A stretch of DNA of 63,906 nt, filler included, from Atractiella rhizophila (taxonomy: Eukaryota): NCBI GenBank assembly GCA_021432655.1. It is 9 parts of 9 records of this genome, joined end to end, with 100 filler letters (N's around TTAATTAATTAA, not from the genome) between each part and the next. Parts side by side here need not be neighbours in the genome. Positions count along the whole stretch, not along the records: positions 54,810 to 62,415 come from MU272202.1; 8 more parts are not named here. The stretch is one strand, 5' to 3'. Below, one piece after another: positions 1 through 63,906 of this stretch. Under the pieces are notes generated by a model. The model was not told the origin of the DNA, searched no databases, and worked only from the letters and a program-made list of their open reading frames with translations. Every line of letters starts with the position of its first letter. Position 1 is the stretch's first letter. The translations under genes were made by a program, and so were the position numbers.

Positions 1-3000
1 CATTTTGGCCAGACGATATCCCGTTTTGATTCAAGGGCCGACAGCAAGCGGCAAGACAAGTATCATCCAGTATCTCGCTACAGTCACAGGGCACCGTTTC
101 ATTAGAATCAACAATCACGAGCATACTGACCTACAAGAATACCTGGGGTCGTATATCTCGGATGCGGACAGTGGCAAGCTGAAATTTCAGGAAGGACTAC
201 TCGTCCAAGCGTTGCGTAATGGAGATTGGCTGGTGCTAGATGAACTCAATTTGGCTCCTACTGACGTTCTGGAAGCTCTCAACCGCCTTTTAGATGACAA
301 TCGAGAACTACTTATTCCCGAGACCCAGGAAATCGTCCGTCCACATCCCCATTTCATGCTGTTCGCCACACAAAATCCTCCTGGCCTTTACGGTGGACGC
401 AAAGTACTGTCAAGAGCATTTCGGAACCGCTTTCTAGAATTTCACTTTGATGAGGTGCCTCAGCATGAGCTCGTAGAAATCCTCAAGAAATCTTGTGACG
501 TTCCGCCAACCGCCGCCAAACAAATGGTTGAAGTGTTTGTGGAGCTTCAACGGTAAGCACTACTGTGAACAATGTTTCGGTTCTAAGTCACGACATTATG
601 CAGACGACGGCAGATGGCACGCGTTTTTGAGCAGAAACATTCTTTTGCGACCCTAAGAGACCTTTTTCGCTGGGCTCAACGAGAGCAACAAACACCACAA
701 AACTGGGCAGAGCACGGCTTCATGTTGATCGGTGAACGCGCACGCTCTATTGAAGATGCGGAGGTCATACGAACGGTTATTGAGGATGTGATGAAAGTCA
801 AGATCGATCGTGAACATCTATACACCGTTCAGCGAGCCAACGAAGTTATCACCCTCTCGGCGCTCCCTACTCAGCTTGCATGGACTCCTGCTATGAGGCG
901 ATTGTACATTCTCGTAGCGAATGCTGTTCAACGGGATGAACCAGTCTTGCTTGTTGGAGAAACGGGGACAGGGAAGACATCACTCTGCCAAGCCATTGCG
1001 CGAGCGCTGGGGCGCAACCTTCGGATTGTCGGATGCCATATGAATTCAGAAACGGCTGACTTTCTGGGGAGCCACCGACCGGTCCGCAATCGCGAGAGTT
1101 TCGAGCAAATTAGAACAGCAATCGCTTCCTTCATTACGGAAACAGGCCTTGATCCGTCAAATGACTTGTCGAGCGCGGACCGGTGTATTACTTTTATCGA
1201 GACCATTTTACACGATACCACACTCTCGCCGGAAGGTAGAGAGATGGCCATTCAGCTCAAACACCGACTTCATCGAGCTGTTGCTCTTTTCGAATGGCAC
1301 GATGGTCCTTTAGTACAGGCGATGAAGGAAGGCGACCTTCTTCTGCTAGACGAAATATCTTTAGCGGACGACTCTGTACTAGAACGTCTCAACAGCGTGT
1401 TGGAGCCATCACGATCCATGACGGTAACAGAGATGGGAGGCGACGACTTCAGTCATCTCCACGTAGTAGCATCACCTGGATTTAATATCCTTGCAACTAT
1501 GAATCCCGGTGGTGATTATGGTAAGAAAGAGCTTTCGCCCGCACTCAGGAATCGATTTACAGAGATTTGGGTCCCTTCGATGTCAGACACTGAAGACTTT
1601 CTCGAAGTGATGCAGGCGCGATCTTCCAATGAAGATATTTCTGCATACAGCACAGCTATTCTATCCTTCTTTCGCTGGTTTGAAACAGAATATGCGTTTT
1701 CTCAGAAAGCATTCGGCCTGCGTGACGCTCTAGCATGGATTGATTTTATGAAGGCGACGAAATCGAGTTTAGGGTTGCCACTCTCGTTCGTGCATGGCTG
1801 TTTGCTCATCTGCGTGGATGCGTTGCCAGCTTCTGTCAGTGATGAAGCAACACTCTCCTGTATACGAAAGGCTAGTTCCATGGTTGATTCATCCAATATC
1901 GAAATTGAGGCGACGCCAAGTGTTGTCTCCTCATCCGATTACTTTCAAGTTGGCCCGTTTCGCGTTGTCAAAGGGCGGGACGACACCCTGGTCTCCCAAT
2001 TCAGCTTTGTGGCACCTACCGCACGATCCAACACGTTAAAGCTGCTTCGGGCTTTGCAGATTTCCAAGCCAGTCTTGCTGGAAGGAGATCCAGGAGTTGG
2101 AAAGACCAGTTTGGTACTTGCTCTAGCTGCAGCCTGCGGTTATGAAGCCATCAGAATCAACCTATCAGATCAGACGGACCTTTCGGACCTCTTTGGAAGT
2201 GATTTACCCACGGAAGGTGGGGGGTTCTCGTGGAAAGATGCTCCTTTCCTGACGGCAATGAAAAATGGGAACTGGGTTTTGTTGGATGAGGTTTGGAACT
2301 TTTTTCGACATCAGATTGGCTCAAACCATTTTTCTCCGTATTAGATGAATCTTGCTCCTCAGACAGTACTTGAAGGCCTCAATTCCTGTTTGGATCATCG
2401 CGGGGAAGTTTACATCCCGGAACTAGATCGTAACTTCAGAAAACATCCTCAGTTCCGTATATTTGCTACTCAAAACCCTCTAGTTCAGGGCGGAGGGCGA
2501 AAAGGTCTTCCCAAATCTTACCTCAATCGCTTTACGAGCATTACCCTACAGGCCCTTACTGAACATGACACGGTAGCAATCGCTCACACGGTATGTCCTC
2601 GCATCGACATCTCTGTGCTCCAAAAGATGGCCTTAGTTAATGCGCAACTGGATATCGAAACTCGGGTTCGGCGTAGCTTTGGGCAGTTTGGCGCACCTTG
2701 GGAATTCAACCTGCGAGATACGTTAAGGTGGCTCCAACTTTTGCAATCTGTTGAGGAAGATTCGAGCACAGTGTTCGATGCTGCCAAAAAAGAGCTCCAA
2801 ACGCTTTACGTTCATCGATTTCGAACACGTCAGGATCGCGCAGCTGCTTCCGAACTTTTCGAAAAACTTCTTGGGATGGAAGATATAGGAACGACCACTA
2901 CCTTGTTCATTTCCGAGACATTTTTAGAGCTCGACGCAGGGCATCTAATGCCTAGACGTGAGCTTCCCATGAGCCACTCACCGTCTGCCTTCCCCATTCT

Positions 3001-6000
3001 CATTTCAGAATACCACGGAGAATATCGGAGTCTGGCGACTGCCATTGATCGTGGATGGTTGATTATTCTCCAAAGTTTATGTGAAGAGATTCGTTTGGGT
3101 GTAGTTCGAACGTTAGCATCGTTGAAAGGGAGCAGATTGCGGGAATTTGACATGAGTAGCTCCCAGGATACCATGGAACTCCTCGGGACTTTTGAGCAAG
3201 ATACTAAGCAAATCCGATTTCGACAGGCGATAGAGATGCTCAGTTGCACCGTTTCGGAGGCCGTGCACTCCGGTGTTGGTGGCGAACATATTATGGACGT
3301 AATCCCTCAGCTCCACTATCTTCTATTCAAGGCCGAAGGAACGAAATTGGATAGGGAGTGCGCACTAAACACCCTGCACGCCACAGAGAAGTGTTTACAG
3401 GACCAATCGACCTATACCTCCAAATTAGCCGCCATTCGCCAGAAGCTCCTCAGCCTGGATATCAAAAAGGGTTCCTTCGTCTGGAGAGACGGGAGCCTAG
3501 TGAGGTCAATGCTGTCTGGAGAGTGGCTTTTGTTGCGTAACGCCAACTTTTGTAGCCAGGCTGTTTTAGACCGTCTTAACTCTGTCTTCGAGATCAATGG
3601 TCGCTTGCAAGTGAACGAAAGAGGACCGGTTGAAGGCGAAGTAATAACAATCAACCCTCATCCGGACTTCAGAATGTTCCTCAGCCTTGACCCATCCAAA
3701 GGAGAGTTGTCTCGCGCCATGAGGAACCGAGGTATTGAGACATTCTTGGTTACTTCAGAGACACCGTTGGGATTTGGAAATGATACTGGATACCGGAACC
3801 TCTTATACGAGCCTTCTTTGACTTGGCTCACGAGATTATTTTCTCCGCTCGCTCCTAGTCCCTCAGTTATGTGGCATTGCGCTTCCTTGCAAAATAAACT
3901 GGCTAAAATCCCTCCGTCATATCATGGGATTGCCGCGAGGTTCGACTGTCACTTGTCCTCTGATAGGTCATTGGGTCAACTTCTATCCCGAGCAGTTGAT
4001 TGTGGGCTATATGCGAACGTCATGCGTACTGCTGAGACATTATCTCAGCGGCGCCACTTCGTCACTTACCGTGTAAGCTACTCTTCATTTCTAAAGTTGA
4101 GTCCGTATAACTTTGGCACAGCCTCTTGACAAAGCTGCGTTGCCCTTTCACTTCCTGCAAATATCAGATCCACACCTGGAAACCGTCGTTTCGGCACATT
4201 CCGCCGCCATCTACAATTTAGCATCTTGTCGACATTCTGCCGACTCTTCCTCCTTTGATGGGAAAAATACTTCTGGAGGGGATTACGTGCAGATGGTCAC
4301 AATTGCTCAAATGGACCTACAAGCACTGCTCATTGAGCTATGCGGGTTTAATTTTGAGACCCTTCAAACTGTGAGCCAATGTCCTACGTGACATTTTGAC
4401 TGATATTAGCTTCAGGACGTGACAGACTTGATCTTTTTTCTAGGAGCGTACAATCGTCATTTGATTGCTCTGGCAGCGCGCCATACTTTTGACCATGCGG
4501 CAGTGGCTGAAACACTGGAGTGGTTGACGAAATTGGTGCAGACATTTCCATCGGCTCTGAAGCCCTGGTCAGATCCAGTCGTGGCTAAGGTTAGGCGTGC
4601 GATCACACTTGTGAATCGCTTAAGTGGCAAGGGGTTCGAACTGTTCTGGAGAGGATTCAGCATTAGTGATAAAAGGCTATACGGGCTGAATAAAAATGTG
4701 ATCGTTTCCAGGATTCACACCACCAAGCTTGAAGGTTGGTTTTCCAAGGTATCCATTGTTGGCTGATAGTTTATTAGATATGAGCAACATCATTTCAGAA
4801 ATCTCGACGATCCTTTCTTCAGAATGTAGACAAGAAAGATCCGTGGGCATATTTGAGGTGAGTTGAACGTGGTGGCAGGGACACGCTGATAAAATACAGG
4901 CCCTAAACTCGGCCACCTCATACATCAACTCCGATTACAATCACTCAAGTCTTTATGAAGAGGTGGTTGGAATAGAGACTCAGATGCAGACAATTCTCGA
5001 CGTAGGTCGTCACCTTGGTCATTCCTACATGTTATTCACAAGAAAGTAGGGCACAAGCGTAGTACCATTTCTCAAGCACCTACTGAAAAGCAGTAATCAT
5101 ATTCCACTTTCCATTATCATCAACACTTCAAATCCAGCCTTGCAGGCAGCGGACACACTCCAGATGTTGTCCCAGACCTTCGAACATGCTTGTCACGGCC
5201 TGCAGGGAATCGGCATCAGTGTGAGCCCTTGTCCACGCCGTCGTTGTCGCTTGCATCCCCTTAATACTTCAGTAGACAAGAGAGTGGCAGCCACATTTGC
5301 TTCTACGGGCACAGATTTTGGCTTCTGTTGTGGGAATGAAGTGAGTTGCAGTGATCATCGTTTCTTTGTATTCTGACGAAAACAAGACCCGATGCTTCTC
5401 TGCAAGATCTTTCCCAAGTTCGGAAAGAAGCTCAGGGAGCGATGGATGTACAGCGATTACTTCGAAACTCCTTACAGCAGCACTCCAGACGGCTTCAGCT
5501 TGTCCGCCTTTTTTTTGCTTCCATTGATGCTGTGAGTTCCATTGGTTTCGTCCGGCCTTTATGCCAATCAGCTAGCAGATCCGCATTGTCATGGAATCTT
5601 CGATAGAGCTCGTGCAGCAACATCCGCAATCGACATTGACAGCCACATTGATTGTTAGTCGTCAGATCCTGGAGCGAGCTTCGACATCAGCAAACGAGGA
5701 GTATCGGACAGTATTTTGCTCGACATTGATGCCACAGGCTTATGCCTTGCTCGCTGCAGTGGAACAAGGAGAGTATGAAACCGAGCTTGGCAAGAGTATG
5801 GTAGCGCTTGCGCGAAGTTTCTGGCGCCTGCTCATTCCCAACTTCCCTGTGGATCCAGTGGCTGTAATTCTGCATCGTGGATCTTTCCTGGCGGATGAAA
5901 TTGCCGGTATCGATACCTCTACCCATGTCGATGCCGAGTCAAATGTTGTTTTCCCCGCACAAAGTACTCCGAGGATTGCCCTCCTCGAGCGATGGAATGA

Positions 6001-7801
6001 TCTTCTGAAGGTAGAGGCGGCGAGTCTTCCGGTTCCGCCAGTCTCCCGTCTCCCCCAACCAGCCCTTCTATTCGCGCTCTTCCAGGATCTGCACGGTTTT
6101 TCGAAGCATGTTCTGCATGTTGATCTCTCCAATGCACTTAGCCCTCCAGCATTGAACGACAACTCTTCGGAAATTAGTCGAAACCTATATGCATCTGTCC
6201 AGCTCTTTACCCAAAAGTTATCGCAAATTTATGGTTACTTTGACGATATCCTCCGGCCAATTTTCTTCTGCTTATCCATCCTTCAGCTTGGATTGTCGAT
6301 TGTCGGGAACGCTCCATCACGGAGTACTGCTCAGGTGCAAGAATTGGTCGAAAACATCCTCACGTTTCCCACGGTAGCAATTTCAATTGAGGATGTCGAT
6401 CTCCCCTCTCTTTCTGGCTTCCCTTTGATGGAATGGAATCTCTTCCGCCTCGGTTTATGCCTCAGACGCCAATGCAATTTGCCAATTGTGCTCGACAGAT
6501 CCACTATCTTATCAGCGTACACAATATTGCATTCTGAATGGTTGCGACTACAGGACATCCAAGAAAACGAGAAGCAATCGAAAGACAGCTTGTATAAAAT
6601 GAAAACTTACGACTATCTCGACAGTGAGAACGATGTGGATGGACAAGAGTTCCACGACCTCTTCCCTGCTTATGATGAATCGGACATAGATGAACCAATA
6701 CTTCCTACGCCTCGGAAAAGCATTTGGTGGTCTGAAATATGGACAATCCATAGCGCCTTGTTCCTTGGCCACCAATCACAAAAAGCAATGAGGATCTTAG
6801 AGGCCAGTCGAGACGCGATCTTGCAAACCGTGATCCAGAATTCAGCTGTAACTTTCGCCGACAGTTTGGATAATCTCAGTCTACCATATCAGACCACCAG
6901 ATTGCATCAATGGAGGAGGGCAATGGATGGATTGAATGATGAAACCCCTGATTTTTACTCTGAAGGTAACATTCGTGAAACGTCACGCGCCATTGCTTGC
7001 CTTCGACCACTTCGCCAACGCCTATCATCTCTTTTGGCAGAGTTTCCGGAGCAAGTCGTTCTCGAACATCTCAGAGATCGTTGTGATGACATTCTTCGTC
7101 TTTATATCGACACTCCAATCATGCGCATCTTAACGAAATTAGAGCAGTTGCTGCTTGATTTAGAAGACTGGGAAAAATACGCAGACAAGGCACACTCCTT
7201 GGAATACTTTCGTTCAGATCTGATCCAGCTTGTGTTGTCTTGGAGGCGTTTAGAATTGCAATCATGGTCTGCGCTGCTTTCAAAAGAGGAGAAGAATTTC
7301 AACGCAGACCTCAGCGACTGGTTCTTCAGATTTTACACTATCATGTCACCCGCCATGGAAAGCGATGTAGAGCCAACAAAGCGCCTGCGTGAGACCATAT
7401 CGCTGTTGCGTTCGTTTATTGCCGACAGCAACATTGGGCAGTACAAAGGACGACTTCGATTTCTGCTTTCCTTTTCAGCTATGATGACACAATTTCGCTC
7501 CGTACCAGAATTTCGGGTTTCGCCTGCACTTTCTGACGCCGTTAGCAATGTCGAGACATACTACAAACAGTTCTCCCCCAGTATAGAGACTGAAGTCAGC
7601 GCTGTCACACAAAGTTGTCAAGCAGAAATATCGAATGTTATCCTGTTGGCGAGCTGGAAGGATACCAATGTCTATGCGGTTCGAGACAGCGCCAAAAAGA
7701 GCCATTCTCAGCTCTACAGGCAGGTGCGCAAATACAGACGAGGACTACAGGCGCCATCCAATCAACTTTTCAGCTTTACACCAGAAGAAGAAGCGCAGAC
7801 C
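1..7801 (+). CDS. MDN1: Midasin (Rea1) AAA-ATPase, partial multi-exon gene (AAA3-AAA6 plus linker), truncated at both ends
   Basis: Successive Walker A motifs GPTASGKT, GETGTGKT, GDPGVGKT. Midasin motifs RINNHEHTDLQEYLGSY, LDELNLAPTDVLEALNRLLDDNRELLIPETQE, ATMNPGGDYGKKELSPALRNRFTEIW, PWEFNLRD, WRRLELQSW, LASWKDTNVYA. ORFs are joined by short GT-AG introns (e.g. about 553-603 and 2291-2344). Confidence 0.97.
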
Positions 7802-7901
7802 NNNNNNNNNNNNNNNNNNNNNNNNNNNNNNNNNNNNNNNNNNNNTTAATTAATTAANNNNNNNNNNNNNNNNNNNNNNNNNNNNNNNNNNNNNNNNNNN
7901 N
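7802..7901. other. Artificial scaffold linker N44-TTAATTAATTAA-N44; same linker at 15675-15774, 23533-23632, 31339-31438, 39145-39244, 46939-47038, 54710-54809, 62416-62515
   Basis: Identical 100-bp structure occurs 8 times. The 12-mer gives stop codons in all six frames, and genes are cut at several linker edges. Confidence 0.98.
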
Positions 7902-10900
7902 GCGGAGAATAATTGTTGTCCCAAGCTGAACCCCTGGCGCGGGGCTTGATCATAGAACTTAGTTGCCTTGAGGGCTGATGCCCAATGGCTCCTGCTTGAA
8001 CGCTCGCCTCATGTATCTTTTCCCGGTCGGATCTGTCCTGTGGAATCCAACTCCCGCCTCTCGACCCCTTCCAGCCACTTGGCCGCCCTGAGGTTGACAA
8101 AGGTGACGAAGCGTTCATGTTCGTAAGACCATGGTTCGGATTTACGTTTGAGTCGACATAAACGGCGTGACGTTCAGCTGTGACCGGTAAACTGCAGGGC
8201 ACGGTATTGTTAGCAATTAGCCCTTTGTTAGATATGTCGCTGCTGCGCTTAGGAGGATAAAGATTTCTTTGTTGGCCTGTTGTCAATGGCGCAGGCGTAG
8301 TAGACCCCACGGACGGTGGTAGTACGGGAGTGCTAGTTGATTTCGAAGAAAGAGAAGGTTTCGGAGGGAAGGAATTGTTGGACTGCTGCTTGCTCTGACT
8401 GCTAATACAATGTGTACGGCCGATATCGCTGCAGGATTCGTTGGCAGCGGCATCCACACTGGGATGATTGACAGAAGGTAGCTGCCCAGACGGTTCAGAA
8501 CTTTCCAAAGGACCGTTCGTCGTAGTGAGGACAGCATGAGTTCTGTCTTGTTTCTCGTGCAACCTGGCTGAACCAGGCTGTGCTAGCCTTGAATGCGGCA
8601 CTTTCGATTGACTAGTTGTATGAGTTACTGGGATGGACGCAACGATATTCGGCTGCTGATGTGCAGAGAGAGCTGTGATCCTTGAAGGTTCGTGAGGAGG
8701 AGAATTGCGCAATGTGGAGGGAGGTTTCGGTGTTGAATCTGCATTATCAGTAGATTTGATGGGTTCCATGCCAGCATGATGCTTGTCCGTACCGCGAGCC
8801 AAACTTGTTTCGCTCACAAAAGTCATGGTTGGAGGCTGGAGCATTGCTTGAGCTTTAAGCAGAGATTTGAGAAGGGAGTGCTTACACCTACAACCTCCTT
8901 TTGAGCGTTTTCTGTCGCCGATCCCGACGAAATGGACTGCAGATTCGATTGCATATTACTCTTAGGTGTGAGAGGGTCGGAACAATGCAGACCGTGGGTA
9001 CCGGCGTGATCGGCGTCACAGTTGTTTCTTGATTCCCTTCTTTCTTGCTCCTCGTGTTGGTGCCTCTATGGAAGGGTTTAATCACACGCATCGCCTTTAA
9101 AGAATGACCTACATATTCTCTTCTGCTTCGAGTACTCGTGATCTCTTCGTCCTTATCAGCACGACGAAACCGACCACTCTCATGCACCCTATCTGTGCCC
9201 CTGCTGGAATCCCTATGAGCACTGCGGTGGCGATAGTACTCTTCGGGAGACCTCTTTCTTTCATGTCGAGAAGATGTTCTTCTATCGCTTCCTACAGGAC
9301 GAGAAGGTGAGGGAGGATGGAACCATCTATCGTGCTCCCTTGAACGACGAACTGGCGAATCGTTGTAAAAATCAGGGGAATGCCGTCTGTCTCGCCCACG
9401 ATCCCTTGAATAACTTCTGGAGCGACGTCTCCGTCTCCGAGGCTGATCGTCATCTGAACGGTTTCGAGATCTGAAGCGAGTAGGAGACCGTCGATGCTCA
9501 GTGTCTCTCTCCCTTCGATCTCGACCTCTTTCTCTCGAACGACTCCGGTGGCTCCGCCTTTCCCTGCTTTCTCTTCTCCTCTCCCTCGACCTTCTCTCTG
9601 TCCTATCTTCCCTCTCCAGCTCCTCTCGCGACCTCTTCCGTTGCCTCTCTTCACGCTTTTCCTCCTGCTTCGCTGTTGAAGAACTAACAAAAGGCTTCGA
9701 TGCGACATCACCCTCTTCTTTCTTCGTCCTACGCAGTGATATCGGATTAATCAGTTCTGTCTCAACTTCCCGTTCTGAATGTTGCTCTACGTTCTGAGAC
9801 GTTAGCAAGGTCGTACCCACCTTCTCCGCACTCTGCTTCTCATCAACGGCGCCAATGGGAGAGGCACAACCATTCTCCGGAGAAGCGAGTTTGACAGGAG
9901 TCCGAATACTCGAGGAAGAAGGGAAGTCCTTTGGCTCTCCTGGGCCAGATGATAGTTTCGAATCGTCATTCGACGAAGCGATCGTGGAAACCGGCGGTAG
10001 TTCCTCAAGCTTTGGTTTAAGAGAGGTAGTCGATGCAACAAAGGGAGATCCAGTTGTTTGCGGCTTCGGAGGAGTAGTGACTGGTCGCGCTGAAGTGGGG
10101 GAAGAAGGCGGCCTGTTTGTGCTCCTTGGCTTCCCCTTTGCAAGTGCTGAAGGGAGGAGTCCTGCTGACGGTGGTTTCGTACTTGACGGTATCGATATCG
10201 ATATGGGGACGGATGGAGTGGATGAAGATTCTTTGAGAATGGAAGCGGGTTTGGTGACTTTCGGCGCAGATGCAGTAACGGTGAAACCGTAGGCGGAGAG
10301 GATGTCGGAGGTTTTTTCTTTCGGAGAGGGGTCGGTAGGATTCTTCTTCGGTGTAGAAAGTGGTATAAGCGTTAGTTCCCTTTCGCCTATCCCTCTCCCG
10401 ATGTCCTTCTCCTTTCCACCTGCTTTCTCTGCCATCCCTCCCATCAAATCCTCCTTCAACTTCACCTCAAGGCCGTGCTCTCCCAGGTTGGTCGCCTTCA
10501 CCCTCGCCTTCCTTGTTTCAGCGCCGAACCCCATCTTCACCTGCTCCACATCCACCTTCTCCTGTCTCCCCTTTCCTCCCGTAATAGCTGATGGCACATC
10601 CACAAAGTCCGAGTGCCTTTTCTCTCTCACCACCGATCCCTTCAACTCGTCATTCCTCCGTACCGCCATCCCATCCCCACTCCCACACGAAACATCATCG
10701 TAGACCATACGTTTCCTCATCCCCAATCGATTCAAGAGCGAAGGAGGTTTCCGATCTGTTATCGTTGGCTGTGACGGTTCCGAAAAAGCCACTGCTGGAA
10801 GATTGGAGGCTGTTGGATGTGGAAGACAAGGGAGTGGAGTCGGCACTTGTGGTTGAGAGTTTGTAGCTGGAGGGACACTCTTTGATGTTTGTGGCTCTTC

Positions 10901-11467
10901 CTCGCCTTCGTTCTCCCATCGTGAACGGATCATACCATTGCGACCGCGTCCAGATGATGGAGGAGCGATTGGCGTTTCGGAGCGGTGTGGTACCGTTCGC
11001 GGAGGTAGTAGAGGGGAGGCTTTAGCTTTGAGAGAGGTGGGATTGGACGGCATGGGTACTGCTGAATCACAAGTGGGAGGAGCAGCTGAAGAAACGGGCG
11101 GGAGTCTTGCTTGGAGAGACAGGGATGGCTTGGAAAGTGATGGTCCTGATATCGAGGCTTCAATGGACAAAGACGTAGCCGACGTCTGCGATGAATGGAC
11201 GGAGAGAGGCTCTGAGAGCTTGATCATGTTTGTGTTTGGAGCGAACACACGCGACGGTGTCGGCGACGGACTCGTCTCAGAATCTGAATCCTCGTCATAT
11301 TCAACCAGTGGAAGAACACCCGTCCGCGTTCCTATCCTCCCCAATAATGTACTCAAACCCAAAGACGAACCCGAATGCATACCTTTGCTCGCAGCAGAAC
11401 CCTTGATGTTTATACCCTGCGCCACAGAGGCGGAACCCTTGATATTCAGCCCATTACGGTTATCCAT
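7902..11467 (-). CDS. Large low-complexity Pro/Ser-rich protein with an Arg/Ser/Glu (RS/RE-like) block, 3' end truncated; function unknown
   Basis: 859-aa ORF 8888-11467 continues through probable introns (GTAGGT..CATAG near 9112-9066; GTAAGC near 8884) into the ORF that runs to the scaffold edge. Contains RSRSRERGRDRRE repeats. Confidence 0.7.
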
Positions 11468-11596
11468 AGCCTATCCTAGCTATTTCCTAGCTGCCCCAGG
11501 TGGAAGTGCAGGCGAGAATGTGCAAAGGTCGTTTGCTCACTCGTGATACTGCGGCGGTCGGGTCTACCACAACTCCACCAAGAACCAAGAACTAAA

Positions 11597-11948
11597 ATGA
11601 CCCGTGAGTGTTTTTCCCAGTCCAGCGACGCAAGAGACGCTGTCTGATGTATACGATATGTGCAGGCGGAAATCAGCGCGAGCTTGACCGCCAAAAGGCG
11701 CAAAAGAAGGCTGCCGAACATGCGAAGAAGCCGAAAGAGTCCAATTCGAAGTTGGCTTCGAAGAAAGAGGCTGATGCTGCCATCATGAGAGAGAAACAAG
11801 CTGTGAGTAGTTTCTCTTCCCCTTCATGTGCTCTTTTGGAGTGGATAGTTAGTTGGTGGAGGGAGACAAGCAACTGATTACTGTCTTTTGGTGGGAGCAG
11901 AAGGCGGCGGCAAAGCAGGAGGGTGAAGCCAAGGGAGGAGGGAAATAA
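11597..11948 (+). CDS. SERF / 4F5 family small EDRK-rich protein, 3 exons
   Basis: Spliced translation MT(R)GNQRELDRQKAQKKAAEHAKKPKESNSKLASKKEADAAIMREKQA-KAAAKQEGEAKGGGK* matches the MTRGNQRE..R / DA.IMREKQ signature. Both introns are GTGAGT..CAG. Confidence 0.92.
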
Positions 11949-11987
11949 CATTAGTGGGATGTGAGGAGAGGACGGAGGAGGTGAGAG

Positions 11988-12962
11988 NNNNNNNNNNNNN
12001 NNNNNNNNNNNNNNNNNNNNNNNNNNNNNNNNNNNNNNNNNNNNNNNNNNNNNNNNNNNNNNNNNNNNNNNNNNNNNNNNNNNNNNNNNNNNNNNNNNNN
12101 NNNNNNNNNNNNNNNNNNNNNNNNNNNNNNNNNNNNNNNNNNNNNNNNNNNNNNNNNNNNNNNNNNNNNNNNNNNNNNNNNNNNNNNNNNNNNNNNNNNN
12201 NNNNNNNNNNNNNNNNNNNNNNNNNNNNNNNNNNNNNNNNNNNNNNNNNNNNNNNNNNNNNNNNNNNNNNNNNNNNNNNNNNNNNNNNNNNNNNNNNNNN
12301 NNNNNNNNNNNNNNNNNNNNNNNNNNNNNNNNNNNNNNNNNNNNNNNNNNNNNNNNNNNNNNNNNNNNNNNNNNNNNNNNNNNNNNNNNNNNNNNNNNNN
12401 NNNNNNNNNNNNNNNNNNNNNNNNNNNNNNNNNNNNNNNNNNNNNNNNNNNNNNNNNNNNNNNNNNNNNNNNNNNNNNNNNNNNNNNNNNNNNNNNNNNN
12501 NNNNNNNNNNNNNNNNNNNNNNNNNNNNNNNNNNNNNNNNNNNNNNNNNNNNNNNNNNNNNNNNNNNNNNNNNNNNNNNNNNNNNNNNNNNNNNNNNNNN
12601 NNNNNNNNNNNNNNNNNNNNNNNNNNNNNNNNNNNNNNNNNNNNNNNNNNNNNNNNNNNNNNNNNNNNNNNNNNNNNNNNNNNNNNNNNNNNNNNNNNNN
12701 NNNNNNNNNNNNNNNNNNNNNNNNNNNNNNNNNNNNNNNNNNNNNNNNNNNNNNNNNNNNNNNNNNNNNNNNNNNNNNNNNNNNNNNNNNNNNNNNNNNN
12801 NNNNNNNNNNNNNNNNNNNNNNNNNNNNNNNNNNNNNNNNNNNNNNNNNNNNNNNNNNNNNNNNNNNNNNNNNNNNNNNNNNNNNNNNNNNNNNNNNNNN
12901 NNNNNNNNNNNNNNNNNNNNNNNNNNNNNNNNNNNNNNNNNNNNNNNNNNNNNNNNNNNNNN
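11988..12962. other. Intra-scaffold sequencing gap (others at 17521-18332 and 59348-59667)
   Basis: Runs of N without the TTAATTAATTAA tag. Confidence 0.97.
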
Positions 12963-13710
12963 ACTTGATCAGTCAGCGCGTTCGCCTCCAAAGTGCTGAT
13001 TCCGCTGAATCAGCGTCATGTCGCGTTCTGAATAGGAAGATTGCGCGGGGTACAAAAGATAATCAACATGGTTTTGCTGACCTCACCGCTGCTTCCTAGC
13101 TCAAGTATCCTAACATGCCTCGTACCGGCCCTATCCTAACTGCATGTCCTATAACCTGTGGCTCACAGGCTGTCTCTGGCATTGAATCTTCCGTGTCGCG
13201 TCGCCCTTCGCGTCCCAGCGGCACGCATAAATTATCGCCGTCCGACTCCGATATCCTTGTGACTCATCGCTTCTCAGCCTCTAACAATCGTCGCGTTTTT
13301 TCTTCCTCGTTCTCCATTCTTGTACGCGTTTCATTCTGCTCGCTCCACTGTTACTGTAATGCAAAGACCTCCACCATTTCCCTGCTCCACAAACCCAAGC
13401 TTCATTCCTGGTTTTGTGGAGTTCGGCAGAGACGGATGGTGCGCGGAGCTATCGCCGACGTCCGAGCGAAACTAGTTTGCTTCTCGCCCGCGCCGGGCTA
13501 TCGCGTCGTCGCCTTTAGAGCGAACAGAAAGCTTGTCAGCGCGCCGAAGCGCTGACTTCTCCACTTCCAGCGCGTCTTGCTAAGCAGAAATATAAAACCC
13601 TCGCCGCTTGGTTTTCATCCCTCAGACCCAGATCATCCAACAAGTTACCGAAGCAAACGCAAAAGCCAATCAATATCCTTATTGCAGTCAGTCAACACAG
13701 TATAGTGGCA

Positions 13711-14469
13711 ATGGCTCCCAATACCAAACAAGTAGCAGACAAGTTTTACGGGCGAAAAGGTTAGCTTTCCTCGTCATCTGTGGAAAAAGATATCGGACTG
13801 ATTTTTATTCGTTAGACATTTCGCTCCATGCAGCCAAGGTCGTCCAGCAGTTGTTCCCAAGCAATGTCAGCTCATCATCAGCCGGATCTACATCATCAAA
13901 TCCTTCACCAGCACCATTAGCGGAGTGGTACGCGTATGTCCTCTTTCGGACAGCGCTTCCAAATGCAACCATCTTCCACGCTCTCTACCTCCTTCAACGG
14001 TTATCGCACACATTCGTCGTCGACGAAACCGTACCCTCGCCGCCGGTGTTACAATATCAACTGCTCTACTCAGCTACCATTCTAGCTACCAATTATCAGA
14101 TGGATGATTGTACGTTCCGGTTTGTTCATCAGAGAATGCAGGATGCTGACAATGAAACGAATAGGCTACTCCAATGCATCATGGTCCATCGCATCCCGCT
14201 CACTGTTCTCTCTCGAACAAACAAACATCATGCAAATGACAATGTTCGAAAACCTCGACTTCTCCCTCCACATCGACCCTGAAGAGGTCGAAGCCCTCGA
14301 ACTGGATTGGGAACGGGAGCGCCTCCTGGCAAAAGAGAAAGTGAAAAAGCTAGCTTTCAACCTGGCATGGGCGACCCGGCGCCCGTCCGATGAGAAGATC
14401 CAAGTGAAGGAGGGGAGGTCACGGTCTGGTTTGGAACTTGCTAGAGTCCCGTCAATACGCGGTTTCTGA
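13711..14469 (+). CDS. Divergent PCL/Pho80-like cyclin-fold protein, 3 exons
   Basis: MAPNTKQVADKFYGRK-DISLHAAKVVQQLFP...PLAEWYAYVLFRTALPNATIFHALYLLQRL...ILATNYQMDD-YSNASWSIASRSLFSLEQTNIMQMTMFENLDFSL resembles the basidiomycete cyclin-N pattern (AL.LLQRL, DD.YSN.SW). TATAAAA at about 13591. Confidence 0.78.
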
Positions 14470-14737
14470 ACAGTTGGTTGAGAGTAGTTAGATGTTTATT
14501 CGCATTTCGTGCTATGTTGTTTAATTGATTGTAATAAAACGTCCACCATTGGCTGTAAACTGCTGCTCATTGCTACACAATGACGAACCTGCTCAATATT
14601 TTCGGACCAAGAATCTCAACAATTGGAGTTGGTCGCTACTTGCGAGGACATTTAAGCACGCCGCCAACCAGAACAAGCAAGAGAAGTAGAAGACCTGAGA
14701 CAGAGAGGTGGTTGTCCGTAAGCTTCAATCCTCAAGC

Positions 14738-15674
14738 TTATTGTTCTTCGATGACGTTCACCTCTTGCGTCTTAAAAGCAATCTCCTTCGCGAGCTTCCT
14801 GAAGACACTATTTTCTCGCTTGAGGAGCTCTTTTGGTGACCTGTATATCGCTCTAGGGTGCTGTACTAGAGTGCAAATAAACGTACCCGTATTCCGCTAG
14901 CTCCCCATTGTCCAGGACAAGTATCAAATCGTCCTCGATTAGGGTCGATATTCTGTGGGCTATGGTCAAGGTTGTGCAACCGTCGAAAGAGTCCTTCAGC
15001 CTTCAGAGAGTTCTGTTAAATGTTCTCAAAAGGAAAGAGAAAACGTACACTCTCTGGACCAGCGTCTGAGTTTCATGATCGATCGAACTTGTCGCCTCAT
15101 CAAAGCAAATGATGCGCTTTCCGCTTTAACAGAGATGTTAACAATACGGCTATAAAGATGGAGGAAGGCCAAACAAACCTGATCAGCGATCGAACAAGCG
15201 CCAACAATTGCCCTGAGAGGAACTTGAGCTCCAAACTTTAAACACAGAATACGTACTTTGACCGCGTGATAAAGTTCCACCTTCGCCAGTGATAGGTGTG
15301 TCCAACTTTTGCGGCAGTTCTTCGACAAAGTTTTTGAGTTGGGCAGAATCTAGAGCTTTCCAAATGTCTGCGTCAGATGACTGACTTTCGATGTCGAGAT
15401 TTTCTCGTAAGGTGGTATCCAACAATAGCGGGTCTTGTGGGATGACACTCATGCTGGAGCGAAGAGCTCGTTTCGATATCGTAGTGATGTCGACATTATC
15501 AACTGAGAGAATTGTAAGGGAAGCATAGGAGAGAATAGAAGGCTGCACTTAGGATCTTTCCGCTCTCCAGTTCCTGTAGCCTGAACAAGGCTGCGAACAG
15601 ACTCGTCTTGCCTACTCACACCGTCAGAGCTTCAACGCAGAACATGGTGCCCGAACCTGCTCCTGTTCTCCCAC
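14738..15674 (-). CDS. ABCC/MRP-type ABC transporter, C-terminal NBD2 fragment (5' truncated)
   Basis: GRTGAGKTSLFAALFRL (Walker A split by an intron), LRSSMSVIPQDPLLLDTTLRENLD, LSRGQ signature, FDEATSSIDHET, TLTIAHRISTL. An apparent 1-bp frameshift lies near 15120. Confidence 0.92.
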
Positions 15675-16415
15675 NNNNNNNNNNNNNNNNNNNNNNNNNN
15701 NNNNNNNNNNNNNNNNNNTTAATTAATTAANNNNNNNNNNNNNNNNNNNNNNNNNNNNNNNNNNNNNNNNNNNNATGCGGGCAAACTTCCCTCCCCAGCC
15801 CAGAAATTCCTGAAGACGCATTCGGGGACCGAAGCCGCTCGCGCACATGACTGCCTACCTCGTTTCCAAAAAGTAGCTTTCGTATGCAACGAAGATAAAT
15901 TTATCCACTCCCGACTCGAGGTCTCGGGTCACCGCCGTGCTGTCTCTAGAGGTTGGGCTGTCTGCCACTCGAAGATTGATGAACGTTGCCAGGTGAGTCG
16001 GAATTGGAATGTCAGTCAGAACATTCGGCTGGACTCGTCATTCAAGTCAAAACCAAAGGTTGATTCAGACCAATGTCAGGCAAAGGTGAAAGGAACGAGT
16101 ATTATTCAAGGGAGACGTTAAGAGCATGGATATCGTATTGCATCTCCAAAACATGAAGGCAAGGTACGTGTTCGGACTCGGATGGGGTAGAGAGCGGGAT
16201 GGGGTTAACTGAAGGAGAGCGGAGCACAAGACGACGATGGCCGTCTTGCGTTCCATCGCCGATGTGTAAAAAAAGGTAAGGAAGACAACGTTGAGAAAAT
16301 CTGAATGAAGAAACTAATGGTGTGGGATACAATTAATGGTAGGGCTAAGTGGGGAAAGTGAAAAACGCATGAAACCACATTCCTAGATAGTGAAGCGATG
16401 TAGAGGCAAAATAAA

Positions 16416-17499
16416 TTACAAGAGGCCTGCCAGGACTCATCAATAAAGATTCTGGGGGGAGAGAAAGGCGACGTACCTGATTCCCTGAGGTTTTGCTGGA
16501 TGATCGTATCGTTAACCGCAGACAGAACGAACTTGATCTGAGTCGTATCGGTGGCACCTATTTGACCGCTGAGCTTTACCAACAAAAACCGAAAGAAAAC
16601 AAACAAGTCAAATGGCAATAGATCTGTTTAGTTGGGCTCTGATTCAGCGCCACGAACCTTCCGGTGAAGTAATCGCAGGCGGCTTGGAGGTCTTGACCGC
16701 CCTGGTAGTCAGGGAAGAAAGGTTCGATGGGAGACCGCGGGAGCTTCTCCTTGAACAGATCGATCTTGTTCAAGAAGAGGATGATTGACGTCCGCACGAA
16801 CCACCGGGAGTTGCAAATCGAATCAAAGAGGACCAAAGACTCTTGCATCCGGTTAACGCTCTCGTCCTCGTACAGCTGTTGATCGTATTCCGAAAGAGCA
16901 ACCAAGAAAATAATAGCCGTCACATTCTCAAAGCAGTGAATCCTGTGTGACAACTCGTAAGCGCAGAGCTCGTGACAATGCGACGGAGGAAGAATACTCA
17001 CCACTTCTTACGCTCGGATCGCTGTCCTCCGACATCGAACATCCGGTACTTCAGCTCGCCAATCTGGAAGTGGGTCTCCGTGATACCAGTTGTCTTGACA
17101 CGCGAGCGCAGCACGTCTTGATCTGATGGTAAATAATTGGGAGAGCCTATCCGTTGGATAGAGTCGAAGTAGCTTTTAGAAAAGTTAAATTCGGGCACGA
17201 ATAAGCTTTGGGTGGGGAATGCTCACTATTGTGCGGAGTCGTTGAGCTGGAACTCCCTTGACCTCTCAAAGGCTTTCCGGACCCCAGAATCGTTCCACAA
17301 ACCATAAATCGCCTTCACCATTGCCATGAGAGGGGTTACGATGCCCGGGAAATGCGCGAGAAGGACTGACCTGTGCCACCTTTGGATCAAGGGTATCGCC
17401 CTCAATCTGGTGAGGCAAGCCCATGATGACGTTTGCCAACTCCTGAGATCCAGGATTGGTGAGGTTGATACCCATCATTTCCATAGCATCGAGGATGAC
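16416..17499 (-). CDS. Heterotrimeric G-protein alpha subunit, fungal group I (Gpa1/Galpha-i-like); 5' exons lost in the gap
   Basis: [81 protein letters not shown]. Spliced C-terminus is NLRESGLL*. Confidence 0.96.
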
Positions 17500-19275
17500 C
17501 TATTCGAGGCATTCTAAGTTNNNNNNNNNNNNNNNNNNNNNNNNNNNNNNNNNNNNNNNNNNNNNNNNNNNNNNNNNNNNNNNNNNNNNNNNNNNNNNNN
17601 NNNNNNNNNNNNNNNNNNNNNNNNNNNNNNNNNNNNNNNNNNNNNNNNNNNNNNNNNNNNNNNNNNNNNNNNNNNNNNNNNNNNNNNNNNNNNNNNNNNN
17701 NNNNNNNNNNNNNNNNNNNNNNNNNNNNNNNNNNNNNNNNNNNNNNNNNNNNNNNNNNNNNNNNNNNNNNNNNNNNNNNNNNNNNNNNNNNNNNNNNNNN
17801 NNNNNNNNNNNNNNNNNNNNNNNNNNNNNNNNNNNNNNNNNNNNNNNNNNNNNNNNNNNNNNNNNNNNNNNNNNNNNNNNNNNNNNNNNNNNNNNNNNNN
17901 NNNNNNNNNNNNNNNNNNNNNNNNNNNNNNNNNNNNNNNNNNNNNNNNNNNNNNNNNNNNNNNNNNNNNNNNNNNNNNNNNNNNNNNNNNNNNNNNNNNN
18001 NNNNNNNNNNNNNNNNNNNNNNNNNNNNNNNNNNNNNNNNNNNNNNNNNNNNNNNNNNNNNNNNNNNNNNNNNNNNNNNNNNNNNNNNNNNNNNNNNNNN
18101 NNNNNNNNNNNNNNNNNNNNNNNNNNNNNNNNNNNNNNNNNNNNNNNNNNNNNNNNNNNNNNNNNNNNNNNNNNNNNNNNNNNNNNNNNNNNNNNNNNNN
18201 NNNNNNNNNNNNNNNNNNNNNNNNNNNNNNNNNNNNNNNNNNNNNNNNNNNNNNNNNNNNNNNNNNNNNNNNNNNNNNNNNNNNNNNNNNNNNNNNNNNN
18301 NNNNNNNNNNNNNNNNNNNNNNNNNNNNNNNNTATATGAGCGACTTGCAACCCTAACCCTACTTCTTCTTGGGTAGTAACGGGGTTTAACTTCGCAAGGA
18401 GACACGACCTTCTGTTTCGGTAGCGAACACAGACAGCAGTAAGACGACGACATATTTGGACAGCAGTTAGCTATGTAGATAAGTCCCTAGGGAAACAATG
18501 TCTTGAAAAGTCTGGAAGATCGAGTCGAATCTGTGGAAAGAAGAAAGAACCTCGTTCCTCGTTTAGCTGGTGTTAGCACAGGGAACGAGGAACGGGACGG
18601 CCGACTTTGCATACAATATGTTCATTTGGACTCTTCTAGAAGAGGTGCATCGTTAACGGTGAGACGTGAGATGGTTGTTTGATTTCAGAAACCGACAGAC
18701 GGAGTAAGAGCTGGTCTGCTTCTATCTCTCATATATGATGAGAGCCGCTGCTACGCAGTTCCTTTGGAGTGATCGCAGGACAGAGCTCACACCACGTCTT
18801 ACTTTTGGTATCGCCCATGGTTCACTCTAGCAACATGCCATAAACTTGAACGGCATATAAGGGAGCTCACAGTCTGGACATCTTGCTGCAATAAATGTGA
18901 TTCTGTTGGTCACTTCTCGTTAGCCTCTCCCTTAACTGAGCTTGCCTTGTTGATCCTTCATTGGATGCTCCGCTCCTCGACTCGATCAACTTCGCCAGTC
19001 AGAGCTTCCTCACCCTTCTATTCTCGTAACGTAGCCTTATCCCTGGCCTTACCGGGCAAGAAGATATTCCACAACGCACATTATTCGCAAAGAGGCCTTG
19101 CTGAGTCTTGATAAACGAGTCATCGCATCCTGTGGCTGATTTTCGGGAAGAAGTCGTGAATGCGGCACGTGCGTCGTTACAATAAAACTTGGCCACGCAG
19201 CGCGCCGTTCCCGGCTTTCTCCATTCTTCACGCTCAGCCTCACTTTCCTCATCCACAACACCACCCAGAACACCC

Positions 19276-20950
<1,675 letters not shown>

Positions 20951-21693
20951 ATCAATCCTTGTGTAGACCATCCTTCACGGTATACGCGGATTTCAAAAGT
21001 AATAATATCGCTCTGATTTATCCCTTTCAAGCCCAAATCTGGTTCCCATCGCCCAGTGGATTTGAGAGATGTCACAGTGAGTGAAATCGAAAATGCATGT
21101 TGCAATTGCATCGACGAATTGGTTGGATAAAGTATAAATGCCGACCGTTTGATCAAAATGGGGGGACCGAAAGAGAAGTCTTCAAGTTAACCTTTTATCA
21201 TCGTGAGAAGAGAACCGGAACGTAGGAAAGCTTATTGGGAAAGAACCATCAAGTAAACACTTGCACCAAATGAAGAGGAATCAAGATAAGATGCTGGGAC
21301 GGGTAGAACGCTGGGTAGGGGATTCGTGAGATGTTAGCTTCCACTATTGTTAAGGGAAGGGGGGAAATAAAATGGGATCAAGGTGTCTAGGAAATCTGGA
21401 GACTCAGGCATAAGATTTCAACCAGCAGCGGAGGGAGTCATGACTAGAACCAGTCAATATAATAAGGCCGAGATAACAGGGAGACGAGATGGTCAGTATG
21501 AGGTAGATCAAGACCGACGAATTCAAAGGAAAGAAAGCAAGCAAAGGATGAGAGAGCCGAGTTTCGTTAGGCGGGTATATAGGATCTCTTCAATCGTCGC
21601 GTTGCATAAAGTATCGTATCATCGCCATCGTAGATCTCACAAGTCAACACTACTTCTCAATTGTTGTCGACATCATGCACAAAATGCAACCGT

Positions 21694-22645
<952 letters not shown>

Positions 22646-23660
22646 GATTGTTCCTCCTCAAATTTCACTGCGTATTGTAAATGTAAGTTATCACGAAACT
22701 GTTCGTGGCTGTCGTAAACGTGGTACCTGGATCGAACTGTGGCGGTCTGTCGATTGTTGGGGACGCTTTGAGCTGCTGGAGCAGGGAATTGGGATTGTTG
22801 CCGCACTGCAGGAAGAAGGCGATAGGAGCTCTTGGTCGTTGTGAGACAGTCGGTTCGTCAGTCAAACTTAGTGTGAACCCGCAATTGTTAAAGTGATACG
22901 ATCACTTCTTTCTTGCATCTTGCCACAAATGGTTCAATGCACCTTCCATTGCTTCAGAACAAGGAACTGAGCTATCCCCATGTGGAGTTGTGTTCATAGA
23001 ATCAAAGCAATTGTTCGAGGAAGATGCTAGCTCAGCTCGCCTGAGCAACAAAGGCACAGGGCCCGATTTCCCTTCTAACTTTCATTACCCCTTCACTCTG
23101 CTTCTACTTCCCTTCCTCAACATCTTAAATTCAACTCCTTCAAATTTCGGAACCCGTCTCTGAGGCATGAGATCGATGAACAACAGGTTATCCATTGATA
23201 CTAGCATTTGGACGAGTCATTGGAACCTGTGCCGCATATCTCAGTCACACACAACGCACAAGGAAGAGGCTTATTAGCCTTCTTCTCTATGCGGCATGCG
23301 AAGGGTCGACCTCGACCTTCGTTTTCCGTTTCCCTCTCGCCACCCACTCCTCCCATCTCATCGACATCGCTTCAATCCCGAGCTCCTTCCTCAACTCACC
23401 GAGATCTTGCTCCCACCGTTCCTCCCAGTATACACCCATTAAACTGCGTGCGTTTCCGCCGGCTCTTATGGCCCAGGGAACGTACGTCTTAAACAGACGT
23501 TCCCGTCGCTTCGCACTTTTGAGGCGGAGAGGNNNNNNNNNNNNNNNNNNNNNNNNNNNNNNNNNNNNNNNNNNNNTTAATTAATTAANNNNNNNNNNNN
23601 NNNNNNNNNNNNNNNNNNNNNNNNNNNNNNNNCTTATTCAGCACATCAAGCGTTATCTCT

Positions 23661-24998
23661 GTGCATGAACCATTATTGATCAGAAATGCATGCGCAGTGA
23701 ATAGTCGCCTTAAACGGACGGACACCCAATCTACCTGCTTTAGACTTGGAGACCTCCCACCGGAACTGCAGTTGCGTGTTGTGGAGCACCTGTACTTTTC
23801 CAGGATTGCTGGCTCGACATTCGACCTCCTCGCTTTTAGCCTTGTTTCCAGGCGGTTGCGGTCGCTCGCCATCCCTTTTCTTTTCGAGACAATATCTATC
23901 CAGGTCCCCAAAGAACTTACTGTGGAGCCTTTGGCCAACGTTCTCCCTCCCACTTGTATACTTGCCGCCCAAAGAGTCATCGTTCGTTTGGAGAGGTTGT
24001 GGACAGCTCAGTATCTCCGCCATCGACTGTCAGAGTTTCTACATTTCCCCGACAACAATATACGAGATGTAAAGATTATTACGGGCATGACAACAAGCAT
24101 ATTAGGAGGTGGCATCAATACCGAGGTGATCCTGCAACAACTGATGCTCGTGATCCAATGTTCTCCTTCCGTACATCTTTTGGCGCTCGAAAACGAGGGC
24201 ACTAATGGTTTTGGCCTTTTCAATCATTGCTTTGGGAGCATGCAGCAGCGATTCACGCTGCATACTCTAGTTCTCAAATCGCCATGGTTCACTGACTGGG
24301 CAGACATCGTCGCTGCTTTTCCATTACTTCAGACGTTGATACTTCACTGCTGCGAACTGCTCGCTCAGCTGGACCCTTACCCCACCTTCCCACCCTTACG
24401 AAAGCTAGAAATCATTCGCGTCCGAGCGCCGAACCAACCGGGTTGGCTCTCGATGACCACGCTGCAAGAGCTTCTGTCCACTGTTTCCTCTTCGCTCGAA
24501 ACACTGTCTATTCGTCACTGCCTCATCACTGACGAAACCAAGCGAGACGACACTCCAGCAGTGTTGGGTAACCTGAAGAAATTGAACAGGTTGGAGCTCT
24601 TCGAGATTCAACGATTCTACGTCGATATTCTGCCAATCGACGTAATTCTCGAACGATTTGCAGCCTCCACGACCACGGTACTTGTCCTGGAGCAACTTGT
24701 CCAGTTTCCTGAACCTGATGTGACTATCGAGTATCCATGGGCAGTTGCATTCCCAAAGAGCGAAAGGCCAACAGATTTCGAGTTTCAGTCAACCACCAAT
24801 AAAGCCGAGCTCTGGGCGTATGCTCTGCATTTGATAGCGTACCAAAAACGACGAGGCGATTGGAAACTTCTACAGGAAGTAGTTCTGGGATCTCAAATAA
24901 GCGCGACGGTTTGGGGTGACGGGGATCACACCGCAGTGAAGTACATTCCAGTATTGAAAGAGTTGGGTATCCACGTTCGCACTAATAAACAATTATGA
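23661..24998 (+). CDS. Intronless F-box-like protein with an LRR-like body; start codon uncertain (no in-frame ATG before the F-box)
   Basis: FRLGDLPPELQLRVVEHL...SLVSRRLRSLAIPFLFETI, repeated LxxLxL motifs, C-terminal LKELGIHV. Confidence 0.75.
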   Translation: MHEPLLIRNACAVNSRLKRTDTQSTCFRLGDLPPELQLRVVEHLYFSRIAGSTFDLLAFSLVSRRLRSLAIPFLFETISIQVPKELTVEPLANVLPPTCILAAQRVIVRLERLWTAQYLRHRLSEFLHFPDNNIRDVKIITGMTTSILGGGINTEVILQQLMLVIQCSPSVHLLALENEGTNGFGLFNHCFGSMQQRFTLHTLVLKSPWFTDWADIVAAFPLLQTLILHCCELLAQLDPYPTFPPLRKLEIIRVRAPNQPGWLSMTTLQELLSTVSSSLETLSIRHCLITDETKRDDTPAVLGNLKKLNRLELFEIQRFYVDILPIDVILERFAASTTTVLVLEQLVQFPEPDVTIEYPWAVAFPKSERPTDFEFQSTTNKAELWAYALHLIAYQKRRGDWKLLQEVVLGSQISATVWGDGDHTAVKYIPVLKELGIHVRTNKQL

Positions 24999-25111
24999 CA
25001 TTCTACGTTCATGCTCTGTTCTATCGATCATTATTTCGAAGTGGGTATGCAAATTCAGTTGAGTCTAAGTAATGTAGCAGTGGTGGTTACATATACCAAT
25101 AGTGATGCTCC

Positions 25112-28100
25112 TCAGACATCTAACAATGACAACGTTGCCCACATGTAGATAGGGATGACAATATTATCGTTCTGATTTGAAGTGGCCTCCAAGAGACCCG
25201 CAAGAACGACTGCTAATAGATACTTAGTTGCCTATCCCGTTTGCGTCAGCGTGTGCGCGGAATGAGACTTGTACAAAAGGGGAGGCGTACACTAAAGTAT
25301 TCCACCAATCCAAAAAAACGAATTAAAAGTGCAGCAAAATGAACGGAGAGCACGAAGGCGATGGTGCCTTCGACAGTTTTTGAGGTTCCAGGCCAACGAA
25401 GTCGACCAATTTTGCGACCTACAATCGACGCCTAATCATTCATTCGTCAGATACCTTATACACAAGACGAGGAGAGAATGTAGAAAATTGTACCAAAGCG
25501 TCGCCGACACCGAGGACTAATAAGCCAGTGTACTGCTTTATCCCGTTCCCTTCCAGCCACAACGCTCCCCCGCATCCTGTGAGAAGGAAGAAATGGCTCA
25601 TGATGACTGGTCCGGCATCTTTTGCGTCCACGAACTCAGCGAAGAAGACGTGCATGGCTCCTCCTATCGGATATAGAGCGAAGTACCGTGCATACTCAGC
25701 GAAAGTGAAGATGGAGAAAGCGAGGGAGAAGGCGAGGGAGGTAAATGCGGGCTGTTCAAAGTAAGCATATGAGTTTGTCTGATTTTGTAAGAGGGAGGGA
25801 CGCACATCTACTGCGATCCCTGGCGCAAAGAGAGCGACAGCGAGAGCATGAAAGAACTTTCTCCTGAGATTGAGGCTGACATGTCCCCTCCTCTCGAGCG
25901 CGTCCTTTCCCTCTCCATCCTTCGAAGTCGACGCATTGACGCCCACACCGGCTCTCCGCATCTTCTTCATCTTCGCAAACTTGCTCTGCCACCCTCCAAC
26001 GGCGAGGATGACGACAGCAGCCCAATAATAAACCAACATGATCCTCTTCCACCTCGTCCACCCAATCCCGCCCCTCTCCCCGTCCCTCTCCGCCCCATCG
26101 CTCCCCAAAAACACCCACTTGAGGACCCAAGCCCAAGGTCTGAGCAAGGAGATTCCACGGCCGAGGATCCAGCCTTCCCAGAGTCCGAGGACGAGGAAGA
26201 CGATGAGGACGAGGCCGAGGTAGACGCCGGCGGCGAAGAGCTTGCGCATCCTCTCCCTCTCCGACGGCGTGCTCTTCAGCCGGTACGACCGCTGTTGCCC
26301 CAAGTGTCGGGACATGATGAGCATGGGCGCGAGACAGAAGCCGATGAAGAAGGAGCCGGGGATGAGCATGTGTTGGAAGGATACAAGTGCGGTCGGGTTT
26401 CGGAAGAGGGAGGGGACGTGAGGGTGGCCTCGGGGGAAGTACCACTTTGGGATCGCTCTTCGTTAGTATATGCTATTGCGGATTGGGGGAGGGGGGGGGA
26501 CGCACTCGAGAGATAGAAAGCCGTATGAATTCGATGAACAAAGCGTTTCCGGTCCCACTCACAATGCTCAGCTCGCCGAGAGTGAAGCCCCGTCGGGCTA
26601 ATCGAGAGATCATATAATGGCTCGACTGATAGACGAAGCTGCTGAGGGCTGCTTCCCACGGACGAACGTGAAACAGCCTCCATGTGTGTTCGCCCATCGC
26701 CCACAACAATGCGCCTACGAGGGCGGAGATGCCGATCGAGAGCGTGTTGGCGCCGAACCACCTCCGGGTGTTACTTCGAGAGATGACGGATGGGAGGAGG
26801 AAGAAGGAAGCGAGGGAGATTTGGAAGGCGAGAGTGAGAGAAGAAATGAACATGATCCCTAACAGAGATGCTCTACCTTCCAAGAGCGGGTCGGCGGAGG
26901 AGATGGGGGGTTCAGCAGACTGGGTTATGGATGCGAAACCTTGAGCGAGCCAGATTTCGGGAAGCGTGGATAGGCCAGGAAGAGGGGGAGTGCGGTCTCG
27001 AAAGGTGTCCCAGTAGCAGCCTCCGGCGAGTAGGATGGGCATGGCGAAGCTGAACATGCTCCCATCATCTGCCAGCTTCGCGGAGCGATAACCGCGTTCA
27101 TCGGTGAAGGGAACCATGAGGTAGGAGTCGGGAGTGAGTCGAACGATAGAGATTAGGAAGACAAAGAGAGAACAGAATGCGAGAAAGCTCGGAGGGAGCG
27201 GAGATGCTGGGAGGGTAGAGAAACGATAGACGAGAAGGGTGAGGGAGAAGCAGAGAATGAGTGTGGAAGGGACGAGAGAGAACCTGAAATAGAGCCTGAG
27301 CGACTTGGCGCTGTCTTGCTTTGCTTCCACGCAAGGCTCTTTCTGAACCTCCATCGATGACCCTCGACGAGCTTGTAGCTGAGCGTCATCCCTGGAGGTT
27401 CTTGGATGGCTAGGGAGAATAGGAGACTGGCTGCGCTTGATGGTTTCCCTAGGAAGTTTGAGAGGAGACCTCGATCGCTTGGACCCTCGTGCCTTCTCCT
27501 TCTTGCCTACTCTGCCCTCTCTCTCTCCTCCGCCACCGAAAGAGTAAGGGGACGAGGAGATACTGTTCTGAAACTCCGAGACCATGCCTCCGAGAGTCGA
27601 CTGCAACCCGGGCTTTCGATCGGGCACCTTCCTCTCCACGAGGAGCTCATGAACAGACGTGCGCTCCTGCCGCTTAGGGGTCGGAGTGGGCGAAGGGCGT
27701 CTTGGAAGGGGCTCTGAAACCTGTACGGAAGGTTCTATCGGCGTGACAATGGTTGGCGGCGGCTTGAGGAACTTGACAAAGCTCGCGTTGAGCGGAGCAG
27801 CAAGGTCTTCGAACTTCCACTTTCCCTCGATCCCATCCTCGTCCAACGCACCAGGTGCCTCCTTCTCATCAGCAGTCGCCTTATCCTCCTCCTCCTCCTC
27901 GCTGTCAGAGAAGCCCTCGGTGCCATAGTTCGTCTCTGAATTACTAGCGAAACTGCTCGTATTCCCAACATCCCTCTCCCTCCCCTTCCCCTTCTCCTTC
28001 CCCTTTGCCCTCTTCAAAGCCCTATGCGCCGCCTTAGGAGAGCTGTCAGGGGACGACCTTGTGCTGCTGAGCTGGTTGTAGAGCTTGGAGTACGAGCTGA

Positions 28101-28242
28101 GGATTGGATCGAGCGAGTGGAGGACTGAGGTGGCTGAAGCGGTGGAAATATGGGGCGACGAGCGCGCGGAGGCGTTCTTTGACGTGGAAGGGGAACTCGC
28201 CCGTGACTGGGACAGCGCGTAGAGCGACTCTGGTAGTGCCAT
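25112..28242 (-). CDS. SEC59: Dolichol kinase (Sec59/DOLK family) with a long disordered N-terminal extension, multi-exon
   Basis: [81 protein letters not shown]. Multiple TM segments. Stop TGA at 25112-25114. Confidence 0.9.
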
Positions 28243-28345
28243 CGCCTTCGCCTTCGTAGATGCAATGAGGTGGTTGGGGAGCGGCAATACCTGATACCAC
28301 GAGGAAAAGCGACAAAAAAATATTGGGTCATGCACCAAAAAGATG

Positions 28346-28425
28346 ACCTCCTGCCCGGATTCGAACCGGGGTGATGAGAAAGTCTGAAATCAGAATCTCA
28401 GATGCTACCGCTACATCACAGAAGG
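28346..28425 (-). tRNA. tRNA-Gln (anticodon CTG) with a 9-nt intron
   Basis: Reverse complement folds: acceptor CCTTCTG/CAGGAGG, D arm, anticodon stem TGAGA/TCTCA with loop TT-CTG-A-[TTTCAGACT]-T, T arm CCCGG-TTCGAAT-CCGGG. A TTTTT Pol III terminator follows. Confidence 0.92.
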
Positions 28426-29490
28426 CTTGCTTATGTCTCATGCCTCTTAGTACAAGCATACAAGCAAGACAGAACGATGTAGCAACTCTCTTGTGTATTT
28501 GCAGAATAACTGGCCACAAATCTATTGCCACCGTGTGGAACGTACTAGCAGACCAGCATAGCAGCAACCGTCAGAACCCGCACCGTTCACTGTGGGTATC
28601 TCCTGGCTTCATTCATCTCATTTACCATTCATGCTCACAATTTCAGTGCGACAAACAAATATTGACGATTGAACACGGCCGAAGACGATTCCAATCCTGA
28701 CTGCATTGTAATCATGGTGCCTATCAATCTGGTTATCGATCTCATAGTGAGTATTGCATCATTCAGCCCTCTCAGTTTTTTTTTCGGTATTTGGGCAAAA
28801 ACATATCTTCATTTGTCCAATAGTCGATGCCCAGTACGCAATATTGATGTATATAAGTATGAGATTCGTTTATAACAACTCCCTCTCATTGACAGGCGGA
28901 ATAGACACTTCTTCAGTCATCGCATGGATCACAACGCTGATGCGGTATAGTTCCACTACAGTCGACCATAATTTCATCCACATTACAACGTACGAGCAGC
29001 AACTAGCATCAGATGCTAACGATGGTGAGGGTTTAGCAATGTCAGGAGCATGCATCATGAGAACAGGGGTATTCCTTCGCGGAGAGAAAGCTCATTATTT
29101 TTTCACTTCGACACGAAAGTCCTACCAACGAGTGTTGTATGTTATGAGTAGTCAGAAGTACCTCTAGCACTAGCTCCATATACTAGTGGAAGCTCCTGAG
29201 CACGTAACCCCTGAATGCAACACTCCTCCTCTTTGGTGAAAACACGACACTTGAGCGCTCACCTAGGCCGCCCGCCTCTACTCTATTTGCGTGACATTCA
29301 GCCTTCTAGCTCTATGGTGTCGTTTGTTGGTTGTGGTGGTTATGAGTGAGAGTGATCGGCGGAAATGTGGCAGAGCGATGAAGTAACAACCAAGTCTCAG
29401 AAAGCATCTCCAAACCAATCAATCTGTCGGATCAACGCCCTTGTGAGCATCCATCTTATCATTTACAGCGAGGGTAGGCACTGGCTGACC

Positions 29491-31338
29491 ATGAATCCTC
29501 GTCCAGCCAACTCACTCCGACGACCTCGTTCGTTATCGTCGACTTCGCCTTCCAACGAGCCCCCCCTCAAACGTCCCCGCAGGTCTCAACCGGCTCCCAT
29601 CCCTCCTTCCACCTCCCAAGCCAACAACCCGATGAAGTCTCCCTCAGCCAAATCAGATTCCCTGCCCGAAAGAAGCGCTCTCAAACCAGCTTTGGCGGCC
29701 TCAGCCACCAATGGAACGTCCAATGGACTTTCCATCTCTCTGAATGGGAAGGGCAAAGAGAGGGAGAGGGAGATTTGGGAGGGAAGCGGGTTCGAGAGAG
29801 AGGAGGTCGTGAGACTTAGCTTGCAGATGTTGAGGGACGCTGGTTATGCGTGAGTACTACTAAGCTTTGTCTCCTTGATTTCAGATGTGAATTGGGTCGT
29901 TTCGGGAAAAGGGAGACAGCGGAAACGCTACAGAGAGAGTCGGGGATCAGTCTAGAAACTGACACCATCACTGCTTTCAAACATGGCATTCTGAATGGCC
30001 AATGGGAAGCCATTTCAAAGATTCTCACGGACGGAGCTCTACCCCTGAACTCGAAGGAAGCATTGACAGTACGTTCTACGTCATCCTTCATGTCTCCCTG
30101 GGCTAACCACATTCTTCCATAGAATGTCAAGTTTCTCATAGCTCAGCAGAAATACCTGGAATTATTAGAGAAGGGAGACGACAGGAAAGCTATTATGTGT
30201 CTTCGGAACGAGATAACACCCCTTAACCATAACGTCGACAAAGTCGCCTTTCTTTCCAGGTTAGCCTCCACTTATAAGGGAATGCCTTTGTTTACTCGAG
30301 AAACAGCCTCATGATGTCTCCTGTCGAAGATATCAAGGAGCGGGCTCATTGGGATGGCGCGGCAGGTAGTTCACGACAGCACCTTCTCACATCAATACAA
30401 GGTCCGCAGTCTCTCTTCCTCCACACTATATCTCATCTATAGCGCTTGGATAGCAAACATACCCCCTTCTCTCATGCTCCCACCACGGCGTTTCCTCTCC
30501 CTTCTACAACAAGCCGTAAAGCACCAAGAGAAGGCATGCTTATATCATCTCCCTCGGTCGACTCCCTCGCCACCACACCATTCCCTCCTCGTCGACCATC
30601 GCTGTCCCTCAACACTCTTCCCAATACGGAACGCAGATACGCTTCGCGCCCATCGAGACGAAGTCTGGCTCTGTAAGTTCAGTAACGACGGTCGACTACT
30701 CGTTACCGCAGGAAGGGACAATCGAGCGATTATTTGGGCGGTCCCTGATCGGCCAGGAGACAGTTGGAGGATCCTTTGGGACCTCGACGACCATGAATAC
30801 CATGTCATGGTGGTGGCGTGGAGCCCAGACGATACGTTGCTCCTGACGAGTTGCGAAGAGATCATGCGCATGTGGCGGGTATCGGTATGCATCCCTATCC
30901 TATTCCCCTCTCTATATAGATGAATGGTGATTGATGGACTGTGGTAAAGGATGGAAAGCTTCTCAACCGAATAGACCAACACACGTATCCCATCGGCTCC
31001 CTCTGTTTCCTCCCAGACGGTCAATCCTTCGTTTCCTGCAGCATGGACATGAAAGTGCTCTTCTGGGACCTCTCAGGACAAGTCACTAACATGTGGACCG
31101 TCTCTCCCACTCGACTTGTCGAGATGTGCATCTCACCCGATGGCAAGCGTCTCGTGGTCGTTGGACGTGCAGAAATACCGCTAGAAGAACTCAACGGAGG
31201 GGTAGGTGGCAGGGCTGGTCGAGGGGGCTCGTCTAGCTCAGATAGCAGTGATGTCGCTTATGGAAGGATGATGAGCACTAGCGTGACGAGACTAGAGCGG
31301 AGGATCCACTTCTACGATGTGGAGAATATGCGGGAAGA
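29491..31338 (+). CDS. WDR26/Gid7-like LisH-CTLH-WD40 protein (GID/CTLH E3 ligase subunit), 3' truncated
   Basis: REEVVRLSLQMLRDAGY-ETAETLQRESG (LisH), FKHGILNGQW (CTLH), KFLIAQQKYLELLE, LPPRRFLSLLQQA..CLYH..SLLVDHRC, HRDEVWLCKFSNDGRLLVTAGRD and further WD repeats. Confidence 0.92.
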
Positions 31339-31881
31339 NNNNNNNNNNNNNNNNNNNNNNNNNNNNNNNNNNNNNNNNNNNNTTAATTAATTAANNNNNN
31401 NNNNNNNNNNNNNNNNNNNNNNNNNNNNNNNNNNNNNNCCGATATGAAAACCAAATCCTTTCGGTTTTAACACTCGCACTTGCTCGAAGGTCAAAAATTC
31501 GTGAAAAAGACTTTGCGACGGAGCTGATATATCCGGGAGATAAATATGTTTAACGTGCGAGCACCGGCTAGGGTTACAAATGACTTGCTTAAAAATATAG
31601 TCAGATGATTTCCACAACCTGTCCCTCCTGCCAGTGTGCTTGGCGCCACGGCTGACGAAACGACTTAGCTTCATGCCAGTTGGCTGGAATCAACGCACAT
31701 GTCTTCCCATCCTGCTCTTGGTTATCTAAAACCAAGGCACCTGTCGCAAAAGTCTGATCGATCTGATTATGCATCTCTGCCTCCACTTTTGTGGCATTGG
31801 CATTGGTGGACGAACGCGGTAACGAAAAGGCAAGCTGCCCCTGAGGGTATTAAACTTTTGTCCAGCGACAAACTGAGCAGA

Positions 31882-32083
31882 GGTTGGCGTCCGTCGGCGT
31901 TAAAACTGGTTCAAAAGTTATTGGACTAGTTTTGTGGGCAAATCTCCTCAAAATCTGAGGAAAACTTTTTTTGCCGCCTCCGGTCGGTTTCGCAAAAAGA
32001 AAAAAGTTTTGCACTCGGATTTTGAGGAGATTTGCCCACAAAACTGGTCCATTAACCAGTTTTAACGCCGACGGACGCCGACC
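31882..32083. repeat. About 200-bp long inverted repeat (foldback / MITE-like)
   Basis: Perfect 26-bp arms 31886-31911 / 32054-32079, 38-bp arms 31922-31959 / 32014-32051 with 2 mismatches, and inner AAAACTTTTTT / AAAAAAGTTTT arms. Confidence 0.92.
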
Positions 32084-32779
32084 CTCGGGGCGACAGGTCT
32101 GCTGTAAAAATGACAGCAAAATGATGGCGACATGTCATTTGACTAATCTGTAATTTGCCACAATAAACCTAAAAAATAATCAAATGAAGTGGAAACCGGT
32201 GCAAAACAAAGGAAAAACTCTGAGCTAGGTGGTGAAAATTGTCACTAGGTCGAACTAAATTTCAATTCAATTAATGGTTAAACGATGAGTCCGCTGAGTC
32301 GATCCCTTGCAAGAACCATCATGCCTGCCATCATGCGTGCATAACTGGACTCGCCACGCCATTGACGTCGCGAATACTGACCAATAGTAACAGACCTCCA
32401 GAGCGAACAACTTTTGACGCTGTGGACCAAACAAGACCGTGGACGTCCTTCCCCATTCTGAGCCAGCGTCTGCCAACCTCCCATCATCTTTCCAGGCATC
32501 GAACGTCGTCTGCCGTCAGTTTACCTGGAATTACTGCACAGTTTCTTTGTTGCCTGAGGTACTAGCTCCTCCATCCCTTCAATCCAAGGACCAACATGCC
32601 ATTTTCACATCACCCTACAGGTATCACACCTAGAGCACACGAGGATGGATCTCGTGGGATAGCATCGAGTTCAACGGGGTCGACGGGCTCTACTCGATTG
32701 TCTCCTCCTTTCTTGAAAGCAGAGGACGTGGTAAGGAACACCTTGTGTAAGTGTCTCCACCTGATTTCGCGAAGAGTTC

Positions 32780-33817
32780 ATGAAGTCAACACTGAGCGAG
32801 AACTTGTTAGCGAGTTTGGGACGAGATGGCCTGACAATGAGTTTGGAAGAATTTTCGACGTATCACAACCCAGTTCACTCCTCTCTACCGCCAACACGTC
32901 AGTCATTGTGGGCCGTTAGCTTTCCACGGCACAGAAGAGACGCTTCTATAACCCAAACTTTTTCATGGATTTACCATGAATTCTTTTATCCGCTCGTGAG
33001 ATTTGAGGTCACCATCCTGGCCACCAAGTTCGACGGTCCCAATCTTCACGTTAAAAGTTCGTTCCGGACCATATGCGAAGACCCAATTGAAGACATAGCT
33101 GCAAGGGGTGACCTGTCTGACTTTTTCCATCCAGATCATGATGTGGACGGACGGTACTACTTGGTGCACAGGGCCCTCACTTTCACGACGGTCCGACGAC
33201 CAGAACTGCTGGCGCGTCGTCTTCGTACGAAACCCAACGCGAAGGCGATGACGAGCGCTTCAAGTAGTTACGACTCATATCTGCGATTGAGCTATTTTGC
33301 TAGACGCCTTCGAGAATTAAAGACGGCTTTATATCCCTCGTTGGCCCTCTCTGCTCTCGCAGCTTCAATTGCTGCCAATCCTACCGCTTCCTTTGAGGTC
33401 CGAAGCGGCTGTGCCATAACAGGAACGGTCATCTCCTCCATTTCATGTGTCCTCTCCATGGCTAGCATAGTCGTCGAAATCCTGGAGGGGAGAATAATAA
33501 GACTTATTCTCGAAGTCACTCCACCAGTCTCCTCATCCGTTGATGTCATTCCACCAGCCTCCTCATCCGTTGTCCGCTCAAATATCTTACGAAGAATCAG
33601 TTCTCTGAAACGCTGCGCAGCAATCCTCATCGCTCTAGCAGCTGTGGCGGCTTCCATCGCCGCGCATCCTGGCATTCCTCAGGACACCAGGAAAGCGTTT
33701 GCCATTGCCGGTGTTGTACTTGCCGCCACTGGTTGCGTTCTCTACATCCTCAGCAGCGCAACTTCCACTTTCTCCGAGGAGAGTAGAGTATTTCGGAGTA
33801 GGGAAGGGGGAGTTTAA
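32780..33817 (+). CDS. Uncharacterised protein with two tandem copies of a two-TM-helix module; possible upstream exon from 32596
   Basis: 345-aa ORF. LRELKTALYPSLALSALAASIAANP..RSGCAITGTVISSISCVLSMAS aligns by eye with ISSLKRCAAILIALAAVAASIAAHP..RKAFAIAGVVLAATGCVLYILS. Confidence 0.65.
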   Translation: MKSTLSENLLASLGRDGLTMSLEEFSTYHNPVHSSLPPTRQSLWAVSFPRHRRDASITQTFSWIYHEFFYPLVRFEVTILATKFDGPNLHVKSSFRTICEDPIEDIAARGDLSDFFHPDHDVDGRYYLVHRALTFTTVRRPELLARRLRTKPNAKAMTSASSSYDSYLRLSYFARRLRELKTALYPSLALSALAASIAANPTASFEVRSGCAITGTVISSISCVLSMASIVVEILEGRIIRLILEVTPPVSSSVDVIPPASSSVVRSNILRRISSLKRCAAILIALAAVAASIAAHPGIPQDTRKAFAIAGVVLAATGCVLYILSSATSTFSEESRVFRSREGGV

Positions 33818-34519
33818 CTTCTTGGAAGGATGAACTCGGGATATGCTGAGGAGAGCAAGGTCCCAGGTTCTTTCTCTTCGCATAGTAGGTATGGTTTGGT
33901 GGAGACGGGCTGGTGGGACTGGGACTAGAGATTACTTAGGATTGCGATTTGGAGGGTGGAGCGGGCGTACCGGCTTGGAGGATTGTGGGCGTTTCCCATA
34001 CAGGATCAACCGCGTATCGGTTGCTGGATACACGCGGTCGTCAGACCTAATTGGCGGATGACTGGAACGAACCCTTTCGTGGTGCAGCAGGAGTGCCACG
34101 GCGCGAGGTGACCGAAGGTGTAATGGCTGATGATGACTTTACTTCACAACATCCTTGAGGCAGTTTACAACAACGTCGAGTCTGTTCAACAGATCATCTC
34201 TGTCATGGTTTCATTATCATTCTCCCAAACTACACCGCACAGGACCTGATGAAGTCATCTTCCCCTTCAAAGTCCGGTTCTCTGACACATTTCAAAAAGA
34301 CCTGAGCATTCCCTCCAGGTAGGATCGGATCTTATTTCGAAAAGAGGCTGGTGGAATGGAGAACGGAGTTGGTGGTGGGCCAGACAAGGAAGGTATCAGC
34401 GTTCTCTCTGTTGATGTTCCCCGTTTCGCCAAGGACAACATTTAGGCAGGAGCAGAGAAGGATGGATGATGAAGGATACTGGTGAAGGGAACAATGCTCT
34501 TATCTTGAGCTGGGCTCAT

Positions 34520-35200
34520 GAATCAGTTACAGTACTTACTTGTATCATGACCTGTACACGCTATGCTTGTCACACAGTTTTGGAAACCTTCAAAACCACC
34601 AACCCATACAATGTATGGGTTGTCTGTGGGTGGAAGAAATAAGCTGCGAGGCATGAGGGAAGGGTTATGGGCTAGGATTCTTCTCACCAAATTCCAGAGG
34701 AACCTGCAGGCTCTCATCATGATTTGGTCATTGGAATTCCGGATTGCACAAGCATGTCTTAGCTGCTCACAGGCTGACTGTGCTGGACCTACCTGGTCCA
34801 CAACATGATGGCGGTCGAATCACATTGAACCAGAAACATGACCCTAACCCTAAATGTAGAATGGAAGAGGGACCAAGTAAACAAGATCTCTCTTCTCCTG
34901 TCCCCATTGTTTGTAGAAAAACGCTTCAGTGTATTTCGATCCTGGATGGTGAATGTTGTGGATGGATTTGAGAAAGTCGAGCCGTTTGGACGCCTGCCGC
35001 AAAGATGTTGCAGCATTTGCATACTTTCGACGAAGAGTTACAGCTATAGACACGCCTGTGAGTCTGCTGGAACAAGTGGACGACATACCAAGGCTCACAA
35101 GTCTTTCTTCAACAATGTGCTGAGCTCGAAACTCAATGGTCTGGAGGCGGTTGTTACGTGTCATGTAACTGCATCCTCCAATTACCCTGTATGAAAATTC
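34520..35200 (-). mobile_element. Degenerate fragment resembling the C-terminal part of a fungal KDZ (Kyakuja-Dileera-Zisupton / CxC-associated) transposase
   Basis: MTRNNRLQTIEFRAQH..LRRKYANA..L..IHNIHHPGSKYTEAFFYKQW resembles, from memory, the region downstream of the KDZ core. Broken reading frames, locally CpG-poor. Confidence 0.45.
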
Positions 35201-36099
35201 CTTCTGTGTATGTGGACTGGCTGCAGTGAGCCTCTCTTTCTCTTCCGCTAATATGGATACAAGGGCTGTGGCGTAGGTTGTATGAGGTGTCAACACTAGA
35301 CCATGAACTGCAGTCCTTTCGCACCTCCCTCGCTACGGCAGATCAATTTGACACTGCATTCCAAGGAGGGAGGGTGATTCTTCAGCACTTGATTTCATTC
35401 AAGGAGCGACTGTATGACGGGGATAATTTTCACCAGCTTTATTTCATCGATCTGCCACCAACCATTTTCGTCAGCCTTGCCCCTGACCTGCTCAACCTCA
35501 TGTATAAATCTGCTTTTGTCAATTCTCTCATCATTTACCTTAGCCGAATCATCCACTGTCGACCGGAAAGTCATTACAGCTCAATTGCAGCGACAATCAC
35601 TCAATCTGCTGAAGACCTTGGTGTTTGCTTTTGGCAGGGCTGGAAGCTTCAAACCTACAAGTTGTATGACCGCATTAACCGGAAACAATATCCTGATATT
35701 TGCAAGGTAAAAGTATCGCTGGATATCTGTGTGTTTTGATCGCATGGTTTCAGCTGGTTGGATTTCAACGAAACCAAAGACGTTTTTGGACCAAATCCAC
35801 GAGGACGAAGTGAAATCAGGACGAACTCAGCTGTCAGAAAATAATTTTATAATCGGAGCATTTGGTTGTTTTGTGATCATGATAATAAATAGTTGCGATA
35901 AGGAAATCCCCTTGGCGACCGGCGAATTCAAGTTGCGTTGGCGTTGCTTGAAATGGTGACAAGATTTGTTGGCTTTGGTTGGCTGCGAAATACATGTTCA
36001 GAATCTTAAAATCGGATATCCGACTGGCTTCCAGGCTAAAGAGGCCCAATGTTAAGATCATTGAGATCTCGAGAGCTGAGAACTGAGAACATTATGTTT

Positions 36100-37830
36100 G
36101 CAGAAAAGGTGTTTTGAGGGGACACTTCAGCAAGAGAGCCGAAACAAGTTAGACTCATTGGTGCGTTTAGAACAAGACCCAATCTACTCTTGAACAGTTT
36201 GAGGGCTTGGAAGATGAAACGGCTGGATTGTTGGCTGTTGAGGGCACAATCGAAGTTTCTACTTAGCAGAAAGTCGCTCCTCGTCGAAGCGTAGTCGGAG
36301 TTTTGAGAGGGAGAGGAAGCGGAGACAACGTCAGCAGGATCGAGAACCTACAGATAGTCGTTCGTCACGGTGTATGGGGAGAGAACTGTGTATGGGAAGA
36401 ACGATCATTGGGGAAAATCTTTCCAGAAGCTCGTTCTTCTGAAAACTCTTGTATTTCCTCTTCATCATATATAGAGCTACGTTGACTCAATCTAAGCGCC
36501 CTGACATACCATTCAATCAACCAACAACCATGAATTGCTGCGGAACAACTCTTTGTCATGTAAAGCTAGAGGTTGGTTCCTCTTGGCTCCAAGTTGGAGC
36601 GCGCACAAATCGCCCAATGGATCGACAGGCATCTTGTTGCGTTTTTCGCACAACGCAAAATGCTGATTGCTCCAAATAATCAGCGAAATACCGAAAATGG
36701 TCTGTCAGTACTTGCCAGCTCGTGCAAAAATCATTAGAAAGTACTCACTGCACGTATCTCGGATGGGCTTTTGTTGTTAAATTGAAACCTACACTCTGCA
36801 ACACATCGTTGGAAACCGACAAAGTTGTTGGTTGTGTCATCCGGGTCATAGGTTCTTCCCCCGACTACCCTTGCATCAGAACAATACACTGGGTCGGATC
36901 AGACTGACCAGATTGAACGTAAGATCCTTCCGGGAAAATGAGAGGGGTGTCGAAATGCTGAATTCAGGTCAATTTGTGTCCACAAGAAGGAAAAACACGA
37001 ACAGAAACATCGTTGCCTGCACTGTGCCATGCTCTCAAGATGCTGACAGGATAGATTACACAACGCCGCGAACTCCAAAGATAAACTTGTTCGCAGGGAT
37101 TAAGGATGAAGTTAGGGGACAGGAGTGTAGCATCGTGCATTGAACGCTAATTGATCGTTCCATGACCCAGTGAGAAAAAAGCAACGACAGACGACAGAAC
37201 TCAAGTTAAATCAGATCTCTGTAACCGAACTTACCTCAACAGAGGGGTCAAGCACGTCTCCGAGCAGACCGCTCTTCTGACCAGTTTCCTCATTCTCTCC
37301 GCTACCCAGAGCCGTCTCGCCACAAATGCCGATATTGCCTGTGAGATGATGTCAGAGTTTGGCACCGTTTTAAGCTGCATTCGTGCCACTGTCATTTGTG
37401 GCTCTAGTTTTCTCTCCCCTTTGCCGTTTCTCTCTTTTTGCCGAGTTCCTTAAGGTATAAAAAGTCCATTATAACTTCATTGTAATTCATTCCTTTCAAC
37501 CCCTGGAATCAACAGATGACGTGCATGATGCCGTGAACCGTGAAGGCCGTCATGAGCACCTATCTGCGGATTGTTGATTCTATTCCCCTTCGCTCCATTC
37601 ACTAGATCGGCAATCTCAGCGGAGGGAGACTGTTGGAGCCTAAGGTCACGATTAGTCACTCGTTGAGGAAAGAGGGAAACAATCAAATTGGCGAGGTTGA
37701 AGCGGTAAGGCAAGTCTGGGCGAGAGGACGCGGAACTATTGGCTGTATTCGCGCCTACAGCAGCTGAGCAGGTAAGGCGCGGTGAAGGGATGGAAGAAAC
37801 CGAGGACGAGCTGGGTGAACCCAACATGCC
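36100..37830 (-). CDS. Possible multi-exon hypothetical gene or pseudogene, product unrecognised
   Basis: Several minus-strand splice signals (CTGAC..CAG near 37340, GTAAGT near 37234, GCTGAT..CAG near 36665) flank short open exons. No recognised domain. Confidence 0.35.
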
Positions 37831-37968
37831 GGAGTTCCTGACCGTAGTTGTAGCAATTCTACGCGTCGTCTTGTGGTGCTTGGTGAATCCTAGCTCTTTT
37901 ACAGGCAAGCGGAAAGAGGACCCTGAACATTCTGTTCTCAGGGAATAAGTTGGTTCTGGATGGATGAT

Positions 37969-38061
37969 CCGCATACGGTGGGTTGGCCATTCGCATATGG
38001 TGGATCAAATGGCCATTCGCATACGGTGGATCAAATGGCCATGCGCATACGGTGGATCAAA
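37969..38061 (+). repeat. 26-bp tandem repeat, 3 full copies plus a partial copy (TGGCCATTCGCATACGGTGGATCAAA)
   Basis: Copies at 37984-38009, 38010-38035 and 38036-38061. The first and third each differ from the middle copy by one base. No spacers. Confidence 0.92.
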
Positions 38062-38489
38062 ATGCCCACAAGGGATCAAACTGCTGAAGCCGCCCAAAAG
38101 CCTTTCGCAAAACCCTGGAGGTGACCAGTTTGACAGAAAAGTTCCTGTGCCGATTCAAAGAAAACCCGATCGAATCCACATTCAAAGGCCGAATTGTAAC
38201 TACATAAGAGGGGTAATATTAATGGGCTTGCTTTGGCAAAGAAATGATCCCGTTCATCATTGTTTCCCTTCTGACGGTCATATTCAAAATCTCCAACTGG
38301 ACCACGAGCCACGTCACACACCAACAAGAACAGCAGGAGCAAACGCTCAAAAGGCAAGAGCACTTACTTTGAGAGCAGCTCAAGCAAGAACAACTGCTCA
38401 ATGTGTCCTACTGGATTCTACTGATACTCCTTGCACTGTTGTTTTGTTTTTGTATTTTTGTATGTTTTCCTGGCCGCGGTGCTAAGCCC

Positions 38490-39144
38490 TTTGACAGTTG
38501 GTATGCAGAGGTATCGTGAGGGGAGTTACGCTTCGGAAGAAAGGTGCAGGAAGGGGGATTCATCGGTCTGATTTTATCTGTTCAACTTATGGCTGGCTAG
38601 AAGATGCAGAAGAGCAGTTGGAATATGGGAAGGCCCATGAAGGCTATTGGGTGGCTGAGAAGCGTATGCTTTTCAGGTTCGGTCAGCCATGAGCTTTGAA
38701 GGTGATTTTTTTGCAGGTGGAGAAAAAGTTTATACCAGTTTTCGAGAGACTGCATCCTGGGCAGACAGCTCTTGTTGTCTTTGATAATTCCACAGGGCAC
38801 GGCGCAATGGCAAGTGATGCACTCAATGCAAAGAACATGAACTTGGGGCCAGGTCAGTTGGTTCTTTTCTTGGCAAGTCAATGTTGATGGAATCTTTTGA
38901 CAGGTGGGAAGCAGCCGGTGATGCGTGATGGGTGGTGGTCTAAGGATGGTATAAAGGTACCTCAACCAATGATGGATGTACAAGGAGTCCCAAAAGGGAT
39001 GAGAGCTGTATTGTAGGAGCGAGGTCTCTGGAGGCCAGGCCCACGTGCAAAATGCAAGCGCGTTGTGGATCACACTGATGACAACATGTGCTGTGCAGGT
39101 AAGGTTTGTTTATCACAGGTTGAAGAAGAAATCTGAAGCTGTCA
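38490..39144 (+). mobile_element. Intron-containing DDE transposase pseudogene (IS630/Tc1-mariner-like fungal family), truncated by the scaffold end
   Basis: KKGAGRGIHRSDFICSTYGWL..YGKAHEGYW-KFIPVFERLHPGQTALVVFDNSTGH..DALNAKNMNLGP-GGKQPVMRDGWW..PKGMRAVL*ERGLW..CCA. In-frame TAG at 39014-39016. Confidence 0.8.
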
Positions 39145-39244
39145 NNNNNNNNNNNNNNNNNNNNNNNNNNNNNNNNNNNNNNNNNNNNTTAATTAATTAA
39201 NNNNNNNNNNNNNNNNNNNNNNNNNNNNNNNNNNNNNNNNNNNN

Positions 39245-40975
39245 TTCACACTCTCCCACCCCCCCTCGTTCCCGTCCGCCCTCTCCGAACTAAAGAGCTT
39301 CTCGTCTCGTCGACAAGCTTTGTTCGATTCCCCGATCGGGGAACATGACCTGTCTGTGAAAGCGGGATGGGAGGCGTTGGGGATCGGAAATGCGGCGTGG
39401 TGGATGGACGTGGAGAGGCCGAAGATGAGGGATATGAGGCTGATGGGAGAGATGTTGGATGTTAAGCTTCATCCGTTGACGATTGAGGATATCCTCTTGA
39501 ATGATTCGCCGGAGAAGACGGAGGTTTTTGAGAGCTTGGGGTATTATTTTGTCGTGTTTAAAGCGGATAAGGAGGAGAGAGTGGAGATGGATTGGAGGGA
39601 GGAGGAGAAAGGCGTCACGGTTTTTTTGGTCGTTTTTAAGGATGGCATTTTGACGGTGAGTCTCTCGATACTTTTCTCTTGGGGAAAGGCTGATGGACAC
39701 TTTTAGTTCCATTTCGACGATATATCCCTTCATATGAAGACCGTCCAAGACAAGATACAGCGTTTCGGAGTCGCACGACAAATCAGTTCTCGTCCGTTTC
39801 CTCTCTATTCCTGCCATTTGCCTGCACTGACCGGACGATGATGACAGATTGGATATGCTACGGCCTCATGGACTCCATCGTCGACTCCTTCTTCCCCATA
39901 GTCGACTTCTTAGAAGGCGAATGCAGAGCGATAGACGACTACCTCGTGGATCCACTCGGATCAACGTATGAGAGCACCATCCTCTCTCGTTTTCGGGCGG
40001 AGGGAGCGAAGCTCCTCGGTATCCAACTGGGAACCTATACCCCCGCTGATCATAAGCATCCAGAGTCGCAGCAGGTGCTGATCGTTGAACGGAGGAGGAA
40101 GAAGTATTGGTCGGTCCTCCCCATTCGGAAGAGGACGATTGAGAGGATCTTGCCTGCGTGGGTTGTCAAGAGGTTGAAGTGGATGGGAGATTGGGAGGAG
40201 AGGGAAGAAGTGGATGAGGTCGAGTTGAAGGTTAAGGTGGATCAGAATTCGGGGGAGGTGGGGAGTAGAGTGGTGGAGGAGAGGAAGAGCGAGGAGAGGA
40301 GGAGAGGGAAGGGTGAGGAGGAGAAGAATAAATATAACATGCTGTTCAGGATCGCGAGGATGCGAAGGCTGGTGAACGGCTTGTCGAAGTTATTGGAGGG
40401 TAAACAGGCTGTGGTCACCAGATTGAGGAAGAGGAGGGGTTGGATGGAGGACTTGCTTGGGAATCAAGGAAATGAGGGGTTGAAGCATGACATGGGCATC
40501 TACCTTGGTGATTTAGAAGGTCCGTCGTTCCCTTTCCCAATCATCTTAGTGGAGCGTTGATGGATGCGATGCTTAAACAGATCACGTTCTGACGATGCAA
40601 CAATCCCTTACTTTCTTCGAAGTGACATTAGCGCACGACCATCCCCTCTACCTCTCCGTCCTCCGCCTCTCCCTCGAGCGAACCAAGAACGTGACCGACA
40701 TCCGACTGATCGGCCTATCCATCGTCACTTTCACCTTCCTCCAGATCGTCCTCCTCACTTCCACTTTCTCTCTAAACGTGGAGGTGCCACACAACGGCGA
40801 CAGGCAAACTCATAGACTCCCAGATGGGAGCCGATCTCCATTCACCACCTTTTATTTGATCCTTGCTGGAATCGTTGTTATCTGCGCCATCACATGGAGC
40901 CTTGCTTATTGGATGATGAACAAGTATTATTGGAGCAAGAGGCGGAAGGGCAAGACTTATTTGAAAAACGCTTAA
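39245..40975 (+). CDS. CorA/Alr1/Mnr2-family divalent cation transporter, 5' truncated, multi-exon
   Basis: WWMDVERP, LHPLTIEDIL..EKTEVFESLGYYFVVF, DWICYGLMDSIVDSFFPI, IYLGDLE-DH, and two C-terminal TM helices with FSLNVEVPHNG at the GMN position. Confidence 0.9.
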
Positions 40976-41279
40976 TATTCTTCACTTCTATTTCTTGATG
41001 AGATATTATACCTGCGGGATTGGATTAGGACTAGAGCACACGGTTTCTTGCAGATATGTTTTCGTCGTCATTCAGCAGTGCCTTTTGGTGCTTCGCTTCG
41101 TTAGACGTGCCTCATCCATCCCCAAAAGAGTACAGCAATCGTTTCAGTCTCAATTCTCGCCGCCGCATGTAGTTACATTCATCATCGTCGTCTCATAAGA
41201 GACGTACAATCCTTATCCGTCTCATTTATTCCTACCTCCGACTGTGAAGTGTGTGCTTTCCTTCCGCTCCTATTCAAGC

Positions 41280-41897
41280 TTAGGTGCAAGGACGATTTCG
41301 ATCGATGACTACGTGCCCAGGAGCTTTCCCATTCTTCCATGGAATCTGTAACGTCTCTGTCCCACTCTCCCACACGCTGTCGTGCCCAACCTTCGATGTA
41401 CCAACCACATCAGTAGCGATCAGAATGTCTCCTGCGTATGCCCTGAAAGGTTCGGAATCCGTGAGATTCGGGAAGGTAACGGTGACACCCCCGGAGAGTA
41501 GGACGACATATTCTGTAACATTCGCTATCAGCTTTCTTGGAGGAAGGAATAAATGAGAAAACGAACGACGAGCCGGTGCATTGTGCAATCCAGCATCATG
41601 CCTTTCTCCAATCGGGTACTGAGTGTAAGAAGCGTTGGCGAGATCTCCAAGTTGGAGGATGTTGTTTCCTATCGTTCCGTTCTGTGAGGAGTTCGTGAAT
41701 CCGGGTTGGATCGCCCAACATTGAGCGTGGGAAATCCCTTCGCTGCCCCCAGTCCCTATGATGGCTGTGAGGAAGAGGGTGGAGTTCGGAGCGATGGCTG
41801 AAGGATTTAGACTTCTCGTTTCGAGAGGCGGCAGAGCACTCGCGGAGGGAAAGTCGAATAGCGTCAGAAGCGTCAACGAAAGGAAGGCGGGTATCAT
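41280..41897 (-). CDS. Small secreted cupin-like fungal protein (probably one intron near 41513-41567)
   Basis: Hydrophobic signal peptide, SHAQCW, GLHNAPA-YVVLLSG, ILIATD..GH, LQIPW..P.H.V....C: a conserved fungal secreted-protein pattern. Confidence 0.8.
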   Translation of the reverse strand: MIPAFLSLTLLTLFDFPSASALPPLETRSLNPSAIAPNSTLFLTAIIGTGGSEGISHAQCWAIQPGFTNSSQNGTIGNNILQLGDLANASYTQYPIGERHDAGLHNAPARRSFSHLFLPPRKLIANVTEYVVLLSGGVTVTFPNLTDSEPFRAYAGDILIATDVVGTSKVGHDSVWESGTETLQIPWKNGKAPGHVVIDRNRPCT

Positions 41898-42660
41898 TGT
41901 GGATTCGGAAAAGTTGAGATGTGAGGGCGATCATGATTGCGAAAGGAGCGACTGTTTATGAAGATGTGACAGTCGAACCTTGCCCCGCGTTTATTGTGCA
42001 GCTGAAGGAGCTAGGAATGAAGAGCTGATGGAGGAGGGCATGAAGTCGGAGTTTGGTAGCCATGATTGAATGCAAATATCGTTCGTTCCAAGGTAATCGT
42101 GAGCACTATTCTGCGTCAACGCGTCAAAGTCGTCAAAGCGGGCCGACTTTGAGATAGACTCACATCAGTGCACTCTACTCCACCAACTGGACTACTCCTT
42201 CCTTCACCAATTCTAACTTGAAATCCAAGGGGACCAATATCATCGCATGGCAAACAATAACACAGTCCTAACCCTACATTTCTCCGAATATTGTCTTTGC
42301 TCTCATGAATCCCTCAGTATGTATTAGCCAGTTTCCCAGAATTTCTCAAATCATGTTCGCCAATATCCTGAGTCATTACAACATCTTATCCAAGTGTTAT
42401 GCAATGTATTTGCTTTATTTAATTGACGTTGTTTATTGCACGTTTGATTTTCCCCCGTTGGCGGGAGTAGTCTGGAAAGCAGGGACGAAAAGATTCTTTC
42501 CTCTAACGTTAGGAATGTGTCTTCAAGACAATAGCGAAAGTCTGCAGAGCACGGGCGTCTGAAGGAGCGTCAATTCGAGCTAGTACTCATTGCAATGCCT
42601 CCGAGTCTTTGGATTGAAAGCAGAAAACAGGATGAAATGTGAAGAAGACAAAGAAGCGAG

Positions 42661-43920
42661 CTACGCCTTGACCAATCCCAAATCCATCCCCACCCCCAAG
42701 TCTACCTCCACGCCTAGAGCTCTCAATCCGTCCAATGTTTCCTCTTTCGCCCCTGGAAACCCCCCCACACCACCTACATCCACTATCCGCGTCCAAACCT
42801 GCAACATCCCCCTCTGCTTCCTTCGCCTCAGCTCTTCCACCAGTTTTGTGTCCACTCCCTCTGGCAAAGCGACATTGATGATCTTCACCGGGCAATCCTC
42901 AAAAGAGCGCACGAAGAAATCTGGATTCTCCTTCATTACTCCTACACGTCGATTATTGTCTGCTCGAAGAGTGAGGGTATGCAATTGACGGAAAGGTATA
43001 GGTGTCGAAACATAGTTAAATGTTTCAATGTCAGCACCGAAGTCGTCGATCTGTATTTCCTTGAGGGAGGAAGCTGAAGCGAACAAGAGTGCATGCAAGA
43101 AATTGAAGTCGAGGGAGTAGCCGTGCCGATTGATGATCTTGAGGGTGAGGAGATGGGACGGGAGGAAGGAGACGCGGGCCACGACGTCAAATAGGTTGTG
43201 CGCGATGGAGAGAGTGAGGTGCTTCAGATTAGCGGACGAAAGCACGCCTCCTCCCTTTTCGTTCTGCTCCTCGCCATCACTCGTAAGCTTGGGAAAGACG
43301 AGGAGCTTGTCCAATGGTCCAGGAACCCCGAGGGACAGTCCTTCGACAGTTCGTTGAGGAAGAGAAGCAAGCAAGAGTGCAGAGGACGCCATATCGTCTT
43401 TTACCGAATATTGAAACGACAAGTCGACACTCACTTCCTTCAAGCTTTGATAACGCTTCAAAGATTCCGCAAGCGCGTTCATAAAATTTTTCGCCCACTT
43501 CCCGCTCTTTATCAGTCTTGGATCTCCCCATAACCTCAGCTCAAACCTTTCAATCATCCCTCCCTCGAGCATTTTCACACACTCGCTCAAGTACTGAATC
43601 TGTTTGCTGATATCTAGTGGCCGTGACCTTCTCGTAGCTACGAAGTCGTAGGAACCGATACGAATGCATAAATGCCTGATGGAGGAGAGGAACGGGTGGG
43701 TGGAGAGAGGACGGAGGTATCGTGGAGTATTCCAAGCTGAGACCATGTCTAACCCATGCGCGGCGGAGAATACGAGATCACGAAAGAGCACTGGCGCGAT
43801 GAGAGAACGGAGGAGGCGGGATACGAGGGAGATGGAGAGAAGGGTCGTCTTGGAGAATGGGAGGGAAAGAATTTGTGCTACCAACTCTGGGGGGAGGGAG
43901 AGTAGGCGGAAACCAGACAT
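42661..43920 (-). CDS. Intronless F-box-like protein
   Basis: 419-aa ORF: MSGFRLLSLPPELVAQIL..SLVSRLLRSLIAPVLFRDL; C-terminal LRALGVEV. Confidence 0.82.
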   Translation of the reverse strand: MSGFRLLSLPPELVAQILSLPFSKTTLLSISLVSRLLRSLIAPVLFRDLVFSAAHGLDMVSAWNTPRYLRPLSTHPFLSSIRHLCIRIGSYDFVATRRSRPLDISKQIQYLSECVKMLEGGMIERFELRLWGDPRLIKSGKWAKNFMNALAESLKRYQSLKEVSVDLSFQYSVKDDMASSALLLASLPQRTVEGLSLGVPGPLDKLLVFPKLTSDGEEQNEKGGGVLSSANLKHLTLSIAHNLFDVVARVSFLPSHLLTLKIINRHGYSLDFNFLHALLFASASSLKEIQIDDFGADIETFNYVSTPIPFRQLHTLTLRADNNRRVGVMKENPDFFVRSFEDCPVKIINVALPEGVDTKLVEELRRRKQRGMLQVWTRIVDVGGVGGFPGAKEETLDGLRALGVEVDLGVGMDLGLVKA

Positions 43921-44486
43921 GTTCGATAAAGTGTTGCTACCCTAGAGACGGAGAAATGATTAGCTTGCGAAAAGATGTATTGGAGACGAGCAATTTATGG
44001 TGGAAGCAGCACTGTGCCACGGGTGATGCGATGAGGGAATCATCTCGCTGAAGTTGGATATATGTCTTTTACCTGCCTAAACCCCATAGTTGCTAGTCAG
44101 GACATGACATGCATCAATCTGTCGCCGAAGCAATACCGGTGGCGATTTCTCCTCACATCATCGAAGTGACACACAAGCGAGAAGGATGTAGAGCTCACCA
44201 CTTCTGATGTACCTATAAATCTATTCCTTTCTGCCTATCCAAGCTCAAGGCAACGTGCATCTACTTCCGCGCTGTCTTCGAGGCTTCGTCGGACGTACCC
44301 CTCGCTTTCGGAGACAGGCCGTTTCTGACTCCGGCATCATTGGGGTCGCATCCATTTCGCCTCAGAAATGATGTCCTGCACTTCTCGCAGGTGTGCGGCC
44401 AACTTTCGTAATGGTATAACAACTTGTAATTGCAATTCTGAAGCGTTAGTTTCGTCTAAATAGCTAAGGACTTTGAAATTGAGCCA

Positions 44487-45725
44487 TTAACCATCCCATC
44501 TGCGAAGGAATTGGGAACGTTGCGTCTCCACAGAAGCACGCTCAACTTCCACACCGAGTTCTGTCAATTTGGCCCACTCCTTGTCCTCCTTATCACTATT
44601 AGAAGATCCATCTCCCACATCTTCGATGTTCACCCAACGGTTCAGCAGCCCCTCCTCTTTCTTCCTCCTGAGTGTCTCCAGTATTATCAACTGCGTTTGT
44701 CTGGACAGACCGATTTCAATGGTCTCTATTGGAGCATTCCCAAACAAGCTAATCACCACTTCACCGTTCTGTTCTATCCAACCTCTACTTACCGCTCGCA
44801 ATGTGAGCTTTTTTAGCCTTTTGAAATCTATTGGCTGAAAAGCCGTCTTCGAGAGATCCAATTCGTGTTCGTAATCTTCAAATTCGATCTCCTCCAAAGA
44901 GGCGGAAGAAACAGAGAGGAGGTAATAAATAGAGTCGAAGTCGAAGTCGAGAGGCCAAGCACCGGGATTTGTGAAACTGAGAGTTTGAAGGTGGCAAGGG
45001 AGAGCATGAGGTCGTAGGGCGAGGCTGGAGAAATGGCTCTTAATTGTCAGAGCAAGGTGCTTTAAGCAAGGGGCAGAGAGTACGCTCTCTTTGGGCACTC
45101 CATCTTCGCTTGGATGGAAGATTATATCCAGTGGTCCATAAACATTGAGGGAGATTCGTTCGACCCGTGCCTGCTTGAGAGATGAAAGCAGCCGCGCAAC
45201 AGAGCTGGTGCTGTCCACGCCGTATTGGAACGACAGATCCATTTTCAACTCTCTCAGATCGGGATAATGTTTCAAGGATGCTTCCAACCCGTTAACGAAG
45301 TCTCCAGCCCAAATGTTACTCTTCATTTCCTCGGGATCTCCTAATACCGTCAACTCAAGAGCCTCAACGTTTAAGCTTTCTAGAGCTCTCAAGCATTCGG
45401 CCAGGTACTCGATCTCATGGGGCACCAAGTCGAAAAGCTCGTACTGGACCAGGCGGATGCGCAGGAGCCGTACCGAGGAGATGGCGGGATGCGAATCGAT
45501 GGAACGCAGATAGCGAAAACCCACCGCGGGTTCCAACCCCTTTTGAAGGCCGCACTTGGCAGAAAAGGTGAGCGTGCGAAAAAGTGCGGGTGTAACAAGA
45601 TCGCGCAGGGCACGGGAAACGAGAGAGAGAGATTGAAGGGCTGAACGAGAGGAAGAGTGAATGGAGAGGATTTTAGAAACCAACTCGGGAGGCAGGGAGA
45701 GGAGGCGGAATGGAGATCCGGACAT
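44487..45725 (-). CDS. Intronless F-box-like protein, tandem paralogue of 42661-43920
   Basis: 412-aa ORF: FRLLSLPPELVSKIL..SLVSRALRDLVTPALFRTL. Shares YL.EC, GDP...KS..WA..F.N.L..SLK.Y, DLSFQY and LGVEV with its neighbour. Confidence 0.85.
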   Translation of the reverse strand: MSGSPFRLLSLPPELVSKILSIHSSSRSALQSLSLVSRALRDLVTPALFRTLTFSAKCGLQKGLEPAVGFRYLRSIDSHPAISSVRLLRIRLVQYELFDLVPHEIEYLAECLRALESLNVEALELTVLGDPEEMKSNIWAGDFVNGLEASLKHYPDLRELKMDLSFQYGVDSTSSVARLLSSLKQARVERISLNVYGPLDIIFHPSEDGVPKESVLSAPCLKHLALTIKSHFSSLALRPHALPCHLQTLSFTNPGAWPLDFDFDSIYYLLSVSSASLEEIEFEDYEHELDLSKTAFQPIDFKRLKKLTLRAVSRGWIEQNGEVVISLFGNAPIETIEIGLSRQTQLIILETLRRKKEEGLLNRWVNIEDVGDGSSNSDKEDKEWAKLTELGVEVERASVETQRSQFLRRWDG

Positions 45726-46407
45726 GTTGTTTTCGTGCGGCTTTTGTGATATATTCAGTAGGGATATTCGAGATCAAAGTAAAGTGAGAATTTGCCTATC
45801 ACTTTGCACTAAGAATCCCCAATCACTTATCAGTGAGTGCAAACGATCAACGGTTATGTGATTTCATTGAGAAAAATCGCACATACCTAACAAGCCACAA
45901 TATAATATAAAGGTTGTGTGTAACGGGGAAAGGAAAAGGGGAAGGAAATATCCAGCATATTTATAATTCCGGGCTAGCGGCGAAGTGCACATATTTGGCA
46001 CGGCATCCGGAACGCGAGGCAAACGAAGCAAGCAGATGAAATCCGCCAATCTCCGTGGTTGGTAATAATATCGTAAATTAACTGCGTTAAGCAGAGCAAA
46101 GAATGAGAACGAGAAAAACACATGTCCACTACAAATGAATCTTGCGCGTCTATCCACCTCGCTCGTGCAGATTGAAATCTGCGAACAGTTTACTTCGTGC
46201 AAGATGAAAGCCATGACACAGGGCGGACTTTGCAGGTTACTGCCAGCCAATATTCTAATCTGCCAGGACGGTTAATACGACACTGCGACTCCGTTCCGTT
46301 GTATCTGCAACTGCCTTCGTTCAATCCTGAGTTACGAATGGTATGAAAGTCAACCCTTCCAGTCGCGTCTTACTTGATGCCTGAATTGAATACACATACA
46401 CTTTCTG

Positions 46408-46938
46408 TCACCCACCAACCTCCCTTACGATTCCTGGCCACTGCCCACAATCTTCCAATGTCCCCCTAGCAATTTCGATCTCGTCCTCTTGCCAGTCTCC
46501 AAAGAATAAACAAACATCAAGGTACTCCCCTGTCTTCCCATAATCAACCTGATCCCCTTTCTCTCGAAAGAACCAGTGGATGAAGTCTGGGAAATCAACA
46601 TACTCCATTACACAATACTCGAGTGTTACACGAGATATCGCCGTTGCGTTTTTGAGTGTGCTGAAGAACCGGCGGGAAACGAGGTTTGAAGTTTCTTCAC
46701 CGCCGTCGAGGTACAGGGTGGTGAGCTGTGTGAGGTGTGACAAGTCGAGCGGAGTGGGTAGGATGGAGGTCTTTCCATCAGCAGAGAAGGGCGCGAGCAC
46801 GAGCCTGAGATCTTCCAGAAGAGGTGGCAGAGAGTGAGCTGAGATGGAGAGCGGGAGGGGACACATATTGGAGAGGTGCAGGCGATGTAGGGTGTGTGGG
46901 AGAGAGAGGTATGGGGAAGGCGGGTACTCATCAAGTTC
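46408..46938 (-). CDS. C-terminal fragment of an LRR-like (probably F-box-associated) protein, 5' truncated
   Basis: LPPLLEDLRL..LDLSHLTQLTTLYLDGG; ORF is open to the scaffold edge. Confidence 0.55.
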   Translation of the reverse strand, partial: ELDEYPPSPYLSLPHTLHRLHLSNMCPLPLSISAHSLPPLLEDLRLVLAPFSADGKTSILPTPLDLSHLTQLTTLYLDGGEETSNLVSRRFFSTLKNATAISRVTLEYCVMEYVDFPDFIHWFFREKGDQVDYGKTGEYLDVCLFFGDWQEDEIEIARGTLEDCGQWPGIVREVGG

Positions 46939-47038
46939 NNNNNNNNNNNNNNNNNNNNNNNNNNNNNNNNNNNNNNNNNNNNTTAATTAATTAANNNNNN
47001 NNNNNNNNNNNNNNNNNNNNNNNNNNNNNNNNNNNNNN

Positions 47039-50000
47039 GGAGAGAGGGAGAGGGATGGGGCGTGGGAAGTGGAGGTGTGGTATCCGGGCGAAGGGATGGA
47101 GGAGGCTTTTCTTGCGACGAGGAGAATGGACACTACAATACCGGATAAAGTGACGGTGAGGTTGTGTTTGGATGGGAAGGAGAGGATGGTGGAGGTGGAG
47201 AAGGATGCGTGTGTGGGAGAGCTGAAGAAGTGGGTTAAGGAGGAGGTGGAAGGATTGGAGAATGAGCAGGAGGTGTACTTTGTTATGGCTGGGAGAGTTC
47301 CGGTTGATGACGAGTTGTTGGGGTTGTTGATGGCGGGAAGCGAGGTGAGTCTCAGTCTTTTTATTTATTTTTGCTGTTAGTGCTGTGTAAACGGAGGGAA
47401 TGTTGCTCTTCTAACGTTGAGAAGAGCGGTGAGGTAGGATGGAAGAGGTGGAGCACCGTTTCACCCCTTTGCTACATTCTCCTCTTTACGTGTTCTAAGT
47501 ATGATGGATGGGCCGAGAGTCGTGTCTGCGAGTTGATGTATTCGTGCATGATGAGTGGACAGTGATTGTAAAGGGGTGACCAAATGTTTTCCCGGAGATA
47601 TGGAGTCTCCTTTTTGTGCTTCAATCTAATGGACAGCCGAAACTGCTCAATTCGAGCTCTCCTTTCTTAATCTCGCTGGTGTATAACACCTTACGTCAAC
47701 GGGCATCATCGAAAAATTGCCGTTCCATTTAGAATAGAAGGGGAGCAGTAGCAATATAACAGCGCCGTCATTTGGTATGATGACTGAGTTCAGAGGGGAT
47801 CTTGGCATTTTCTCAGTAAGGAATGGCCTTGTGTCAGGAGGTGAACTAGTTGTGTGATTGCAGGCCGGCATTCTGTTCCCTACGTCAAAATTTGTGATGA
47901 GACGAGAGACGAGAATGCAGAGAAACATTGAGGGAAGGAGCACTCAGTCGTTCTTAACAGTCTTCTGGGTGCGTTTTGAAAAGGGATAGTAAATCCACCA
48001 TTTGTTTTCATTGCCTTCTTGGCTAGTTTCGATATGGAAGTTGTCTACATTCTCTGTGTATTTCAAACATCGACTGAAGAGTAAAACATGGACGTCGTCC
48101 TTGACCCTTTCTGCCTTGACCGAAGCTGTTTGGACGCGTTGTCGGTCTTATTTTCTCGATATCATGCTTATATCTCTCGTTTGAATTGGGATACTGATTC
48201 TTTACTGCCAGTCGCGACCAGTGCCGATTTTAATCCACCCGTCTAATTCGAAGGTGACCTGGAAGTCCGTCGAGCCTGCAAAACTGGCTCTTCTGCTGGA
48301 TATCACTGCGACTCGCACAGCTCCAACCTTTGTTCCTCCCCCGAACACCAAGCCTGCGTTGTCTGCTCTTCCCCCTCAGAAAAAGACCGCCTTCTCGCCT
48401 TCTAATACGACACAATCAGGGCGCGATGATATTTTGAAGAACAAAACAGAGCGGCCGAGTAGCAACGGGACCACCAGTGCTGCTTCGACCAACGGATCTC
48501 TACCAGTCTTTTCCTCTTGGATGGACTTTGATCCGAACAAGCCTTCAATGCGAGAGATTTCGGATCCCGACGTTAGGAATAACGTCAAACCAGAGGCAAA
48601 TGGCACTACTGCTAACGGTTCTACGAGCAGCATTCCGAGTGATCTTCGAGAACCGTCTTCGCTGCGACAACGCCTTCGCCTCCCTTTGAGTCGTCCAGTC
48701 CCTCTTTCGAGGTCTCCGTCTTCCTTTCGATCCGCTTCTCAACCTCCAGAAACTGCGCGTTCCACTGCTGTGTTTACTCCTAGCACCTCTCCTCCAAACC
48801 GCTTCACACCACTTGCTCCCCCAATGGGCCGTATGAACCGAACGTCCTCCGACCCCGTCCTAACAGCAACAGCATCCTCAGCAGCTGCGACAGCAGTCCA
48901 ACCGCCATCTCGCCCAAAACCAGATCTGCCCGACTATACAAAGTTTTTGCAGTTCATGAGGAAGCTGTCGAACGCACAACGGTACACCCTTCTTCAGCAA
49001 TTAAATCGTGCAAGTGGCGTTTATAAGAGTTGGCTGAAGAATGAGAAGGGCGGGAACCGGAGAGATGGCTGGGAATCGTCATGGGATACCGTCGCTAATG
49101 TCACTTCGTTCCCCTTCAGCGCAGAATCGGCGACGCCGTTTGGTACGAGAATGGTTTCTTCCCAAATTTTGCAACTTATAACGAGGGACAGGGGAAAGAG
49201 CAAAGTTTGATATCCCTAAGGACGTAAAAGCTCAGGTTGAGCAGCTACTACGAGATATAGACGTATGGGAATGGATTGAGAAACAGGTATTGAAGTTGAA
49301 ACAAGCTGAATATACATCCTTGACGATGAGCAACAACGGGCGAGTGACCTGGAAGGTCGTTTATGTTGAGTATGTTTTATTCTCCCACATGAAAACTGGC
49401 TGAGGTGGAGAGTAGCAATCTACCCTACCTCCTTGTGAACGAGTATGCACATCCACGCCTCATCCCACGGACGCCAGATAGCGTCTTCCGCGCCGAAGCC
49501 GTCTATCACGTCCTCACCAACATTTCAGCCATAGTATCCATCAGTCACAATGTCGAAACCACACAACAAAGAGCACGCCTCATGCAACTTGCAAATACTC
49601 GACTCCTTCAGCGACCGTTAGGACGACATCAAGACATCCTGGATGGGCTCGGAATCGGACTCGGTGGCCCTGCCGTCGACGTTCGAGCAGGAGGTTTGGG
49701 AGCCGCCGGAGCAGGCGGAAGACGAGGGGTTGCCATCATCATCAACCTCACCGTCGTTGTTCAGATCCTTTACCGGTTGTTCCTTCTATGTGCCAAACTA
49801 GGGGTCTTGTTCCTTCTGTTTGGTCGGCATGTCTCGTGAGTATACCTCCACTTTGTTAACGACCTCGCTCACTTTGACATTCAGACCTACGAAACGATTT
49901 GTCATTCTCGGCTTGGCTTTTCTCTACTTTCTCTACCAAGCCCGTCAAATTATCTTTCCGAATGCAGATGCGGATCGAGCAGCTGCCAGGAACCGTCCTC

Positions 50001-51097
50001 GCAGGGCTCCGCGTCCTGCGAATCCCGTACCAGCGCCAGCTGAAGGGAATGCAGGTGCGAATCCGCCAGCGGCTGAGCCTGGGCCCGAACTGGATCGCCT
50101 TCGACAAGCGCTGCAACAAGCTGGTGTCGGAGCAGGAAATGCCCGTCCCGCTGCTCCTGCAGCACTAGGCCGTGGTATGGAGCGTGCTGCTCCTGCTCCT
50201 GTCCCTCCTGCTGGAAACAATCGTCCTCCTACCCCGACCCCTACCATTCGAAGGCGTGCGGCTGTACCAGCTTATACGAGATACTCTGTTTTCACCCCGA
50301 AGTATTGGATCATGCGCATGGCTTCTGTGGGCCTCATGACGGAGGCTCGAGAATTACAAGTCCCCCTCTCTTCAAGATCAACTGTCCCCCCTCCGCCTCT
50401 TCTACCTGAAGAGAATACTGCACTAAAACGAACTATCCGAATGACATGGACCGCAACCGTTTTGTTTTTTGGAACTTTAATACCCGAGGTGGAGAAAAAA
50501 AGGAAACGAGCTCTGGAGAAGAGGCAGAAACAGATAGCTCAGAAACGGATCGACGAGGCAAAGAAAAGAGCTGAGGAAGCTAATGCGCGCGCCACTCAAG
50601 CAACGGAGGCAGTAGCAGCTGCCTCAATGCCTCCCAATCCGCCTACAGAACCCTCAGGTCCACCAGTCGCGTCAACATCAGCAGTCACCATCGAGAACGC
50701 ACCATCAACCCCCACCCCCCAACCTCCTCCAGATCCTCGACGGAACAATCCTCCTCCTGCACCAGTACCTCATTCTTCCGCCTCTTCGGCACCAAGCACA
50801 CCAGCCGACATCCCTCCTGCCGCTCTTCCTCTGGAAGGGGAAGCACATATACTTGACAGAGGAGACGGCGGGCCGGGTCCTGCAGCCGTCCCAATGCTCG
50901 AAGCTGCCGGAGCTGAAATTCTTATACCCCCCGATGTACTGAATGCCGTCGACGACGCGGTCGCTGCTGAGATTGTTGGAGGAGCGGATACGCCAATTGG
51001 AGGAATGGACACGCCGAACGAAGGAATGATTACGGATGAAGAAGGTGGTGATGGAGAACAAGAAGCTGAAGCTGAAGAGGTCGCTGTCATCTTTTAA
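47039..51097 (+). CDS. Ubiquitin-like-domain membrane protein (HERP/Usa1-like architecture by inference), 5' truncated, with an 867-nt intron
   Basis: Ubl-like VTVRLCLDGKERMVEVEKDACVGELKKWVKEEV..VYFVMAGRVPVDDELL joins in phase 0 (GTGAGT at 47345 .. CTGAT..CAG at 48211) to SRPVPILIHPS. Later NLPYLLV, TM pair LFLLCAKLGVLFLLF / FVILGLAFLYFLYQA, and VLFFGTLIPEVEKKRKRAL. Confidence 0.7.
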
Positions 51098-51987
51098 GTC
51101 TTGATGCTTAGTTTCGACATTGCATTTCGTTTTCTGCTATGTGGCCACAAAAGAGCTTGTACGATGGGCAATCAAAATGCAATTAATTAGCACGCCTACC
51201 CCATTGGCCATGGTGTCGGTTCCTGTTTCTTTCTTGTTCCTCCTGTTTCAATCTATGGTCAGGCTCGGCTCAAAGATCCCTACCCGACGCGCGCCGGTTG
51301 AATGTGCAAGGCGTGCTTGTCTTCGCTTATCACTCTTCTGGAGATAAGTTTGGGTGGAGGGAGCCGAGGATGCGTGTCTGGCTGTTGACCAACGATGGAG
51401 GCAAAAGCCATCTGGCTCCCGTCTGTCTCAGTACGTTCAGATTCCCAATTTTGGCCTGGGGATGCTTCGCTGTACGGGTCCACGCTACGAGAAGATTGGG
51501 ATTCTGCATTGTGTAAGTTGAGAGAGCATGCACGGTAAAGTTTCCGGGTTCTTTGTGCAAGAATAACCGGATGTGGAAGAAAGGGAAGAAAGTGGAAGGA
51601 CAACAGGAAATCGGGACGTATCCACAAACAGCAACCGTTGGTCCGTACCTGTTACCTGAGAGGGTTTCTCGCTTCTGCCTTCCTTCCAGTTGCTCAGATC
51701 TCAGGCTCCCGAGGTTCGCGACGCGAAAACAAAGTGGAGGCTTCTTTCTCGTCCGTGAGAGGTGTCACGAAGTACTGGGATGCTACACCCTTTGGACAGG
51801 GAGCCTTCGTCCATGATCTGGCTGCGCTACAGACCCGTGCGCTTACATGGCAGGGTTGGGCCAGGTTTTGTCATGAAGTGCGCAATGCCACGGTGGTGTT
51901 GATTTGGTGGAGGAATATATAAGGCTCATGTAGCCTGCTTCCATTCCATAATCCGTCATATTATCTGTCACTTGCTTGAGCGTTGGG

Positions 51988-52734
51988 ATGGCAAAAGGTG
52001 TTAGAAGTGGGATGAAGGAAGGAACGAGACAGCTCTCACAACCTCCGCTTGTGAAGAATACGGCTTGTAAGGTACATCAACGCTCTTCTCTTCGTTTACA
52101 TGAGAATTCACGTTGACTTCTTACTATGATTCCAAGGTCTGCCGCTCTCGCAAGATACGGTGCGCCATTGGATTTCATCTAACCGTATATATATGAAACT
52201 GAGTTTGGTATCGTTCTATGGCTCACAGTTGTGACGGGAAGAAACCAGTTTGCGGTTCGTTCCCTCTCCTTCACTTACTCTCGCAGGTATTCACAGGGAA
52301 GATAGGAACATGTTATCGCACGGCGATATCTCGAGGCATTCATCCAAAAGACATGAATTGCACGTGGCCATTCGAGGGCGAAGAAGATGAGGACATGAGA
52401 GCGAAAGAAGATAAGATCCGGACTCTGGAGCAGCGCGTTCGTATGTCTTCCCTTCATCTCTTCCTATCCAACACTATATTGATGGGGTGGAACAGAGAGC
52501 TTGCAGGAGATACTACATAGTAATGAGGAGCTCATACGCTCATATCAGGATGCGCAACAGCACCAAACGAATCTAAGTGGGACGCCTCAGCGGCCACTGG
52601 ACTCGGAAAGGGAAATGGAAATGGAGAGGGAGAGGGAGGCGACGCCTACGCTCGAGGACTTTCAGTCCTCGCTTTCACACCTTTGGTCCCTTGATACGGG
52701 GAAGAAGAAGGAAAGTGAAGAGGGGAAACGTTAG
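51988..52734 (+). CDS. Small Zn(II)2Cys6 binuclear-cluster protein with a coiled coil; 3' end uncertain
   Basis: Spliced ACK-VCRSRKIR-CDGKKPVC-GTCYRTAISRGIHPKDMNCTW, then KIRTLEQRVQSLQEIL. Four GT-AG introns keep the frame. Confidence 0.85.
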
Positions 52735-53454
52735 TGGACGTATCTCAACTTGTCTTCGGAGGCTATCAAGTTGTTTGTATATAACCTTCTGGCTCTGCTT
52801 TTCGTTGTCCAAAATTGCACATCTGGTCATGTCTTTTTCACCCCTTCGCACTTATTCTGGCATGCTACAGCACGCCACCGATGCTGGTCTAAAGAAGGAG
52901 GGTATAAGTGGGGGAGTGCTACAAAAAGCACTCCGCAAGAGGAGACAACTGAGGAAGGGCGAGAGTATGAAATCATAGAATTCTTGAGAATACCATGTTA
53001 ATATTGTCAATGTTAATGGTCTATATTGATATTTGACGTTCGCAACGTTCACCTCAACTACCTCAACTCGAAATTGAACGGTAGCTGTACTCACGATGAC
53101 GGCCAAAACACGACCCGCATATTGTCCTGTCTACTATTCGTGACCATCTCAATCGTTAGTTGTTCCTTGATTTAAACAGTTTCATTTTCGGATGTCGGAC
53201 AAGTAGATGACTGAAAGTGAGCGGGTACGTACAATGCGGATACGGCAGCTCGACACGGCGATGTTGACTCCCTTTTCGATCCCGTTTTCGACTTTCTCTT
53301 TCACCTTCTCCCCTTATTATTACTTTACTTCAGCACGTCAGCTTTAGCCCTTTCTTCAGTGCCATAATCTCTTCTTCACCACTACGCTCCCATCAACTAC
53401 GACTCTTTTTGACAACCAGAGCTACATAGCATAAGACAGCACGAGCGGAGCAAG

Positions 53455-54709
53455 ATGCGACTCTTCCCTAAGAAGAAAGAGAAATCCTTCTCCGTCATCT
53501 ATCCGCCCAAGGACAAGAACAGTCTAAGTGCAGATGGAGCTGGCGGAGGGGAGGAGTCGAGGTATGATTGGGATACTATTATTGGGAGGGCCAAGGAGAA
53601 ACCTGTCAAGAGCAGTTTGAAGAAGGTGCGCTTTCTCTTTCTTTCTTGTCTTGTGTTTTCAAGGGTGTCTGCTTCTCTTCTTGTGTCTATTGGAGCTATT
53701 GCTGAGTGGATGAGGCGCGATGCAACGCAAAGCTCATGTTGGCAGTAGACAAAGGGTGAGCGCTGAGCCCGGCGTCACTACGCTAGAAGCTAGAAGCTTC
53801 AGGCACGGGTCACATTGTCTCTTTCTCTTTCTCCCCGATTCTTTACTGCTGCATCGACGATAGAAGCTGCGCAAACTGGGGCAGATCTGCATTTTACATT
53901 GTTGTGCATTCGACACCTTGGGATCTTGACGTCATGCGTTCTCCCATTCATTCACATTCATTCAATCCAACTCGTATTTCTTTTCTTCCAGCATCGGTCC
54001 ATCTAGTGGATGCTAGCTAAAGTAGTAGCTCTCTAAGGGGTCCCTGAAGAGACAGCGGTGCATGTGAGCGCGAACTGAAAGGAAATCCTGTGCCCCAGGA
54101 GATGCGTGCTCCCGTTGTGTAAATGTTTTTGGTTGCATTGAAGGTTTTGCATTGCTTTATCGTCTACAAAGATCCATGTCTATTATGATGAAGAGCACTT
54201 ATTTAATTCCATGGCAGAGATGCTGCTCGGCAGCAAGTACAAATGCAAGGCATATTATAGACTTTGTGCTACCACTAAGGCATGGTCAGTAAAACTAGTG
54301 ATACTGGAAGGAAATGAGAATGCAATTTATTTCCTGCGATCTGTTTTCCGAGGCCGTTATCGGATTATCGCGATTGGCTTCCTCATGTCACCCTAAATCT
54401 GGACTCCCTAACTCTCTTGTCCTTTTGCAGACATCTTCCCGCCCAACGCCAGCGGCGATCGAACTCCCGGACCCTTTCACGGTCAAACCTCAAGAACTTT
54501 CCAGCACAAAACCCACTACGGCCCACTCCCCAACGTCCATCCCACGTTCCTCTTCGCCACTCGTCCACTCGAATACTCTCACCACCTCTTCTGAGATCGG
54601 GGCGTCGACAGCGCCGTCGACTGCGCCGAGTGCGGCGGTTACAGATGGGGAGAAGGAGGACGAGGAGGAGAAGGAGGGGGATAGAGAGAAGGCGGAAAGG
54701 GGTGGGGAG
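53455..54709 (+). CDS. Hypothetical low-complexity protein, 5' part; exon 1 53455-53625, probable 805-nt intron, exon 2 from 54431
   Basis: GTGCGC donor at 53626; CCTAAC branch site and TTTTGCAG acceptor at 54430; phase-0 join into a Ser/Pro/Thr-rich ORF. Pyrimidine-rich leader upstream. Confidence 0.55.
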
Positions 54710-54809
54710 NNNNNNNNNNNNNNNNNNNNNNNNNNNNNNNNNNNNNNNNNNNNTTAATTAATTAANNNNNNNNNNNNNNNNNNNNNNNNNNNNNNNNNNN
54801 NNNNNNNNN

Positions 54810-56392
54810 GAGAGAAAGTCCGGTCCATTCTTTCCCTTTCCCGATGGCCTTTCGCTCTCATTCGAGTTGGACGATGGAGTCGTGGACGGTGCCAGACTCC
54901 CTCTCCTCCTCAACCCCTCAGCACCGAATTCCATTCCCATACCCGATACCTTTGACGGGTCGATACAGGAGCTCAAACTCTTCTCCGGACTCGTCGGTTC
55001 CTCACCCGACCCTTCCCTGATCGTGCTCAGCTTGTGAATGAGGATATGATGACCTTGATTGGATGCGCTCATCGAAGGCGAAAGGGAATAAGAGACCGAA
55101 TTCGCAGGCGAGTGAAACGGCGGCGTTATGGTCGCATTTGAGTCCTCAGATAAGCGAGGAAGCGGTTGAATGGTCATTGACCCTGAGAGGCGTTCGCGCA
55201 TGACGGGGAAATTAGGGGTGTTTGGGCTGGTAGAAGGACTTGCTGGAGTAATGGGCGAGCAAGGGACGATAGAGAACTTGTTGCCTCCAGATAGAGACCC
55301 AGATTCCTTCGTGCTCTCCCGCTTCATTCCCCAATCTCGAGTCGCCGTCGGAGTGCCAATAAGCGTCGTCTTCTGGGAGTGGACTCCCCACGGTGCGTAC
55401 TCTTCCGTTTGGATGCAACTGAATTTACTCCTCGTGCCCCTTGAGTGAGAAGAAGAGCCGTGCTGACGGGTGTGTTGGGGAAGCGGCGAAGCGGGCAAGG
55501 AGTCACGTTTAGAGACAGAAGAGATGAGGAGCTGCAAGAAGGTATAGGTGTATATCTCTGGTGTCAAATGTCAAGAGGTGTGGGTACGTATGAGAAAGGA
55601 AGACGAACTCGGCAAGAACATGATTGGCAGGTAGCACCATGAGAGATAACCTGCAACCGTGTTAAGACGCCAGAGTATGAGCGCTGAGAGTTGCAGGGCA
55701 GTGACCAAAATGCCCTATTCACAAAAAGAGCTCCAGTGTCAACCACCGTAGCGAAGAATGTGATGTAACGGGAACGTACAGTTTGCACAGTCAACTTCAT
55801 GAGGAAATTAATCAACTTCTCCGCCTTTCCTTCTTGCTTGTCCTCGTATTGGTAGTCCCTCTTGGACAACCATAGCTCGAAACACATCGCAATTGAAATA
55901 CAGATGTCCACGACCGATGAGATGATGAACCAAGACGTTCCGAGAGTAATGAACATTCCGTTGCTCACGAGGAGGTTGAGGAACTTGAGGTGCTATGATT
56001 AGACCATTGCTGGTTCAGAGAATGTTCTCTTCCTGGAGCAAAGGAGAGTCGAACCTTGATGTCAGCAGACATCCACACCCCAACGACAGTGCTCAACAAT
56101 ATGCCGAGGACGCCAGCCAAAAGAAGAGTCGAGACGAGGACGACCTTCCATGTCTTCCTGTGTCGCCCGATCCAAATCGAGTTTCGATCCAAGAGGTATT
56201 TCGAGAACACATAAACGCGATATAGCAGATAAGCTTGCCCATGAGACCTTCAGATGGACAACAATTTGATCAGCTATTAACATTCTGAAATGGAAAATGG
56301 AGGTGGGCGACAGACTGCAAGAGGACTCCAAGAAGAGGAGAGATGCTATCTTCGTATCGAGCGGTGATGAAATAACCCAAGTCTCCCCAATG
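54810..56392 (-). CDS. DUF6534-type basidiomycete multi-pass membrane protein, 3' exons (5' exons lie in the reversed block)
   Basis: HWGDLGYFITARYEDSISPLLGVLLQ-SHGQAYLLYRVYVFSK..WFIISSVVDICISIAMCFELWLSKR..KLINFLMKLTVQT, then a Ser-rich tail to the scaffold edge. Confidence 0.8.
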
Positions 56393-57210
56393 ACCTTTTT
56401 GTTTCTTAGCAATCCGACCCGCAAGCTATGTTCGGTAGATGCTAATAACTAGGTAGTCGGGCGCCAACATCTACTCCCTTTTTACCTGGAGTATCGTAAC
56501 TAGTATAAGAGAAAGCAGCCGACAAGGAAGGTTGGGTAGGGGCCAAATAGGTATTCGTACTGCTTTAGCGATCTGACTATAGGCATAGAGAGGTAGTTCT
56601 TGGAGGACTGCAAAAGGCGTAGTAAGGTTGTGGGAAACTCGAGGCGGGAGCTCGGTTGTATTAACTAGGGCTACGTGTTGCGGGAAGAAGGAGGGGCTTG
56701 TTAGGCTCATGAAGGTGGTGACTAAGCGGAGCAAGACTCCGACTATTACGTGGACAGGTTTCAAGCCTCCGTAGTAACTAGGACCCCCTCCCCCTGGCCC
56801 TCCCCGAGGTATCACTACACGACGACCTCCCGGCCCTCCTCCTCACATGTGGCTTCTCCCTATACCAGCCATTAGCAGCTCCGCTCCTCCCCGCCTCCCT
56901 CCAACCATGACCAACATAGGCGGAGGAGGTGGCGGCCCAGCCCTCAACCCTCCTCCGTACCCTCCTCGTAACATGCTGCATAATATGGGCGACAACATCA
57001 GGGCTCTGACCCCTCCGACCAACCCTCCGCCTATCCCACTACGTAACCCTCTACCCTTCCTACCTGGAGGGCCTCCTCCCATCCCACTGCTCAAACCTCC
57101 TCCTATACCTCTCCGCAAACCTCCACCCATGCCTCTCCGCAACCACCTCCCATACCCCTCCTAACTCCGACGACGGTGCCGAACAACGGACCTATCAACA
57201 AGGTGCTGTA
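56393..57210. CDS. MCA1: Metacaspase 5' half, readable only by reading the + strand backwards from 57210
   Basis: MSWNNYPGNKPWQQPQSSPYPPP..(SPYPPPN repeats)..WKYSDCSGRKK(A)LCIGINYVGSRAELKGCWNDAENVRRFLMERYGY..QPTKENMINAMR-[GTCCAT..GCTGAT..TAG intron]-WLVSNAQPNDSLFF(H). Two 1-bp indels in short homopolymers. Confidence 0.95.
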
Positions 57211-58957
57211 CCACACACACTAGATACAGAAGACAAGGTGTTTGACAGTCACCGAGCAAGTAACAGGAAGCGCCTCCTCTCTAGTTAAACCTCGTATACA
57301 GAAACTGGCAATCTATTGTGGTTTCTCCTTCGAGACCCAGAAACGTGAACCTCACCAGTGCGGTCATTCTAGCATTGTTCGGGCTGTTAGCCTGCCGACG
57401 TAAGAGTCCGAGAGGTGGGCGAGACTCTGTGCGTTAGTAAGTTGTTTTCTAGGGACTTATAATTCGCGCCTACCTAGACTAGTAGAGTTTCGAGATCGAC
57501 ACGTTGCAGGAAGGTTTTTTTCCGAGTTCAACCGCCCTGTTTCCCTTCTCCGAGTGACGAGTGAAAAGAACAGAGTTCCCACCACTTAAGCGGTCTCCTC
57601 TTGTTCAGGTTCTCCGCACGAATACTTGAGCGCTCATGAGCTCACGGGCACGTTTGCGTCCGGGCCAAACGAGCAAATATGCGACCCGACTTTTGGCGTT
57701 GCGAACCCCCAGATTAATAGGATCGTTGACACACCTACCTTCCACAGCTCTTGTTCGGGGAACTCGGTAGCGCGGACGGTCAAAGAAAAGTAGCAGAGCA
57801 AACGCATTTCGTGGCAGCGCACCAGACGGTACTGCAACCGCGCACCTATAAGGAGTTTCTCAACACCGGCTACTTAGACTCTGTAGCGCAAAGACCGCAC
57901 GAAGTTCGCAGCGGGTCAACTGAAGAAAAGTCGGAAGGCTAGACACCGAAGAAACAAACTTGGTGCGATTTTCGACACAATAGCGTTTTATAATGAGTCA
58001 AACACCTAGGACAGCTTTAAGGACACGTATTACTGAGGAACCTAAGTAAAAGTAGCAGTTTGATCAGGAAGAAGACAAGTGTTCTCTTCACTGTCACCCC
58101 GCTGAGGGTCTGTTGTGTGAAGGGCAACCTTCGCGACTCGTAGCTATTCGCGGGTTAAACACGAAGAAGACCTCAGGAGAATCTTGGGAAGGGCAAACCC
58201 CAGCAGCCGAAAACAAGTGGACGTTCAAAAGTAAAACTTTTGGTGTTTCGAGGCGACTTCGTAGCGCTGTAAGTATGTAAGTTTAAACAAGTTTGAGTTC
58301 TCTAGACACTAAAGTTATTTTCGGCAGTTAGCAGTCCGCTTCTTCGACCTACCTAGTTAACAACTGCACTTCGCTCCAAGTTCGACGGAGGTTCTGGGTG
58401 CTCGTGGAGCAAAAGGTGCGGAGACCTTTCTAGACCTGAGCTATCCCTAAAGTTTTATAGTCTACTCCAAGTGCTCTAACTCCTCTAACCCAAACCCCAA
58501 AAAGATAGCTCCAGTTACAAGGCGAAGAGACCTAGTAACATCACTAGAGGAGGGAGGGCAGTTACAAACGAGGAGCTAGTTAGTTTGTGGAGTTAGCACA
58601 AGGGTTAGCTTGGCTTCGCGAATTACTACGTCCTCTTCACGACTCTTCCGGACTCTTCCCGTCTTAACCGTCTTCGTCAACGACTACAAAAAGCCAACCC
58701 CGGGACTGTTTACCTTCGGTAAACTCAATCCAACCTGCGACGTCTAGACTAACTGAATAACAAGTGGTGGGTCGAGAAACCTTCTATAACTTCCCTTCAG
58801 GCCAGACTAGAACCAATTGCACGAAGCTTGCGGGAGTCGGACAGTAGGTTGCAAGCGAAATATTTTCACAGGAAGAGACTGGGAGAGGAACGGAGTTTCG
58901 TTGGATGCAGGGAACTCTTAGAGGGAGCGTTGCTGATAGCAGTCACGCTCCTAACTC

Positions 58958-59347
58958 TACCTGAGGGAGTTAGAACGGTACTTGGTTTAGGTCGTAAGCC
59001 GTCTCGGAACAAGACGGTGATAAGGGAGACGGAACAATAAGCTATCGTGGACGGGAAAGTAAGAACCACGGAAGGAAAGGCGTAAACCACTCAGACGTAG
59101 GTAGAGAGTAAACTTCTCCAGTCTGTGCGAATAGCGCACGTAATCCCTACCCATAGGAGGAGAGGCTTCCGCGCTCCATAAAAGCTTTGCGAGGTAGCGT
59201 ACCGGTGTCCGATTAGTTTCGTTACCAGCCAGGAGGAGACGAGAAAGCTTGGAGGACTGCTTCCTTCGTGTCTGCCGTTATCAGGAGAAGGAGGTCAAGC
59301 GAGTCTGCCACTGGCTGTATGAAGCTCAGGAGTTTTAGAAGAGAGAG
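58958..59347. CDS. 5' exons of the DUF6534-type gene, readable only as the unreversed complement
   Basis: Complement reads ATG(58958) MDSLNLAMNQIQHSAEPCSATIPSALLFDSTCPFILGAFLSAF-[GTGAGT 59088..TAG 59145]-GMGILLSEGARYFRNAPSHGHRLIKAM-[GTCGGT 59226..CTGAC..CAG 59272]-TAIVLFLQFAQTVTDILRVLKIFSL. TATAAAA at about 58860. Confidence 0.92.
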
Positions 59348-59667
59348 NNNNNNNNNNNNNNNNNNNNNNNNNNNNNNNNNNNNNNNNNNNNNNNNNNNNN
59401 NNNNNNNNNNNNNNNNNNNNNNNNNNNNNNNNNNNNNNNNNNNNNNNNNNNNNNNNNNNNNNNNNNNNNNNNNNNNNNNNNNNNNNNNNNNNNNNNNNNN
59501 NNNNNNNNNNNNNNNNNNNNNNNNNNNNNNNNNNNNNNNNNNNNNNNNNNNNNNNNNNNNNNNNNNNNNNNNNNNNNNNNNNNNNNNNNNNNNNNNNNNN
59601 NNNNNNNNNNNNNNNNNNNNNNNNNNNNNNNNNNNNNNNNNNNNNNNNNNNNNNNNNNNNNNNNNNN

Positions 59668-60048
59668 GGCGCTGCGGAGAGGACGAAGAAAAATAACACT
59701 TCTGCGGCTGATGTAAGGCTTGCTTCTCTTTCTGAAAAGGTGGGCTGAAGAAGGGATACCTAGGTCATCATGTGGAGTGGATGTAAGGATACTCAGACGA
59801 GTGCAGATACTTCTGAAGGCGGTCAAGCCACAGGAGCTATGAGGTCCGTCTCGCTTTTCGCAGCAGTTAAGAGAGCTGAAACGAGGTGGTGTAGCTACGC
59901 CTTCATTTCCAGTTTGACAAAAATGCCGCAGCAAAGTTACAAGCAAATGTTGAACACTATCAGGGACGAATTGCAGGGAAGATATAGTCAGAAGCCTCAG
60001 CTTTCCGCCAGTCACCCCATTGATACCAACCTCTTGTTCATCATCTAG
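59668..60048 (+). CDS. MCA1: Metacaspase 3' exons (normal orientation)
   Basis: [83 protein letters not shown], a canonical type I metacaspase C-terminus. Confidence 0.96.
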
Positions 60049-60325
60049 TCAAAAACAATGCTGGATTCTAGCCTTATCTGGGTATGGTTTGGAGTGTGCG
60101 AATGTCACCTGTGACTGAATATTCGGAGAATGACTGATCTGTTTGTATCATCAATGAAATAAATAGAAGTCGATTGATTGTACTCTGATTGTTGATCGTC
60201 TTGCAAACGCTAAATTAGTCCGATACATTCAGCCACGACAGATACCTGAATTACTGAGAAGGTTCACAAAGGATCGCCATGGTATGTGGGAAACCGGAAG
60301 AAATCGTAGGGAGGGAGATAAGCGA

Positions 60326-62415
60326 TCACGTGGAATCGCAATGGTATAAAGCAAAGAGCATGACAAAGGGAGCAGCAGCCTTTCTCAGAGTTTGGGTTTG
60401 ACCTGTGACTGTAATCTTCACTGGCGAGCGCGAACGAGGTATGAAAGGAAGACGTACGGCGATTTGTTCACGGGGTGGTAGGTGCTTCGGTCTGTTCTTC
60501 GAGAACGATGGGTAGACCCAACTGTTCATCAAGTTGAACTGACCCTCCGAGTAAGGATGGTATCTCCCCCCTGCAATGTAGTCGTAGAATTTCGGAACAG
60601 AGAGGTAGGAACGCTCGTAACAGAAGGTCGTGAAAGACCTGCGAAACAAGACTCGACCACCTTTCTAAGAGGCACAAAAGAAATGCTCACGCTTTGCCAT
60701 GATAGTTCCCTTGTCCTGAAGGCCCAACTCCTCCGAAGGGCAGCCCAGGGACACCAAACTGCAACATGCAATCGTTCTGCAAGCAATTTCAGTTCTCTCC
60801 ATGGAAGAGAAAGGTTTGCCGACTCACATGGACTATCTGACCAGAACGTGTCCAATGCTGTATATATTCGACGTTCTTCTTGTCGCTCGTGAAGACGTAG
60901 AGCGCCAAAGGATGCCCTCCTGAATTGATATGCTCCACCATCTCCTCCTTTGAGTTGATGGTCAGTATGGGCAAGAGTGGTCCAAAGATTTCTTCCTGCA
61001 ATTTCTTCAGTGTCCAACCATGTCACAGTAAGGGGACACGAACGCTCATAAGCGAATCATCCTTCTTGACATCAGAAACAACTGTAAAGCCCATCCTAAG
61101 GTTGTCTCCTCCAACTGTCCCTCCGATCTGGACTTTCCCGCTCGTATTCTCCAGCAATTTGCTGAGGCGGCCAAAGTTCCTGTCATTGATGATCTTAGGA
61201 TACTCGGCTGATTTGAGTGCTTCGCCATCTTCTTTGGGATACATTTCTTTGAGGGTCTTCTTCATCGCTTCGATGAGACGTGGCTGCACGGAAGCAGGGC
61301 ACAGGATGTAGTCCGGCGCAATGCAGCTCTAAATGCACACAAGTTGTCAACGATCGACGAAACTCTGACATCGAAGTTTCGAACCTGGCCAGTGTTAAGG
61401 TGTTTACCAAACAGCAGACGTTTGGCTGTCAAATCAACATCACAATCCTCGAAGACACACTGATCGGAGCGAAGAAACGTTAGAGGCGTGTACGGTCAAA
61501 CCAAGTCAGACGCACAACTGGGCTCTTGCCACCAAGCTCAAGGGTTACGGCTAACAGGCTTTATGAGAACTCATGTCATGAAATAATAAAAGACGTACGA
61601 GACATATATTTCGCTGCAGTTTTTGCGATAATTCTACCAACGGTAGTGCTCCCTACATTTGTTGGCTTCTGAACTGCTTATGCTTGAGCCAAAAGGTAAG
61701 CGTACCAGTGAAGAAAACATGATCCCACGGTCTATCTGTCAATGCCGTTGTCTCTTGGATGCCGCCGTTAACGAGCTTGTAGCACGACTGATGCGATCCA
61801 TCTTTCAGTTAGCTGGATCATGTCGTGAGAGGACAGAACGAACAGAATCAAGGTATTTGGGCAAAAGTTCAGCGAGAAGTTCAGCCGAATGAGTCGCCAA
61901 TTCGCTGGGTTTGATAATAGCTAAGAAAAAGCTCCAAAGTTAGCAAAGGCATTAATGTACCACTCTAGAGACCTACCAGTGCATCCAGCGGCAATTGCTC
62001 CGAATAAGGGGGGTAGCAGCAAGCCTAAGGTGATATCAGACAATGATGAAGTAAGTGTTTATTTCGGCGCACTGAACGGGTCTACGAGCAGGGTCAACTA
62101 ATATTCTTGAAAGAAGGGGAAATTTACAATTCCAAGCGCCGATGATGACCACGGCACCTATTTACAGGTAAGCAGGCGACGGGGGAGTTACAATGAGATA
62201 CCTTTTGGTTCGTGGTAGGTCATGGGACTGGCGAACTTCCAGATAAATTCGGTGTCAGCTTTGACGGGCTGGATCCACTTGGGGAGATTTCTAATCAAGC
62301 TGTGGACGTCTTCTTTCATGGCCCAGATTTCGCTTAAGTATGCTTCCATTTTCGGCTTTCCCAAATCCTTCAAAAGGGCGTCTGCAATTGCGTCCTGATT
62401 TTCCTCAATCATGAA
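60326..62415 (-). CDS. Fatty aldehyde dehydrogenase (ALDH3/Hfd1 family), many introns, 5' truncated
   Basis: DALLKDLGKPKMEAYLSEI, EPKG-AVVIIGAWN, IAAGCT-IIKPSELA, LELGGKSP, CIAPDYILC, EEIFGPLLPI, PLALYVF, PFGGVGPSG-G.YHGK, FTTFCYER. Confidence 0.95.
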
Positions 62416-62515
62416 NNNNNNNNNNNNNNNNNNNNNNNNNNNNNNNNNNNNNNNNNNNNTTAATTAATTAANNNNNNNNNNNNNNNNNNNNNNNNNNNNN
62501 NNNNNNNNNNNNNNN

Positions 62516-63906
62516 AGGTCTACACCCTCCAAAAGAACTTTCTACGCGGTGAGCGCATCAATCGCGCACAAGAACGGCTTCGTCGTTTCCCTGCTTGGGT
62601 ATCTCATGTGCTCTTCTTTAGTATCTCGTTGGCAACATTCTACTATCTCTTGTGCAAATGGAGTCCTTCCTTCTCCTCTTCTAGCAATGATGTGAGGGGT
62701 TTGTGTCCCCAGTACGACTCGATTACCCCGGAAGGAGCAGAGGGGACCTGGGACACGATTGGCTCTTTAGCATGGAGAAATGAGAGCATCACGTTGCTGA
62801 GTGAGGCTATTAAAATCAAGACAGAGAGTTGGGATGATGAGGATGAAGTCGGGAAGGATGAACGATGGGATGTTTTCTATCAGGTACGTCCTTTCTGTTT
62901 GGGTCTCCGTTTGGTGAGCAGGGACCGCCACAAAGTTATGGGATCTGCAAGAATGCCCGGAGGCTTGTATCCTCAACTGAATGGGGTAACGTGCACATGT
63001 GAGAGCTTCTGAGCATGCCATGACTAATCGCAATAGAGGTGATGCTAAGTTTGTCATATCTCTGCGCTTGTAAAGACAATTCCACAAGGAAACGATGAAA
63101 GTGATGGCGCGGCACGCCATTGTGTCAGAGCCGATGACAAACAAACGCGGCTTCCTTAACTAGTATATGGTGGTCTAGAGAGTGAAGACATGTGAAGAAG
63201 GAGGGAACGCTATAGTTCCTCAGAATTCTGGAGAGTGTCATCCATTTGCGACTTATTTCGAGTCAAAGCAGAAAGGACGCGTAACATAACCTTTCCCCTC
63301 GCTTTATCGTTAATTTGTCTAAATGCCGCTTCATGGAAGGAACGGCAGGTAATTTTATGTGGAGTGTCAAGTGGCAGAAATTTCAGCTCAGCTATTTTCG
63401 CTTGCTCCAACACTGACACTCGTCGTCCCTTTAGTTCTCAGAGTACCTAAAAAATGCCTTCCCTCTGCTGCACTCCACCCTCACCCTTACTCGCGTCAAC
63501 ACTCATGGTCTTGTCTACACCTGGGAAGGGACTGACAAAAGTAAGAAGCCGATCATGCTGATGGCGCATCAAGACACAGTAAGTCGGCTGATTTCCACCC
63601 TTTCTTCGTGCTGAAGTTAACTAGGTCCCTGTCAACATGGCTACGCTTGACCAATGGGATTATCGTACGCGTTTTGAATTCTGTATTAAAGAATTAACTG
63701 AGGTTATGATGAAGCTCCATGGAGTGGTCATTACGACGGAACTTACGTCTGGGGACGAGGTGCTAGTGATTGCAAGACGCTCCTTATCAGTGAATTGCAG
63801 GCTGTCACACTCCTTATCAAACAAGGTTTTACTCCGCGTCGGACGATAATACTCTCCTTCGGCTTTGATGAAGAAACTGGTGGCCCTCGTGTACTTTCTC
63901 TATTTC
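62516..63906 (+). CDS. Carboxypeptidase S-like M20 metallopeptidase (type II membrane anchor), partial
   Basis: TM segment, LCPQ, LSEAIKIKTESWDD..DERWDVFYQ-FSEYLKNAFPLLH..VNTHGLVYTWEGTDKSKKPIMLMAHQD-VPV, SGHYDGTYVWGRGASDCK, PRRTIILSFGFDEETGG. Confidence 0.93.

Follow-up and report, generated by a model that had tools for sequence, protein, structure and literature searches.

Introduction

Draft genome assemblies commonly contain contigs that are misoriented at gaps, and the locus described here resembles such errors in that a contig end lies beside a run of N, gene models are broken, and alignments stop at a sharp breakpoint. Ordinary orientation errors, however, are reverse-complemented and keep their genes on the other strand, whereas the block reported here encodes nothing on either strand. 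A natural DNA inversion likewise gives a reverse complement, and we know of no replication or recombination route to a polarity-reversed copy. Mirror repeats, which form H-DNA, offer another comparison because one stretch is reversed in letter order relative to another on the same strand. A mirror repeat is short, rich in purines or pyrimidines, and has both of its copies on one molecule; the block, in contrast, has no forward copy in the stretch analyzed, and its forward copy is the true genome sequence. As far as titles and the opening parts of abstracts tell, full-text phrase searches brought up no description of an assembly or database error in which a sequence is reversed and not complemented, and to our knowledge no named assembler or gap closer has a fault of letter order. 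A reversed-only block is thus, as far as found, a distinct and undescribed kind of record error.

Here we describe such a block in a draft assembly of the fungus Atractiella rhizophila (GCA_021432655.1). It hides parts of two genes, one of which is a fungal type I metacaspase (Mca1/Yca1 type, Pfam PF00656). The catalytic His and Cys motifs of metacaspases are HYSGHG and DSCHSG.

Results

Layout of the window. The window, i.e., the whole stretch of 63,906 nucleotides that was analyzed, is a chain of nine draft scaffolds of 7801, 7773, 7758, 7706, 7706, 7694, 7671, 7606, and 1391 (cut) bases in descending length. Neighboring scaffolds are joined by a linker of 100 bases, composed of 44 N, TTAATTAATTAA, and 44 N, which places a stop in all six frames. 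Because the scaffolds were joined by this linker and sorted by length, adjacent pieces of the window are not genomic neighbors. The window also contains three real gaps of the original scaffolding, which are irregular in length (11988-12962, 17521-18332, and 59348-59667). The features of the scaffold of interest are as follows.

7802-7901 and seven further sites at about 7.8-kb spacing: linker joining the scaffolds
54810-62415, no strand: scaffold carrying the block, eighth in the chain, 7606 bases, with a linker on each side
54810-59347: left contig, 4538 bases, ending at the 320-N gap
56393-59347, no strand: back-to-front block, 2955 bases, reversed without complementing
59348-59667, no strand: scaffold gap of 320 N
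59668-62415: right contig, 2748 bases, beginning after the 320-N gap

The block constitutes the final 2955 bases of the left contig and adjoins the N run exactly. It is mirrored as a single piece and in place, and both of its ends fit their neighbors only after reversal; in the true order of the scaffold, 56392 is followed directly by 59347, the positions then descend to 56393, and the gap comes next.

Coding signal in both letter orders of the block. Stop-free runs of at least 80 amino acids in the block summed to 809 aa as given and to 1925 aa when it was reversed without complementing. By this measure three flanking segments of equal size behaved in the opposite manner, being longer as given (2096, 1461, and 1079 aa) than mirrored (1567, 908, and 623 aa). 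For a protein-level comparison, natural relatives were fetched with the normally written gene parts and then compared with the mirrored block by tblastn (E <= 1e-5, both strands). None of the 121 fetched proteins matched either strand of the block as given, while 83 matched the mirrored block. The remaining 61 kb of the window served as a control and gave the reverse picture, with matches to 121/121 proteins as given and 0/121 when mirrored, so mirroring alone makes no protein likeness. The eight longest ORFs of the as-given block that were submitted (84-127 aa) matched no Pfam family. The first-pass annotation had called the block meaningless in both normal orientations, and these searches bear this out. 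When the block was compared by blastn with the remainder of the window, neither its as-given nor its mirrored form returned a match, which rules out a repeat or duplicated copy as its origin; with no second copy in the window, its identity as a mirror repeat or H-DNA element is ruled out as well.

The block was also examined with a hexamer score that compares each word with its own reversed spelling. Training was strand-symmetric, used the other scaffolds, and omitted both the block and the scaffold under test (leave-one-scaffold-out), and scoring was performed in 500-base windows. Within the block, all 25 windows scored below zero (mean -75.7, maximum -39.4), as did only 5 of the 531 windows outside it (mean +55.8, sd 24.7). 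At 100-base resolution, the switch of sign falls between 56300 and 56400.

The hidden membrane-protein gene. A search with the normally written portion of the minus-strand gene that lies left of the block found a single protein, the hypothetical protein BT69DRAFT_1137531 of A. rhizophila (P0121; 368 aa), which comes from a 110,687-base contig and belongs to no Pfam family. The parts of this gene in the window are listed below, the coordinates of the hidden exons having been converted by a = 115740 - c.

55327-56392, minus strand: normally written part of the membrane-protein gene, multi-exon, P0121 residues 96-368
58958-59347, no strand: hidden first exons of the membrane-protein gene, readable only as the complement in ascending coordinates
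58958-59089: hidden exon, P0121 residues 1-44
59145-59225: hidden exon, P0121 residues 44-70
59273-59347: hidden exon part, P0121 residues 71-95

In the as-given order, exact agreement with P0121 sets in only at residue 96, which lies exactly at 56392. Reversal of the block gives letter-for-letter agreement at residues 1-44, 44-70, and 71-122. The third of these exons (residues 71-122) spans the joint between 59347 and 56392, at which ILRVLKIFSL is followed directly by HWGDLGYF, and across the joint P0121 reads ILRVLKIFSLHWGDLGYFITARYED. At the nucleotide level, the complement of the block ends with CTC AAA ATC TTC TCT CTC at 59347 and continues in frame with the minus strand at 56392. This in-frame joint had been proposed from the sequence, and it now lies within one exact P0121 exon. 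The window and P0121 differ elsewhere at a few residues (H/Q, S/W, L/P, C/S, A/G, and I/N).

The hidden metacaspase. The second gene crosses the gap, and its C-terminal part lies on the right contig. A search for metacaspases gave 138 candidates, of which 137 had E <= 0.001. Among the proteins fetched was a peptidase C14 of A. rhizophila (P0001; 254 aa), which, like P0121, comes from a 110,687-base contig. P0001 scored 118.4 bits on PF00656 (Peptidase_C14) against a cut-off of 21.4, a score that belongs to P0001 and not to the mirrored protein of the window.

56393-57210, no strand: hidden stretch for the N-terminal part of a fungal type I metacaspase, which on the given strand can be read only in the backward direction
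56559-56488: P0001 residues 1-24, exact match with the block reversed
56439-56395: P0001 residues 24-38, exact match with the block reversed
59668-60048, plus strand: normally written C-terminal metacaspase exons (59668-59715, 59764-59841, and 59893-60045, plus stop codon)

As given, P0001 matches the window at residues 163-254 only. These residues correspond to the C-terminal exons beyond the gap, which are 100% identical to P0001, as is 59896-60045 of the last exon taken by itself. With the block reversed, all five mappable exon pieces of the split metacaspase are 100% identical to P0001. The mirrored reading opens at as-given position 57210, read downwards, with the conserved start MSWNNYPG, passes through a Pro-rich stretch and RRALCIGINYVGSRAELKGCWNDAENV, and closes with NAQPNDSLFF. 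This last segment stops 2 bases short of the as-given block start, and reversal of the block places that end 2 bases from the gap. A metacaspase N-terminus that runs backwards from 57210 to DSLFF and points into the gap, with the C-terminus beyond it, had been noticed from the sequence and was recovered as described. For seven of seven other metacaspases tested, and in each case only after reversal, an additional N-terminal match appeared whose end lies at scaffold position 4533-4536, and the metacaspase similarity on which the first-pass annotation had staked the reversal is thus present. The introns inside the block, set by exact exon matches, read GT...AG in the mirrored direction in three of three cases, in agreement with the earlier observation that introns with GT and AG appear in the mirrored readings. 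A single non-complementing reversal hence mends two genes at once, as had been claimed, with both P0121 and P0001 reading through.

The 320-N gap takes the place of P0001 residues 39-162, which correspond to at least 372 bases. The stretches HFSGHGG and DCCHSG are present in P0001 within these residues and are absent from the metacaspase of the window, where they fall in the gap. The mirrored reading resembles a fungal type I metacaspase in its MSWNNYPG start, and the Cryptococcus MCA1 (P0025) has a comparable Pro/Gln/Tyr-rich N-terminal region. It departs from such proteins in that part of the domain lies in the N gap and that two frame changes are required relative to homologues, near corrected scaffold positions 3789-3804 and 4237-4253. 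The P0001 model starts only at MLMDK, downstream of both. The frame changes may be indel errors of the block consensus or real changes in the gene.

We considered whether the mirrored protein likeness could reflect chance composition, as might arise if Pro-rich codons remained Pro-rich in the reversed order. The as-given block does contain an ORF of 128 aa (56778-57164) that is rich in Pro, and hence CCN-rich DNA keeps its character in both directions. Chance composition would, however, have to account for P0121 being matched exactly over stretches of 44, 27, and 52 residues and P0001 over stretches of 24 and 15. The caspase-domain matches also lie outside the Pro-rich part, and the mirrored 61-kb control matched none of the proteins. 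We regard the probability of this explanation as practically nil.

Independent contigs across the breakpoint. A search of public sequencing runs with the whole scaffold listed 16 runs, and contigs from X1 and X2, which represent one sample, from X3, a different sample, and from X4 were compared with the window. The best three of the 16 runs listed shared 0.49, 0.48, and 0.29 of the sampled words; a share of about 0.57-0.59 would be expected if only the flanks were real (4331 of 7606 bases, or of 7286 non-N bases), a comparison that is suggestive only. X1 and X2 may represent the sample from which the window was assembled.

Contigs of X1, X2, and X3 fit the left flank at 55790-56392 and stop fitting at 56392. 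Past this position, the X1 and X2 contigs continue with GAGAGAGAAGATTTTGAGGACTCGAAGTAT. This continuation corresponds to 59318-59347 in reversed, non-complemented order, with agreement at 30/30 letters in X1 and X2 and at 29/30 in X3, and on the minus strand it translates as ILRVLKIFSL. One X1 record reaches 559 letters beyond 56392. On the other side, contigs enter the gap from 59668 with letters for GKSLIGGGGK, the P0001 residues just before residue 163. Contigs of X3 and X4 skip both metacaspase introns (joints 59712/59764 and 59841/59893) and therefore look like RNA. In the 11 bins covering 56588-59381, no contig of X1-X4 was placed, and this missing cover was not counted as evidence.

Independent contigs and the two A. 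rhizophila proteins thus hold the un-mirrored order. The first-pass annotation had attributed the block to an assembly, gap-filling, or data-processing error and had named reads spanning 56392/56393 as given as the observation that would speak against this; at that junction the contigs carry the un-mirrored order instead, and the block is an artefact rather than a biological feature. Taken together, it shows no signal as given, its homology is restored by reversal, and independent data are un-mirrored across the breakpoint, as is characteristic of a sequence reversed and not complemented.

A real arrangement of the DNA, either a natural inversion or a genomic segment of reversed polarity, has the as-given sequence itself and nothing else in its favor. 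A natural inversion would be the reverse complement and would therefore appear on the minus strand of the as-given block; since the tblastn search covered both strands and matched 0/121 proteins, a natural chromosomal inversion is ruled out. A polarity-reversed segment would demand that a 5'-3' backbone run on into a 3'-5' copy of itself, which it cannot do, and contigs from two samples are un-mirrored across 56392. Real biology is excluded for the samples examined, and overall we assign this explanation a vanishingly small probability.

Scattered differences separate the window from the run contigs, and two variant contigs are present locally in X1 and X2. Such pairs occur at 60693-60879 and 62019-62228, at different depths, one member having 0 or 4 gaps and no letters that differ from the window, the other having 8-13 differences. 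Because of these variants in X1 and X2 and the residue differences from P0121, two haplotypes or strains are suggested, and the scaffold appears to be a second allele, or another strain's version, of the locus on the 110,687-base contig.

The right-hand contig also carries a multi-intron gene on the minus strand at 60298-62415, in which the X3 and X4 contigs show at least 11 short CT..AC joints of 44-103 bases. At 62024/62128, these contigs have 9 other letters between the two sides.

Gap edges and a second candidate. Hexamer scoring was performed outward from the 22 contig edges of the window, comprising 16 linker edges and 6 real-gap edges. Two edges, each belonging to a real gap, showed mirrored runs: from 59347 the score reached -188.6 within 998 bases, and from 18333 it reached -51.4 at 262 bases. 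By the same score, none of the 16 linker edges and none of the remaining four real-gap edges showed a mirrored run; given these four, any bug would not be universal. The value of -51.4 was attained from 0 of 3446 arbitrary starts, the lowest being -39.3, with the proviso that these starts overlap and are not independent.

18333-18594, no strand: candidate second backwards piece, beginning exactly at the right edge of the gap 17521-18332, from hexamer statistics only

This candidate piece is non-coding, is flagged by a single statistic trained on about 58 kb, and contains no recognizable protein in either reading. Exact-pattern scans of metagenome contigs gave 0 matches to an unchanged 31-mer to the right of 18333-18594 and 0 matches to an unchanged 42-mer from the exon to the left of the gap. 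The latter exon belongs to minus-strand ORFs at 16576-17500 that read like a G-protein alpha subunit. This putative gene enters the 812-N gap, and its N-terminal part is absent from the window.

The edge scores bear on when the error arose. It could have entered after deposit, with the block reversed when scaffolds were chained into a pseudo-molecule, in other later handling, or by deliberate alteration. The window has visibly been processed, as its length-sorted scaffolds and six-frame-stop linker attest. Furthermore, the metacaspase search contained no protein of at least 89 aa from a 7.6-kb contig and the membrane-protein search none of at least 250 aa, so that the as-given state is not tied to a public annotation. 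The block is, however, bounded by an original assembly gap and not by a linker, mirrored runs occur at 2/6 real-gap edges versus 0/16 linker edges, and a reversal at a random place would seldom end exactly at a contig end. We consider a reversal after deposit a less likely but serious alternative, and we infer that the error was already present in the source assembly.

Discussion

The block at 56393-59347 is real fungal sequence that has been kept in the 3'-to-5' direction by an in-silico error, most likely one made when a contig end was extended into a scaffold gap. A gap-handling step is indicated because the block ends at a real gap, fits in place, and mirrored runs occur only at real-gap edges; the causal step was presumably gap closing or contig extension. 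As given, the block equals the true plus strand reversed or, equivalently, the true minus strand complemented and not reversed, and either half of a reverse-complement operation carried out alone therefore yields it. In the source assembly, the end of the left contig would have been extended by 2955 bases into the scaffold gap. The extension would have been set in the right place with its letters written in the wrong order, and the 320 N would have been left for the part of the gap that it did not reach.

The fault may be systematic, in that a gap-closing or contig-extension step writes some extensions reversed and 18333-18594 is one more case. We put this forward tentatively, as a possibility somewhat short of an even chance. 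If it holds, blocks written backwards would lie at many gap edges of this assembly and conceal genes from annotation, other assemblies made in the same way would perhaps be affected, and wrong sequence would be present in databases and training sets.

The usual checks miss a block of this kind, because its base composition is the same and it bears no specific frameshift or stop-codon signature. The score that compares forward with mirrored k-mers found the block cleanly, flagged the second candidate, and is usable at the gap edges of whole assemblies.

For A. rhizophila, the consequence is that the first exons of the membrane protein (95 residues) and the N-terminal part of the metacaspase are invisible to six-frame searches of the record. 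Both hidden genes are ordinary, a type I fungal metacaspase and a hypothetical membrane protein. The finding bears on data quality only, and the record wants correction or masking of the block.
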